64,000 bases of DNA from Eledone cirrhosa. Taxonomy: Eukaryota. Below the pieces are notes generated by a model. That model ran no database searches and was not told the DNA's origin. It was given only the letters and a program-made list of their open reading frames with translations. Each line of letters starts with the position of its first letter. Positions within the stretch are counted from its first letter, which is position 1. Below are positions 1 to 64,000 of the stretch, piece after piece. The stretch covers positions 65,038,001-65,102,000 of the forward strand of contig OZ024747.1 in NCBI GenBank assembly GCA_964016885.1, read 5' to 3'. Both the position numbers and the translations under genes were made by a program.

Positions 1-78
1 GTGTGTGTGTGTGCGTGTGTGCGTGTGTGCGTGTGTGTGTGTGTGCGTGTGTGTGTGTGTGTGTGTGCGTGTGTGCGT

Positions 79-130
<52 letters not shown>

Positions 131-140
131 GTGTGTGCGC
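1..140. repeat. (GT)n/(GC)-interrupted microsatellite
   Basis: Direct dinucleotide repeat; explains ORF 5..190. Confidence 0.97.
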
Positions 141-652
141 GTAAAAGGCAGACAGTAATAACAAATATAACAAAACAAACGACACAGTAGATGGAAGAAA
201 TATATTGGTTTAACGATTGAAATAGCAGGAAGTGGGTCTTAACGTTTATATATACATGTGCGTGTATATTTATATATATATATATGTGTGTGTGTGTATG
301 TGTGTGTGGGGGAGGGGAGTGTTTATATATATATAAACCCATATATATATATATATACATATATACTTACATACATACATACATACACGTGTTTGTATGT
401 ATGATATGAATATGATTTATTAAATGAGCAAAGAAATCAATAAAAGAAACGAATTCATAAGAATGAATGAGAAAGGAGTGAAAATAGAGAAAACATATAC
501 ACTCCCTAAATTACTGTCACATTTACACACTCCCACAATTAGACATTTCTTCAATTAATGTCGCAATATACAGTATAACAAAGTCGTTATATTCTGGATT
601 AGATTTAAAATTATTATTGGTCACAGGCATCTAATAAATACTGTTATAATCA

Positions 653-666
653 CTATATATATATAT

Positions 667-753
<87 letters not shown>

Positions 754-891
754 TATATATATATATATGTGTGTGTGTGTAAGTATGAATATATACATAC
801 ATATATATATATATATGTAAATATATATATATATGTAAGTATATATATATATATATATATACACATACATATATATATATAAATATGTAAG

Positions 892-920
<29 letters not shown>
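653..920. repeat. compound (TA)n/(GT)n microsatellite
   Basis: Direct; explains IY/TH ORFs. Confidence 0.95.
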
Positions 921-923
<3 letters not shown>

Positions 924-1267
924 GATAAATCTACCAAGAGTTTACGGTAGTGTCCAATCCGTATGAAGAACTCAATGTAATCCGGATATCATGGAAAGAA
1001 GAGATGCAATGAAAAATCACTTTCGGTGAAAGATAAACGGAATACAGAGTCAAGATAAAATATTTAAAAAATAATGAATAAAACAATGAAACAGTTCCTT
1101 ATATTAAACAAAAAAAGTTCATTATTTAACGATCGTTTCTAGGATATATATGTGTTAGAATTGGCATGCATATTCAACAGATCTATGTACAAAATTATAC
1201 AAAATTATACAAACTATCAAAATTAAATATACATACCAACACATATATATGCCGTCTTCAGAAATAG

Positions 1268-1415
1268 ATTATTTCTGAAGACGGCATATATATGTGTTGG
1301 TATGTATATTTAATTTTGATAGTTTGTATAATTTTGTATAATTTTGTACATAGATCTGTTGAATATGCATGCCAATTCTAACACATATATATCCTAGAAA
1401 CGATCGTTAAATAAT
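1268..1415 (+). ncRNA. type-I hammerhead ribozyme motif with long stem II
   Basis: ATTATTT-CTGAAGA(1275)-stem II (ATATATATGTGTTGG...CTAACACATATATAT)-GAAAC-GATC-GTT-AAATAAT; stem I pairs perfectly. Confidence 0.7.
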
Positions 1416-1600
1416 TGTTTCTACTTTAGGCACAAGGCCAGCAATTACCCAGTGCATTACTGGTACTTTATTTTATCGACCCCGTAAGGATGAAAGGCAA
1501 AGTCAACCTCGGCAGGATTTGAACTCAGATCGTAAAGGGACGTAACTATGCTGGAAAGCATGGCGTCCGACCCTCTACCGATACTGCCAATCCACCGCCC
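1416..1600 (-). mobile_element. tRNA-derived SINE family A, full copy with 17-bp TSD
   Basis: Minus strand has box A TGGCAGTATCGG, box B GAGTTCAAATCC, body GCCTTTCATCCTTACGGGGTCGATAAAATAAAGTACCAG; TSD AACGATCGTTAAATAAT at 1399-1415 and 1602-1618. Confidence 0.9.
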
Positions 1601-1676
1601 TAACGATCGTTAAATAATGAACTTTTTTTGTTTAATATAAGGAACTGTTTCATTGTTTTATTCATTATTTTTTTAA

Positions 1677-1760
<84 letters not shown>

Positions 1761-1894
1761 GACACACAGACATACATACAAACATGCATATATATGGGTG
1801 TGTGTATGTATGAATTGTGACAATGAATGAGAATATAAGAATGTACAGAAAGGCTGTATGTTGCCGTGAGAATTTGGTTGGTCCGAGTGAAATT

Positions 1895-2082
1895 TATTTG
1901 GGCAAGTTGCCGCATAATGTCACACTCTTTCACGTCCTGGGTTCCAATCTCACCGATGCGAGCTTCGCTTTTCATCCTTACGGGGTCGATAAAAGAAAGT
2001 ACCAGTAACTCACTGAGATTTGATTTCATCGGCATTCCCTTTTCCTTCCAACTGCTGACCTTGTGCTGAATGTAGAAATAAT
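1895..2082 (+). mobile_element. diverged SINE A-related copy
   Basis: TTTTCATCCTTACGGGGTCGATAAAAG..AGTACCAG body and CCTTGTGC..GTAGAAA tail. Confidence 0.7.
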
Positions 2083-2299
2083 TTCGATAAACTGATGAGG
2101 TTGACATGTGCCTGTATTTGCGTTTCCATTTTTCTCTGAATTTCAGAACAGATCCCATAATATTAAATATTTTTACCTGACAAATTCTTCCAAGAAATTA
2201 CGGGTAAGCCCCCTACACCCGGATATGTCTCTGAAAACAACAACTCTTTACTAATTTAGACGTAGCCTGGGCCAACACTCCCCACGAAACCTATCAAAG

Positions 2300-2332
<33 letters not shown>

Positions 2333-2340
2333 CATAAATA

Positions 2341-2447
<107 letters not shown>

Positions 2448-2526
2448 AATAAGGAAGGAAGTGTGGGAAGTAACCAGCTGGACCATAACGCACCAAAGTA
2501 CTCGATATTGGGTAGAAGAGTGGGTA

Positions 2527-2652
2527 ATAGGAAAAGAGTCAGGACCCCGACGGCTGGGTTCCGGCCGTTTCGACAGCTAGGTCTGAACTGTTCAGACCTA
2601 GCTGTCGAAATGGCCGGAGCTCAGCAGTCGGGGGTCCTGACTCTTTTCCTAT
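2527..2652. repeat. (TA)n-associated palindrome, family shared with 27552-27664
   Basis: ~62-bp arms centred on GTCTGAAC-T-GTTCAGAC. Confidence 0.85.
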
Positions 2653-2959
2653 ATATATAAATATATATACATATAATTTTAAATTTAAAAAAAAAAAAAA
2701 TGTATATATGTGTATACATACATCGTTAGAGAAATATATATGCAGATGTAAAAAAAAACATTTAATATTTTGGAAACATGTTGATGCTCCAGACAAATAT
2801 CCTTTGAAATTTTGCACTGAGAAACATATTCATCATATATAGTGTGTATATTATACTTTAGTATATATATATATATATATATATACTCATATATATATAT
2901 ATATATTTATTTATTTATTTATATAAACCCTTCATCACATTTTAATCCTATTCTATTCC

Positions 2960-3440
2960 GTTCCTCAAAGAAGATACGTAAACATACTTGTTAGTTGTAA
3001 CCCTCAGATCTTCTAGAACTTAAGGAAAATATAAAACATAAACAATACTCTTAATTCACACAGATTGCATGTTTCTATTCGATGATTCGACATTATAATG
3101 ATTGGAGTAAATATAAGGGGAAATCTATTGAGTTTTGGTTTGAAATGTCCAACATAAAGAAATGTATTTTCTAATTGGAGATATGTGAGCGAAGTATTCT
3201 CTTTCAATTTATTTGAAGATCATTGCAGCACAACTTCAACTATCAAGTTAGTTTTGTGCTATTGGAATTTCCTGCCAACTAATCTGTTGTTCTGACTTTT
3301 CTCTTGCTTTTGTTCTTTAATATTCTTTGATTGACAACAATAACAATAAACACGTTCAATATGCTCTTCCTATTCTTGCATGAGCCAAAAACTTCTGTTT
3401 ACACTAACTTTGTGTTTCCATATAGTTGAAAATAGAACTG
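2960..3440 (-). mobile_element. degenerate Penelope-like 3' end (GIY-YIG C-terminus + pLTR)
   Basis: Minus frame ends ..GHFKPKLN, typical of the PLE GIY-YIG C-terminus; followed by a decayed hammerhead-like AGAAGAT-CTGAGG...ATCTTCT. Confidence 0.35.
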
Positions 3441-3479
3441 GAAGGGAAATAATTGATGTTTTTAAACATGTCTAAAGAA

Positions 3480-3930
3480 GGCGGCGTATTAACAGAGTCA
3501 TTGGAACGTCGAGTAGAATGCTTTGCGGTATTGGTTCCGACTCTCTACGCTCTGAGTTCAAATCCCATTGATGTCAACGTTGCCTTTCATATTCTCAGAC
3601 CTGTCAACTCTCCCTGTCGGACGGGGAGATTTCCTACCCGCTTTGAGGTGGGTGACAGATGTCTTCTCTAGTGAAAATGGGTTTTTGCTTTCATTATCAA
3701 AATCACCCCATTTTGCCTCATTTCTCCCAGTTTTCGGGTACTTTTTTTCAGGGTACTCCCCGTTTGGGTTTTTAGAGGTTGGCAGATCTGTCTTCTCGAG
3801 ATCAATAAAAAGATTACTAGTCCAGTACTGGAGTCCGTTCTTCGTTTTTTATCTCTTTCTGTCTCTCATTCTCCCTCTTTCTCTGGAAGAAATCGGCTGT
3901 GTTCAGAACTGGAGAGGGGATGAACTCCAA
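3480..3930 (+). mobile_element. SINE (A-related head, different tail; family A2) interrupted by a MITE-like insert
   Basis: GAGTTCAAATCC box B; tail shared with 7045-7385 and 9680-10215. Confidence 0.7.
3596..3790. mobile_element. MITE-like insert
   Basis: Imperfect TIR CAGACCTGTCAAC / GTTGGCAGATCTG splitting the SINE body; TSD unclear. Confidence 0.5.
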
Positions 3931-4069
3931 CAGGTTTTAAATACCCAACAAACCACGGGTTTCATTATAACGCCCTTCCACACAAGTGAGAATTACGGGT
4001 CTAAGAAAAAAAGCATATATACAACCACACAGCTCCACTCTTTGATGTTGTGACAATATTAAAGAACCC

Positions 4070-4380
4070 TGTAGTAGTAGCAGCAGCAGCAGCAGCACTA
4101 ACGTTCGCCGTGGAATAGCTTCTGCCATTAATATATAACAACAAATACTACTGTCACAACAATAACAACAGTAACACCAACACCAAGAACAGAAGCTACT
4201 TCCTAGAACAACAACAGGAACAACAACAACAGGAACAACAACAAGAAAATAACTACAGAAGCTACTGCAACAACAACAATACCAAATGTCGACAAAATCT
4301 ACTGCTACAACAACAACAATAATACCAACAAAGGTTACTACTGTAACAACAACAACAAATACCAAACAGAAGCTACTGGT
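4070..4380. repeat. (AAC/AGC)n low-complexity repeat
   Basis: Direct. Confidence 0.8.
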
Positions 4381-4545
4381 AACCAGTCATTTAAAGGGAA
4401 AACACACATAACCAGTAAGATTAATTATTTCAAAAGATTCCATTTCCCAGGAAAGCATGGCCGACAAGACTTGACGTATTACATGGAAATTCTGTTGTCT
4501 AATTTGTACGGCTTTGTTATTTGTACGACTTTAACATGATATATC

Positions 4546-4617
<72 letters not shown>

Positions 4618-4914
4618 TAGCGAGAATTGCATTTCGACGAGTAGAAATTAGCGAAACGCAACTTCCATATTGTGCTGACAAGCGCTCGATGGAGCTGAAG
4701 AAAATACCAGAGCTTTAAACATAAGTTAAAAAGGTCATACACGCTGAGACGATGGTTAAGAAGCCATTAACCACCATAGCCAAAAAAGCGAACAAGCTAA
4801 AACGGGTCAAACAAAATGAGATATGATTGAAATATTTACCCGGACCCTTTATTGGAAGATGGAATGCTCCGAAAGTGGGTTTCTGCAACGCCTAAATCAA
4901 TAATACTGTCTGCT

Positions 4915-4952
<38 letters not shown>

Positions 4953-4955
<3 letters not shown>

Positions 4956-5325
4956 TGAATCTTCGCTTATCCGGACGGTCAAAACCAAACAGAAAAAGAT
5001 CCGGTTAAGTGAAATATCCAGATAAGTGAATTCTAAAATCCCATTGTTACATAATGCTCGTGGTTTCTAATATTTTGGCTTCTTTTAGTCAAAATAAAAG
5101 ACAAATGCTAAGTAAAGAAAGTTTATTAGAATAACAAAAGAACAGCTAGAATTTATAAGAAAATTAATTAAACAATCATAAGAATAACTAAAAACTTGGT
5201 ATAACTGAATTGAGTCAAACCATAAAAAGTTCGTACTTTTTTTTAAATGAATAAATAGTAGTATAGAAATAGCCGTCCGGTAAATCGAATTTCGGAAAAG
5301 CGATATCCGGATAAGCGAAGATGCA

Positions 5326-5328
<3 letters not shown>
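4953..5328. mobile_element. pogo/Tigger-like (Tc1/mariner superfamily) MITE
   Basis: TIRs CAGTGAATCTTCGCTTATCCGGA / TCCGGATAAGCGAAGATGCACTG, TA flanks inside a (TA)n tract, subterminal ATCCGGATAAGTGAA-like repeats. Confidence 0.88.
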
Positions 5329-5394
<66 letters not shown>

Positions 5395-5396
<2 letters not shown>

Positions 5397-5717
5397 ACAC
5401 ACAAAACAAGGTAGTGTAGGACAGAACAAAGGAGGGACCTAGTCAGTCACTGAGGAGACAGAGAATGAGCTTTGACAATGTATAAACAACTATCCGGTTA
5501 TCGAACCAACCGGAAATTTACAATAAACTGAAGTGAAATCCAACAAGTGTGTGAGTTTTTATTTGTATCATGACCCTCCCAAAGTATAACAATATCTGTT
5601 TCAACACACGTTTTCAGATAACAAATCTTGCAAAACAATTCAAAAACAGGAGATGAGATCATATGCAACAAACACCTATGAGAGTCGGTAAACTAAATAA
5701 ACAAATTCAAAAACGAA

Positions 5718-5720
<3 letters not shown>
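5395..5720 (+). mobile_element. (TA)n-flanked pLTR-like repeat with decayed hammerhead; related copies at 6245-6400 (inverted) and 23020-23235
   Basis: GTCA-CTGAGGAG...GAGCTTTGAC; shared CCCAAA.TATAACAAT segment. Confidence 0.55.
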
Positions 5721-5783
<63 letters not shown>

Positions 5784-6010
5784 CTGGACCAGGCGATGCG
5801 TTATGTCCTTGAGCAAGACACTTTATTTCACGTTGCTCCTTCTACCTGGAGTTGCGACCGATAGATAGTATTAGCAATTGGAAAGACCAACGGAAACATT
5901 GTTCCCTCGGTCCGATTTGACGAAAGTCGATCGTTCCTAATATATATATATATATATGTATAGAGACAGAGAGAGAGTGAGTGAGTGAGTGAGTGAGTGA
6001 GTGGGTGAGT

Positions 6011-6062
<52 letters not shown>

Positions 6063-6723
6063 ACACGGGTGTGTATGATTGTGTATAGAAGATTATATTA
6101 ATAAAAGGAATTCCAAATTTGTCTGATTTACTCGTTTTATTTACAATCCTTTAAAATTTATAATGGTATTAGAATGAAATAGTATGGTAGAATATTAAAT
6201 GTTAAGTTCATAATGTGTGGTGACAGTCAAGTTTGCAAATATATATATATACATTTCGTTTTTGAATATATATACATTTCGTTTTTGAATTTGTTTTGCA
6301 AGATTTCTTATCTGAAAACGTGTGTTGAAACAGATATTGTTATACTTTTGGAGGGTCATGCTGCCAATAAAAACACACCCACCTGTTGGTTATCCTTGAT
6401 ATATATATGATAGCTGAAAACTCTGTTAAGAGAATTGCAATCGTCGGCCAACACACTTCTAGCCGCTGATTTTTATCATTTGGGGTAAATTTTGCCCGAG
6501 GCCGTCATTGACGGCATTTTGCTGTTTTAACAGCTTTTCTTGCGTTGAGTTCTTTTCATTAGTCTATGAATTCTAATATACTCGCGCTTCAACTCGTTCT
6601 TCGAGAAAACTTTGTTTACATATATAATTATTTTTGTCACTATACGAGATAACTTATAGAACTGTAGATATTTTTGACATCTGAGAAGTTTTTTTCTGCA
6701 TGGAATACTCAGTCGCTTACACA

Positions 6724-7040
6724 CTAATACAGTGAATAGACTATTCTAATACAGTGAGTAGATAACATTAATACACTGAGTATATCATTCTAATACAAAA
6801 AGTAGGTAATTCTAATACAAACAGTAGCTAATTCTAATACAGTGAGTAGGTAATTCTAATACAGTGAGTAGGTAATTCTAATACAGTGAGTAGCTAATTC
6901 TAATACAGTGATTAGGTAATTCTAATACAGTGATTAGATAATTCTAATACAGTGAGTAGGTAATTCTAATACAGTGAGTAGGTAATTCTAATACAGTGAG
7001 TAGGTAATTCTAATACAATAAATAGATAATTTTAATACAA
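6724..7040. repeat. 22-bp minisatellite (TAATTCTAATACAGTGAGTAGG)n, ~14 units; resumes at 7601-7655 after SINE insertions
   Basis: Direct tandem units with period 22. Confidence 0.92.
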
Positions 7041-7044
7041 TAAG

Positions 7045-7598
7045 TGTGTATGTATGGTCCTGAAATTCCTGATAGGGCCGTAGGGTCACCGTATTGACAT
7101 ACAGATTTTCTTGGGCATTTAAGCCTGGCAGAGCCCACCCCTCTCCAGGCCTGAGTACAGCAGATTTCTTCCAGAGAAAGATAAAAAGTGAGAAAGAGGA
7201 AAAGAGAAAGAGATATGGAGGAAGAATCTCCCCCACCTCCAACCCCAATACTAGACTGATACTTTTTTGTTATCGACCTCGAAAGGATGAAAAGCAAAGT
7301 TGACCTCGGCGGGATTTGAACTCAGAGAACGAATACAGAACGAATACAGCGAAACATTCTATCCGACGTTCTAACAACTCTGCTAATTCTCATATAGGCA
7401 CAAGGCCAGCAATTTGGGGAAAGGGGAAAGTCAATTAAATCGACTCCAATGCATTACTGGTGCTTTATTTTATCGACCCCGTAAGGATGAAAGGCAAAGT
7501 TAACCTCGGCGGGATTTGAACTCAGAACGAAAAGGGCCATAACTCTATGCTGCAAAGCATGGAGTCTGACGCTCTACTGATACTGCTAATTCACCGCC
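7045..7598 (-). mobile_element. two adjacent SINEs (A2 7045-7385; A 7395-7598)
   Basis: Two GGATTTGAACTC box-B reverse complements plus family bodies. Confidence 0.85.
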
Positions 7599-8109
7599 TA
7601 TAATACAATACCTATAATACAATGAGTAGGTAATTCTAATATAAAAAGTAGGTATTCATCTAAAATGCCCATCGTCGAATGCAACGCAGGACCATTTATA
7701 ATATTGGATGTTTCACTTTAATAACTTATCTCTTCTCTTCTCTTTCTATTCCATGAATCTCTGGCAAATGTATTCCATTTTGCCTCTTCACTTAATTTAC
7801 GTTTTATCTTGGAATCAGTTTATCTTGGGATATCTTGGAATCAATTCACTTTTAATCTCCACACTAAATAAGCATTTAAGTGAGACAGATAACCATTTAG
7901 TTTCTTCAGACCACACTAAAGCTTCAATGTACTTTTCTGGAGCCTTTTTTCTCTACAAACACGTCCATCTGATCTTATATATTAGTCTCTCTCTCTGTTT
8001 GTTGTTAGTCATATCAAATATTTCTTCCTTCCTATTACTGCTGATCCTCGTCAGGAAATATCGTTAGGAACCACACAGATGCTATCAAGAATGTTGTCTA
8101 CTTTACTTA

Positions 8110-8165
8110 CATGCACATGCGCGTACACACACGCACACGCACGCGCATGCGCATACACACACACG

Positions 8166-8225
<60 letters not shown>

Positions 8226-8490
8226 AACATACACACACAAACACACACAATCACACGCAGCCACACAAACACACATTTATTTTATCTTTATCTATGTATT
8301 TATGTATCAACTCCTCTATATCTTTCTTTTCATCATCATCATTATAATCACGAGCATCATCATCATCATCTTCATCATCATCTCCATCATCACCCTCATC
8401 ATCATCATCATTATCATCATCATCATTATTATCATCATCATCATTATTATCATCATCATTATCGACGTCCATCATCATTATCATCATTAT
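8110..8490. repeat. (CA)n, (TA)n and (ATC)n microsatellites
   Basis: Direct; explains poly-His/Ile/Asp ORFs. Confidence 0.92.
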
Positions 8491-8789
8491 CAATATCGAC
8501 GTCGTTGGACGTCAATATTTTAATCATCATTATTTTCATGGATGCCATTGCCAAAATGCTGATTCAGTGACTGGGTTTGCTGGATCACGGATGGGTGATC
8601 AGATAAATGGATGAATTGATAGATTTTTAGCTGAAAATAGTGGAGCAGTGTGAAATGACGTGTATTTCTCAAGAACACAACACATAACTCAGTCCTGGAA
8701 TTGAACTCGTGGCATTATAATCTTAAATTCAACACCCTAACCTTTTGACCACGCATCTATTTAAATTAACCTGTGGGTACATAAGGGTT

Positions 8790-8965
8790 TCTGATTAGAC
8801 ACAAGGCCAGCGGGAAAGTCGATTAAATTGACCCTAGTGTGTTACTGGTACTTTATTTTTATCGACCCAGTGAGGATGAAAGGCCGAGTTAACCTTGGCA
8901 GGATTTGAACTCAGAACGTAAAGGGCTATAACACTATACTGGCCGACTCTCTACCGTCTCTGCCA
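8790..8965 (-). mobile_element. SINE A copy
   Basis: Family body and box B. Confidence 0.8.
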
Positions 8966-9679
8966 TGTTGTATGTTTTACATGTCTGTAAAACCTTGTCT
9001 TTAGGTTATATATTTTCTCTGTCTCTGTAACATTCTCAATGTCTACATTACATATTGTTCCTGTATTTAAGTTCCATAATCAACCTACCTTTATTCATAG
9101 TACTTCAACTATTTTATTATTTAATAATTCTTCTCAAGATTGATCAGGTGGTGATGTTTTAAATATCGTTTGATTGTTCAGTGATTATTATTTTAAATAT
9201 TTACTTTCCATAACTCTTACGCAAATGTCTTATATTTCTCACGCAGTTAATGTTGTTGTTGTTGTTGTTGTTATGCTGTTTTCTGTTATTACTTAATTCT
9301 TGGAACAGTTGTTTTACTTTAGACAAATTGTTTGTCACTTTTAATAACATCGTATACTTAACAATTTAAAGAATATCTCTCTCTAGACAGTCTTTAATTT
9401 CTCATACAAAGTTCTTTATATTCTTGTAGTTTTGTGCAATGTTTTATCTAGTTCTTCGTTTATGTGTTCCTTGCTTTTGTATTTCGTTAATGATTAAAAG
9501 AATGTTTTTGGTTTTTGTTTCCGATTTTCTATGTAAATTTATTTTACACGTTCTTTGAGTGTGTTTATCTGTTCCTTTATCAATGGTTGAGAAAGTAATC
9601 CACGTTAGTTTGTGGTTACTGCGGTTGCTCAATAGATTAGTTAATTTATCGTGTTAAGCTCGATATCTGGGTGATATGC

Positions 9680-10215
9680 CTGCGTGCATGGTCCCCCATA
9701 ATTCCTGAGAGAGCCGTAGGAGCGCCAATTTTAAAATACGGCGTTTCTAGGTCATTTTTAAGTCTGACAGAGCCCAATCCTCTGCAGATATAACTACAGC
9801 AAATTTCTTCCAGATAAGGAAAGAGAGCGAGAGAATGGAAGTAAGAAAGGGATAGAGAGGAAGGATCGACTCCAATACTTGACTGTTACTCTTTTATCGA
9901 CTTTGAATTGATGAAAGGCAAAGTTGACCTTCGCGGGTTTTGAACTCAGAGAAGTAGAGAGCCGAAACGAATACCGTAAAGAAGGCATGTCAAACATGCG
10001 GCCCTTTACAAACACACGTGCGGCCCGCACAAAGATTTCACAGCCCGAGCATGTTTTATCTTCGTAATATAGAATTTTAAAAATTAGTTGTAATGTGCGC
10101 AATTAGATGCCGTATGTGGCCCTCAGACAACACATATGTGACTCACGTGGTCCTCGGGAGCCTTCAGTTTGACATGCCTGCCGTAAAGCATTCTATCCGA
10201 CGTTGAAACGACTTG
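9680..10215 (-). mobile_element. SINE A2 interrupted by a hAT MITE
   Basis: Similar to 7045-7385. Confidence 0.7.
9982..10180. mobile_element. hAT (Charlie-like) MITE
   Basis: TIR (A)AGGCATGTCAAAC / GTTTGACATGCCTG; 8-bp TSD CCGTAAAG at 9974-9981 and 10181-10188; GCGGCCC subterminal motifs. Confidence 0.9.
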
Positions 10216-10423
10216 GATGATATCTTAGTTATATTAATATCATGATATCAGAGTGGTATCATGGTAACATTGATGGTTGTAGCTTCACGATCTTCACATC
10301 ACATGGTTTTGATGGTCCATCCTTAAGCAAATGTGTTCTACCATAGCGTAGCGCTGATCAGGAGACAGTATTGAATTGCATCGAGGAAAACTGTACAAAA
10401 GTCTGCTGTATGTATGTGTGTGG

Positions 10424-10485
<62 letters not shown>

Positions 10486-10529
10486 GTGCGTGTGTGTGTG
10501 TTTATGTGTGTGTGTATAGATATATATAT

Positions 10530-10855
10530 AATTGTTTCTACTTTTGGCACAAGGCCAACAATTATCCCAGTGTATTACTGGTACTTTATTTTATCGACCC
10601 CGTAAGGATGAAAGGCAAATATATATATATATATATAATTGTTTCTACTTTTGGCATGGTTTCTTATATAGGCACAAGGCCAGCAATTTTGGGGCAGGGG
10701 AAAGTCGATTAAATCAATCCCAGTGCGTGACTGGTACTTTATGTTATCGACCCCGTAAGGATGAGAAGGCAAAGTTAACCTCAGCGTGATTTGAACTCAG
10801 ATCATAAAGGGCCGTAACTCTATGCTGCAAAGCATGGTGTCCGGCTCTCTACCGG
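10530..10855 (-). mobile_element. two SINE A copies (one truncated)
   Basis: Family sequence. Confidence 0.85.
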
Positions 10856-12182
10856 GTGTGTGAGCAGTATAGCTACAGTATACGCATATCTTTCACCTAT
10901 GTATATTAGCGAATAATATAAATATAGGCAAAACAAAAAGAAAATGCTACATTGTGACCGATTTCTAGCAATACTTTTGTGGGGAAAGAGTGAGGCGTGT
11001 AGCTGAGTGGATGAACATTTTATTGTGAAAGTAAATGTTTTGCTTTCGTCTCTTTTTACCTGGGGATAGAAATGTGCTAGAGTATAGATGTCGTTGTTTT
11101 CTTGGTTATATATCGATTGTGGTACGAGCTTATAACATTTAGTCTCCGTATTCATGTGGCACCATTGTCTGCATAATAGCCAATGCCAATGCCATCTATG
11201 TGAATGTATTCTATTTTCTTGAGAAAACTCTACAGGTATATTATACATATATGTTGAATGTTATCTTATATAGCCGATGACTATATTGTCTGCAGTTGAT
11301 GTTTTAGCTTCTTGCTTTATCTTCTTTTATATCTATTTTATGTTTGTTGTTTGTGCTTTGTCGTTGATGTTGTGTATCTTAGCAGATCTCTCTATTCATT
11401 CCGTGCGTAACTTTGAAGTTATATTTTGCTTTCATTTTGGATCACATTTCCTTTGTATTGCCTGGCAGGATACCTATCATAGAGTTGTTCCATCTGTTTA
11501 TTTCATCTTTAGTATTTTCTAAAAGTTCTTCCTTTCATTCCATTGTTTGTTTTCTTTAACGTTTGTATTAAAATATTTTAACTCAGTGGAGGTTTGTTTC
11601 TATCGTTTATACTTTGTTTTCGTGTAGCTTTATATTATTTTTTTTTATATTTGTTATGCTATTCTAGCGAACACAGCTGTCTACTCTTGTTTCCATCAAA
11701 GTATCCGCCAATATCAACTTTGCCTTATCTAGCAGGGGGTCAATAAAATAAAGTACCAATCATGTACTGTGGTTGGTTTAATCAATTTTACCCTTCTTCT
11801 AAATTTGCTGGCCATGTTTCTAAATTAGAAATCAATATTTTCGTTGTTGCTTTTGCTGAAAATTTTTTTACTGCAGGTTTCTTCCTCCTTGCATGCATGG
11901 TAGGTATATACTATTTACATTAGTATTGCCTTTGTGAGTTTAGATTGCAATGAGATTATGTTTTCTGGCTTACCTGGTATAACAATCGTTTTCCAATTTA
12001 ATATAATGGATTAACAAATTATGACTCGTATCATTAGTTTATGATATAACAGATATAACTGATATATTTACATTAGATATAATTTACTCTATCACACTTG
12101 TATTACACTTTCCATTCTCTGTAATGACTGTATATTATTTTATTTAGAGTATATTTGCATTTTCCCATGTCTCAGTTTGTAC

Positions 12183-12548
12183 AGAGGGTCGGTCGCCATG
12201 CCTTGCAGTATAGAGTTACGGCCCTTTGCGATCTGAGTTCAAATCCCGCCGAGGTTAACTTTGCCTTACGGGGTTGATAAAATAAAGTACCAGTAATGTA
12301 CTGGAATAATTGCTGGCCTTGTGCCAAAAGTAGAAACAATTATTTAATTTAGATATGGGCGGTGGATTGGCAACATCGGTGGAGCGTCAGACAACATGCT
12401 TTGCAGCAAAGAGTTATGGCCCTTGCATTCTGAGTTCAAATTCCACCGAGATTAACTTTGCCTTTCATTCTTACGGGGTCGATAAGATAAAGCACCAGTA
12501 ATGCAGTGGGGTAATTGCAGGCCTTGTGCTTAAAGTAGAAACAATTAT
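12183..12548 (+). mobile_element. two tandem SINE A copies
   Basis: Family sequence, (ATT) tails. Confidence 0.85.
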
Positions 12549-12561
12549 TTCATTTTGAGTC

Positions 12562-12810
12562 GAACGCTAAAGTTTGCCCCACGCCAGGTGGCTCATCTGG
12601 TTGGAGCTTATTCTAGTTTCATTGGTGTAAAGCAATTGAGGGTATAAGAATGTCTTGAGTGGTCTAGCACCCAGATACTGCTGTTGGGATACATTTGCAG
12701 TGCTGAAGACCGAAGCAACGTAAATGAAGTGTTTTGTTCAAGAACACAGTATGCCACACGGCCTCGAGATCGAACGCACAACATTTCGATCATGAGCGAA
12801 ATAACCTAAG
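12562..12810 (-). mobile_element. older tRNA-derived SINE (family C); related copies ~22790-23010(-), 52067-52330(+), 54525-54608(+, tail)
   Basis: GTGTTCTTGAACAAAACACTT core-like segment and GAAAC..GAATAAGCTCC tail. Confidence 0.6.
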
Positions 12811-13550
12811 TAGTTTATTCAGAGAAAATATACTTTCTTATCCGGAAAACATTCAGCAGATTATATTTGTATTTTTCAGCGTTTCTTTATTATTGATAAA
12901 AATTATTCGTTAGCTATGGTCACATCCCAGGAGCATTATGTTTCTGAACTTTACATATTTACATGATAGATTTTCGATCTTTTTGCTTTGTACCACAATA
13001 TCCACATCCCAGCGGTCCTATAATTAGAACTTCTTTTGTCTATATTAAACACCAGCGATGTTTCTAGTTACAATGTTTATATTTGGAGCAAAAATATTTC
13101 AATCTTCTTCACTGAGTTGTTATTGTCTTTCTAACGAAAGAAGAAGAAGAAGAAGAAGGAACATCATCGAGTGAAATAACACAGCATAAGAGACACTGTT
13201 AATAATAGCACATCAAGGTTGCATCTACATGATCAAACGCTTTGCTAGAAGTAGCAGTTAAATCGTACTTAAATTAAACCTTGTATATGGGTAATATATG
13301 TATATATCTGGTATATAAAAACTACGAAATATATTGGTGGTAGTGGTGGTGACAGTAGCAGCAACAGCAGCCATATTCAGACATTTTTTTGTAATTAACA
13401 AATGGTTGTCTTTAACATCATTTCCATACATACCAACTGTACAACCATACTTTTACATATATCATCTGTATTAACTATTCACTCCACACATATCATCTGT
13501 ACTAACCATATCCTCTACACATACCACCTGTTCTTGATAATCCCCTAAAC

Positions 13551-13717
13551 CAGTGGTGCCCAAAGTGGGTTCTGCAAAGGAGTGTCTGGGCTTCTGTGAA
13601 AAAAGGTAGTGGAGTATATTTATATTACGACCATATAACAGTATTAGATTTTGGGGTTCCCACAAAAGTTTCTGAACCAAAAAGAGTTCCACGCTTGAAA
13701 AGGTTTAGGAAACCCTG
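13551..13717. mobile_element. hAT (Charlie-like) MITE
   Basis: Ends CAGTGGTGCCCAAA / TTTAGGAAACCCTG; 8-bp TSD CCCTAAAC on both sides. Confidence 0.85.
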
Positions 13718-13814
13718 CCCTAAACACACCATCTATACCATACCTTCTTCACATACCAACTGTACTAATCATATTCTCAACACATACCATCTGTACAGCC
13801 ATACCATAAACATA

Positions 13815-13980
13815 TAATTGTTTCTACTTTTGGTACAAGGCCAGCAATTATTCCAATGCATTACTGGTACTTTATTTTATCGACCCCGTAAGGATGAAAG
13901 GCAAAGTTAACCTGACGGGATTTGAACTCAGACCGTAATGGGACGTAACTATGCTTGAAAGCATGTCGTCCAACCCTCTA
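13815..13980 (-). mobile_element. SINE A copy
   Basis: Family sequence. Confidence 0.85.
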
Positions 13981-14064
13981 CATAAACATATAATATGCAC
14001 TAACTATACCCTATATGCACTAACTATACCCTCTACATATACAATATTTACTAACCATAACAAT

Positions 14065-16257
14065 TACATACAATCTATACTATCTCCTCTACACATACCA
14101 TCTATACTATCTCCTCTACACATACTATCTATACTATCTCCTCTACACATACCATCTATACTATCTCCTCTACACATACTATCTATACTATCTCCTCTAC
14201 ACATACAATCTATGCTATCTCCTCCACACATACAATCTATGCTATCTCCTCCACACATACCATCTATACTATCTCCTCTACACATACTATCTATACTATC
14301 TCCTCTACACATACAATCTATGCTATCTCCTCCACACATACAATCTATGCTATCTCCTCCACACATACCATCTATACTATCTCCTCTATACATACCATCT
14401 ATGCTATCTCTTCTTCTCATACCATCTATGCTATCTCCTCTATACATACCATCTATACTATCTCCTCTACATATACAATCTATACTATCTCCTCTATACA
14501 TACCATCTATACTATCTCCTCTACACATACCATCTATACTATCTCCTCCACACATACCATCTATACTATCTTCTCTACACATACCATCTATACTATCTCT
14601 TCTTCTCATACCATCTATACTATCTCCTCTACACATACCATCTATACTATCTCCTCCACACATACCATCTATACTATCTCCTCTATACATACCATCTATA
14701 CTATCTCCTCTACACATACCATCTATACTATCTCCTCCACACATACCATCTATACTATCTCCTCTACACATACCATCTATACTATCTCCTCTATACATAC
14801 CATCTATACTATCTCCTCTACACATACCATCTATACTATCTCCTCTACACATACCATCTATGCTATCTCCTCTATACATACCATCTATACTATCTCCTCT
14901 ACACATACCATCTATACTATCTCCTCTACACATACCATCTATACTATCTCCTCTACACATACCATCTATACTATCTCCTACACACATACAATCTATACTA
15001 TCTCCTCTACACATACCATCTATACTATCTCCTCTACACATACCATCTATACTATTTCCTCTATACATACCATCTATACTATCTCCTCTATACATACCAT
15101 CTATACTATCTCCTCTACACATACAATCTATACTATCTCCTCTACACATACAATCTATACTATCTCCTCTACACATACCATCTATACTATCTCCTCTACA
15201 CATACCATCTATACTATCTCCTCTACACATACCATCTATACTATCTCCTCTACACATACCATCTATGCTATCTCCTACACACATACCATCTATACTATCT
15301 CCTCTACACATACCATCTATACTATCTCCTCTACACATACCATCTATACTATCTCCTCTACACATACCATCTATACTATCTCCTCTACACATACCATCTA
15401 TACTATCTCCTCTACACATACTATCTATACTATCTCCTCTACACATACCATCTATACTATCTCCTCTACACATACCATCTATACTATCTCCTCCACACAT
15501 ACCATCTATGCTATCTCCTACACACATACCATCTATACTATCTCCTCTACACATACCATCTATACTATCTCCTCTACACATACTATCTATACTATCTCCT
15601 CTACACATACCATCTATACTATCTCCTCTACACATACCATCTATACTATCTCCTCTACACATACCATCTATACTATTTCCTCTACACATACAATCTATAC
15701 TATCTCCTCCACACATACCATCTATACTATCTCCTCTACACATACCATCTATACTATCTCCTCTACACATACCATCTATACTATTTCCTCCACACATACA
15801 ATCTATACTATTTCCTCCACACATACCATCTATACTATCTCCTCTACACATACCATCTATGCTATCTCCTCTACACATACCATCTATACTATCTCCTCTA
15901 CACATACCATCTATACTATCTCCTCTACACATACCATCTATACTATTTCCTCCACACATACAATCTATACTATTTCCTCCACACATACCATCTATACTAT
16001 CTCCTCTACACATACCATCTATGCTATCTCCTCTACACATACCATCTATACTATCTCCTCTACACATACAATCTATACTATTTCCTCTACACATACCATC
16101 TATACTATCTCCTCTACACATACAATCTATACTATTTCCTCTACATATACAATCTATACTATTTCCTCTACACATACCATCTATACTATCTCCTCTACAC
16201 ATACAATCTATACTATCTCCTCTACACATACAATCTGTACTATCTCCTCCACACATA
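14065..16257. repeat. 27-bp minisatellite (CCATCTATACTATCTCCTCTACACATA)n, ~80 units
   Basis: 9-aa periodicity in ORFs on both strands; degenerate precursor-like units at 13420-13530 and 13720-13810. Confidence 0.97.
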
Positions 16258-17504
16258 CACAATACATATAATCTACTGATAAACCTCACGAGAACGCAGC
16301 CAGGGAGATCTCTAATTTGATTTCGATCTTAAGTGCTTCTTCTGTTAATCAAGGTCTTACGTGCTGCCAAACATCTCCAGTCAAGAGGAAATAAGAAACA
16401 GATCTATATTTTTTTTTATTTCCTTCTACCATAAATTTTACTGTCAAAAGCAGAAAATATTTATTATTCATAAACTACAATATATTTTATCTGAAATCTG
16501 GCCAATGGAAATCTTCTATTTACAGCTATTTACAAAACTAGCTTGACTGCCAGTTATACAGAATATCTTGATTGTTTTCATTACCAGACACACAACTCTT
16601 TAGACAGTCAAATATTCTCCCTAAGACATATTCAAATTATAAGATTCAACTGTTTGTTCTGAGTTAACATCACATCTTTGATTTCTCACTTCATTTGAAT
16701 GCTTACCAAAATCCTCTTTTCCTTATTTCATTCTTAACATATTTATTTATATATTTCTCTATACCAATTTCCCTTGGTCTGTCAAACAGAATATAAAATT
16801 GCTGCGTATAGAATAAACTATTGAAATAAAATAAAAGAGATGGTCGAGTTTGATTCAGAGCTAGATAGTTCAGAGTGAGATTTCATTGTGCGGCTCACTG
16901 GGCTAGAGTTTTGTATTACAATCTCAGGTTCAGCAACACCTTATTATACAAATTTAGCAAATTGAAATTATGCAAAAGATGATCACCTATATGTATGAAA
17001 GTATGTATCAATGTATGTGTGTACATATGTATGTATGAGGCCAGAGGGATCCATAGTTGTCATCAATGTGCGAAGGAGTGCAAATCTCTAGCAGGCTCGA
17101 AAAGCCATATCTAAGCATCACACATTTGAATCTGACAAGTGATTGCAATACTTTTAGCAGAGTTTGCAGCCATCATGTATGTACATATGAATATGAGTAT
17201 ATGTGTGTGTGTGTGTGTGTGCATATGTGTGTGTGTGTGTGGCTGAATGTCTGTGTCTATGCTTTAGTTTATATGTCTGACACAATACGATCAGTCAAAA
17301 AATCTGGTGTTGTTACAAAACACCAGGCAAGTCGATAATCATGAATTGGTTAGTTGCCATGTGTAAATGAGAAGACAGTGCCCCAGCATGGCCACAGTCT
17401 AATGAATGAAATTAGAAATGGGATAAAATAAAAGAATATACATTGTTATAAAGAAATTCATATCAGTTAAAATGTAAGTAACCTTTGGAAGATCTTGGCA
17501 ACAA

Positions 17505-17790
17505 ATGGTTTCTAATTTAGGTATGAGACTAGCTTGGCGAGCACTTTATTTTATCGACTTAGAAGTATGAGAGGCAAGATTGACTTTAGTGGAATTTGAA
17601 CTCAGAAAATAATTGTTTCTACTTTAGGCACAAGGCCAGCAATTACCCAGTGCATTACTGGTACTTTATTTTATCGACCCCGTAAGGATGAAAGGCAAAG
17701 TTAACCTCGGCGGGATTTGAACTCAGAATGGCAAGGGCCTGTAACTCTATGCGTCAAATCATAGTGTCCGACCCTCTACCGATACTGCCA
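17505..17790 (-). mobile_element. two SINE A copies (old + young)
   Basis: Family sequence. Confidence 0.85.
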
Positions 17791-18439
17791 GCATTTTTCC
17801 AATGTTTTAATAAGTCTGCCAATTCACTATCCATCTTTAGAAAAAATGTCATGCGTTTATTACCAAGATCTAGCCAACAGTTCTTACGATTGGATGAAGT
17901 TAGCTCCCCTGAGGAAGTAGCAGTGAAGATATATATATACCCTTGCAAGCAGGGAAAAGTGGACGTAAAATGATGATGATGATGATGATGATGATGATAT
18001 ATATTTTAATAATAGTTACAAAGACCAAAATCCGATCAGGAAAGTGGACATTAAACATTGATGATGATATATAAATTATTTATAAACCCGTAGAGCAAAT
18101 ATTTATTATTAGTACAGATTAAAGTTTAAGCAAAGAATTTCTGCTTTCACCCTGTTATGTGATCTTATATATATATATATGGGATCTGTTATGGGATATA
18201 TATATATATATATATATATGTATAGAGAGAGAGGGGGGGAGAGAGGGGGAGAGAGAGAGGGAGAGAAAGTCATTTTCAAATATGAAAACAGGTAAAGGTA
18301 GGGGAAGAAATTTTTATAGCTCAACATATGAGATTTATTATATGTGTATTAAGTGAAATATGATATAATTAACAGTATTTGGTCTTATTTTCAATATATA
18401 TGTGTGTGTGTGTGTGTATTTATGAGCTTTATATTGAAT

Positions 18440-19340
18440 AATAATAATAATTGTTTCTACTTTTGGCACAAGGCCAGCAATTTTCCCAGTGTATTACTGG
18501 TACTTTTCTTTTATCAACCCCGTAAGGATGAAATGCAAAGTTAACCTCGGCGAGATTTGAGCTCAGATCATAAAGGGCCGTAACTATGTTGCAAAGTATG
18601 GCGTCCGACCCTCTACCGATACTGCCAATTCACCAATAATAATAATTGTTTCTACTTTTTGGCACAAGGCCAGCAATTTTCCCAGTGCATTACTGGTACT
18701 TTATTTTATCGACGCCGTAAGGATGAAAGGCAAAGTTAACCTCGGCGGGATTTGAACTCAGAATGGCAAGGGCTGTAACTCTATGCGTCAAATCATGGCG
18801 TCCGACTCTCGACCAATACTGCCAATCCACCAATAATAATAATTGTTTCTACTTTAGGCACAAGGCCAGCAATTACCCCAGTGCATTACTGGCACCAATA
18901 ATAATAATTGTTTCTACTTTTGGCACAAGGCCAGCAATTACCCAGTACATTACTGGTACTTTATTTTATCGACCCCTTAAGGATGAAAGGCAAAGTTAAC
19001 CTCGGCGGGATTTGAACTCAGTATGGCAAGGGCCGTAACTCTATGCGTCAAAGCATGGCGTCCGACCCTCTACCGATACTGCCAATCCACCGCACCAATA
19101 ATAATAATAATATTCAATTTGTTTCCAAGCAAACAGCCTCATTACGCTATGTTTTTTTAGATGTCTGTCATCATCCATTTGTTCTAGCAGTAACATAGAG
19201 ATTTGCTTGCAAACAAATCAAATATTAATCCCGCCAAGGTTAACTTTGCCTTTCATCCTTACGGGGCCAATAAAATAAAGTACCAATAATGCCCTGGGAT
19301 AATTGCTGGCCTTGTGCCAAAAGTAGAAACAATTATTATT
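18440..19340. mobile_element. cluster of SINE A copies (three full and one fragment minus, one plus) inside a fold-back element
   Basis: Repeated family sequence separated by CACCAATAATAAT junctions. Confidence 0.88.
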
Positions 19341-19978
19341 CAATATAAAACTCATAAATACATTTATCTAACCAGCTATGTAAGAACAAGAAACCAAATT
19401 CTAATTTTGTTTATATATATATTTATAGTAATAATAATTATATTATATATATATGCAGCTATCATATAGAGCAAAGAATATTCATTCAAAGGTAGGTAAC
19501 ATTTTTAGCAGTCTTATCTTTCTCGAAAGCAACACAGTAGTTTAATGACAAATCTTGTTTAAAGGAATCTCTCTCCACAAAGTAATGTTGATGAAATTTG
19601 TCACCATCACACTAGGAAATTTGTTGTTGTCAATGAATATTAAATAAGTCACAAATCAAATCTGTATGTGTGATTTCTTATTGTTGATACTGGTAGTGAA
19701 AATGGTTTTCCTTTTATCATAAGTGAATCACTACTGATGTAAAAAACATCAAGATTATGATATTTGAAAATAAATATATTTATAACACGATTAAGCAATC
19801 TGGTTATAGATTGGCAATTTGATGTGATTAATAAAACAGAACATCAGTGATCATACCAATCAATATAGATTAAAAACATCACCAATTACAAACAATTTGT
19901 CCAACCACAGGAAAAAATGTTATTCTGAAAGTCACAATCATTAAATATATGAGCCATTAATGTTTGGAATATTTCTAG

Positions 19979-20083
19979 ATATTGGTGTCAAAACATGAAT
20001 TAGCCAAAAATTGTAACATAGAACAGTTAAAGAAAGAGTTGAAAATGCAAAAATTTAATGTGGATGTCATTTTGCTTAGCTGA
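19979..20083 (+). CDS. possible terminal coding exon of an unidentified gene (ILVSKHELAKNCNIEQLKKELKMQKFNVDVILLS*)
   Basis: TTTCTAG acceptor, 35 open codons with protein-like composition in unique sequence; no homology recognised. Confidence 0.25.
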   Translation: MLVSKHELAKNCNIEQLKKELKMQKFNVDVILLS

Positions 20084-21244
20084 AAACCAGGAGCACATAA
20101 CTTTTCAGCAGAGCAGACCTGTGTTTGTATCCAAAATCTGTTAGGCTTATGTGCAGTGTCACTGACTATGAATAGATATGGCATTTACATTACTCTATAT
20201 TTACTATTATATTTTCACAGTAAAAGCTTTATCTTACATACTATCGAATCTATGAGATTTTGATATTATTTATTTTGAGAACAATATCTTAACATCAGTA
20301 TGAGTGGCTGGTTACAGCCGGTTTGAAAAGAAATAGGTGAGAGAATTCTGGCCAGATACAGCCAGTTTAAATTCTAAATGGTTAGAGTACTCTAAAAGTG
20401 ATACTTTCCCTATTAATTTACAGAACCGAAATCAGAGATTTCTTGGTATTAGTTAGAAAGGCAGTAACTTTTCCAGAATACTAAAATATGACTTCATGAG
20501 CATTATATTGTTAAGGAAACATCCGAAAGTACCACTGTATATCATTTGTAGTTGCTCATATCAATCAAAACAAGGGAGAGTTTACAACGTGTCAGAAAGT
20601 AGCAATAGTGGATGCCAATGCATCTGACCTCACATAATTAATATGAAAAAATAGATCATAAATGTTACACACAAAGAAAGATATGTCTGTGAATTACTCT
20701 TTCCAGTGAATCACTCAGGAATATGTTATAAATCACTTGCAAATGATTTCCTCTTTAATGTCGGTGGTAAAAGACTTTTGTAACCAATTGTAAAAAGATT
20801 ACATGAATCATATGTAAACCATTACAAAATTGTATCTACCATAAATGGCGATATTTAAATTATTGCATCTGCTTTACACAGGAGATATAAATATAGCCAT
20901 TGGAAAGTAAGACATGACAACCAATGAGATATAAAACAGAAGAGAAATATCCAGCAACAAGGAAGTAATGGCTGTCATCTTAGTTTGAGGAAGAATAATA
21001 CTTTACATGAAATAACCTGCTCGTGAAGAGAAGAAAGAATACAGGTGAACATCTTCAGGAAAGAAAAACGAGAGTATAAAATTAAAGGGGTAGGAGAGCC
21101 AATGTAATCCTTTGGGTTTTGTTTTGAAGTCATTCCAAAAGAGCATGTTGAAACACGTTACTGGGTTGTTCTCTGCCAAAACAATCAATATATATTGCTG
21201 GAACAATACAATTATTGTAACATTCCTCCAAAATGTTAATGAAG

Positions 21245-21815
21245 ATACCCATCACAACTACCACCATCACTATCTTCCTCCCCCCTCATCAATCATTACT
21301 ATCACGATCAAGAAATACTATCACTATCAGCAAGCCACAACCATCATCAACAAATTACAACTACCATTACCATCAGCAATCACTACCGTCACTACCACCA
21401 TCAACAAGCCACAGCTACCTTTGCCTTCACTACCACCATCAATCAACTACCACTACCATCAGCAAGCCTCAGCTATCACTACCATTACTACCACCATCAA
21501 CAAGCTACAACTACCACTACCACCATCAGTAAACCACAAATGTCACTATCAACATCAACAAGCCACAACTACCACTACAACAACCACCTCCCATGAACAC
21601 CATCAACAAGCTACAACTACCACTACCACCATCAATAAACCACAAATGTCACTACCAACATCAAGCCACAACTACCACTACAACAACAACCCCCACCCCC
21701 CGTGAACACCATCAACAAAGACACAACTACCACCACCATCTCTCTTTCCATCACTTGCAGTGAACGAGCTACAACTATAACTACTGCTACAACCACGATT
21801 ACCATCAACAAAGTC
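21245..21815. repeat. degenerate (ACC/ATC)-rich minisatellite (CACCATCAACAAGCCACAACTACCACTAC-like)
   Basis: Direct. Confidence 0.8.
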
Positions 21816-23234
21816 ATTACTCTAGAAAATATTCAATCAAGGATGTATATTCCCAAAATATGATCATGTTATCAGCTGTTTCTAAATTATCCTTCCAAAA
21901 ATCAAGAGATATAATCTTTATTTAATAGACAAACTACACACATGTATGTACGATTACTGCTTGAAACCTCTTGTGTATTGAAAGTTTTAAAACAAAATTA
22001 TTAATGGTGTTTTAGCTGGACAAATACAACAGTATTGCAAATGCATCGTATAACCTCAATGCTTTTGCAATCAAGAGAAAGTAACTTTATAAAGACATTT
22101 AGCAGCATTGAAACCAAATTATAACCACAGACTGGATTGGCGCAAATGCTAATACTTTCTTATTGAAATGGAATATGGTTAATTTTAGGTTATCAAATAT
22201 CACTGAAGCATTAATGTAGCGATATTAACAGTTCGACTATTGAGCTGGGCAACATTACAAAATTACATTATTTATTATCATTGCTAAATTTGGTGTGATT
22301 AATTCACTTCGATTTTGGCAGTATTAATTGAACCCATCTAAAGTCTAAAATAAAATAGAAATAGATTCAGGGTCCAGAATTGAAGTATAGATTTTAGAAA
22401 CTTCTAAATGGGGTTTCTTATTACACAATATAATCACATTCATCACACTCCAATACACACTACATTCCAGGCCTCATGGCTATCCAGCTGCAGCTCAGGA
22501 TTACAATTTCTTTAATGAGAAAGAACTCAGTTATTTAGTTAGTTCCTACCACTATCATATAGCCATCCTAAACAAACTAATTATCAGAAAGTTGCATCAG
22601 GCAATTTTCTCTACTTGTATTTATATAAAGTTACTGTCTCTGTTCATCAGCTATATTTAACTTTTGAGTTTATTAAACTAAATTTTAATCTCTGTACTAC
22701 ACTACTGTATAATATAATAAATTAAATATATTCTCCTCTGTTGGTACACTAATGTGGCCAATTGCAATTAAGGAAAATATTCAGGGTAGATAGTTTAGTC
22801 CAAGTCTGTCTTAAGCCCAGAAACTCATTGGGCCAATGCTTATCCCAATTTCTTTGGCCTTAAGTGACAGAGTACAAGACTTTCCACTTAACAGGACACC
22901 AATACTACTGTACTCATTTTCGTATATTGGGTATACTGATGTGTTTTGCTCAAGAATGCAACACACAGCATGGTCCATGAATTGAACCCATGACATTATG
23001 ATTGTAAGAACTCACAAAGACAAGATGAAGTTAAATAGAACAAAGAGGAGACACAAAGTAACAAAAGTAGTCATTGAGGAGGTCACAGAATGTGTGACAA
23101 AAGAGCTTGACTATCGACAGCTAAACAACCATCCGGCTATTAAACTAACCAACTGGCCAATTATAACAATAAATTAAAGTAAAACACAACTGGTGCATTT
23201 TTATTGGCAGCCTGATGCTCCCAAATTATAACAA

Positions 23235-23272
<38 letters not shown>

Positions 23273-23394
23273 AAGAGAGAGAGAGAGATGTTTGTGTATA
23301 TGTGTGAGTATGTCTATGTGTTGATTTGTATATACATGTGTGTGTGAGTATATATATATTTATATATATATATATATATATAAAATACGTATTT

Positions 23395-25547
23395 AAGAAA
23401 GCCACAACAATGCAGAGGGAAATCTCGAGGTAGGAAGTGAAAGATAGATAGGAAAAACAGGTGAAAGTGAAAATTGAGAGAGACAAAGATGAAAACAAAA
23501 CAAAGGTAGAAGGGTTACCGTAGTAGAGATTTAATCCCAATATTTCGGGCTCACGCCCATCAACGGGGGAAAGTTCCAAAATTGGGGTTGTGTGTCTGTG
23601 TGTGCGGGGAGGTGGTCAGAGAGGCATAGCAGCAGTAGGGTAGAATGGTAAGTGAAGAAAGTCGGTGTGTCAGTGTGTGCGGAGGTGCGGTGGACAGGGG
23701 AGAGGATGGGTAGGTGTGAAAGTTGGAGTGAGGAGGGGTGTGTGTGTATTAGTAGAGGGGTTAGTGGGATGTGTGTGTGTTTGAGAAAGGGTGTGGGTGG
23801 AGCGGGGAGAGAAGGGTGTGGGGGCTGATGGAGGGAGTGTAGTGTACTGGTGTGTGTATGCGTGTTTGGATGAGGGGGTGTTAGTGGGTGTTAGTATACT
23901 GGGGGTGGAGAAAGGGTTGAATGCGGGTGTGAGTGGGGGTCAGTGGTGGTAGGGTGTGTAGAGTGGGTGGTGTAAGAGGGTGTGTGTGTTTGTGTGCGTA
24001 TGGTTGGGGGTGTTAGTGATGTTAGTTGCGTGTATAGTGGGTGGTGTAAGTGGGTGTGTCGGTTCGTGTGCTTGGGGTCGGGGGGTGTTAGTGATGTTAG
24101 TTGCGGGGTGGTGGGGTGGATGTGTGGGGGTGAGGGTTAGTGATGGTAGTAGGGTGTGTGTTTAGTGTGAGCGCGTGTATATATGTACCGGTGGGTGTGT
24201 GCGTGTGATAAGGAGGGGGGGAGAAGAAGGGAGGGATGTTAGTATGTTAGTTGGGGAAGGGTGGTCGGGTGTGGGGTGGAGGTGTTAGTATTGTTAGTTG
24301 TGGGGTGGGCGGTGAAAAGGAGGGTGTGTTAGTGGTGTTAGTGGGGGATATGTGTGGGAGGAGGGGGGCGGTCGAAGGCTAAAGGAATAAGGGTGGAGAG
24401 TTCAGGCCGGGGGGAGTGTGGGTCTGTAGGGTGAAGATGGTTCGTTGTTCGACCCTGAGGAGAGTGACGAGTGTTCCGTGGCATTGGAGTAGGCCACAGA
24501 CTGTGAGGTGGTGTGCAGAATGTCCAGGGCCACCAAAGTGGCGGGCGATGGGGGAACTACCACCGAGACGAATATTTCGGAGGTGTTCGGTAAACCGGTC
24601 CGCCAGGCGACGTCCAGTCTGTCCGATGTAAGTCGCGCTGCACTCCGTGCAGCGAACTCCGTAGACTAGGTTGGAGGAGGTGCAGCGGAAGGCATGCCGG
24701 ACAGAGAGAGAGTGGCCGTTGGGACCCTGGAAGGTGGTGGTGTTGGTGATGTGGGGACAGGTGTTGCAGCGGGGCCTGGAACAGGGAAGGGAACCGTGGG
24801 GGGGAAGGAGAGCGTGGGTTGGGGGTAGGGAGCTGTGGACGAGGTGGGTGCGGAGATTGCGTGCGCGTTTGAAGGAGGGGAGTGGTGGGGCTGGGAAGAT
24901 GTGGGAGGTGGAGGGGTCGGACTGGAGGCGTCGGAAGAGGCGGAGGATGGTGCGGTGGAGGGGTATGGTGGAGGGGTGGTAGGTGATGGGGAAGGGGAGA
25001 CGATGGGTGGGTGTGCGGTGGCGTGGGGTGAGGGTGGTGGAGCGGTGGACAGCACGGGCGCAGGTGAGAGCGGTGTGGACGAGAGAGGGGGGTAACCTCT
25101 GCGGATGAAATGGCTGACTAGGGAAAGGGCCTGGAACTCAAAGTCAGCATTTCGGCTACAGAGGCGGCGGATCCTGAGGAGTTGGGAGTAGGGAATAGAG
25201 TGTTTAGTGTGTGTGGGGTGGGAAGAGGTGAAGTCGAGGTAGGAGTGGGAGTCGGTGGGTTTGAAGAAGGCGGAGGTGACGAGGGAGTGGTGGGAGGGGT
25301 CGAAGGCGACGGAGATGTCTAAGAAGTGGACGTGGGTGGTGGAGATAGAGGTGGTAAAGTGGAGGGAGGGGTGGAAGGAGCAGAAGAAGGAGAGAAAGGA
25401 GTCGAGCTGTTCTCAGGTGAGGGTCGTGGCTCCGATACAGTCGTCGATGTAACGACCGTACAGTTCGGGCGTGGGGCCGGTGTACTGAGCAAAGATTTGG
25501 GCCTCAACATGGCCAACAAAAAGGTTGGCATAGTTTGGGCCCATTCT
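23395..25547 (-). mobile_element. 5'-truncated Penelope-like retroelement (RT C-terminal half + GIY-YIG, C/CA-rich 3' UTR, pLTR)
   Basis: Minus translation MGPNYANLFVG...YGRYIDD...FLDI...KPTDSHSYL...HP.HTKHSIPYSQLLRIRRLCS; then NLVYGVRCTECSATYIGQTGRRLADRFTEH...PGLN; flanked by (TA)n. Confidence 0.92.
24379..25547 (-). pseudogene. PLE reverse transcriptase/GIY-YIG endonuclease ORF remnant
   Basis: YIDD catalytic motif and VY..YIG motif; in-frame TGA at 25413-25415; ends at TAG 24379. Confidence 0.88.
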
Positions 25548-27184
25548 TGATATATATATATGCATGTGTTGATATGTAGGTGACACTAACTTTTTGAACT
25601 GAAGTATTCAATGTTTCAAACTCTTCTTCAAAGTCTTACATCACTGTATCTTAGTATCCATTTTTATAACATACATATTGCTTGTTGAAAGCAAACCAGA
25701 AGGTTGGCGCCAATGTTTTTACTTTTGATCCATTGTTTTCTGTGATTCTATTCACAAGTCTTTTATAACTGAAATGTTTTGTAAAAATGGTTATAATAAC
25801 ATAAAAGCTGTATGGCAGCCTCGTCATCGAAGATACTCTCCATAACTGGCAATGCAGCACCAAATTGGTACAATGCAGCTTAAAGTAAATTCTACTACAC
25901 AGAAAATTGTGCGTATATTCTTTAAATAAAGTTAGCGAAATATATTTCTTTTTGAAAATATTCAGTATATTTTCAAAGATCTCTGAATCAATGTCCAGAA
26001 CCTGATAGATATTTGGCAATTGTCAATCTTACCCTATAATGCAGTAGTATTTGCTACATGTATGTGTGTTTGTGTTATTGCACTGAATGATATTATACTT
26101 GTATATATATCAGGATAAATATAGTAGAAATATAAGCTTATGCCGTATTTTGACAAAAGAAATTAGCCTGATAGTGGGGATTCTTTTTTTTAAATCCACT
26201 GAATGGAAAAAGATGTTAAGCTTATATTTCTAGTTTATTTCAAACTTCGCTCGCTGTTTCAAAACAAAATTTCTTTATCAAGATAAATGTTTTCCATTAT
26301 AATCTAAAATCTATGCTAGCATGAAAGTGGACGTTAAATGATGATGATGATGAATCTTATTGCTCTCAGTTAATACTTTAAGTATTTATTTTAACAATTT
26401 TTTTTTATACAGTAAGTGTTGTAGAAGAAAGTTTTCAGCCTAGTCGTTTGAGGTGTTGTGTTTACGATCATAAAGTTAGTTGGTTTGATTCCCAGATCTT
26501 GGTTGCCTGATCTTTGTTAATAAGATTAGAGCCAGGACACTGATATAAGTATAACCTTCACCCATACTCTCAGAATTCTCAGAGACCCCCAAGGAAAGAG
26601 ACATAAACGCCTTCCTTCCTTCACTGGATAAACTAAACCATATAACAGATAGAGAAGTATTTAAGTTGATTGAATCAACAAAGTGTGTTATTGGTTGTGG
26701 TGCCATTTGTTTATAAATTACATTTCGTTTTGCACTTTTTTTTTTCTAGGGGAAACAATTCTGTTTGATAAACTCTGTTTACACGTTTTTGTTCTCTTTC
26801 ATATGTTTGCATCAAAGAAATGCTTTGGTAATTATTTATTTATTTCATGTTATTTCACTTTAGAAATAAGGTGAAATAATGTGTAAAACTAAGATGAAGA
26901 ACATTCCATTTTGGAAATCTCTTATGGTGTGATGTATTGCGTTTACAACGAAATTCTTTTTACAGCCTGTAAATCAGATGGAAGTGAATAATTAATTACG
27001 GAATTGACTGAAACAATACAGAAATACAATGTAGTTTAGTAGGTGACTTGGAGGAGAGTAGCAACATATACTTAAGAAGAAAATACACAAAACACAGGCA
27101 TATAAAGAGAGAGACAGAGAAATATATTCACACACACACATATAGATATGTATGCATATATATCTATATATTCACATTTATATG

Positions 27185-27533
27185 CATCATCATCATTTCA
27201 TCATTTCATTTTACGTCCACTTTTCCCTGCTTGCAAGGGTGGGACGGGAACTGATTTTGGCTTGATTTCTACAGCTGGATACCCTTCCTAACACCAACCT
27301 CATTTACAGTGAGTGCTGGGTGCTTTTTTGCCGTGGCACCTCCACGACCACTTTGCAGTGGAATGATATGGACCCCAGTCCCTATCATCTCATTTCTACA
27401 GCTGAGTAAACTGGAGCAATGTGAAATAAAGTATCTTGCTCAAGGAAACAACACATCACCCCGGTCTGAGAATTGAACTCACAACCTTTCGATTACAAGG
27501 CCAATGCTCTAACAACTAAGCCATGTGCCTCCA
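27185..27533 (-). mobile_element. SINE family B (tRNA head + RTE-derived body and tail)
   Basis: Head GGAGGCACATGGCTTAG.TGTTAGAGC..GAGTTCAATTC; tail CCCACCCTTGCAAGCAGGGAAAAGTGGACGTAAAATG(ATG)n. Confidence 0.9.
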
Positions 27534-27551
27534 TATATGTATGTATATATT

Positions 27552-27664
27552 TATGAAAACATTCAGGACCCCCATGGCTGAGTTCCAGCTATTTCAATAG
27601 CTAGATCTGATCTAGCTGTTGAAATGGCCCGAGCTCAGCCATCGGTGTCTTGAATTTTTTCATA
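27552..27664. repeat. palindrome, same family as 2527-2652
   Basis: CAGGACCCC..GCTAGATC-T-GATCTAGCTGTTGAAATGGCC. Confidence 0.75.
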
Positions 27665-27839
27665 TTACTCACTCTACTACCTAAAGTATTGTGTACTCAA
27701 GGAGACAACAAGCAGAGGTACAAAAAGTCTTATTAGTTTCACGCTTTATATTGAAAAGAGGAAAGAAAGTTTGATGTGTTGGGATTTAGCCCTTCTTGGG
27801 GCGTACAAAATAGTAACAGATATATATATACAAAGAAGA

Positions 27840-27931
<92 letters not shown>

Positions 27932-28287
27932 AACACACACATGATATATATATATATATTCTCCAGTTCACTTCTGAGCAAGGAAGATGGGGAAAAAACT
28001 TACTCAAACGCTTAATTTTAAATCTTCAATTTTTACTTTTTAATTCCTATTAATTCTTTTTAATTGTAATACTCAGCATTTGATAAGATGAATTTTAATA
28101 ATACATCGAAACCGGTAATATTTTATATACTTTATATACATTATAAAACTTTATTTTAAAAGAATTGTCCCTCTCATTTTTTCAATAATGTTATCTTTTC
28201 AATAATGTCACTTTGACGAATCAAAGAGAGGAAAAAAAAAAAGAGACCCTAAAATATATTTTCCGTGCTATTTCCAACTTCACCTTT

Positions 28288-28322
<35 letters not shown>

Positions 28323-28344
28323 TTATTTTATTTTATTTTTTTAT

Positions 28345-31300
28345 GACCATGCTGTAAAATGGAGGGGTAGAGAGGGCCCTTGAGTCTAGTAAGACATCCT
28401 CTCTAGTGCTGGTGGCACAAATAAAAGCACCCAGTCCATGCTGTAAAGTGGCACTGATGTTAGGAAGAGCATCCAACCAGTGTATCAATGCCAAAACGCT
28501 TATCAGCACAGCAACAAATAGCAACAACAACAAAATATGAAGACGTCGCATCTCAGAGTTGCAACACTTAATGTTGGCACCCTCAAAGTTAGATCTGCTG
28601 AAATAGCGGAGATGCTGGAGAGAAGGCATGTGGATGTGTGCTGTGTGCAAGAGGTGAGATGGAGAGGTGCCTCTGCAAGACTAGTCGTAGGCAAACATCT
28701 TAGCTATAAGCTTTTCTGGGTAGGTAAGGATGATGGGTTAGGGGGAGTAGGCATTTTCCTGGCTGGGAGATGGATCAATAAGACAATAGAGGTAGTTCGA
28801 GTTAGTAATCGAATAATTAAGCTTAGATAGTTGTAGGCAGGAGACTACTGACAATCATCTCTGCCTATGCTCCTCAAGCAGGCCTAGGCAAAGATGAGAA
28901 AGACTGCTTTTATGAGCAAATTTTACAAACAACCGCAATGACAGAGGACGGAGACATCGTTATGCTAGCAGGGGACTTCAATGGTCATGTTTGACAGCTC
29001 CAGGATGGTTACACTGGGGTACATGGTGGGCACAGTTACGGCTCAAGAAATAAAGAAGGAGTGAGACTTCTTGAATTTTGTGATGCAAGTACACTGACTA
29101 TTTGCAACACAAACTTCCAGAAACCTGCCAACCACCTAATAACCTACAAATCTGGTGAGCACATAAGCCAGATTGACTTCTTACTAGTTAGGCAGTGGGA
29201 CAGGCAGATAGTGTCTAATACCAAGGCATACCCTGGTGAAGAATGTACCCCCACAGCATAGGTTAGTCGTTAGTGATATCTCAGTAAGCAAGAGATGGAA
29301 TGAAACATACAGGAAGGTGTGGAGAAGAAAGGTCTAGAAGCTAAAAGACCTTTCACTAAAATACAAATTTATGAAAGCCCTTCAAGATGTGTATGACGAA
29401 AAAGAAGACGATTTAGAGACATATGACATAGATAATAACTGGAATTTCTTACGTGACAACTTACTGCAGGCTACTGATGAAACTTGTGGCTGGAGCAGAG
29501 CTCCAACCAGACATAGAGTGACCTGGTGGTGAAACAGCACAGTAGATAAGGCCATTAGAGACAAAAGACTAGCATGGAAGGCTTGGAAAAAGGGTGGGAG
29601 TAGGGAAGAATATACAGCTGCTAACAGAGAAGCTAGCCATCAGGTGTACTTAGCACGCAGGGGGGCTGAGAGTTTGCCAATGTTCTGCGACGGGAAGATC
29701 AGAGGCGTGCGGTGTTCCACATTGCAAGGCAGTGTGTCAATGCAAATCAGGATGTTGTTGGAGATAAATATGTCCGAGATGATGCCGGTGTACTTAGTGT
29801 CACGAATGATCAGAAAAAGGAGGCCTGGAAATGTCATTATGAGAGACTGATGAATGTGGAGAACGAATGGGAGAGAGAGAAATTAACCTCAGTACATCCG
29901 ACAGAGGGACCAGCTATTGAGATTGATGAATATAGGGTCCAAGAGGCGATTAAGGAAATGAAAAATGGTAAGGCTGCTGGACCAAAAGGAATAGTTGCTG
30001 AGATGCTGAAGGCATCAGGGGACATAGGCACTAAACTGGTTGCACGCATCATCAATCAGGCTATATATGGTGGTGTCATACCCAAAGACTGGTGCAGCAG
30101 TATTCTCATAAATTGCTACAAAGGTAAAGGGAATGCTCTGGAGTGGAGCAATTATAGGGGTATGAAACTGATGAATCAGGTTATGAAAGTGGCAGAAAGG
30201 ATATTAGCACAACTAATTAGAGAACGGGTCAAACTAGATGAGATGCAGTTTGGTTTTGTGCCTGGGAAGAGTGCAACAGATGCCCTCTTCTTGGTGAGAC
30301 AACTGCAAGAGAGGTTCTTAGAGAAAAATAAGCCACTATAATTAGCCTTTGTTGACCTAGAGAAGGCCTTTGATAGGGTACCCCGATCTGTCATCTGGTG
30401 GTCCCTAAGGAAACTAGGTGTTGAGGAATGGCTTGTGAGGACAGTGCAAACTTTGTACAAAGGTACTGTCAGTAAAGTCAGGGTAGGAATGGAGTCTAGT
30501 GAGGAATTCCAGATACAAGTAGGAGTACATCAAGGTTCGGTCCTCAGCCCGCTCTTGTTCATTATAGTCCTCCAAGCCATAACAGAGGAGTTTAAGACTG
30601 GCTGTCCATGGGAACTTCTCTATGCTGACGATCTGGTTCTTATAGCAGAATCAGTAGAGGAGCTAGAGAATAAATTCTGGCTATGGAAACAGCAGTTGGA
30701 AGCAAGAGGACTGAAAGTGAACCTAGCTAAGACAAAAGTGTTGATGAGTAGAAAAGAGGACAAAACTCTGATTCCGTCAGGGAAATGGCCATGTTCGATA
30801 TGCAGAAAAGGAACTGGCATAAAATGCACACAATGCAGATCCTGGGTACACAAGAGATGTAGCGGGATAGCAGGCAAACTAACAGATAGGGAGAAATATG
30901 TATGCAGTAGATGTACAGGGAAATTAGACAGTAGAAGTCGCATTGATAGACACATTTTTCAAATGCAGGCGGGTGCTATAGAAGTGGTGGATAGCTTCTG
31001 GTACCTAGGAGATCAGATTAGCATGGGAGTGGGGTGTTCCGAGGCCATAGTATCTAGAATAAGGACGGGCTGGAAGAAGTTTAGGGAGCTGCTTCCTCTG
31101 CTGACAAAGAAGGGTTTCTCCCTGCGTACGAAAGGCCGATTATATGATGCCTGTATGAGGAGCGCGATGTTGCATGGTAATGAGACATGGGCAGCGGCTG
31201 CAGAGGATATGCGACGGCTGGAGAGAAATGAGGCAAGCATGCTCCGTTGGATGTGCAGTGTCAATGTGCGTGAACGACCCAGCATGAATGAGTTGAGAGA

Positions 31301-31596
31301 GAAACTGTGTCTGAGAGGGATAGAATGTAGTGTACGGGAGAGGAGACTGAGGTGGTATGGACATGTGATGCGCATGGAGGATGACCGATGGGTAAAGAAG
31401 TGCCAGGAAATGCCAGTTGAAGGAAGACGTGGTAGAGGTAGACCACGAAAAACATGGGCGGAGGTGGTGAGAACAGACCTCAGATCGCTGAAGCTCACTG
31501 TGGAGATGACGAAGGACCGTGACAAGTGGAGAGATGCTGTGCTGAATAAGACCTGTCCCACCCTTGCAAGCAGGGAAGAGCAGATGATGACGTAAA

Positions 31597-31637
<41 letters not shown>
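28345..31637 (+). mobile_element. RTE-clade LINE, near full length, disrupted
   Basis: APE (VATLNVGTL..DVCCVQEVRW..SAYAPQ..GDFNGHV..QIDFLL), RT (QFGFVPGKS, FVDLEKAFDRVP, GVHQGSVLSPLLF, LLYADD), C-terminal RRLRWYGHV/RGRGRPRKTW, (ATG)n tail. Confidence 0.96.
28537..31595 (+). pseudogene. APE endonuclease-reverse transcriptase ORF with PHD-like finger, several stops and frameshifts
   Basis: ORF fragments 28537-28830, 29061-29261, 29712-30341 and 30435-31595 are colinear pieces of one RTE ORF. Confidence 0.92.
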
Positions 31638-32736
31638 ATCAACATAATCATGCAAAATAGCTTAGATTTAACTTTTTGTCAAAATGGTGAGATTATTAAG
31701 AAACTAATGCCAATAATTGTGCTAAGTAGTAATTTGGTCAACATCTAAATTGATATCTATAGTTAGGTGTAAAATTGGCTGCAAATACATGAATAAATTT
31801 CTATTTATTTTTTGTTATTCTCCCTTAAGCAACACTGACATTCATTGCATTTCCTTCACAAAATAGAGATATTGTTTTCCTTTTATCACGTCAACCAATT
31901 CCCATTGCTTTAAAAAATCAATTATTTTTTTTTTACATTAAAAGAAATTTCTGCCAAAAGAAACAAGTGTAATGTAATTAAATTCCATTCTGTCAACACC
32001 TGGACGTTCACAAACCTTTCTGGCAATTTTTTTTATTCTCAGTTTTGTCTTTTTCTCTTATTTATTTAGAGAATCTATCCCTATGATGTTGCATTTGAAA
32101 ATACATGCTAAAGTTCTGATTATCCTCGTCAACTTGTTATAATATTTTTAGTTAATCTGAAATCTGAAACCTACACTTCTCAATTTAAACATATTTTAAT
32201 GATTTATTTAAATCTATTTTCTTCTTTTATTGATTGTTTATCCAGAAGATCTTTAACAATGTAATTTCCACAATCCTTCCTACAATAATCTTAATATTTT
32301 AATTTAGTAAAAACTAAAAATTGTTTAAATACAACAGCTGCATTTTCAGTCCCAAATTCTTTACTTATATATATATGCATATAAATATATTTATATATAC
32401 TGCGAATGTTATATCGAATAATAATAATATTCGATTTAGACGACTATCATCATCCTTTTGTTCTAGTGACCACTAGAACAAAAGGATGACTATAGTCACC
32501 ATGAAGCTGTTTGCTTGGAAATGAATTTCTATACATATCTGTATACAGCTATGCCTGAAGCTAAATCCTAATTCTATTCTGCTAGACACCATCATTAGCC
32601 CCAGTGATGTTTGGATAGCTACAGCTTTCTAAATGTTTACCTGTAAACATACCGTGTTTCTTTAGAAATACGAAATTTATATATATATATATATATATAT
32701 AAATATATATATACATTATTATTATTATTATTGTTC

Positions 32737-33812
32737 TTTGTGTCTCAGTCATTGATGTTATTTAACTGGAAAGTTTGTTGAAATGAATATCAAGCCACTA
32801 CCTGCAGCATCAGATATTCAGGATGTATCGGAGGGTTCTTGCTGTTCCCAGCAAGCATGCCTTTTGAAGTGTTTCAAAAAGCGCGGCGGGGCCAATTTTC
32901 TTTAACCATCCCTGGAAACTCTTTGAGATAGTACCTAGTGCGCCTATGACAATCGGGACCACTTTGACTTCATGGCAGTTCCAAATCCTTTTTAACTCCC
33001 ACTTTAAGTCCTGCTATCAGTTAATTTTCTCCCTCTCCTTCTCTTGCACTCTCGTGTCGAATGGGCAGGCCACATCCACAATCAGGCAGATCTGTTTTCC
33101 TTGTCCAAAACCACCAGGTCAGGTCTATTGTGTTCCAGTTTCTTGTCCGTCTGTATCCTAAAATCCCATAGCACCTTCACCTGATCGTTTTCTATCACCG
33201 ACTCTGGCTTATGCTCATACCACTTCTCAGAATGTGGTAAATTGTTTACTTTGCATAGGTGCCAGTGGATCACCCTGCCCATCACATCATGTCTCCAGCC
33301 TTTGTAGCGAGTCTGGGCTAGGTGTTTACACTCAGATACAATGTGAGCCACAGTCTCCTCTCTCTCTCCACAGATCCTGCACAGTGGGCTAGCCTCCTCC
33401 TTGTAAATGTGGTGTTTCAGCCACTTCGTTTTGAGGGCCTGCTCTTGCTCAGTCATTAGCATTCCTTCTGTAGCCTTTTTAAGGTCTCCTCTTTTCAACC
33501 AGTTCCATGTCTGTGGATCTCTGAATTCAGTTTTCTCAAAGAAGAACCTTCATGAAGAATCCCTATGAAGGTTGTTCTTTCTCCCTGTTGTTATTTCCTC
33601 CTTGGACATCCCCTGGTCTATTGTCCTCTCTTTCAGTACAATTCTGAGCATTGGCTCCCTACTATCAGTCACGTATTTGTGTAGGTTGTTTTTCTCCATC
33701 TCAACACAGTCGTCTATGCTGATAAGACCTCTTCCACCTTCAGATCTCCTTAAGTAGAGTCTATCGACATCACTCCTCTTGTGGAACATGTTGTAGATAG
33801 TCAATAGCTTCC
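32737..33812 (-). mobile_element. 5'-truncated R4/Dong-like RLE LINE with (AAT)n tail
   Basis: RLYLRRSEGGRGL, CRICGEREETVAHIVSEC knuckle, RHD, RPDLVV..D REL motifs; (TAA)n at both ends. Confidence 0.9.
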
Positions 33813-33836
33813 TATTATTATTATTATTATTATAAG

Positions 33837-34077
33837 GGCGGTGGATTGGCAGTATCGGTAGAGGGTCGGACGCCATGCTTTCCAGCATAGTTACGTCCCT
33901 TTACGATCTGAGTTCAAATCCCGCTGAGGTTGACTTTGCCTTTCATCCTTACAGGGTCGATAAAATAAAGTACTAGTAATGCACTGGGTAATTGCTGGCC
34001 TTGTGCCTAAAGTAGAAACAATTATTATTATTATTATTATTATTATTATGATTATTATTATTATTATTATTATTATT
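33837..34077 (+). mobile_element. SINE A full copy with (ATT)n tail
   Basis: Family sequence. Confidence 0.9.
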
Positions 34078-35484
34078 CAAAATTCAGGATTAATATTATT
34101 GTTGTTTATTTATACATCTACAAACGTTTCCATGCAACCAGAATATTTCACCAATAGTGGATAAAACCAGAAAATTATCAGTTAAGTAATTCCATTATAG
34201 ATGCTTTACTCTAAACCGTAAGAGGGCATTGAGCTTAATTTATCTTACCAATAAAAATAGTGAACTAGCACACTATAACTAGTGAAGGTGCATTTGGGTT
34301 ATGTTTACAGGCAGTATGCCAAGATGAGCACTCAATGTTATTGGGGTGCAGAATATCGATAATCTAAACTATAATAAAGTAAGGAGTGCAGAACTGCATC
34401 CAGAATATTTTTTTTATCCCATTTGTAAAATAAGTTGGATTACTTTGAATAAATAATTAATGAATATTACATACTTTATCTACTAAATTTCGTTATTCTT
34501 GATTAAATATAAATAATTTTGTTGCTAATTTTAAGTTTAACTTCTTTCAAATTTTCAAATGTCAACACTTCCGGTTAGCGATCGCTTAAATAAGCATTCA
34601 TATATTTCTGTCACTAATTTTCACCTAATGCAGTTTATATATAATATCGTCTTTTTTTAATGTATCATGGATTACGTCACTGATTACATAAGACAGTGTA
34701 ACGCAGTCTTTGTTCAATTTCTGTGTATATTGTCAATTACGATTTTATTTGATGTATCCTATCTACAATCATATATACTTGCGTATAATATCAATATGCA
34801 TATTACATATGCTAGTAATAATAATTAGGGAACGAAGAATCAGTGTTACATCATATACATATTTAATCACATATTACATATATTTCACTGTCAATTAGCT
34901 CGAGGAACGATCGATTATGTTCATTCCTGACTCTGGTACCGAAAGCTCCTCAGATATTAGAAATAGATACCACCATTTTGTAAACTGCAACAAAATCTGT
35001 TGAGAGGTAACAAAGTTTGTTCAGATGATTATACATAACATTGAACGTAGATATATCTTTGGCTCCATGAAAACCTAATGTCGAAACAAACTATAATTTG
35101 TATTAGCTTTTGTGTTACTAATTATAATTATAATTATTCTGATTTAACTTCCATTGTTCCTGTCTTTGGATAACCTGCTCCATTATATTGGCAATTATTA
35201 CAACAGCCTCTCTCCATTTCATTCCATGTTACGCTAATATATATAATGAGAAAGCAGAATACAAAATCAAATAGATTTTCCATGTACGCTCTACAGTTTT
35301 GCCTCAAAGCAAATGCTATACAGATGTTAATTATATGTTGGAAAATCTGTCCAGATAAGATGTGCCTGACTTGTATAAGATCAAAGAGTTGGCTACAAAA
35401 AAAAAAAAAGGAACATTCTGGAAGAGAATTATATATTTGGCTCCATAAATATGGACAAAAAGGGATGTTTATTAGAATTGTGTA

Positions 35485-35528
<44 letters not shown>

Positions 35529-35714
35529 AGTGTGACATGGTATAAAAACAGCATGCCAAACGTTACACTAGAGCACTGAATTTTCATTTTACTGCTTCTA
35601 AATCTGCTTTTGATTACAACTTTTGTCATGCTACTTTTTATACCATATAAGTCTAATCTGTATTATGATGTCACTTTTTGCATGTTTGTATCTGGATGCT
35701 TGTAACAACATTCA

Positions 35715-35805
35715 TACTCCTGAAGATATGTAGACCAGCAGACGAATGCCCAGTATATTTATTGAGGCATGGCCAGCTGTCCTACACTGATACATTTGTA
35801 GAGTA
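35715..35805 (+). ncRNA. hammerhead motif, one core mutation
   Basis: TACTC-CTGAAGA-stem II-GATAC(for GAAAC)-ATTT-GTA-GAGTA. Confidence 0.5.
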
Positions 35806-36014
35806 AAATCATGTTATAAGTCTAAACTGGTTATTCATTCTTAATTTATAAATTTTTTTGCTCTGCAGTTTGTACCATAACAGTCCACAATGTAAGCTAC
35901 AGAGGTTGAAAAATCATACTGCTTTTGGGTTACTGATTTACCAAGGGTACTGATTAGCATTGAGCTTCTATAATCTTTACCAGGACATATAATGGCAAAC
36001 ACCAATATAACCTA

Positions 36015-36063
<49 letters not shown>

Positions 36064-36165
36064 AAATCATCATCATTATCATCATCATCATCTTCGTTTA
36101 ACGTCCATTTTCCACACTTATATATATATATATATACATATATGCTTGTATTTATGAATATATAT

Positions 36166-36486
36166 GGAGGCACGTGGCTTAGTGGTTAGAGCATTGCTCT
36201 TGCAATCGAAAGGTTGTGAGTTCAATTCTCAGACTGGGTGATGTGTTGTTTCCTTGAGCAAGACACTTTATTTCACATTGCTCTAGTTTACTCAGCTGTA
36301 GAAATGAGATGATAGGACTGGGGTCCCTATCATTCCACTGCAAAGTTGTCGTTGGAGGTGCCACGGCAAAAAAGCACCCAGCACTCACTGTAAATGAGGT
36401 TGGTGTTAGGAAGGGCATCCAGCTGTAGAATCAAGCCAGAATCAGTTCCCATCCCACCCTTGCAAGCAGTGAAAAGTGGACGTAAA

Positions 36487-36523
<37 letters not shown>
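36166..36523 (+). mobile_element. SINE B full copy
   Basis: Family sequence with (ATG)n tail. Confidence 0.92.
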
Positions 36524-36524
<1 letters not shown>

Positions 36525-36623
36525 ATGTATACATATATATGTATATTGGCAGTAGCACTAAAATATCATAATAAAAAAACTATTTTTCTTTATTTTACAC
36601 AGACACTTCGGTAGCAGTTGAGA

Positions 36624-36672
36624 ATACCAGACAGTACTGTTTCAAGATTCATTAATCTTTCATCGGTAACAT
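36624..36672 (-). ncRNA. minimal hammerhead motif (CCGATGA variant)
   Basis: ATGTTA-CCGATGA-AAGATT(AATG)AATCTT-GAAAC-AGTACT-GTC-TGGTAT. Confidence 0.6.
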
Positions 36673-37208
36673 TCAGTCAACCAGCACTAGTGACTATCTT
36701 AGTGATACTACCAATACGTTTATTGTATATAAACATATAGTATATTATATGCTTCCATATACACCCCTATTATATATGTATATATAATGTTTGGTAAAGC
36801 ACCAGTAATATCGTTTTTCTTATTCAATCAGCTAACTTTATATTATATAAGATTTCATTAGCAAAATAGTGAAAATCTTTCTTATTTTCATACATTTTAC
36901 ACAATTTTATTTTATTTCCTTTGTTTATCTAGAGATTTTACTGAATTTACAACTAAAACATAGATGTAATTTAAGTAAATCTTATGGATAGCCTCAAAAC
37001 TTATCCAGTATATTTTAATATATTATTTATTCATTTATATTTTCATTGTTTATCAAGTTAATGAATATATTGTAGATGGAATACATAGAATAACACATGC
37101 CAGAAGATTTTAAAGTAAATAAAATAAATATTAATTCATGTACGACAAATGTATACTAAGGTTGTATTAGAATTTAACAAGTAGTTTCTGTTATTAAGAT
37201 ATTTATTA

Positions 37209-37765
37209 TCAACACTATAATAAAAGCCTTGTGTATTTGTCTGTCACACACAAGAGATGACTGAGGAAGGAATATGTTGACTGAGAAAATAAGGGGTGAT
37301 AACGTGGACTGAGGAAGGAAGGGGTGGCAGCATTTAACATTCACTACACACATTGGCTGTTATGATTATGTGAGTGTTTGTATATGTGTATTTGTGTAAA
37401 TTATATTTATATATAATATTTGTGTGAGTGTATATGTGTTTGCGTGTGCATTTATTTAGAAAGATACATAGATAATAGCATTACAAACACATACGCATCT
37501 ACACATACATATATATAAACAGACACACTTAGAAAGAATAGTTATTATATACACACACATCTGTGATGACTGAGGAAGGAGGGGGAGAGAAATTATAGAA
37601 GTCCAGCATTCTAAGATTCGTCACAGCTGTGTGTTTATGTGTTTGTATCAGTTGCGTGAGTGAGCGCGAAGGAACCAACCAACCAACAAATTAATATACT
37701 CTTTTTTTATATTATATATAGATATTACAATTAGCCATCATTTTTTACAGCATGGGGCTAACTAG
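37209..37765 (+). mobile_element. non-autonomous Helitron-like element
   Basis: A|TC..ACTATAATAAAAG 5' end; TAGCC..GGCTA hairpin then CTAG|T 3' end. Confidence 0.6.
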
Positions 37766-38107
37766 TACATATATATTACTGTTTTGTTTGAATTCCATGT
37801 TGGTAGTAAGTCAGTATAGATGCTGGTATGGCTGAGTGGTTAAAAAGTACCCTTCAGAATGATGAGGTTGCTAGTTCAATCGATCTATGTGGTATTTTTA
37901 ACAAATGTCTTTACCATAGATTCTACTCTGAGTGAGTGAAATTGGCTAGACAGAAACTATGTGGATGACAGTTGGATGAACTGTGCATGTAATTCAAGGA
38001 ATACAGAGATCCTGAACAAATACTTAAGGCCCACTGTCCTAAGATTTAATGACTGGACCAATTTATTGCCTCTTCCTTCCATAATAATTTTTTATATTTT
38101 TTACTCA

Positions 38108-38830
38108 GTACATTACTGGTACTTTATTTTATCGACCCCGAAAGGATGAAAGGCAGAGCTAACCTCAGCAGGATTTGAACTCAGAATAATGGTTTCTGAT
38201 TTAGGCACAAGGTCAACAATTTTGAGGGGAGAGGAAAGTCGATTGAATTAACTCCAGTGTGATACTGGTACTTTATTTTATCGACTCCTTAAGGATGAAG
38301 GCAAAGCTAACCTCAACAAGATTTGAACTCAGAATGTAAAGGGACAAAACAATATGCCACAAAGCATATTGTCCGATGCTCTACCGATACTGCCAATCCA
38401 ACCACCCTTCTTTCCTCCATAATAGTGATTTCTAGTATCGGCACAAGGCCAGTAATTTGGAGGGAGGGGAAGTTGATTAAATCGACCCCGGTACGTTACT
38501 GGTGATTTATTTTATCGACACCATAAGGATGAAAGGCAAAGTAAACCTCAGTGGGATTTGAACTCAAATCATAAAGGGCTGTAACTCTATGTTGCAAAGC
38601 ATGACGTCCGACCCTCTGCCGATACTGTCAATCCACCGCCTTACTGCCCTCCATAATAATTGTTTCTACTTTTGGCACAAGGCCAGTAATTACCCAGTGT
38701 TTTACTGATACTTTATTTTATCGACCCCGTAAGGATGAAAGGCAAAGTTAACCTCGGCGGGATTTGAACTCAAAATGGCAAGGGCCGTAACTCTATACGT
38801 CAAAGCATGGCGTCCGGCCCTCTACCGACA
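38108..38830 (-). mobile_element. tandem cluster of ~4 SINE A copies
   Basis: Family sequence; near-TSD CTGCCCTCC(A/G)TAATAAT at 38644 and 38850. Confidence 0.88.
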
Positions 38831-39462
38831 CCGTCAATCCACCACCCTGCTGCCCTCCGTAATAATGATAATGTATTCTTATTCTTAATTCAATATAAAT
38901 AATAACGGTCATCATGTGGTCCAAATTCATGTAGAGACAACAACCAGTCTTGATAAAACAGGAACAGTGATGAATAATAATGGATTTAGTTGACTACAAA
39001 CATCACAAAATATCCATCAACATCTATGAATCAACAACTCCAAGGAAAATATAAAAACCATCAACCTATAAAAGTGTCAATGGAAAATTTATGAAAATTT
39101 TATATTAACATAGTTTTTAATTCTATTGGGTTTAAAGTGTTGTATTTTGTTGTATGACTGACATTAACAGCCATGTGTAGAGACATATAAAGTGACACTA
39201 ACTCAAACTAACAGGAAAATAACTCTAAGCACAAGCGAATCAATAGCAAATATATTCAGCCAATCCTAAAATCAAAATATAAATGACAAAACAAGCAAAA
39301 TTTTATCATTGATACAGATATAAAATGAATATGTAAATTTTAAATATGACTCCACATATCAAACATGCAGTATAGAAGCAGTGATGTCTGATAAAAATAA
39401 TTTGTATTAAAATACAGAATCATACATTATCCATAAGACATGTATATGTATATATATAAATT

Positions 39463-39638
39463 AATAAAATAATGAATAAACAAAGAAACAGTTCCTTATA
39501 TTAAAATAATTCATCATTTTACGATCGTTTCTAGGATATATATGTGTTAGAGTTGGTATGCATATTCTATAGATCTATGTACAATATTTATACAAACTAT
39601 CAGAGGGAATATACATATATTTTGGTAGATTTATCTAC
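39463..39638. mobile_element. copy of the 921-1681 fold-back family
   Basis: ACGATCGTTTCTAGGATATATATGTGTTAG..; ends in TTGGTAGATTTATCTAC, the reverse complement of 921-937. Confidence 0.8.
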
Positions 39639-39676
<38 letters not shown>

Positions 39677-39733
39677 AAACATATATGCACACACCACACA
39701 CATATATACACATAAATATATATAATACATATA

Positions 39734-39767
<34 letters not shown>

Positions 39768-39794
39768 CATATATATATATAAATATACATATAT

Positions 39795-40057
39795 TTTCTC
39801 AGACCGGGTGATGTGTTGTTTCCTTGAGCCAGACACCTTATTTCACATTGCTCCAGTTTACTCAGCTGTAGAAATGAGATGATAGGGACCCCAGTCCCTA
39901 TCATTCCACTGTAAAGTGGACGTGTAGGTGCCATGGCAAAAAAGCACGCAGCACTCACTGTAAATGAGGTTGGTGTTAGGAAGGGCATCCAGCTGTAGAA
40001 ATCAAGCCAGAATCAGTTCCCGTCCCACCCTTGCAAGCAGGGAAAAGCGGACGTAAA

Positions 40058-40088
<31 letters not shown>
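39795..40088 (+). mobile_element. SINE B, 5'-truncated
   Basis: Family sequence. Confidence 0.9.
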
Positions 40089-40089
<1 letters not shown>

Positions 40090-40201
40090 ATATACATATA
40101 CATATATACATATATACATATACATATATACATATATACATATGCATATATACGTACATATATATACATATATGCATATACATATGTATATATGCATATA
40201 C

Positions 40202-40232
<31 letters not shown>

Positions 40233-40339
40233 CGTGTGTGTATGTTGGTCATATGTACATGGTTATAAACCATGTATATTTTTCAGCACTATTACATGAT
40301 AACAAAAACATAACACTGATACATATATTACAGCTAAAT

Positions 40340-40622
40340 GGCGCTGGATTGGCAAAATGGCGGTGGATTGGCAGTATCGGTAGACGGTCGGACGCCATGC
40401 TTTGACGCATATAGTTACGGCCCTTGCCATTCTGAGTTCAAATCCTGCCATTGGTAGAGAGTCGGACGCCATGCTTTGCAGCAAAGAATTACGGCCCTTT
40501 ATGATCTGAGTTCAAATCCCACCAAGGTTAATTTTGCCTTTCATCCATACGGTGTTGATAAAATAAAGTACCAGTAATGTACTGGGTAATTGCTGGCCTT
40601 GTGCCAAAAGTAGAAACAATTA
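40340..40622 (+). mobile_element. SINE A with duplicated head; TSD TATATTACAGCTA
   Basis: Family sequence; flanking direct repeat at ~40324 and ~40621. Confidence 0.82.
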
Positions 40623-40904
40623 TATTACAGCTATAATCTTTGAGAAGAGGCTACTTAAATATGAACCAATAGATGAATATTAGAATATACACACACATGC
40701 ACACACATGTGTGTGCATATATATATACATACATACATATATATATTCATTTTATTAAGACAAGTTCTTTTCTGATGTCCTTGTGATAAACAGATGAATC
40801 TCCAGAGCAACAAGTCTCATTATCCAGCCTTAATAAAATCAATATTAAAATTCTAATTCTATATTGAGTACTCCTGTCTCTCAGCCATCAACCATATACA
40901 GATA

Positions 40905-41223
40905 TGGCTTAGTGGTTAGAGCATTGGCCTTGCAATCGAAAGGTTGTGAGTTCAATTCTCAGACCGGGTGATGTGTTGTTTCCTTGAGCAAGACACTTTA
41001 TTTCACATTGCTCCAGTTTACTCAGCTGTAGAAATGAGATGATAGGGACTGAGGTCCCTATCATTCCACTGTAAAGTGGTCGTGGAGGTGCCACGGCAAA
41101 AAAGCACCCAGCACTCACTGTAAATGAGGTTGTTTTTTGGAAGGGCATCCAGCTGTAGAAATCAAGCCAGAATCAGTTCCCGTCCCACCCCTGCAAGCAG
41201 GGAAAAAGCGGACGTAAAATGAA

Positions 41224-41255
<32 letters not shown>
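40905..41255 (+). mobile_element. SINE B copy
   Basis: Family sequence. Confidence 0.9.
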
Positions 41256-41266
41256 ATATATATATC

Positions 41267-41375
41267 TAATATAGAAATGGCTTCTACAGGACTAGAACTG
41301 TTTCATTCAGATGCTTTCCTGATGAGTTCTTGCAAATGAAACAGTTCTAGTCCTGCAGAAGCAATTTCTATATTA
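41267..41375. repeat. fold-back with hammerhead core motifs
   Basis: ~41-bp arms; CTGATGA(41319)..GAAAC(41338)..GTC(41350). Confidence 0.75.
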
Positions 41376-41524
41376 AATATTTATACTCTGCTATGTATTG
41401 AGTACCTTACTTACTGTGGTTACCCCCGCTTGAACCCAGGATAAACATATATATATATATATTCTTTGGTTATATATATATATATATATATATATAACCA
41501 AAGAATATATATATAACCAAGACT

Positions 41525-41670
41525 TAGGCAGACGTTGTCAGAGCTGACCTGAAATCGCTAAGACTGGAAGAGGAGATAACCAAGGAACGTGACAACTGGA
41601 GAGATGCCATGCTGAGAAGGACCCATCCAACCCATGCAAGCATGGAAAAGCAGATGTAAAAATGATGATA
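41525..41670 (+). mobile_element. RTE LINE 3'-end fragment
   Basis: Similar to 31455-31600 (VVRADLKSLRLEEEITKERDNWRDA). Confidence 0.8.
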
Positions 41671-42652
41671 TATATATATAATTATTATCATTGGGGACTG
41701 TTTACTTTTCAGTATCACAAAAAAAACTTGAAGTTATGCACAAAATAAACAATGAAATATATTCTAAGTTATCTCATCAATGTATCATTTGAATTATTAG
41801 GCCATTAATTTATCATTATAATAATTCATAGCATTGATTTAATAGTTCCTCATATACAATATTTTTAGTGATAGTTTGTTTCCTTTTTGTTTCCATTGCT
41901 TATTGTTATTAAACACACTAATAAAAACATCATTTTATTTCCTAGCCCTAAAGAATTTCTCATAACTATTTATGACAAAATAAATACTTGTTTGGGTATC
42001 TAAATTCCTATCATATTAAATGTTTCAGTCTGTAAATTAATTGTCATTGAAGAAGCTAATCTAACCATAATCTTCGCTTTTTCTAAAGATGAAACTTAAT
42101 TGGACTAAAGCATATACATTGAAAAATTGATGACTAAAAAAAATAAATATTAGTTTAAAAAATGAATTTGTCTTTACTTTCCCTGCTTTACCAGAGATAA
42201 CACCACCACCACCATCAACACAAGCCCTAGTTCTCAGTATGTACATGTCAATAACACAATATACATAAATGGTCTTCCCTTTCTTCTGTCTCATAACGTT
42301 ACTATTTTCCCTCTCATCAACACACAAGTTAATGTCATTCTCTTTCTTCTGCCTCATAAAGTTACTATCCCTGTACTTTCAACAGTCTTCTATCTCTCTT
42401 GTTTAATTATCACTAGGGTGACTTTAGTATAGTCCATTGTATTGCAAGTATTCAGAGCATGTTATATTGGTGCCCACTTTCCTTCTGCACTAATGTATAT
42501 CCATGATTATTTTTCACCTCCTCCTCCTCCTCCCAACCAGTATCACTTTCCTTCTCATCCATTAACTCTCAAGCAAACATGCTATAAAGATAAAATAAGA
42601 GGTTCTCAGAGAAATATGCCCATGCTGTTTAAAGGAGAATAGACAGAGGCCA

Positions 42653-42965
42653 AGCAGAAACATATGATATCAGTGCTCCAGCATGGGCTTGATCAGAAAC
42701 ACATGATATCAGTGCTCCAGCATGGACTTGGTCAGAAACACGTGATGTCAGTGCTCCAGCATAGGCTTGATCAGAAACATATGATATCAGTGCTCCAGCA
42801 TGGACTTGGTCAGAAATACATATCAGTGCTCCAGCAGAGACTTGGTCAGAAACACACGATATCAGTGCTCCAGCATAGACTTAGTCAGAAACACACGATG
42901 TCAGTGCTCCAGCATAGACTTAGTCAGAAACACACGATGTCAGTGCTCCAGCATGGACTTGGTCA
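42653..42965. repeat. 39-bp minisatellite (TCAGAAACACATGATATCAGTGCTCCAGCATGGACTTGG)n, ~8 units
   Basis: 13-aa periodicity in ORF 42664..43092. Confidence 0.92.
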
Positions 42966-43499
42966 GTTGTCATGGATAAAACAAAATAAACAACTAAAGG
43001 GGTTGAAACAGAAACCATTAGATATGTTCTGGGATTTCAATTATTGTTTGATGAGATTAAACATTTTGGATGGCCAAGGAGAAAGGTATTAGTGGGCAAG
43101 AAATTGAAAATCTACTTATTCATACCATGCTGTGACCCTTGAATTGTTTCATGGCCTTTAATTTCAGAGTTCAAGTGTATATCTGTTGAGAGAAGGGAAT
43201 GAAGAACCAAAGTACTCCATTGTGTTCATGATATTGAGTCATTAATTGCCAATCTGTCTCCAGTGAGCTTCCAACCACCTAGAATGGAAATGAGATAAAT
43301 CTTCTACACAGATCATTTTCCTCCTCTTGTAGCAATAACTACGCATGCAATGATAACATTTATTTAGTTTAGAATCTCTCTTTTATCTTTTCTCACATGT
43401 TATCTCACACTTTGTTTCATTCCCATTCTGCTCATCATTTTATATATCATTCTTTCTATGTATGACATACACCTGCTCCACCACTAAACCCTTTTATTT

Positions 43500-44040
43500 G
43501 TCTCTCTGTCCTTATATTTTCTTTCTCTTTCTCTCCTATATCTCCTTCTCGTTTCCTCTCTCTCTCTCTCTCTCTCTCTCCTATATCTCATTCTCACTTC
43601 CTTTCTCCACATCCCTTTCTCTCTCTCCCACATTTTTTTTCTTTTTCACCTATATTTCGTTCTCGCTTCCTCTCTGTCTGCCCCCCCCCCCCCCCCACTC
43701 TCTCCTTTCTCCACGTTCCCCTCTCTCTCTCTCCTATATCTCATTCTCACTTCCTTTCTCCACATCCCTTTCTCTCTCTCCCTCTCTCACATTTTTTTCT
43801 TTTTCACCTATATTTCGTTCTCGCTTCCTCTCTGTCTGTCCCCCCCCCTCTCTCTCCTTTCTCCACGGTCCCCCCTCTCTCTCTCTCTCTCTCCTATATC
43901 TCGTTCTCACTTCCTCTGTTCATGTCCCTCTCTCTCGCTTTCTTTCTCTCTCTCTCTCTCTCTCTCCTTTATCTCTGTCTCGCTACCACTCTCCATGTCT
44001 CTCACTTCCTCACTCCATGCCCCTCCTCCCTCTCTTTCTC
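43500..44040. repeat. CT-rich tract with internal tandem duplication
   Basis: CCTATATCTCATTCTCACTTCCTTTCTCCACATCCC repeated at ~43580 and ~43732. Confidence 0.85.
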
Positions 44041-44516
44041 AGTGTTTACTTCTGTTTAGTTCTCTCTTTTATTTGCTCTAAATACAACACGAGAAGAAGA
44101 ATGAAGAACAAAAGATTCCTCCATCATTATTGCTGTGATGTAATGTGTTATGGGATACAGTGGAGGTTAATTTAGCTACAATTCCATGATTGTGCTAGAT
44201 TGATGTGAAAACCATACAGAATATATATTTAACTGGTAGTCATAGTTTGTCTTACATTTAAGCAAGAAAATCAAAGTTGATCCCATTGGAATGTGGTCCA
44301 AAATCTGAGTGAGATAAATATTTAAATTAGGAGAATCTATTTCTTTTCATGCTCATCTATCTCAGGTATATACACCTCTTGTTAACTAACAATGGTGGTT
44401 ATACATACAAACATATATATATACATATATATATATGTGTACATATAAAGGGCGAAAGCAGTGATTCTTTGCTTAAACTTTAATCTGTACATATAATAAA
44501 TATATATATATATATA

Positions 44517-45503
44517 CTAGCAGCAGGATCCGACATTGCACGGGGTATGAAACGTGAAATAGCAACACGCATAAGCAAAGATTAAGGAATGTAGCTGTGT
44601 ACTTTTTGAATTCCCTTATTCTCAGGGAATGATTGAGGAGCGACGTAGTCAATTGTGTGAAAACCAAGTAGGGATGTACGTTTAAGTAGGGATATTGAGA
44701 TGACGAAATCAGCATGACAACGCAGCTGCAGCAGAAGGGGGTCATAGTCCAATTAGCACAAACGCTGCACGCCATTGGTTGCACTGCATTTACACAGCAA
44801 CAAAGGTGCGACAAAAGAGGTCACTAAGGAATTAACACAACCGCTTTTCAGCGTACTTGCGCAGGGCATTCATACTGTGGTGTAGGTGCAACAAAAGGGG
44901 TCTTAGTAGAAGTAGCACAGACGTGAGTTTTACGGTGTCAATAACATGGCAATGTACACAGAGCGCGGATTTGCGCGTGATGAAAGCATGAAGCATCAAC
45001 AGGGCGCCGACAAAAATTTCCAGGTCCTCCTCATTTCCTCAATCCCCAGAAAATGGTCCTGCTTAAAAGTAAGTGTTGTGTCCTCTGTTAAATAAGCCAA
45101 ATTTTTAACGAAATATTATACGCTACTTACGATGTTTAAGTAGCGTTTATATTGAAAATGAAAATGGCATGTAATGCCCAATACTAATTCGTAAATTTCC
45201 TAGAAACCATTAATGGAATCAGAAATTTTGTCCACAGCAATGCAAGGGGATTAACTAATGTGTGCTGCAAATTTTGAGGAAATCGGCTGGATTATCTTTA
45301 AGTAACGCCTCAAAAAAGCCTAAAAACGCCTAAAAAATGCGGTTTTTCGCCTAATGCGATAAAATAAAAAAATTTTTTAGTTCATTGCACTTCAAGAAAT
45401 ATAAGTAACTCATGTGTAAAGTTTGAAAAAAATCGGTCGGGTATTTCTCGAGTTTTAGGGATTTACACAGGCAGACAGACATCCTCTGTTTTATATATAT
45501 ATA
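44517..45503 (-). mobile_element. non-autonomous Helitron (Lep1-like)
   Basis: Minus 5' TATATATAAAACAGAGGATGTCTGTCTG..CCGATTTTTTTCAAAC; 3' CCCGTGCAATGTCGG hairpin then CTAG|T. Confidence 0.72.
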
Positions 45504-45719
45504 TGCTTAAATTTGGTGGTTCACCACTCGATAGAATTAGTCTTTCCTCTAAGTAAACCATGATGCAATATCATGAAAGCACTTGACGTTATGCATCTCA
45601 TCCATCTTTGATGTTGAATCTTGTTGGTGGTGTGAGAACAGAGTTAAATTATATTATAGGGTAAAATGCCATTTATTTTACCATATTATATACACACATA
45701 TATATATATATATCGGGTG

Positions 45720-45932
45720 GGTAAAATTCCCAAGATCTATGGACGAGTTTTCTCCAGTGGTCTCTGTCCTTCATCATCACAGCTATGTCCCGCATCCCCA
45801 AGAGTCCAGTGTCTATTCTTAGGGCATCAACATAGGGTGGCGCTACTAGGAGCAAAGCTCTAGACAATATTGCTTTCAGAGCTATGAAACACAAGCCCCT
45901 TCACCATGACAAGTCGAGACTCAGGTGGGGAA
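45720..45932 (-). mobile_element. short RTE derivative (3' coding end plus possible 5'-UTR piece)
   Basis: YVDALRIDTGL..MKDRDHWRKLV resembles the RTE ORF C-terminus. Confidence 0.6.
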
Positions 45933-47059
45933 ACATTACTAGATATATCCAATAAATAGAAAATTCTGTATTTGCTCCTTTTTCCAAAACTTAGACGTTT
46001 TTCTGACTAATAGAGAGAGAAAAACAACGTACAGATTACAGATTTCCAACTGAAATAACAAAACAGGTAAGGTATCTTTCAAGCATTTATAAATAACTAT
46101 TAGGATTTGTGAGCACTCCACATTTTAGAAATGATCTTATATCTATTTTAATACAGGAATTCATAGATCATTGGACAATATTGTCCTATATATGATAGGA
46201 GTATCTAAAATGACAGGAATATCCTGCACTGTCTCTGTTAAACTTTGTTTTTATTTATTGTCTTTCCTTCCACTTTGGTACAAACTCATGTTCTTTTTTC
46301 TTTGTTTTCTCTCTGCTTACATCTTTTATATCAAATCTGCTTGCCACCAATTTACATCTGTTACTCTTTCTTTCTCATATCTTTTTCCCATTCTCTATCT
46401 AGCTTGACATCTCTCTATCTATCTATCTAGGTAGCTAGCTAGGTATCTCTCTCTCTCTCTCTCCCATATCTTTTTTCCCTCTCTTTCTAGCTAAGTATTC
46501 CTCTCTATCTAGCTAGGTATTTCTCTCTCTCCATCTATCTATCTGCTAGCTAGCTAGTTAACTAGCTAATTATGTATTTCGCTCTCTCCTTCTCTCCCTT
46601 ACTCTCTCTGTCTGTCTCTCTCACACTCTCGCTCTCTCTACCCACATAATTCTCAATCTGATCCCCGCCTTCTATTTATTCAATACAACAGCCAACTACA
46701 GTGAATATCTTCCTGAATATCTCTCTCTGTCTATATTATAACTGATAACAATAAAAGAAGACAGAACAAGGAAGTCTGAAAGAAGGTGATGTATTACAAG
46801 CACATTATCTGACCAAGTACAGTGAGAAAGATGTAGTGTTTGCACCGAGGAAAAAAAACACCAAAGAAGACAAATGGAAATACAAGGACATTATCGATAA
46901 ATCAATAGACTGTGCAGCTGACACATAGCATAATTTCAATACTGGACAACATGTGTTTTCTATGTAAACAGTCATGGACTTGTGTTCTTTAATCCTGAGA
47001 AGCTTTGTTGTGACAGGGAAGCCACATGGGGGTTGGGCTTATTTTGGTATTTGGGGATT

Positions 47060-47840
47060 TCAGTGGTGGTTGGTGGTTGGTTGGTTGTGGTGGTTGTTAT
47101 TGGTGGCTGGTTGTGGTGTGGTGGTTGGTTGGTTGGTCGTGGTTGGTGTTGGTGTGGTGGTTGGTGTGTTGGTCGTGATGTGGTGGTGGTTGGTCATGTT
47201 GTGTGGTAGTGGTTGTCATGTTGGTGTATTGTTAATGGTTGTTGGTTGTGTTGGTGGTGGTGTGTGGTGGTGGTTATTGTTGCCGTGTTGGTTGTTGTTG
47301 TCATATTGGTGTATGGTTGATGGTTGGTGGTGGTGTGTTGGTGGTGATGTGTTGATGGTGGTGTGTGGTGGTTATTGTTGCTGTGTCAGTTGTGGTTGGT
47401 GGTGGTGTGTTGGTGGTGGTGTGTTGGTGGTGGTGTGTTGTGGTGGTGTGTTGGTGGTGGTGTGTGGTGACTGGTGATTGGTGTGTTCAGGCTGTAGTTT
47501 ATTTGATGATCATGAGTGCCATTTGTGTGTTTAGGTTTTAATGGTGTCAGGGGATTTATGGCATTGCACACTTTAATGTCAGTAGTGTGGGGGGGGGGGG
47601 GTAATGGTGATGGTGGTGGTGGTGGTGGTAATGGGGGTGTGGTGGTAATGGTGATGGTGGTGGTGGTGGTGGTGGTGGTGGTTATGGTGATGTTGGTGGT
47701 GGTAATGGTGATAGTGGTACAGCCTGTGGTGGTGGTGGTGGTAATGGTGATGGTGGTGGTGGTGGTGGTGGTGGCAATGGTGATGGTGGTACTTCTGGTG
47801 GTGGTGGTAGTGGTGGTGGTGGTGATGGTGGTGGTTGTCA
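47060..47840. repeat. (TGG)n low-complexity repeat
   Basis: Direct. Confidence 0.9.
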
Positions 47841-48375
47841 CCATCATTATTCTGAGACTGCTCAATCTCATGTGGTGTCTCAAAGTTGAATAAAGAAGCT
47901 GTTTTATTAAACTGCTCTAGTCAAATGATTTGTATTTGTTAGTCATTCTCTCTCTATCTCACTCTAACTCTCTCTTTCTCTCTCTATCTCTATCTCTCTC
48001 GCTATCTCTCGCTATCTCTCACTATCTCTCACTCTTTCTCTCTATTCAGCTAGGCCCCGCTTTATTTTTCTCTCTCCTTCCCTTGTTCACTTGCTTCCCC
48101 GCTCTCTCCCCTCATTCTCTATATCTCCCCTAACTCTCTATCTCTCTAATTAGCCAGGTCTCCCTCTCTCTCCCTCCCTCATCTCCCCTCTCTCTCTCTC
48201 TCTCTCTCTCACTCAACATTCTGAGAAGGAATTGTTTTCCTTTCCAATTTTCTGGTCATGAAAACAAATAAACAAAGTGAGTGAGAAAACCACGGGAGAG
48301 AAATAGGGAAGATGATCAAGAGGATAGTAATTTGTGTAGAAAGGAGGAGTAGATGATGGGAGGGGGAGCAGTGAT

Positions 48376-48377
48376 GA

Positions 48378-48468
<91 letters not shown>

Positions 48469-48518
48469 GAACGCACGAACGAACGAACGAACGAACGAAC
48501 GAACGAACGAACGAACGA

Positions 48519-48558
<40 letters not shown>
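48376..48558. repeat. (GAAA)n(GAAC)n(GAAA)n microsatellite
   Basis: Direct. Confidence 0.95.
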
Positions 48559-49514
48559 AAATGGCACCAGAAATATTTGAACAGCCCAGCTGTATGCTAG
48601 AAAGAAAATAGCATACAGCTGGGCTGTTCAAATATTTTTGGTGACATTTCTAGAAATATTAAAATATAACATAATAATATAAAATGTCATAGAATGATTT
48701 AATAAGTATACTGCAGTATAATAATAATATAATAAAATGTATTACATTACATACAATAGATTATCATACAATATATAATATATAATTATTGTTAATATTT
48801 GCAATGTCACTTCACACAAAGGGATCTCCATGTATTCTCATCAGTACTGTTTATTTTGTGCTACTGTGTCAACCTATTCCCAGTCATAATTTCCTCTTTC
48901 TCTTTCTGCAGTTTTTTCAGTCAAATAAGCCCAGGTTTTCCTTTTCTTCAAGAATCTTGTACTAGTTCATCATTTAAAAAAAAAAAATCACCCACAACTG
49001 AGAATGAGTTGGTAGCATTTGCTATCATCATCATCACCATCATCTCCGTTTAAGGTCCATTTTTTCCATGCTGACATGGCATAGATGAGTTATCCTCTTG
49101 TGAGCAATGTCAGGTCAGGTGACCAAGTATTGCGTGTACAGACCTGATTTTGATTTGGTTTCTACAACTAGATGCCCTTCCTCTCAAACTTCTTGTCCTT
49201 GACACAACATAATATCCAGGAAGAGTGAATTGCACCAGCACTGTACTGGTTCTTTATTTATCAACCCAGAAATTTAATCACAGAGCACAAAAAGTTAAAT
49301 CAACTATTGTAATACATTTTATGTTGGTTGAATGAAACTACCCAATATAATGCCTATATAGATAACACCTAATATATTATTATATTTTCTATCATATCAT
49401 TTTAGTTTATAATATATATAGAATATATTGAAAAATACTGTTCCAGTTTGATCATTTTGATTAAGGATTTTTTGTATGTGTGTGTGTGTGTATGCGTTCA
49501 TGTATGTATGTGTA

Positions 49515-50432
49515 TATTCTTCTGGTTTTATAATTTCACAAATTTTTGCCAATAGAGAGAGTCAGTTTCTAACATAGTTACAAGATTCTCTCATTGGAAT
49601 TTACACAACATCAACTAGGTAGATATATATGCATGTCTGCATGCATGCATGTGTAGATATGGATGTTATTGTATGTGTGGATGTGTATGGTTTGAGTTGT
49701 ATGTGAGTATGTGTATATGCTTTGTATCTGTACATGCGTATATGCAGTTATTAGATGCAAAATTTTTGGAATGTTTTACATATTTTTACTATTCCATTAA
49801 TGGATTGTACTTGTAATTTCCTAACTAGTTGTCTTCTTTCTGATCCTGTGAAGCCTAGCTTCTCAAGATTTGTATTGAAGCAGTTACTAACATACCCCAG
49901 AGCCCCAATAATCACAGGCATAAATCTGAAGGTGTAATCAGGGTGGAGAATCTGCAAATTTCTCATCAATTCTGCATAAATATTCTCCTTTTCGCTAATC
50001 TTTGATATTATATTGGCATCTGCTGGGCAGCTAACTTCCACTACTGTGCATGCTTTCTTTTCCCTGTCCCATATCATAATATCTGGTCTGTTATGCCTGC
50101 ACTTTATTGGGGTTTTTACTGGAACATTCCACCATCTTACTGGAACATTCCACTCTTTCATATTATGTATATGGATGTCTTCCACATTGCTGTAGCTTTT
50201 AATGTGTTTATTATTGGTGCTATCTTTTCTACGGATTGCATTGTACAATGTTTTGGCCACTACATCATGCCTCATAGGTAGATAGTACGGCGATGACATC
50301 TATGGGCAGCTGCTTATGACATGGGTGACATCTTCGATGTTAATTCTGCAGAGTCTGCACTTGTTATCACATCTAGGTGTTTTGCCTGCATCCTTATCTA
50401 TTTTGTGAATCAGGTATTTCGTGTTGATTTCC
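49515..50432 (-). mobile_element. RLE-type (R4/Dong-like) LINE 3' fragment in (TATG)n
   Basis: CCHC remnant, RHD, RPDIMIWD..VEVSCPAD REL endonuclease, 3' UTR ending in (CATA)n. Confidence 0.85.
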
Positions 50433-50499
50433 TGTATATGTATGTACGTATGTATGTATACATGTATGTATATATGCATGTATATATGTGTGTGTGTAT

Positions 50500-50856
50500 A
50501 TATTATGTTCTTCTGGTTTTATAATTTCATAAATCTTTACCAATAGAGTCAGTTATTAACATTGACACAAGACTCGTTCATTGGAATTTAAACAACATCA
50601 ACTAGGTAGATATGTAGGCATGTCTGAATGTGTGTATCTGTGTAGATATGGATGTTATTGTGAGGGGGTGTGTATGTTTTGAGTTATATGTGTGCATGCG
50701 CATATGCTTTGTATGTGTACATGCAGTTATTTCATGCAGAATTTTTGGAATATTTTACATATTTTTACTGTTCTGTTAATGGATTGTACTTGTAATTTCC
50801 TAACTAGTCACATTCTTTCTGGTTCTGTGAAGCCCAGCTTCTCAAGATTTGTACTG
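50500..50856 (-). mobile_element. second, shorter copy of the same RLE LINE
   Basis: Similar to 49515-49875. Confidence 0.85.
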
Positions 50857-51194
50857 ATATGTATGTATGTATGTATGTATGTATGTGTGTATGTTTATAT
50901 ATATGCCTGTATCCACATAAGACTGCATAACTATCTTTGATCAACATGATCCTCCTATATCATCTAGCATGTTTCTATCCATGACTCAATGAACAAGATA
51001 GAAATCTTCTCCCAGTTTTATAAATAAAGCATCAATCATTAATTACCATTAATTAGAATGTTTTCATCTTCACTGAATTCCTCTATCTCTGTGGAATGTT
51101 TTGAAGGTCGCCAGATACGATGGAATATCTCTGTTGATTAAATGACAAGAAATTACAGATATTCCAAAAAGGCTTTAAGTGTCAGATTGGCCAT

Positions 51195-51522
51195 GTATAT
51201 GTTTGTGCATGCATGTCTGTGTGTGTGTTTGTGTGTGTGTCTGTTTGCTTGTTGTGTATATGTGTCTGTCTGTGAGGATGTATGGGTGTGTATCTGTGTG
51301 TGTCTGTGTTTGTATGTGTGTGTGCGACTGTGTGGATGCCTGGTGTGTCTGTGTATGTGTGTCTGTGTCTGTGTGTGTGTATGTGTGCGTGTGTCTCTGT
51401 GTGTGTCTGTGTGTGTATGTGTCTGTGTGTGTATGTGACTTGTGTGTGTATGTCTGGTGTGTGTCTGTGTGTGTATGTTTGTGTGTGTGTCTCTGTGTGA
51501 TTGTGTCTGTGTATGTATCTGT
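51195..51522. repeat. (TG/TGTC)n microsatellite
   Basis: Direct. Confidence 0.92.
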
Positions 51523-51564
51523 GTAATCCAACCACAGAAAATGTGTATTACTATATTACTGATC

Positions 51565-51760
51565 AGATTGGCAGTATCAGTAGAGGGTCGGATGCCATGC
51601 TTTGCAGCATAGAGTTACGGCCCTTTATAATCTGAGTTCAAATCCCACCGAGGTTAACTTTGCCTGTCATCCTTATGAGGTTGATAAAATAAAGTACCAG
51701 TAATACACTGTAATAATTGCTGGCCTTGTGCCAAAAGTAGAAACATTTATTATTATTATT
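51565..51760 (+). mobile_element. SINE A copy
   Basis: Family sequence. Confidence 0.88.
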
Positions 51761-53103
51761 CAGTTTTTTGCTATTTTCTTATTGTTATTAAACCTTTATC
51801 ACTGTTAATGTTTTTATTATCATTAATATTATTATTATTATTTATTTATTATTGTTGTTGTTGTTTGTTATGAATGATCTCACTTCACAAAGCTCCATCT
51901 CCAAGATACTTTCTGACAAAATTATCTCACAAAAATAAAAAATCTTATAATTTTTTTGTTTTTATATAGTTAAACATTCACAGCTTTACCTAAGCTGGAG
52001 AAAAATGTTTTATTTTTAGATATATTTAATCTATACAAATAATTCAGAAAATATTCATATTGGTATATGTGTGAAGCCACATGGCCTGATGGTTACAATC
52101 TTGGACTTACAATCATAATGTCATCGGTTCGATTCCTGGACAGGGTGCTCATTATGTTCTTGAGCAAAACATTTTATTTCATGTTGCTTCAGTATACACA
52201 GCTGAGAGTGTGTACCAACAGTAACTGTAGAGTTAATACTATGATAGACCAGCATCAGTCGCTTAATGCCAAGAAAACTGTGCATAATTATCTGATGAGC
52301 TTTTGGCTTAGAACAGAAATAACTTATATGAACTTAAATAACTTATATGTATTAACCATATTGTTACAATATTTCTAATGAAAGACACTGACCCTGATTT
52401 TCAAATCATTTTTAAAATAAAAATTTAAAGGAATTAAATAAAGTAACTTAATTTTCTCATCATTAAGGCTGTGTTTAGAACATAACTTAACAAAAATTCT
52501 TAAATGAAATTATGATGGTAATTTGTTAGATAAATATATCCACTTTTAAACAAACAGCTTTGTACTGTAGAGTCAGAGGCAGTCTCGGGCAATTTGGTAG
52601 CAAAAAAGTTAATAATTCAATATAACCACTTCTGCAGTGGTTGGAATAGATGGTAACCACTTGTTTAATATGACCCCAAATCTTTTCTCTGTAATATCTT
52701 ATATAGATGCACTACCTACAACTAAAGTAGTAGTAATCTATACAGTCAACTATATACACCTCTCAGAAAATGTGACCATGCTCAGCCAACATCTGAAATC
52801 ATTTAATAAAATAAAGTACCAGTAATGTACTGGGTAATTGCTGGCCTTGTGCCAAAAGTAGAAACAATTATTACTAATATCCTCAGCAGCATTGACCACA
52901 ACATTAGTTATGTCATCTTTACAACTATATTCCACCATATAGGTCAGTAGAAGTTTCCTAAGTTAACTGCTCAGCCTATACTCAGCTTTTGTTTTTCTGT
53001 GCAGTCATTTCCGGTACCACATCTGAATAGTAGAGTTTCCATCCTCGATTCAAATCTACAGTATCAGAGCCATGGAGCTGTGTTGAGTAAACCCGGATTA
53101 TAT

Positions 53104-53275
53104 CTAGCCAGTAGCCTCCTCCACTAGTTCCTGCTCCTTACCTGAAAGGGTTGTGATGTTCCAGGTTTCAATTCTTATGGTTTGCTCCTTTCCAAACCCT
53201 CTTCGAGGTCTCAGGTTATACAATCTTTGTGCGTCAATCGCATGCCTACAAGGACATGTCACAGACCCATCGCCA
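53104..53275 (-). mobile_element. RTE APE N-terminal fragment
   Basis: IRIETWNITTLSGKEQELVEE resembles the APE motif GTWNV.TL. Confidence 0.6.
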
Positions 53276-53899
53276 GTTATAAAACTCACAAAAGAAATTA
53301 TAAGTAGTATCATTGAAATAATGATCTTTTAGCTGGCAATGTAATGTTTACTTAAATTTGATAATAGTTTTGAAATCTGTAAGATATTGCAAAATATGAA
53401 ATCATTTGACTAAAACATATTAACATATTGAACTGTTAGTTTATTTGAATGACAAGAGCAGGCAGAGATTTATTGACAGTAAATATTGGAAAGTGTGTGT
53501 GAGAGATAGAGAGAGAGAGAGAGAGGAAGTATTTCCAAAATTATCAATAAAAATATATTTTCTTCCTGTAATGTTTGAGCAGAATTTGTGAAGAAATCTG
53601 TGCAAGAATCAAATAAGTTCACTTGTGAATCATGTGATGTGATCATATGGAGAGTGTCTTACACTATACCCCTGAGAGGTTTCTGCACTCGTTACATTTG
53701 ATAAGATTTCACTGAAATCACTTAAACTAAAGAAGTAATAAAAGGTACCATACTTACCACATACAGTATCACACTGAATCTGCCTGAGAGTTATGTACAA
53801 GTTAAGGAAACAAGAGTCTATAAAATACTTTGTTGTATTATAATCCAACTAGAACACTCATGAAACACACATTATTGTCTTTGCTTATATGTGTGTGTG

Positions 53900-53946
<47 letters not shown>

Positions 53947-54734
53947 TGACTCATACACTGTTCACTTTCATGATATTTGTACATTATTCTATGTACTATG
54001 CATATACCTTTGATGAGTTGTAGTGCACCTGAGCACTGTACACAATAATTTTCATTATTTTACATTCAAACATGTTGAAACTAAATTGAATCATTTGAGC
54101 AAGAAACAGACATTGTTTATGCAGAGTGAAATAAAAACCTGTAAAGTCTGGTCGAATACATAAAATAGGTGTTAATATTAATAATGAATAAGTCACATCT
54201 ATTGGAACTGGTGGTTATCTATAATAAGTGGTAATGTAAATATATATAAATATATATATAGTGATATTAAATGTGAAGACTAAAATCTGAATAGCGCTCG
54301 ATAAGGATTATATATATAAATAAATATATATAAACCCGTAGAGCAAATATTTATTATAAGAACAGATTAAACTTTAAGCAAAGAATCACTGCTTCCACCC
54401 TTAATGAGAGCTTCTGAAATTGTTTCAGAAGATCCTATGATGGGTGAATGCAGCGATTCTTTGCTTAAATTTTAATCTGTTCTTATAATATATATATAGG
54501 TCCATATATGTCCATATATGTCTTGTACTCTCAGTCGCGTCACGCCATGAAACCGGGATAAGCACCGGCCAAATAAGCCTTCTGGCTTAAGACAGACTTT
54601 AGACTTTTAGACATATATATATATAAGGTCTGAACATAATGAAATCAAATTCTCATTGTCACTGCCTTTGTCTCTCTTGCTCTCCCCATCTCTCACTACT
54701 ATAAGCAAATGGGGACCCACACACTGGACACCCA

Positions 54735-54915
54735 ACAGAGTCCCAGTGGACAGAATAGAGAAGGCATTTCCCCAGACGATGGTGAGGAAGTTGCTTTGGA
54801 AGAGCCATTCCAGCCTGCGAGGCCCACACCTGCAGGTAGGCAACTCTGTGCCGATGGTGGAGAGTAGGGAGGTGGTCCAAGGGCCAAGAACACCAGATGT
54901 CTCCACTGCTAAGCC
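54735..54915 (-). mobile_element. CRE-clade LINE REL endonuclease C-terminal fragment between (TA)n tracts
   Basis: AVETSGVLGPW..LL..IG..PRRLEWLFQ..TIVWGNAFSILST matches the CRE C-terminal pattern. Confidence 0.7.
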
Positions 54916-55707
54916 ACATTAACTGTGGTGGAACAATGGATTTAAATCCATTCTACTATATATATATATATATATATATAGTGTTCTAGAATATTGTATA
55001 TATCATATCCAGAAATATACATAGAAATATATTGGCTGATAAATTCTGAAGATAAATTATTAACCATAGGGTTCAATTTTTGTTACAGCCACTGTTTCCT
55101 AGGGGCTTTATGAATTTTCACTACAGCACCTACCATTTGAATCCCATACATACTCAATGACAATTTATTTATAAGTTTCTCTTTTACCCCGTATACATCT
55201 TTCTTATATATATATATATATTTATATGTTTGTATTTGTAAATATACATTAGTTATAGAAGTGACGTCCAAACGAGTATCCTCCACCACCAACTAACTTG
55301 ACCTGCACCACTGGGTCCCAGCTGACACAATGGAGAATATATTGCCCTGGAGGATGGCAAGGGGGATGTGCCGAAACAGCTACACCACTTTGCAGGACTC
55401 ACAACTCCATACTTGTATAGGAAACAAACAATATATATTTTCATCAGAGATAATACATACCTATATTTTTTGTTATAAGCAGAAGGGATATTCAATTTGT
55501 TGGTAATTCAACAAATATAAATGTTTATAACTGATTCAGAGCACTCAACAGTTTTCTGGAGTATAATATACAATGATATTAAATAAATGGAAACTATATT
55601 TATAAAACCATGTTTATTTTATTATATATATTTCAACAGAAGGGATAACTTGAACCATTAAGGTATATTCTCCTTGGTTATGTCAAAATTTATAAAACAC
55701 ACTTCGT

Positions 55708-55766
55708 ATTTTATCTGATGATAGTGTACCAAAATGTTGGTACCCTTGAAATATATATAATAGAAT
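55708..55766 (+). ncRNA. intact minimal type-I hammerhead ribozyme motif
   Basis: ATTTTAT-CTGATGA-stem II (GTACCAA/TTGGTAC)-GAAA-TATATA-TA-ATAGAAT. Confidence 0.72.
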
Positions 55767-56250
55767 AAATATGGTTTTATAAATATAGTTTCCATTTATT
55801 TAATATCATTGTATATTTTTTGTTATATATTGCTGTACAAACTCTTACTGACAGAAATCATAAACAATTTTGTCCTCATCAATCAAAAAATACCTTATTT
55901 AATTGTTAATTTGTTTCCAAGGCTGTGATTTACCATCTGAATTTACAACAGGTTAAATTTAACAGAAGAATTTGATGGAATTACTGAGTTGTTTACCATT
56001 AACTTTTCAATTACTAAATAAAGACTAATTCAACATTTTTACAGAATAAATAATTGACAAAGTATAAAACTCTTTGTTTTGTTGTATTATCAGTTAATAA
56101 ATCATTTTGATCGAAGAAATAAGGAACTTGCTAATATTCATACCAAAAAGAATGTAGAAAAAATTGCCTGGTGCTAATGTTGAACATGTTCAGCGAATTC
56201 TCAAAATAAAACAAAATATTTCAAAATAAAAACTTGTTTAATGATAAGTA

Positions 56251-56313
<63 letters not shown>

Positions 56314-56771
56314 CAGTTTAGTAGTCAGTTACAAATATTAAGCTCTAAGAAAATACTTCTGAGCATTACATTATAATTTTAAAAAATATATGATCAACAC
56401 TACTGTGTTTTTTTTTTTTTGCAAAAAAAAAAAAAAAAAAAAAAAAATTATTGTCATTTTGCAACAAAAAAAAAAACACAGTAGTGTTGATCATATATTT
56501 TTTTTAATTATAATATATATATATATATATTTATATATAATATTATTAATATGTGTGTTTTAAATACCATAGCATTAAAATATTTAAATATTCAAACATT
56601 AACTGATTAAGCACTTAATACCGGTGGGTAGAGTGTAGAAATTGATTTTCTAAGTTGAAAAACAGCAACAATTTTGAGGTTTCAATTTGATTGTTTTATC
56701 TGGTTGCAATGAAGTGATCAAGCTGAAACATTAAAGTCACTGCCAGTTTTTACTTAGAATACATGCATGTG

Positions 56772-56821
<50 letters not shown>

Positions 56822-56913
56822 CACACACACATCTATATGAATGTATGCATATATATATATATATATATATTGGAAAATGTGTGATATCCTTGGTACAGTT
56901 AGGTATATTTGAA

Positions 56914-57263
56914 AAAAAGGAAAAGAATGACTTCACTTGTAGTTTTAAAACAATTTAATTTTATAATATTATGATTTGGTAGATCTAGTAAGTTCTTTGT
57001 TAACTTTGGTGGGAAGACTTTTAAAGATTCCTGGTTAACTTTCTCACATTCGTCAATGGTAATTGTCAAACTGATCTCAGTTTGACAATCACCACCGATG
57101 AATGCGAGAAAGTTCTCCAGGAAAGTTAACCAGGAATCTTTAAAAGTCTTCCCACCAAAGTTAACAAAGAACTTACTAGATCTACCAAATCATAATATTA
57201 TAAAATGAAATCAAATTGTTTAAAACTACAAGTAAAGTCATTCTTTTCCCTTTTTCAAATATA
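56914..57263. repeat. (TA)n-embedded long palindrome with decayed hammerhead
   Basis: ~160-bp arms centred at AAACTGA-TC-TCAGTTT. Confidence 0.9.
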
Positions 57264-57304
57264 TACATATATATATATATATAAGGAATTGGTTTGATTT
57301 TCAA

Positions 57305-57515
57305 TTATTTTGATTCTGGTTCCTCTCTGACACTTGTTTCACTGTTATGTTGGAAGCCAATGCTCAGCCTTGCAGCATTATTTTCAGGTTTTTTAGGAAG
57401 TGCAATAAAACGGGATGGTGCTGTAATATTGAACTTGCGATGCATAGCTTCATCCATGATGCCAAACAGACAGCTATCCAAAAACATTTCCGCAAAGTTA
57501 CTAAATTCCACCAAA
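57305..57515 (-). CDS. CFAP65: probable last coding exon of cilia- and flagella-associated protein 65
   Basis: Acceptor TTTTCATCTTTCAG, open to TAA; LVEFSNFAEMFLDSCLFGIMDEAMHRKFNITAPSRFIALP resembles the vertebrate CFAP65 C-terminus (LPAFANL.EALLEN.IQNIL.EASRGE..LTSRPRVIALP), recalled from memory and not searched. Confidence 0.6.
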
Positions 57516-58229
57516 CTGAAAGATGAAAATAAAATATCATAAATCAGAAATTTATTAACCATTTTGTTACCATATTTCCAATGAAAAACACTGGCAATAT
57601 GTATCATTTAATTCTGAAAATAATCAAAATTTTTTAGGAATTTAGAAATATTTTAGAATTTTCTTATCATTATGCTAGTGTTTGGAACAAAACTGAACAA
57701 GGACAAAACTGAACTGAACAAGAATACAATTATGATAGAATGTTTTAATGTAAATATGAACATTTTAAAACAGGCTGTTTGAGGCAGAATGGTAATTAAA
57801 GGTTAAAAAGCAAACAAAAAGATTATCTTATCTATCTTATATATCTTATATAAGAACCATAAAAAATGTGATGTTCATTTTTTCTGCTAGCAAGGGTTGA
57901 ATGGGTCTTCACAGACTGAGTCAGTACTCAAACAGGCCACAGAACCCCCAGACATGCCAGGGATATGCAGCTCACTTACATACAGTCCCACAGTCCACCA
58001 TGTGCATTTTATCATGAAATTACTAATAGAGAGGTTGTCATAACTTTAACACATCTGACGGGTCCTTCTGATCTTTTGTGTGACACACTTTCTCCAGCTG
58101 GATGCCCTTCCTCTCACCAACCATTTTATAGCGTGTTATGAGTGCATTAATCTTCTAGATCACCACATTTTACAGAGGGTACTGGGTGCTTCTTTGTTAA
58201 TTTTTGTAAATTTATATATATATACACAC

Positions 58230-58274
<45 letters not shown>

Positions 58275-58611
58275 AGAAAAAGTATTATATCAGAATCTCA
58301 AAGGCGAGTAGAGACAGATATATAAGATTAAATGCCAGGTGTAAAAGCAGAGTGTAGCTCAATGCTTATTCATGCAATCTTAATAAGCTTAGTGAAAGGC
58401 AGAGTTAGTGCTTAAGAAGAGTCAGGGTGCATATAGGAGATAAGCAGAGCATTTATAATCAGAATTTCAAGTAGGAGAATCAAGTTACACTTATTAAATA
58501 TGTTTAATCATTTACAATTGCTTCATATACCAAATATTTTAATAGTATGATTTCAAAATGGCGGGATGAATCCAAACAATTAACATGAAATCACCGATAT
58601 ATATATATATT

Positions 58612-59300
58612 TCTACATACAAGAATTGAGCATTAATGACTCCCTTATTATACAGTCTCAAGTGGTTGTATGTTAGGCAGTGGAATTCCTTTGGGATTAC
58701 TTTAATTGCATGCCATGTTGAAGCCATTTTTCTCAGTGTGTGTTTGAGATGAGTTTCCCATTCCCAAGTCAGATTGTAGCCAAATGTCTAGTATCTTGAT
58801 GGATTTTTGTGGTATTAGTAGTTGGTTTATCAAGTATATTCCATAGCATTGATGATTGATGGATTCAGGATTATGGAAATGAACCAGTTATGTTTGAGAT
58901 GGATCAAATTGTTGGCCTTTTTCTTTTGCCCATTCAGTTGCAGTTGATAGGGCTGCGCATAATTTGGTTTTGTTGTTAATGATAATACTAGATGAAGTAT
59001 ATAACTTAATATCCTGATACTTCTACAATTTTATTTAGAGATGCAAGCAAGTCGGTTGTGTAAAATAGTAAGAGAATGGTTGAGACTGGCTAACCTTGTG
59101 GGAGACCCTTTAAAAGGTAAATATTTTTGCTTTTCTTGTTTCCAAGAAACTGAATAGTACTACGATAAGTGAGAAAGCTTTCAACCCAGTTACAGAGATA
59201 TTTAGGGATTTCAAATTGGTGTAATTTTTTGACTAGAGTTTCATGAACCACATAACCACATTGTCATAAGTTCCCTTTATGTCTAATGAGATCAAGCTAG
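58612..59300 (-). mobile_element. degenerate LINE RT fragment (I/R1/Tad1 group)
   Basis: SLDIKGTYDNV, GLPQG*PVSTILLLFY, W...FDP.QT.LVHF, IKILDIWL.SDL.W..H motifs; (TA)n on both sides. Confidence 0.7.
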
Positions 59301-59301
59301 T

Positions 59302-59355
<54 letters not shown>

Positions 59356-59523
59356 ATATTTATATTTATATATGTTTGATATAACTATAAATATGTAGGG
59401 TAGTACTAAGTACTAGCTGGTTACCAGTATGACAAAAGGCTCAATGCAAATTTTCAAGTGTTTTACAGAGCCGAGATACAAAGTGTTAAAACGATCGAAT
59501 TTTAGTTTAGAACATATATATTA

Positions 59524-59568
59524 GCTGACAATTGTCTCTTCCAGAGGGAAGTCTGGAATCATCAGAGC
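59524..59568 (-). ncRNA. minimal hammerhead motif, one core mutation
   Basis: GCT-CTGATGA-TTCCAGA(CTTCCC)TCTGGAA-GAGAC-AATT-GTC-AGC. Confidence 0.6.
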
Positions 59569-60769
59569 ATAAGGAATGTCGAAAACGTGTAACTAGAATT
59601 CTAGTCATTTAGAACATTTAGGGTACATAGTTGTTATTAGTGTCAAAGGTATCATGCGGAGAGTCAGGAGTTAAAAAGATGTTCCGCTTGAAATAACACA
59701 ATTACAGGCAGCACAGGTTGGAAGTGTAATAGGTATAAGTAAAAGTAAAAAGCACAAGCAAAAAAATCACAAGCAAAAAAAATCACAAGCAAAAAGAACA
59801 CAGGCAAAGAAGTTATAAGCAAGGACGATTGGTGTACAATGCAGGAGTCAATACAGTCAATAAGGCTTGTATGAGGAAAGAGCTATAATGGATTCTAGTT
59901 ATACTTTTTCGACATTCTTTATATATATATATATAATAAGTATCTGTTGATCTTATACAAGCTTCTACATAACTTGGTATAATTTCACCCAACTTGTAGA
60001 AATCTTATAATGAAATGAGTCGTTTGGGAAATGATATATTTGATATAGCTCATATGAAATAATTATCCACAGAATACAATATAGTTAGCACCCCAAACGT
60101 TTAATTGGGAATATACCCAGGTATTTCCTAATGTTTGTTGAGTGAGTTGGAATTTGGCCGGAGTATCGCTTTTAGCTTTCTCCGATTATGTATTTAAATA
60201 TATATATATATATATATAATTGACAGATACCATACATATTTTTGATATATTATAGAGAAAAAACACAAACACACACTGTGTATTATATACACCCATAGAG
60301 AGTATATATATATATATATATATATATATAACAAATTCATTGCACACATTACACATAGCACACACATATATGCACACACATTGCACTTTAAAAATTGTGA
60401 AAGAGTGAATAAATTATACAACCTTAGAGAAGTTTGCATCCATATACATAGGAAACACACACACACACCACAGACATAATCTAACCCTTTCACTTTATGA
60501 ATTGTGAAATAATGTATGAAGTATAGAAAAGTAGATAAGTTTACAGACACGATATAAGTAATCTACACATTAAACACATTACATATAGCTCACACATATT
60601 ATACATATATCGCACATATTGTGAAATAATAGATGATGTATAGAAAAGTACATGTGTACAGCAATGATGTTTCTCTCCCAGTTTCTAAATAATAAAAATG
60701 ATTATAGGTTTTATCCTGCATTAAACATAAATAAAATCATTGAAATTGATGATTTCTCAACTAAAATGC

Positions 60770-61536
<767 letters not shown>

Positions 61537-61537
<1 letters not shown>

Positions 61538-61882
61538 GAGGCACATGGCTTAGTGGTTACAGCATTGGCCTTGCAATCGAAAGGTCGTGAGTTCAATTCT
61601 CAGACCGGGTGATGTGTTGTTTCCTTGAGCAAGACACTTTATTTCACATTGCTCCAGTTTACTCAGCTGTAGAAATGAGATGATAGGGACTGGGGTCCAT
61701 ATCATTCCACTGCAATGTGGTCGTGTAGGTGCCACAGAAAAAAAGAACCAAGCACTCACTGTAAATGAGGTTGGTGTTAGGAAGGGCATCCAGCTGTAGA
61801 AATCAGCCAGAATCAGTTCCCGTCCCACCCTTGCAAGTAGGGACAAAGCGAACGTAAAATGAAATGATGATGAAAATGATGA
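61537..61882 (+). mobile_element. SINE B full copy
   Basis: Family sequence. Confidence 0.92.
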
Positions 61883-62224
61883 TATATATATATATTTATA
61901 TACATACAAATATATATGTTTATATAAATATATATATGTACATATATATATATATACAGATATATATACATATATATATATACATATACACACATACATA
62001 TTTAGACACATATATATATATACACACACAAATATATTCAGACACATATATATATACACACACATATATATATATATACATATCTCTATCTATACATCTA
62101 TAAAATAGAATTGCTATATAATTATTATTATATGCTCCAAATGATCCCTCTTTTGACAAATTTAAAAAACATATAAACATATATATATATATACACACAC
62201 GCATATATATATATATATATATAT

Positions 62225-62830
62225 GGTGGCTGCCAACTCGTTTTCGAGTACGGCCACTACTTTATATTCATGTAGGAGAACCCCTACCGATGCGCTGACG
62301 AGTGTGACTTTTTAGTCCAGCCAGCGACTTGAAAACTCTGGTACAAACACTACACTTGTGACAATTATTGACACAGTGCTGGGCCCATAGTACCATGTGA
62401 CGACAAGTGCAGAGAGATCTCCAGATATAAAGCAATGTCTGTGCCGTGAAGCTTTTATAGTGAGCAAAGGCACTGCACAAAGCCAGTCCCACTCTCTTAA
62501 CCAAGATTATATTTACCAAAAAGAAGAACAAGTCAACATCATTGGTTACTATCAGGGTTGCAGGTGTTATATCAGAGTTTTCCTTCTCCTAGAATTCTGC
62601 CTTGACAAAGGCTAAGGGGTCATCTCTCCCGGTGATTTTGGATGGCCATTGACTCTTAAGAGCTCCTTTGCCCTTTGACAGGTTTTGTTTTTAGTCCTGC
62701 AGGATGTCCAAAGTCACCCTCTTCACCAAGAAACCTTGGTGGGGTTGCCAGTTTAGTCGCCAACAACCCGACCATGGGACAGGTTGTACTGGAATACATG
62801 TTACCAGTAGCACCAACTGGTGACCTAACA
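62225..62830 (-). mobile_element. RTE (BovB-like) remnant with C-terminal C2H2 finger
   Basis: HKCSVCTRVFKSLAGLKSHTR near the 3' end; upstream part non-coding, possibly 5' UTR. Confidence 0.55.
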
Positions 62831-62873
62831 GACATATATATATATACATATATATATACACACATACATATGT

Positions 62874-62949
<76 letters not shown>

Positions 62950-62960
62950 TTATATATATG

Positions 62961-63017
<57 letters not shown>

Positions 63018-63204
63018 ATATATATATATCTATATATGAAAAATTAGAATTGGTGCTCTGAAATAGTGATGTATATATGAATGTATATACAGTGTATTTG
63101 GCAATACACTGTATGCTTCATTAAAAGCATTTTGAAGACCTTACGCTATTGTTTTAAAGTAGTGACTATGTCACTTATTTCTTTTTCCAACAAACAAAGG
63201 GAGA

Positions 63205-63252
63205 TAAGCTGACAGATCTCTGTTTCATACTGTTGGTATTCCTCAGAGCTTA
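63205..63252 (-). ncRNA. intact type-I hammerhead ribozyme motif (left-arm copy)
   Basis: Reverse complement of 63446-63493. Confidence 0.82.
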
Positions 63253-63445
63253 GCACTCCCCTTGTTTGTTGAAAATTATGAATGTTGGATTCTTATAGAA
63301 TTCCAGTAATAATCAGGAACTGATTATACAGAGTGGTTTTCAATTTTTGCTGGACCGGCAACCGCTCTGTATAATCAGTTCCTGATTATTACTGGAATTC
63401 TATAAGAATCCAACGTTCATAATTTTCAACAAACAAGGGGAGTGT

Positions 63446-63493
63446 TAAGCTCTGAGGAATACCAACAGTATGAAACAGAGATCTGTCAGCTTA
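63446..63493 (+). ncRNA. intact type-I hammerhead ribozyme motif, GUC cleavage site
   Basis: TAAGCT-CTGAGGA-ATAC(CAACA)GTAT-GAAACAG(AGAT)CTGTC-AGCTTA; stem I extends via CAACAAACAAGGGGAG/CTCCCTTTGTTTGTTG. Confidence 0.85.
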
Positions 63494-64000
63494 TCTCCCT
63501 TTGTTTGTTGGAAAAAGAAATAAGTGACATAGTCACTACTTTAAAACAATAGCGTAAGGTCTTCAAAATGCTTTTAATTAAGCATACAGTGTATTGCCAA
63601 ATACACTATATATACATTCATATATATATATATATTTATATATACATATGCATATATATAATAAATATACATATACACACGCACATATATTATATATATA
63701 TACATATATATATATGTATTCATTCATTTATTTATATATATACATATATATACATATATATATATGTATTCATTCATTTATTTATATATATACATAATAT
63801 ATATGCACATATTTTAAATGTTTTTACTTTTGCCTACTTTCCATTCCGTCAGAGGAAAGAAAAGTTGTAAATCATTCTCTTTTAAAAGACTTTCTTTAAG
63901 ACAACAAAAGTAAAAGAAACTTAACTAAAGCAAAATTTAAATCTCCTCCTTTGCTTCTTTTCGTTTCTTTTGTCCTTGTGTTTTTAATTGAACTTCCTTT

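Follow-up and report, generated by a model that had tools for sequence, protein, structure and literature searches.

Structure of the locus

The window (the whole 64-kb stretch of Eledone cirrhosa DNA analysed here) contains the last matched coding exon of a CFAP65-like gene on the minus strand and, close to its right-hand end, a long hairpin flanked by TA repeats. Its features are listed below, with unit positions referring to a circularly permuted repeat unit with a 317-bp period, taken from another locus of the genome (L003) and numbered from the predicted hammerhead cut.

57338-57514, minus strand: last matched coding exon of a CFAP65 (CCDC108)-like gene, 68% identical to amino acids 1696-1755 of the reference protein P0001
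62829..63039, no strand assigned: left (TA)n-rich microsatellite flank
63040..63338, minus strand: left arm, 299 bp, 96% identical by BLAST to the unit cut from locus L003
63040..63068, minus strand: tail, unit positions ~143-171, present on the left arm only, outside the hairpin and unpaired
63073-63338 and 63360-63625: palindrome arms, reverse complements of each other with 5 mismatches in 266
63186..63273, minus strand: type I hammerhead motif, core at 63246, C17 at 63211, predicted cut after 63211
63337..63629, plus strand: right arm, starting at unit position 168 and reaching ~142 by way of the hammerhead (BLAST against the unit)
63339..63359, plus strand: hairpin loop of 21 nt, element sequence, unit positions ~168-189
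63425..63512, plus strand: type I hammerhead motif, core at 63452, C17 at 63487, predicted cut after 63487
63630..63805, no strand assigned: right TA-rich flank

The first-pass annotation had described a hairpin of ~550 bp with near-identical arms and one ribozyme on each strand, and all of this was borne out: there are two arms with one motif each, and their paired parts differ at 5 of 266 positions. The computed fold energy of the hairpin is -457.8 kcal/mol (z -56). The paired arms were delimited as described, but the element is larger, reaching ~63040 on the left and ~63629 on the right, and the loop, which is carried by the longer-reaching arm only, is itself part of it. The left arm begins at unit position 190, includes the hammerhead and terminates at 171 (site B, with the tail), while the right arm terminates at site A, lacks the tail and grades into (TA)n; the two arms overlap by 2 bp.

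Near-perfect palindromes can arise artefactually, and the read contigs (three runs of one sample) over most of the hairpin are short multi-copy pieces. It is nevertheless hardly credible that the locus is an assembly chimera formed by fold-back, or that a single copy was locally duplicated in inverted orientation, given the five differences between the arms, the unlike outer ends, which match the two fixed ends found across the family, and the flanking DNA, which is not mirrored past the TA repeats.

Hammerhead motifs

When the 64-kb window was scanned in full with a hammerhead descriptor, on both strands, exactly two motifs were found, one per arm. Both strands carry the type I core (CUGANGA, GAAA and UH) and three stems with stem I open, stem II being weak (4 bp). 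In the plus-strand motif the core is intact (CUGAGGA, GAAA and a UC cleavage site), and stem I has a 6-bp part (63446-63451 paired to 63488-63493) that is separated by a 3x1 internal loop from an 18-bp extension (63425-63442 paired to 63495-63512), a little longer than the ~16 bp noticed at first. Stem II has 4 bp, the loop CAACA and an A-U first pair, and stem III has 4 bp including A15.1-U16.1. The internal loop of stem I and loop II are both present and might form a loop I-loop II tertiary contact.

The usual first pair of hammerhead stem II is G-C. In the present motif stem II was found in the minimum-energy fold and was absent from the centroid fold; thus, the description of the motifs as fully canonical holds for the core nucleotides but not for stem II. 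The predicted cleavage after 63487 agrees with the position of C17 in the descriptor scan. A covariance scan against Rfam brought no family to the gathering threshold, and among the families listed at E<=10 there was no hammerhead; sub-threshold matches to microRNA-type hairpins were discarded as generic.

Host gene and predicted masking

The homology reference, P0001, is an Octopus protein named CCDC108-like. The next exon matched to it (amino acids 1580-1689) lies on the minus strand ~47 kb past the window end and is followed by five more. The insertion, ~5.5 kb upstream of exon 57338-57514, falls inside a ~53-kb intron, and by homology the hairpin appears to sit in the last intron of the CFAP65-like gene. 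The intronic location, previously offered as a possibility, is thus supported by CFAP65-like exons on either side, both on the minus strand, and the minus-strand hammerhead (63186..63273) would be the copy in sense orientation within the pre-mRNA. Mirrored segments in a translated frame at 56899-57189 also point to a small inverted repeat directly downstream of the final CFAP65-like exon. Elsewhere in the window, the reverse-transcriptase (RT) frame of a LINE, presumably RTE-like, is split by a stop (29670-31595), and more non-LTR fragments occur at 33082-33900 and 49751-50299.

The arm layout agrees with the earlier statement that the antisense arm is transcribed first, whichever strand is read. 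In folding calculations, forcing the hammerhead fold cost 79-82 kcal/mol, whether in the whole hairpin or in a prefix ending at the ribozyme, and 1.8-1.9 kcal/mol in a single arm. Masking of the ribozyme by the duplex, as proposed in the first-pass annotation, is therefore a sound prediction, with an in silico penalty of ~80 kcal/mol. Such insertions would also seed long double-stranded RNA within introns, a likely substrate for editing.

A dispersed 317-bp repeat family

The arms belong to a dispersed non-coding repeat, the 317-bp unit described above. Using one arm as the query turned up 2140 first-look candidates; 40 of these were scored, the best matches being 94-98% identical. Exact matches numbered 143 for a 36-nt core and 426 for one downstream 30-mer outside the ribozyme, with 0 for the reversed-pattern control in each case. 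Two samples were drawn: 110 records picked by similarity or exact core, and 86 records that take in the 100 matches at the head of the list of 426 for the 30-mer, a set that was not selected on the ribozyme and was confined to contig C1 and part of C2. Together these 196 locus records collapse to 168 distinct insertions, and the exact-match sampling biases both sets to young and two-armed copies. The same inverted insertion was seen twice at L104 and L106 (G000:C1, 26.514 and 26.517 Mb) and likewise at L203 and L204; these pairs, due to local duplication or assembly duplicates, were counted once.

The unit has a GC content of ~34% (from column counts) and carries a type I hammerhead, in keeping with the non-coding, low-GC units of non-LTR retrozymes. 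No open reading frame (ORF) of at least 90 amino acids lies inside the window element, except one that starts at 63553 and extends into the TA repeat, and an ORF with RT and GIY-YIG domains is absent from it; hence, it is not an autonomous Penelope-like element (PLE). Most family copies span 0.5-1.5 units. Tandem units with consecutive hammerheads also occur in the family, as shown by two exact cores 317 bp apart on contig C4, while the window locus is an inverted pair. One locus on the same contig (L167, G000:C4 near 169.09 Mb) is a multimer of at least 4 units of the repeat with 84-89% identity, possibly an older array or a source-type locus.

Architecture of the insertions

An inverted part was found in 120 of the 168 insertions. 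Among these, 117 were joined head-to-head with respect to their outer ends, 3 were complex and 0 were tail-to-tail. The outer ends fell at one of two sites in 238 of 285 cases, with peaks of 88 at position 142 and 64 at position 168; site A lies near 142 and site B near 168-173, so that the family has two fixed 3' ends ~26-30 nt apart, the interval between them being the tail.

If the two arms chose their sites independently, about half of the inverted insertions would have one A and one B end. In fact, this combination, which leaves a single arm with the tail, was found in 70 of 79 inverted insertions, against an expected proportion of 0.50 (p 4e-13), and in 29 of 35 (p 4e-5) when the sample drawn independently of the ribozyme was counted by itself; AA or BB ends occurred in 9 of the 79. 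These counts exclude 38 of the 117 head-to-head insertions, in which an outer end lay at neither site. By pattern, short stubs of a second arm were present in just 3 of 48 non-inverted insertions, and two-ended priming is therefore not shown to be obligatory.

The arms differ at 5.7% of sites within an insertion and at 7.3% between insertions, and rare variants are common to two arms 6.6 times more often per site within an insertion than between insertions, which fits one template or later conversion. In the window element the arms have two rare variants in common and differ by 1.9%, against the family mean of 5.7%, a low divergence that fits a young insertion. The 103 two-segment junctions showed an overlap of at least 1 bp in 60 cases and a gap in 37.

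A different way to form the second arm would be fold-back of self-primed cDNA or of an antisense template, followed by endonuclease resolution of a hairpin intermediate that leaves the tail on one side. This has been put forward for head-to-head PLE junctions (in the available text of PMC3846280) and for the tail (in that of PMC8557442), and both the rare variants common to the arms and the overlapping junctions speak for it. Fold-back from B-primed cDNA, however, needs the tailed arm always to be the longer one. In the 61 two-segment cases for which upstream reach was compared, the tailed B arm reached further in 23 and the untailed A arm in 37, with 1 tie, and fold-back from B-primed cDNA alone cannot yield the 37 latter cases. 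A version with strand-blind, staggered cutting and resolution would pass this reach test. On balance we consider fold-back a possible but doubtful origin of the second arm, and prefer the priming of both target strands.

A TA microsatellite was present on at least one side of 137 of 167 insertions, a figure to be read against a genome that is itself rich in TA repeats. Convincing target-site duplications were not found in the 167 insertions checked, the 7 candidates all being TA-rich. Head-to-head inverted 5'-truncated copies, partial tandems, an optional ~30-bp tail and microsatellite or AT-rich targets, all features of PLE-mobilised repeats, occur in this family. The window locus is a real feature and very probably of ordinary origin: a non-LTR retrozyme of PLE type that was inserted head-to-head not long ago.

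Position of 5' ends

The 5' ends were counted for 111 arms of the second sample that end at A or B. There was no spike exactly at the nearest cut site: within a 24-nt window around and just 3' of it, 10 of 108 arms stopped, which is about background. One unit further upstream, at the same sequence, 11 of 20 arms stopped, above the flanking rate (p 7e-4), although this sample is small, and 9 arms extend past the second hammerhead upstream. Rather than at the cut itself, most of the distal stops are found 8-18 nt 3' of it, in a place where stem I has self-homology, and stalling or homology-directed joining may contribute to them. Read most simply, many templates had undergone cleavage at the distal hammerhead and still had an uncleaved proximal one. 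Both the coupling of one tail to each inversion and the distal accumulation of 5' ends fit priming from both target strands on partly cleaved RNA.

State of the ribozyme in source lineages and in genomic copies

Two subfamily changes are compensatory with respect to the hammerhead fold. Stem II starts with an A-U pair in 170 and with a G-C pair in 23 of 202 units, and a pair in the stem I extension is A-U in 165 and G-C in 23 of 199. Each compensatory pair probably stems from one event, and in sequence comparison they lend modest support to the hammerhead fold having existed in the source lineages. Among the genomic copies, the core was intact in 73 of 108. The proportion of changed cells was 14% for core C against 8% elsewhere, 8% against 9% for core G, and ~2% against 3-4% for core A and T, which suggests that the cores of the dispersed copies are under little constraint. 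In the set that was not selected on the ribozyme, hammerheads were found on both strands in 25 of 82 insertions, and both cores were intact in 11 of 82. A role of the hammerhead would be expected in the source RNA of the repeat and not at the window locus.

These counts bear on the proposal of a purpose-built self-masking cassette, which was made for the window hairpin before its arms had been recognised as copies of a dispersed mobile repeat. The idea that such a cassette was selected and regulates the CFAP65 pre-mRNA when unmasked could draw on the intronic site, the strong predicted masking, the two intact cores and the low divergence of the arms. Yet the head-to-head layout is the normal insertion product of the family (117 of 120 inverted insertions), two hammerheads or even two intact cores are carried by a fair number of insertions anyway, the cores of the copies decay, and the low divergence fits youth. 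No route to unmasking of the 266-bp duplex is evident. In addition, a hammerhead cut in an intron did not block splicing in mammalian cells, though a faster HDV ribozyme did, according to the available text of PMC2995048 (citing Dye 2006 and Fong 2009). We therefore regard the selected cassette as highly improbable.

Another possibility is tolerance, by which masked insertions persist in introns and unmasked sense-strand copies are purged, with the masking itself serving no purpose. It agrees with the predicted masking of the window's intronic copy and with the depletion of vertebrate retrozymes from introns described in the available part of a preprint (bioRxiv 10.64898/2026.07.22.740005); for the present family, however, it rests on one locus, and we consider it unlikely. 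Masking follows from the head-to-head geometry of the insertion and is likely a by-product, not a regulatory device. That the locus is an ordinary PLE-type insertion in which masking is incidental we hold to be very highly probable.

Relation to Penelope-like elements and retrozymes

PLE ORFs are plentiful in the genome, among them autonomous ones in which RT and GIY-YIG domains occur together, up to 938-1096 amino acids long. A scan with the Pfam GIY-YIG model gave 10595 candidates, of which 150 were scored and 50 loci compared with the unit. No terminal repeat with homology to the unit was seen at any of the 50 loci compared, although 3 of them hold apparently separate copies of it, and a PLE fragment was found near 1 of 168 insertions, beyond a microsatellite. 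PLE families with hammerheads of their own, of a different kind, were considered as the mobilising partner and rejected, having no homology to the unit.

Several other hammerhead-like motifs were seen around these PLE loci. At L261 (G000:C3:308731000-308738999), a tandem array of five copies at a spacing of ~490 bp, located ~3.0-5.0 kb past the ORF end, carries a different hammerhead-like motif with a short stem III, each copy being followed by (TA)n; a relative of this unit is present in L275. A PLE family with a CxxxCxxC-type linker (L094, L095, L097, L267 and L279), which we take to be Neptune-like, has a minimal hammerhead ~380-410 nt past the stop, and two of its copies end in ...TTAAT and then (AT)n ~130 nt after the hammerhead. 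In L092, a tandem pair of hammerhead-like motifs, whose stem II region is unusually long, lies 1677 and 2136 nt past the PLE ORF stop, and another recurring motif with a long stem III region was found in 4 of 20 loci (L266, L267, L276 and L279).

Animal non-LTR retrozymes, as described in the available parts of PMC7229834 and bioRxiv 10.64898/2026.07.22.740005, resemble the present family in having a ~300-bp non-coding, low-GC unit with one type I hammerhead each, in forming partial and full tandems and in co-occurring with PLEs; mussel retrozymes, with units of 350-390 bp, are a molluscan example. In contrast to these, most copies of the present repeat include a head-to-head inversion, while the word 'inverted' occurs 0 times in PMC7229834, and the window locus is no tandem. 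The 2026 preprint (10.64898/2026.07.22.740005), in its available part, derives non-LTR retrozymes from the terminal repeats of PLEs.

Endonuclease-bearing PLEs, in turn, have in common with the family the 5' truncation, partial tandems and an inverted 5'-truncated head-to-head copy (available text of PMC8557442 and PMC3846280), a tail at one end (~30 bp here, 30-40 bp published) and a bias to (TA)n (PMC8557442, same part), and no clear target duplication (both sources). The differences are that the family unit has no ORF, that no matching autonomous element was found among the 50 GIY-YIG loci compared, and that PLE terminal repeats typically carry a minimal hammerhead, according to the available text of PMC6155905, whereas here it is full, with a long stem I.

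The Poseidon element PAc of Anolis is the closest to the mechanism considered below. In the available sections of PMC11167929, RT starts at two adjacent internal sites whose spacing defines the tail, targets are AT-rich, uncleaved RNA serves as a template, both target strands are cut and extended, and a dimer is predicted. Unlike the present family, PAc is autonomous; hammerhead cleavage was unnecessary in vitro and no reads ended at the cut, whereas the 5' ends of the family accumulate near the second cut site upstream. Among the results reported in those sections there is none on a coupling of the strands in their choice of start site, and start-site use showed no strand difference in bulk, which counts against coupled start sites.

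Possible mechanism of insertion

The window element is probably a head-to-head pair of 317-bp repeat copies placed in a TA microsatellite by a PLE RT/endonuclease that primed on both target strands, the details of two-ended priming being somewhat favoured over other routes. A PLE protein may bind multimeric or re-ligated repeat RNA in trans and nick both target strands within (TA)n. One strand would then prime near position 168 (site B, giving the tail) and the other near 142 (site A). Both cDNAs would extend back across the nearest hammerhead, itself uncut, stop variably and have their ends linked, often via short homology. The product would be a near-perfect hairpin in which, on either strand, the antisense arm precedes the ribozyme, with masking as the predicted consequence. 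A related process is the twin priming of L1 elements, in which both target strands prime cDNA, producing an inversion whose inverted and direct parts are adjacent, non-overlapping segments of the template. The present case is similar in that cDNA would be primed on both target strands and an inversion results, but here one and the same segment is represented in both arms, copied from two fixed start points.

It may be proposed, tentatively and with the balance slightly against it, that PLE priming follows an asymmetric two-ended rule: each target strand receives a different RT start site on the same RNA, and the template often owes its 5' end to cleavage at the distal hammerhead, the nearest one being uncut. 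The presence of the tail on one of the inverted repeats has already been published as a qualitative observation (available text of PMC3846280 and PMC8557442). A literature search, mostly among papers outside subscription journals, found neither quantified or so-explained coupling of start sites nor twin priming in PLEs. Likewise, it found no account of an octopus hammerhead repeat in the same mostly non-subscription literature, and supplements may list the family.

In its available part, PMC8557442 treats the origin of PLE inverted structures and of the tail, as well as the function of the hammerhead, as open questions. The short, numerous and young insertions of the present family give counts that bear on all of these. 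If true, the asymmetric rule accounts jointly for the head-to-head inversions and the one-sided tail, and the rule of one tail per inversion, together with the distal accumulation of 5' ends, makes predictions that can be addressed in the in vitro system of PAc.
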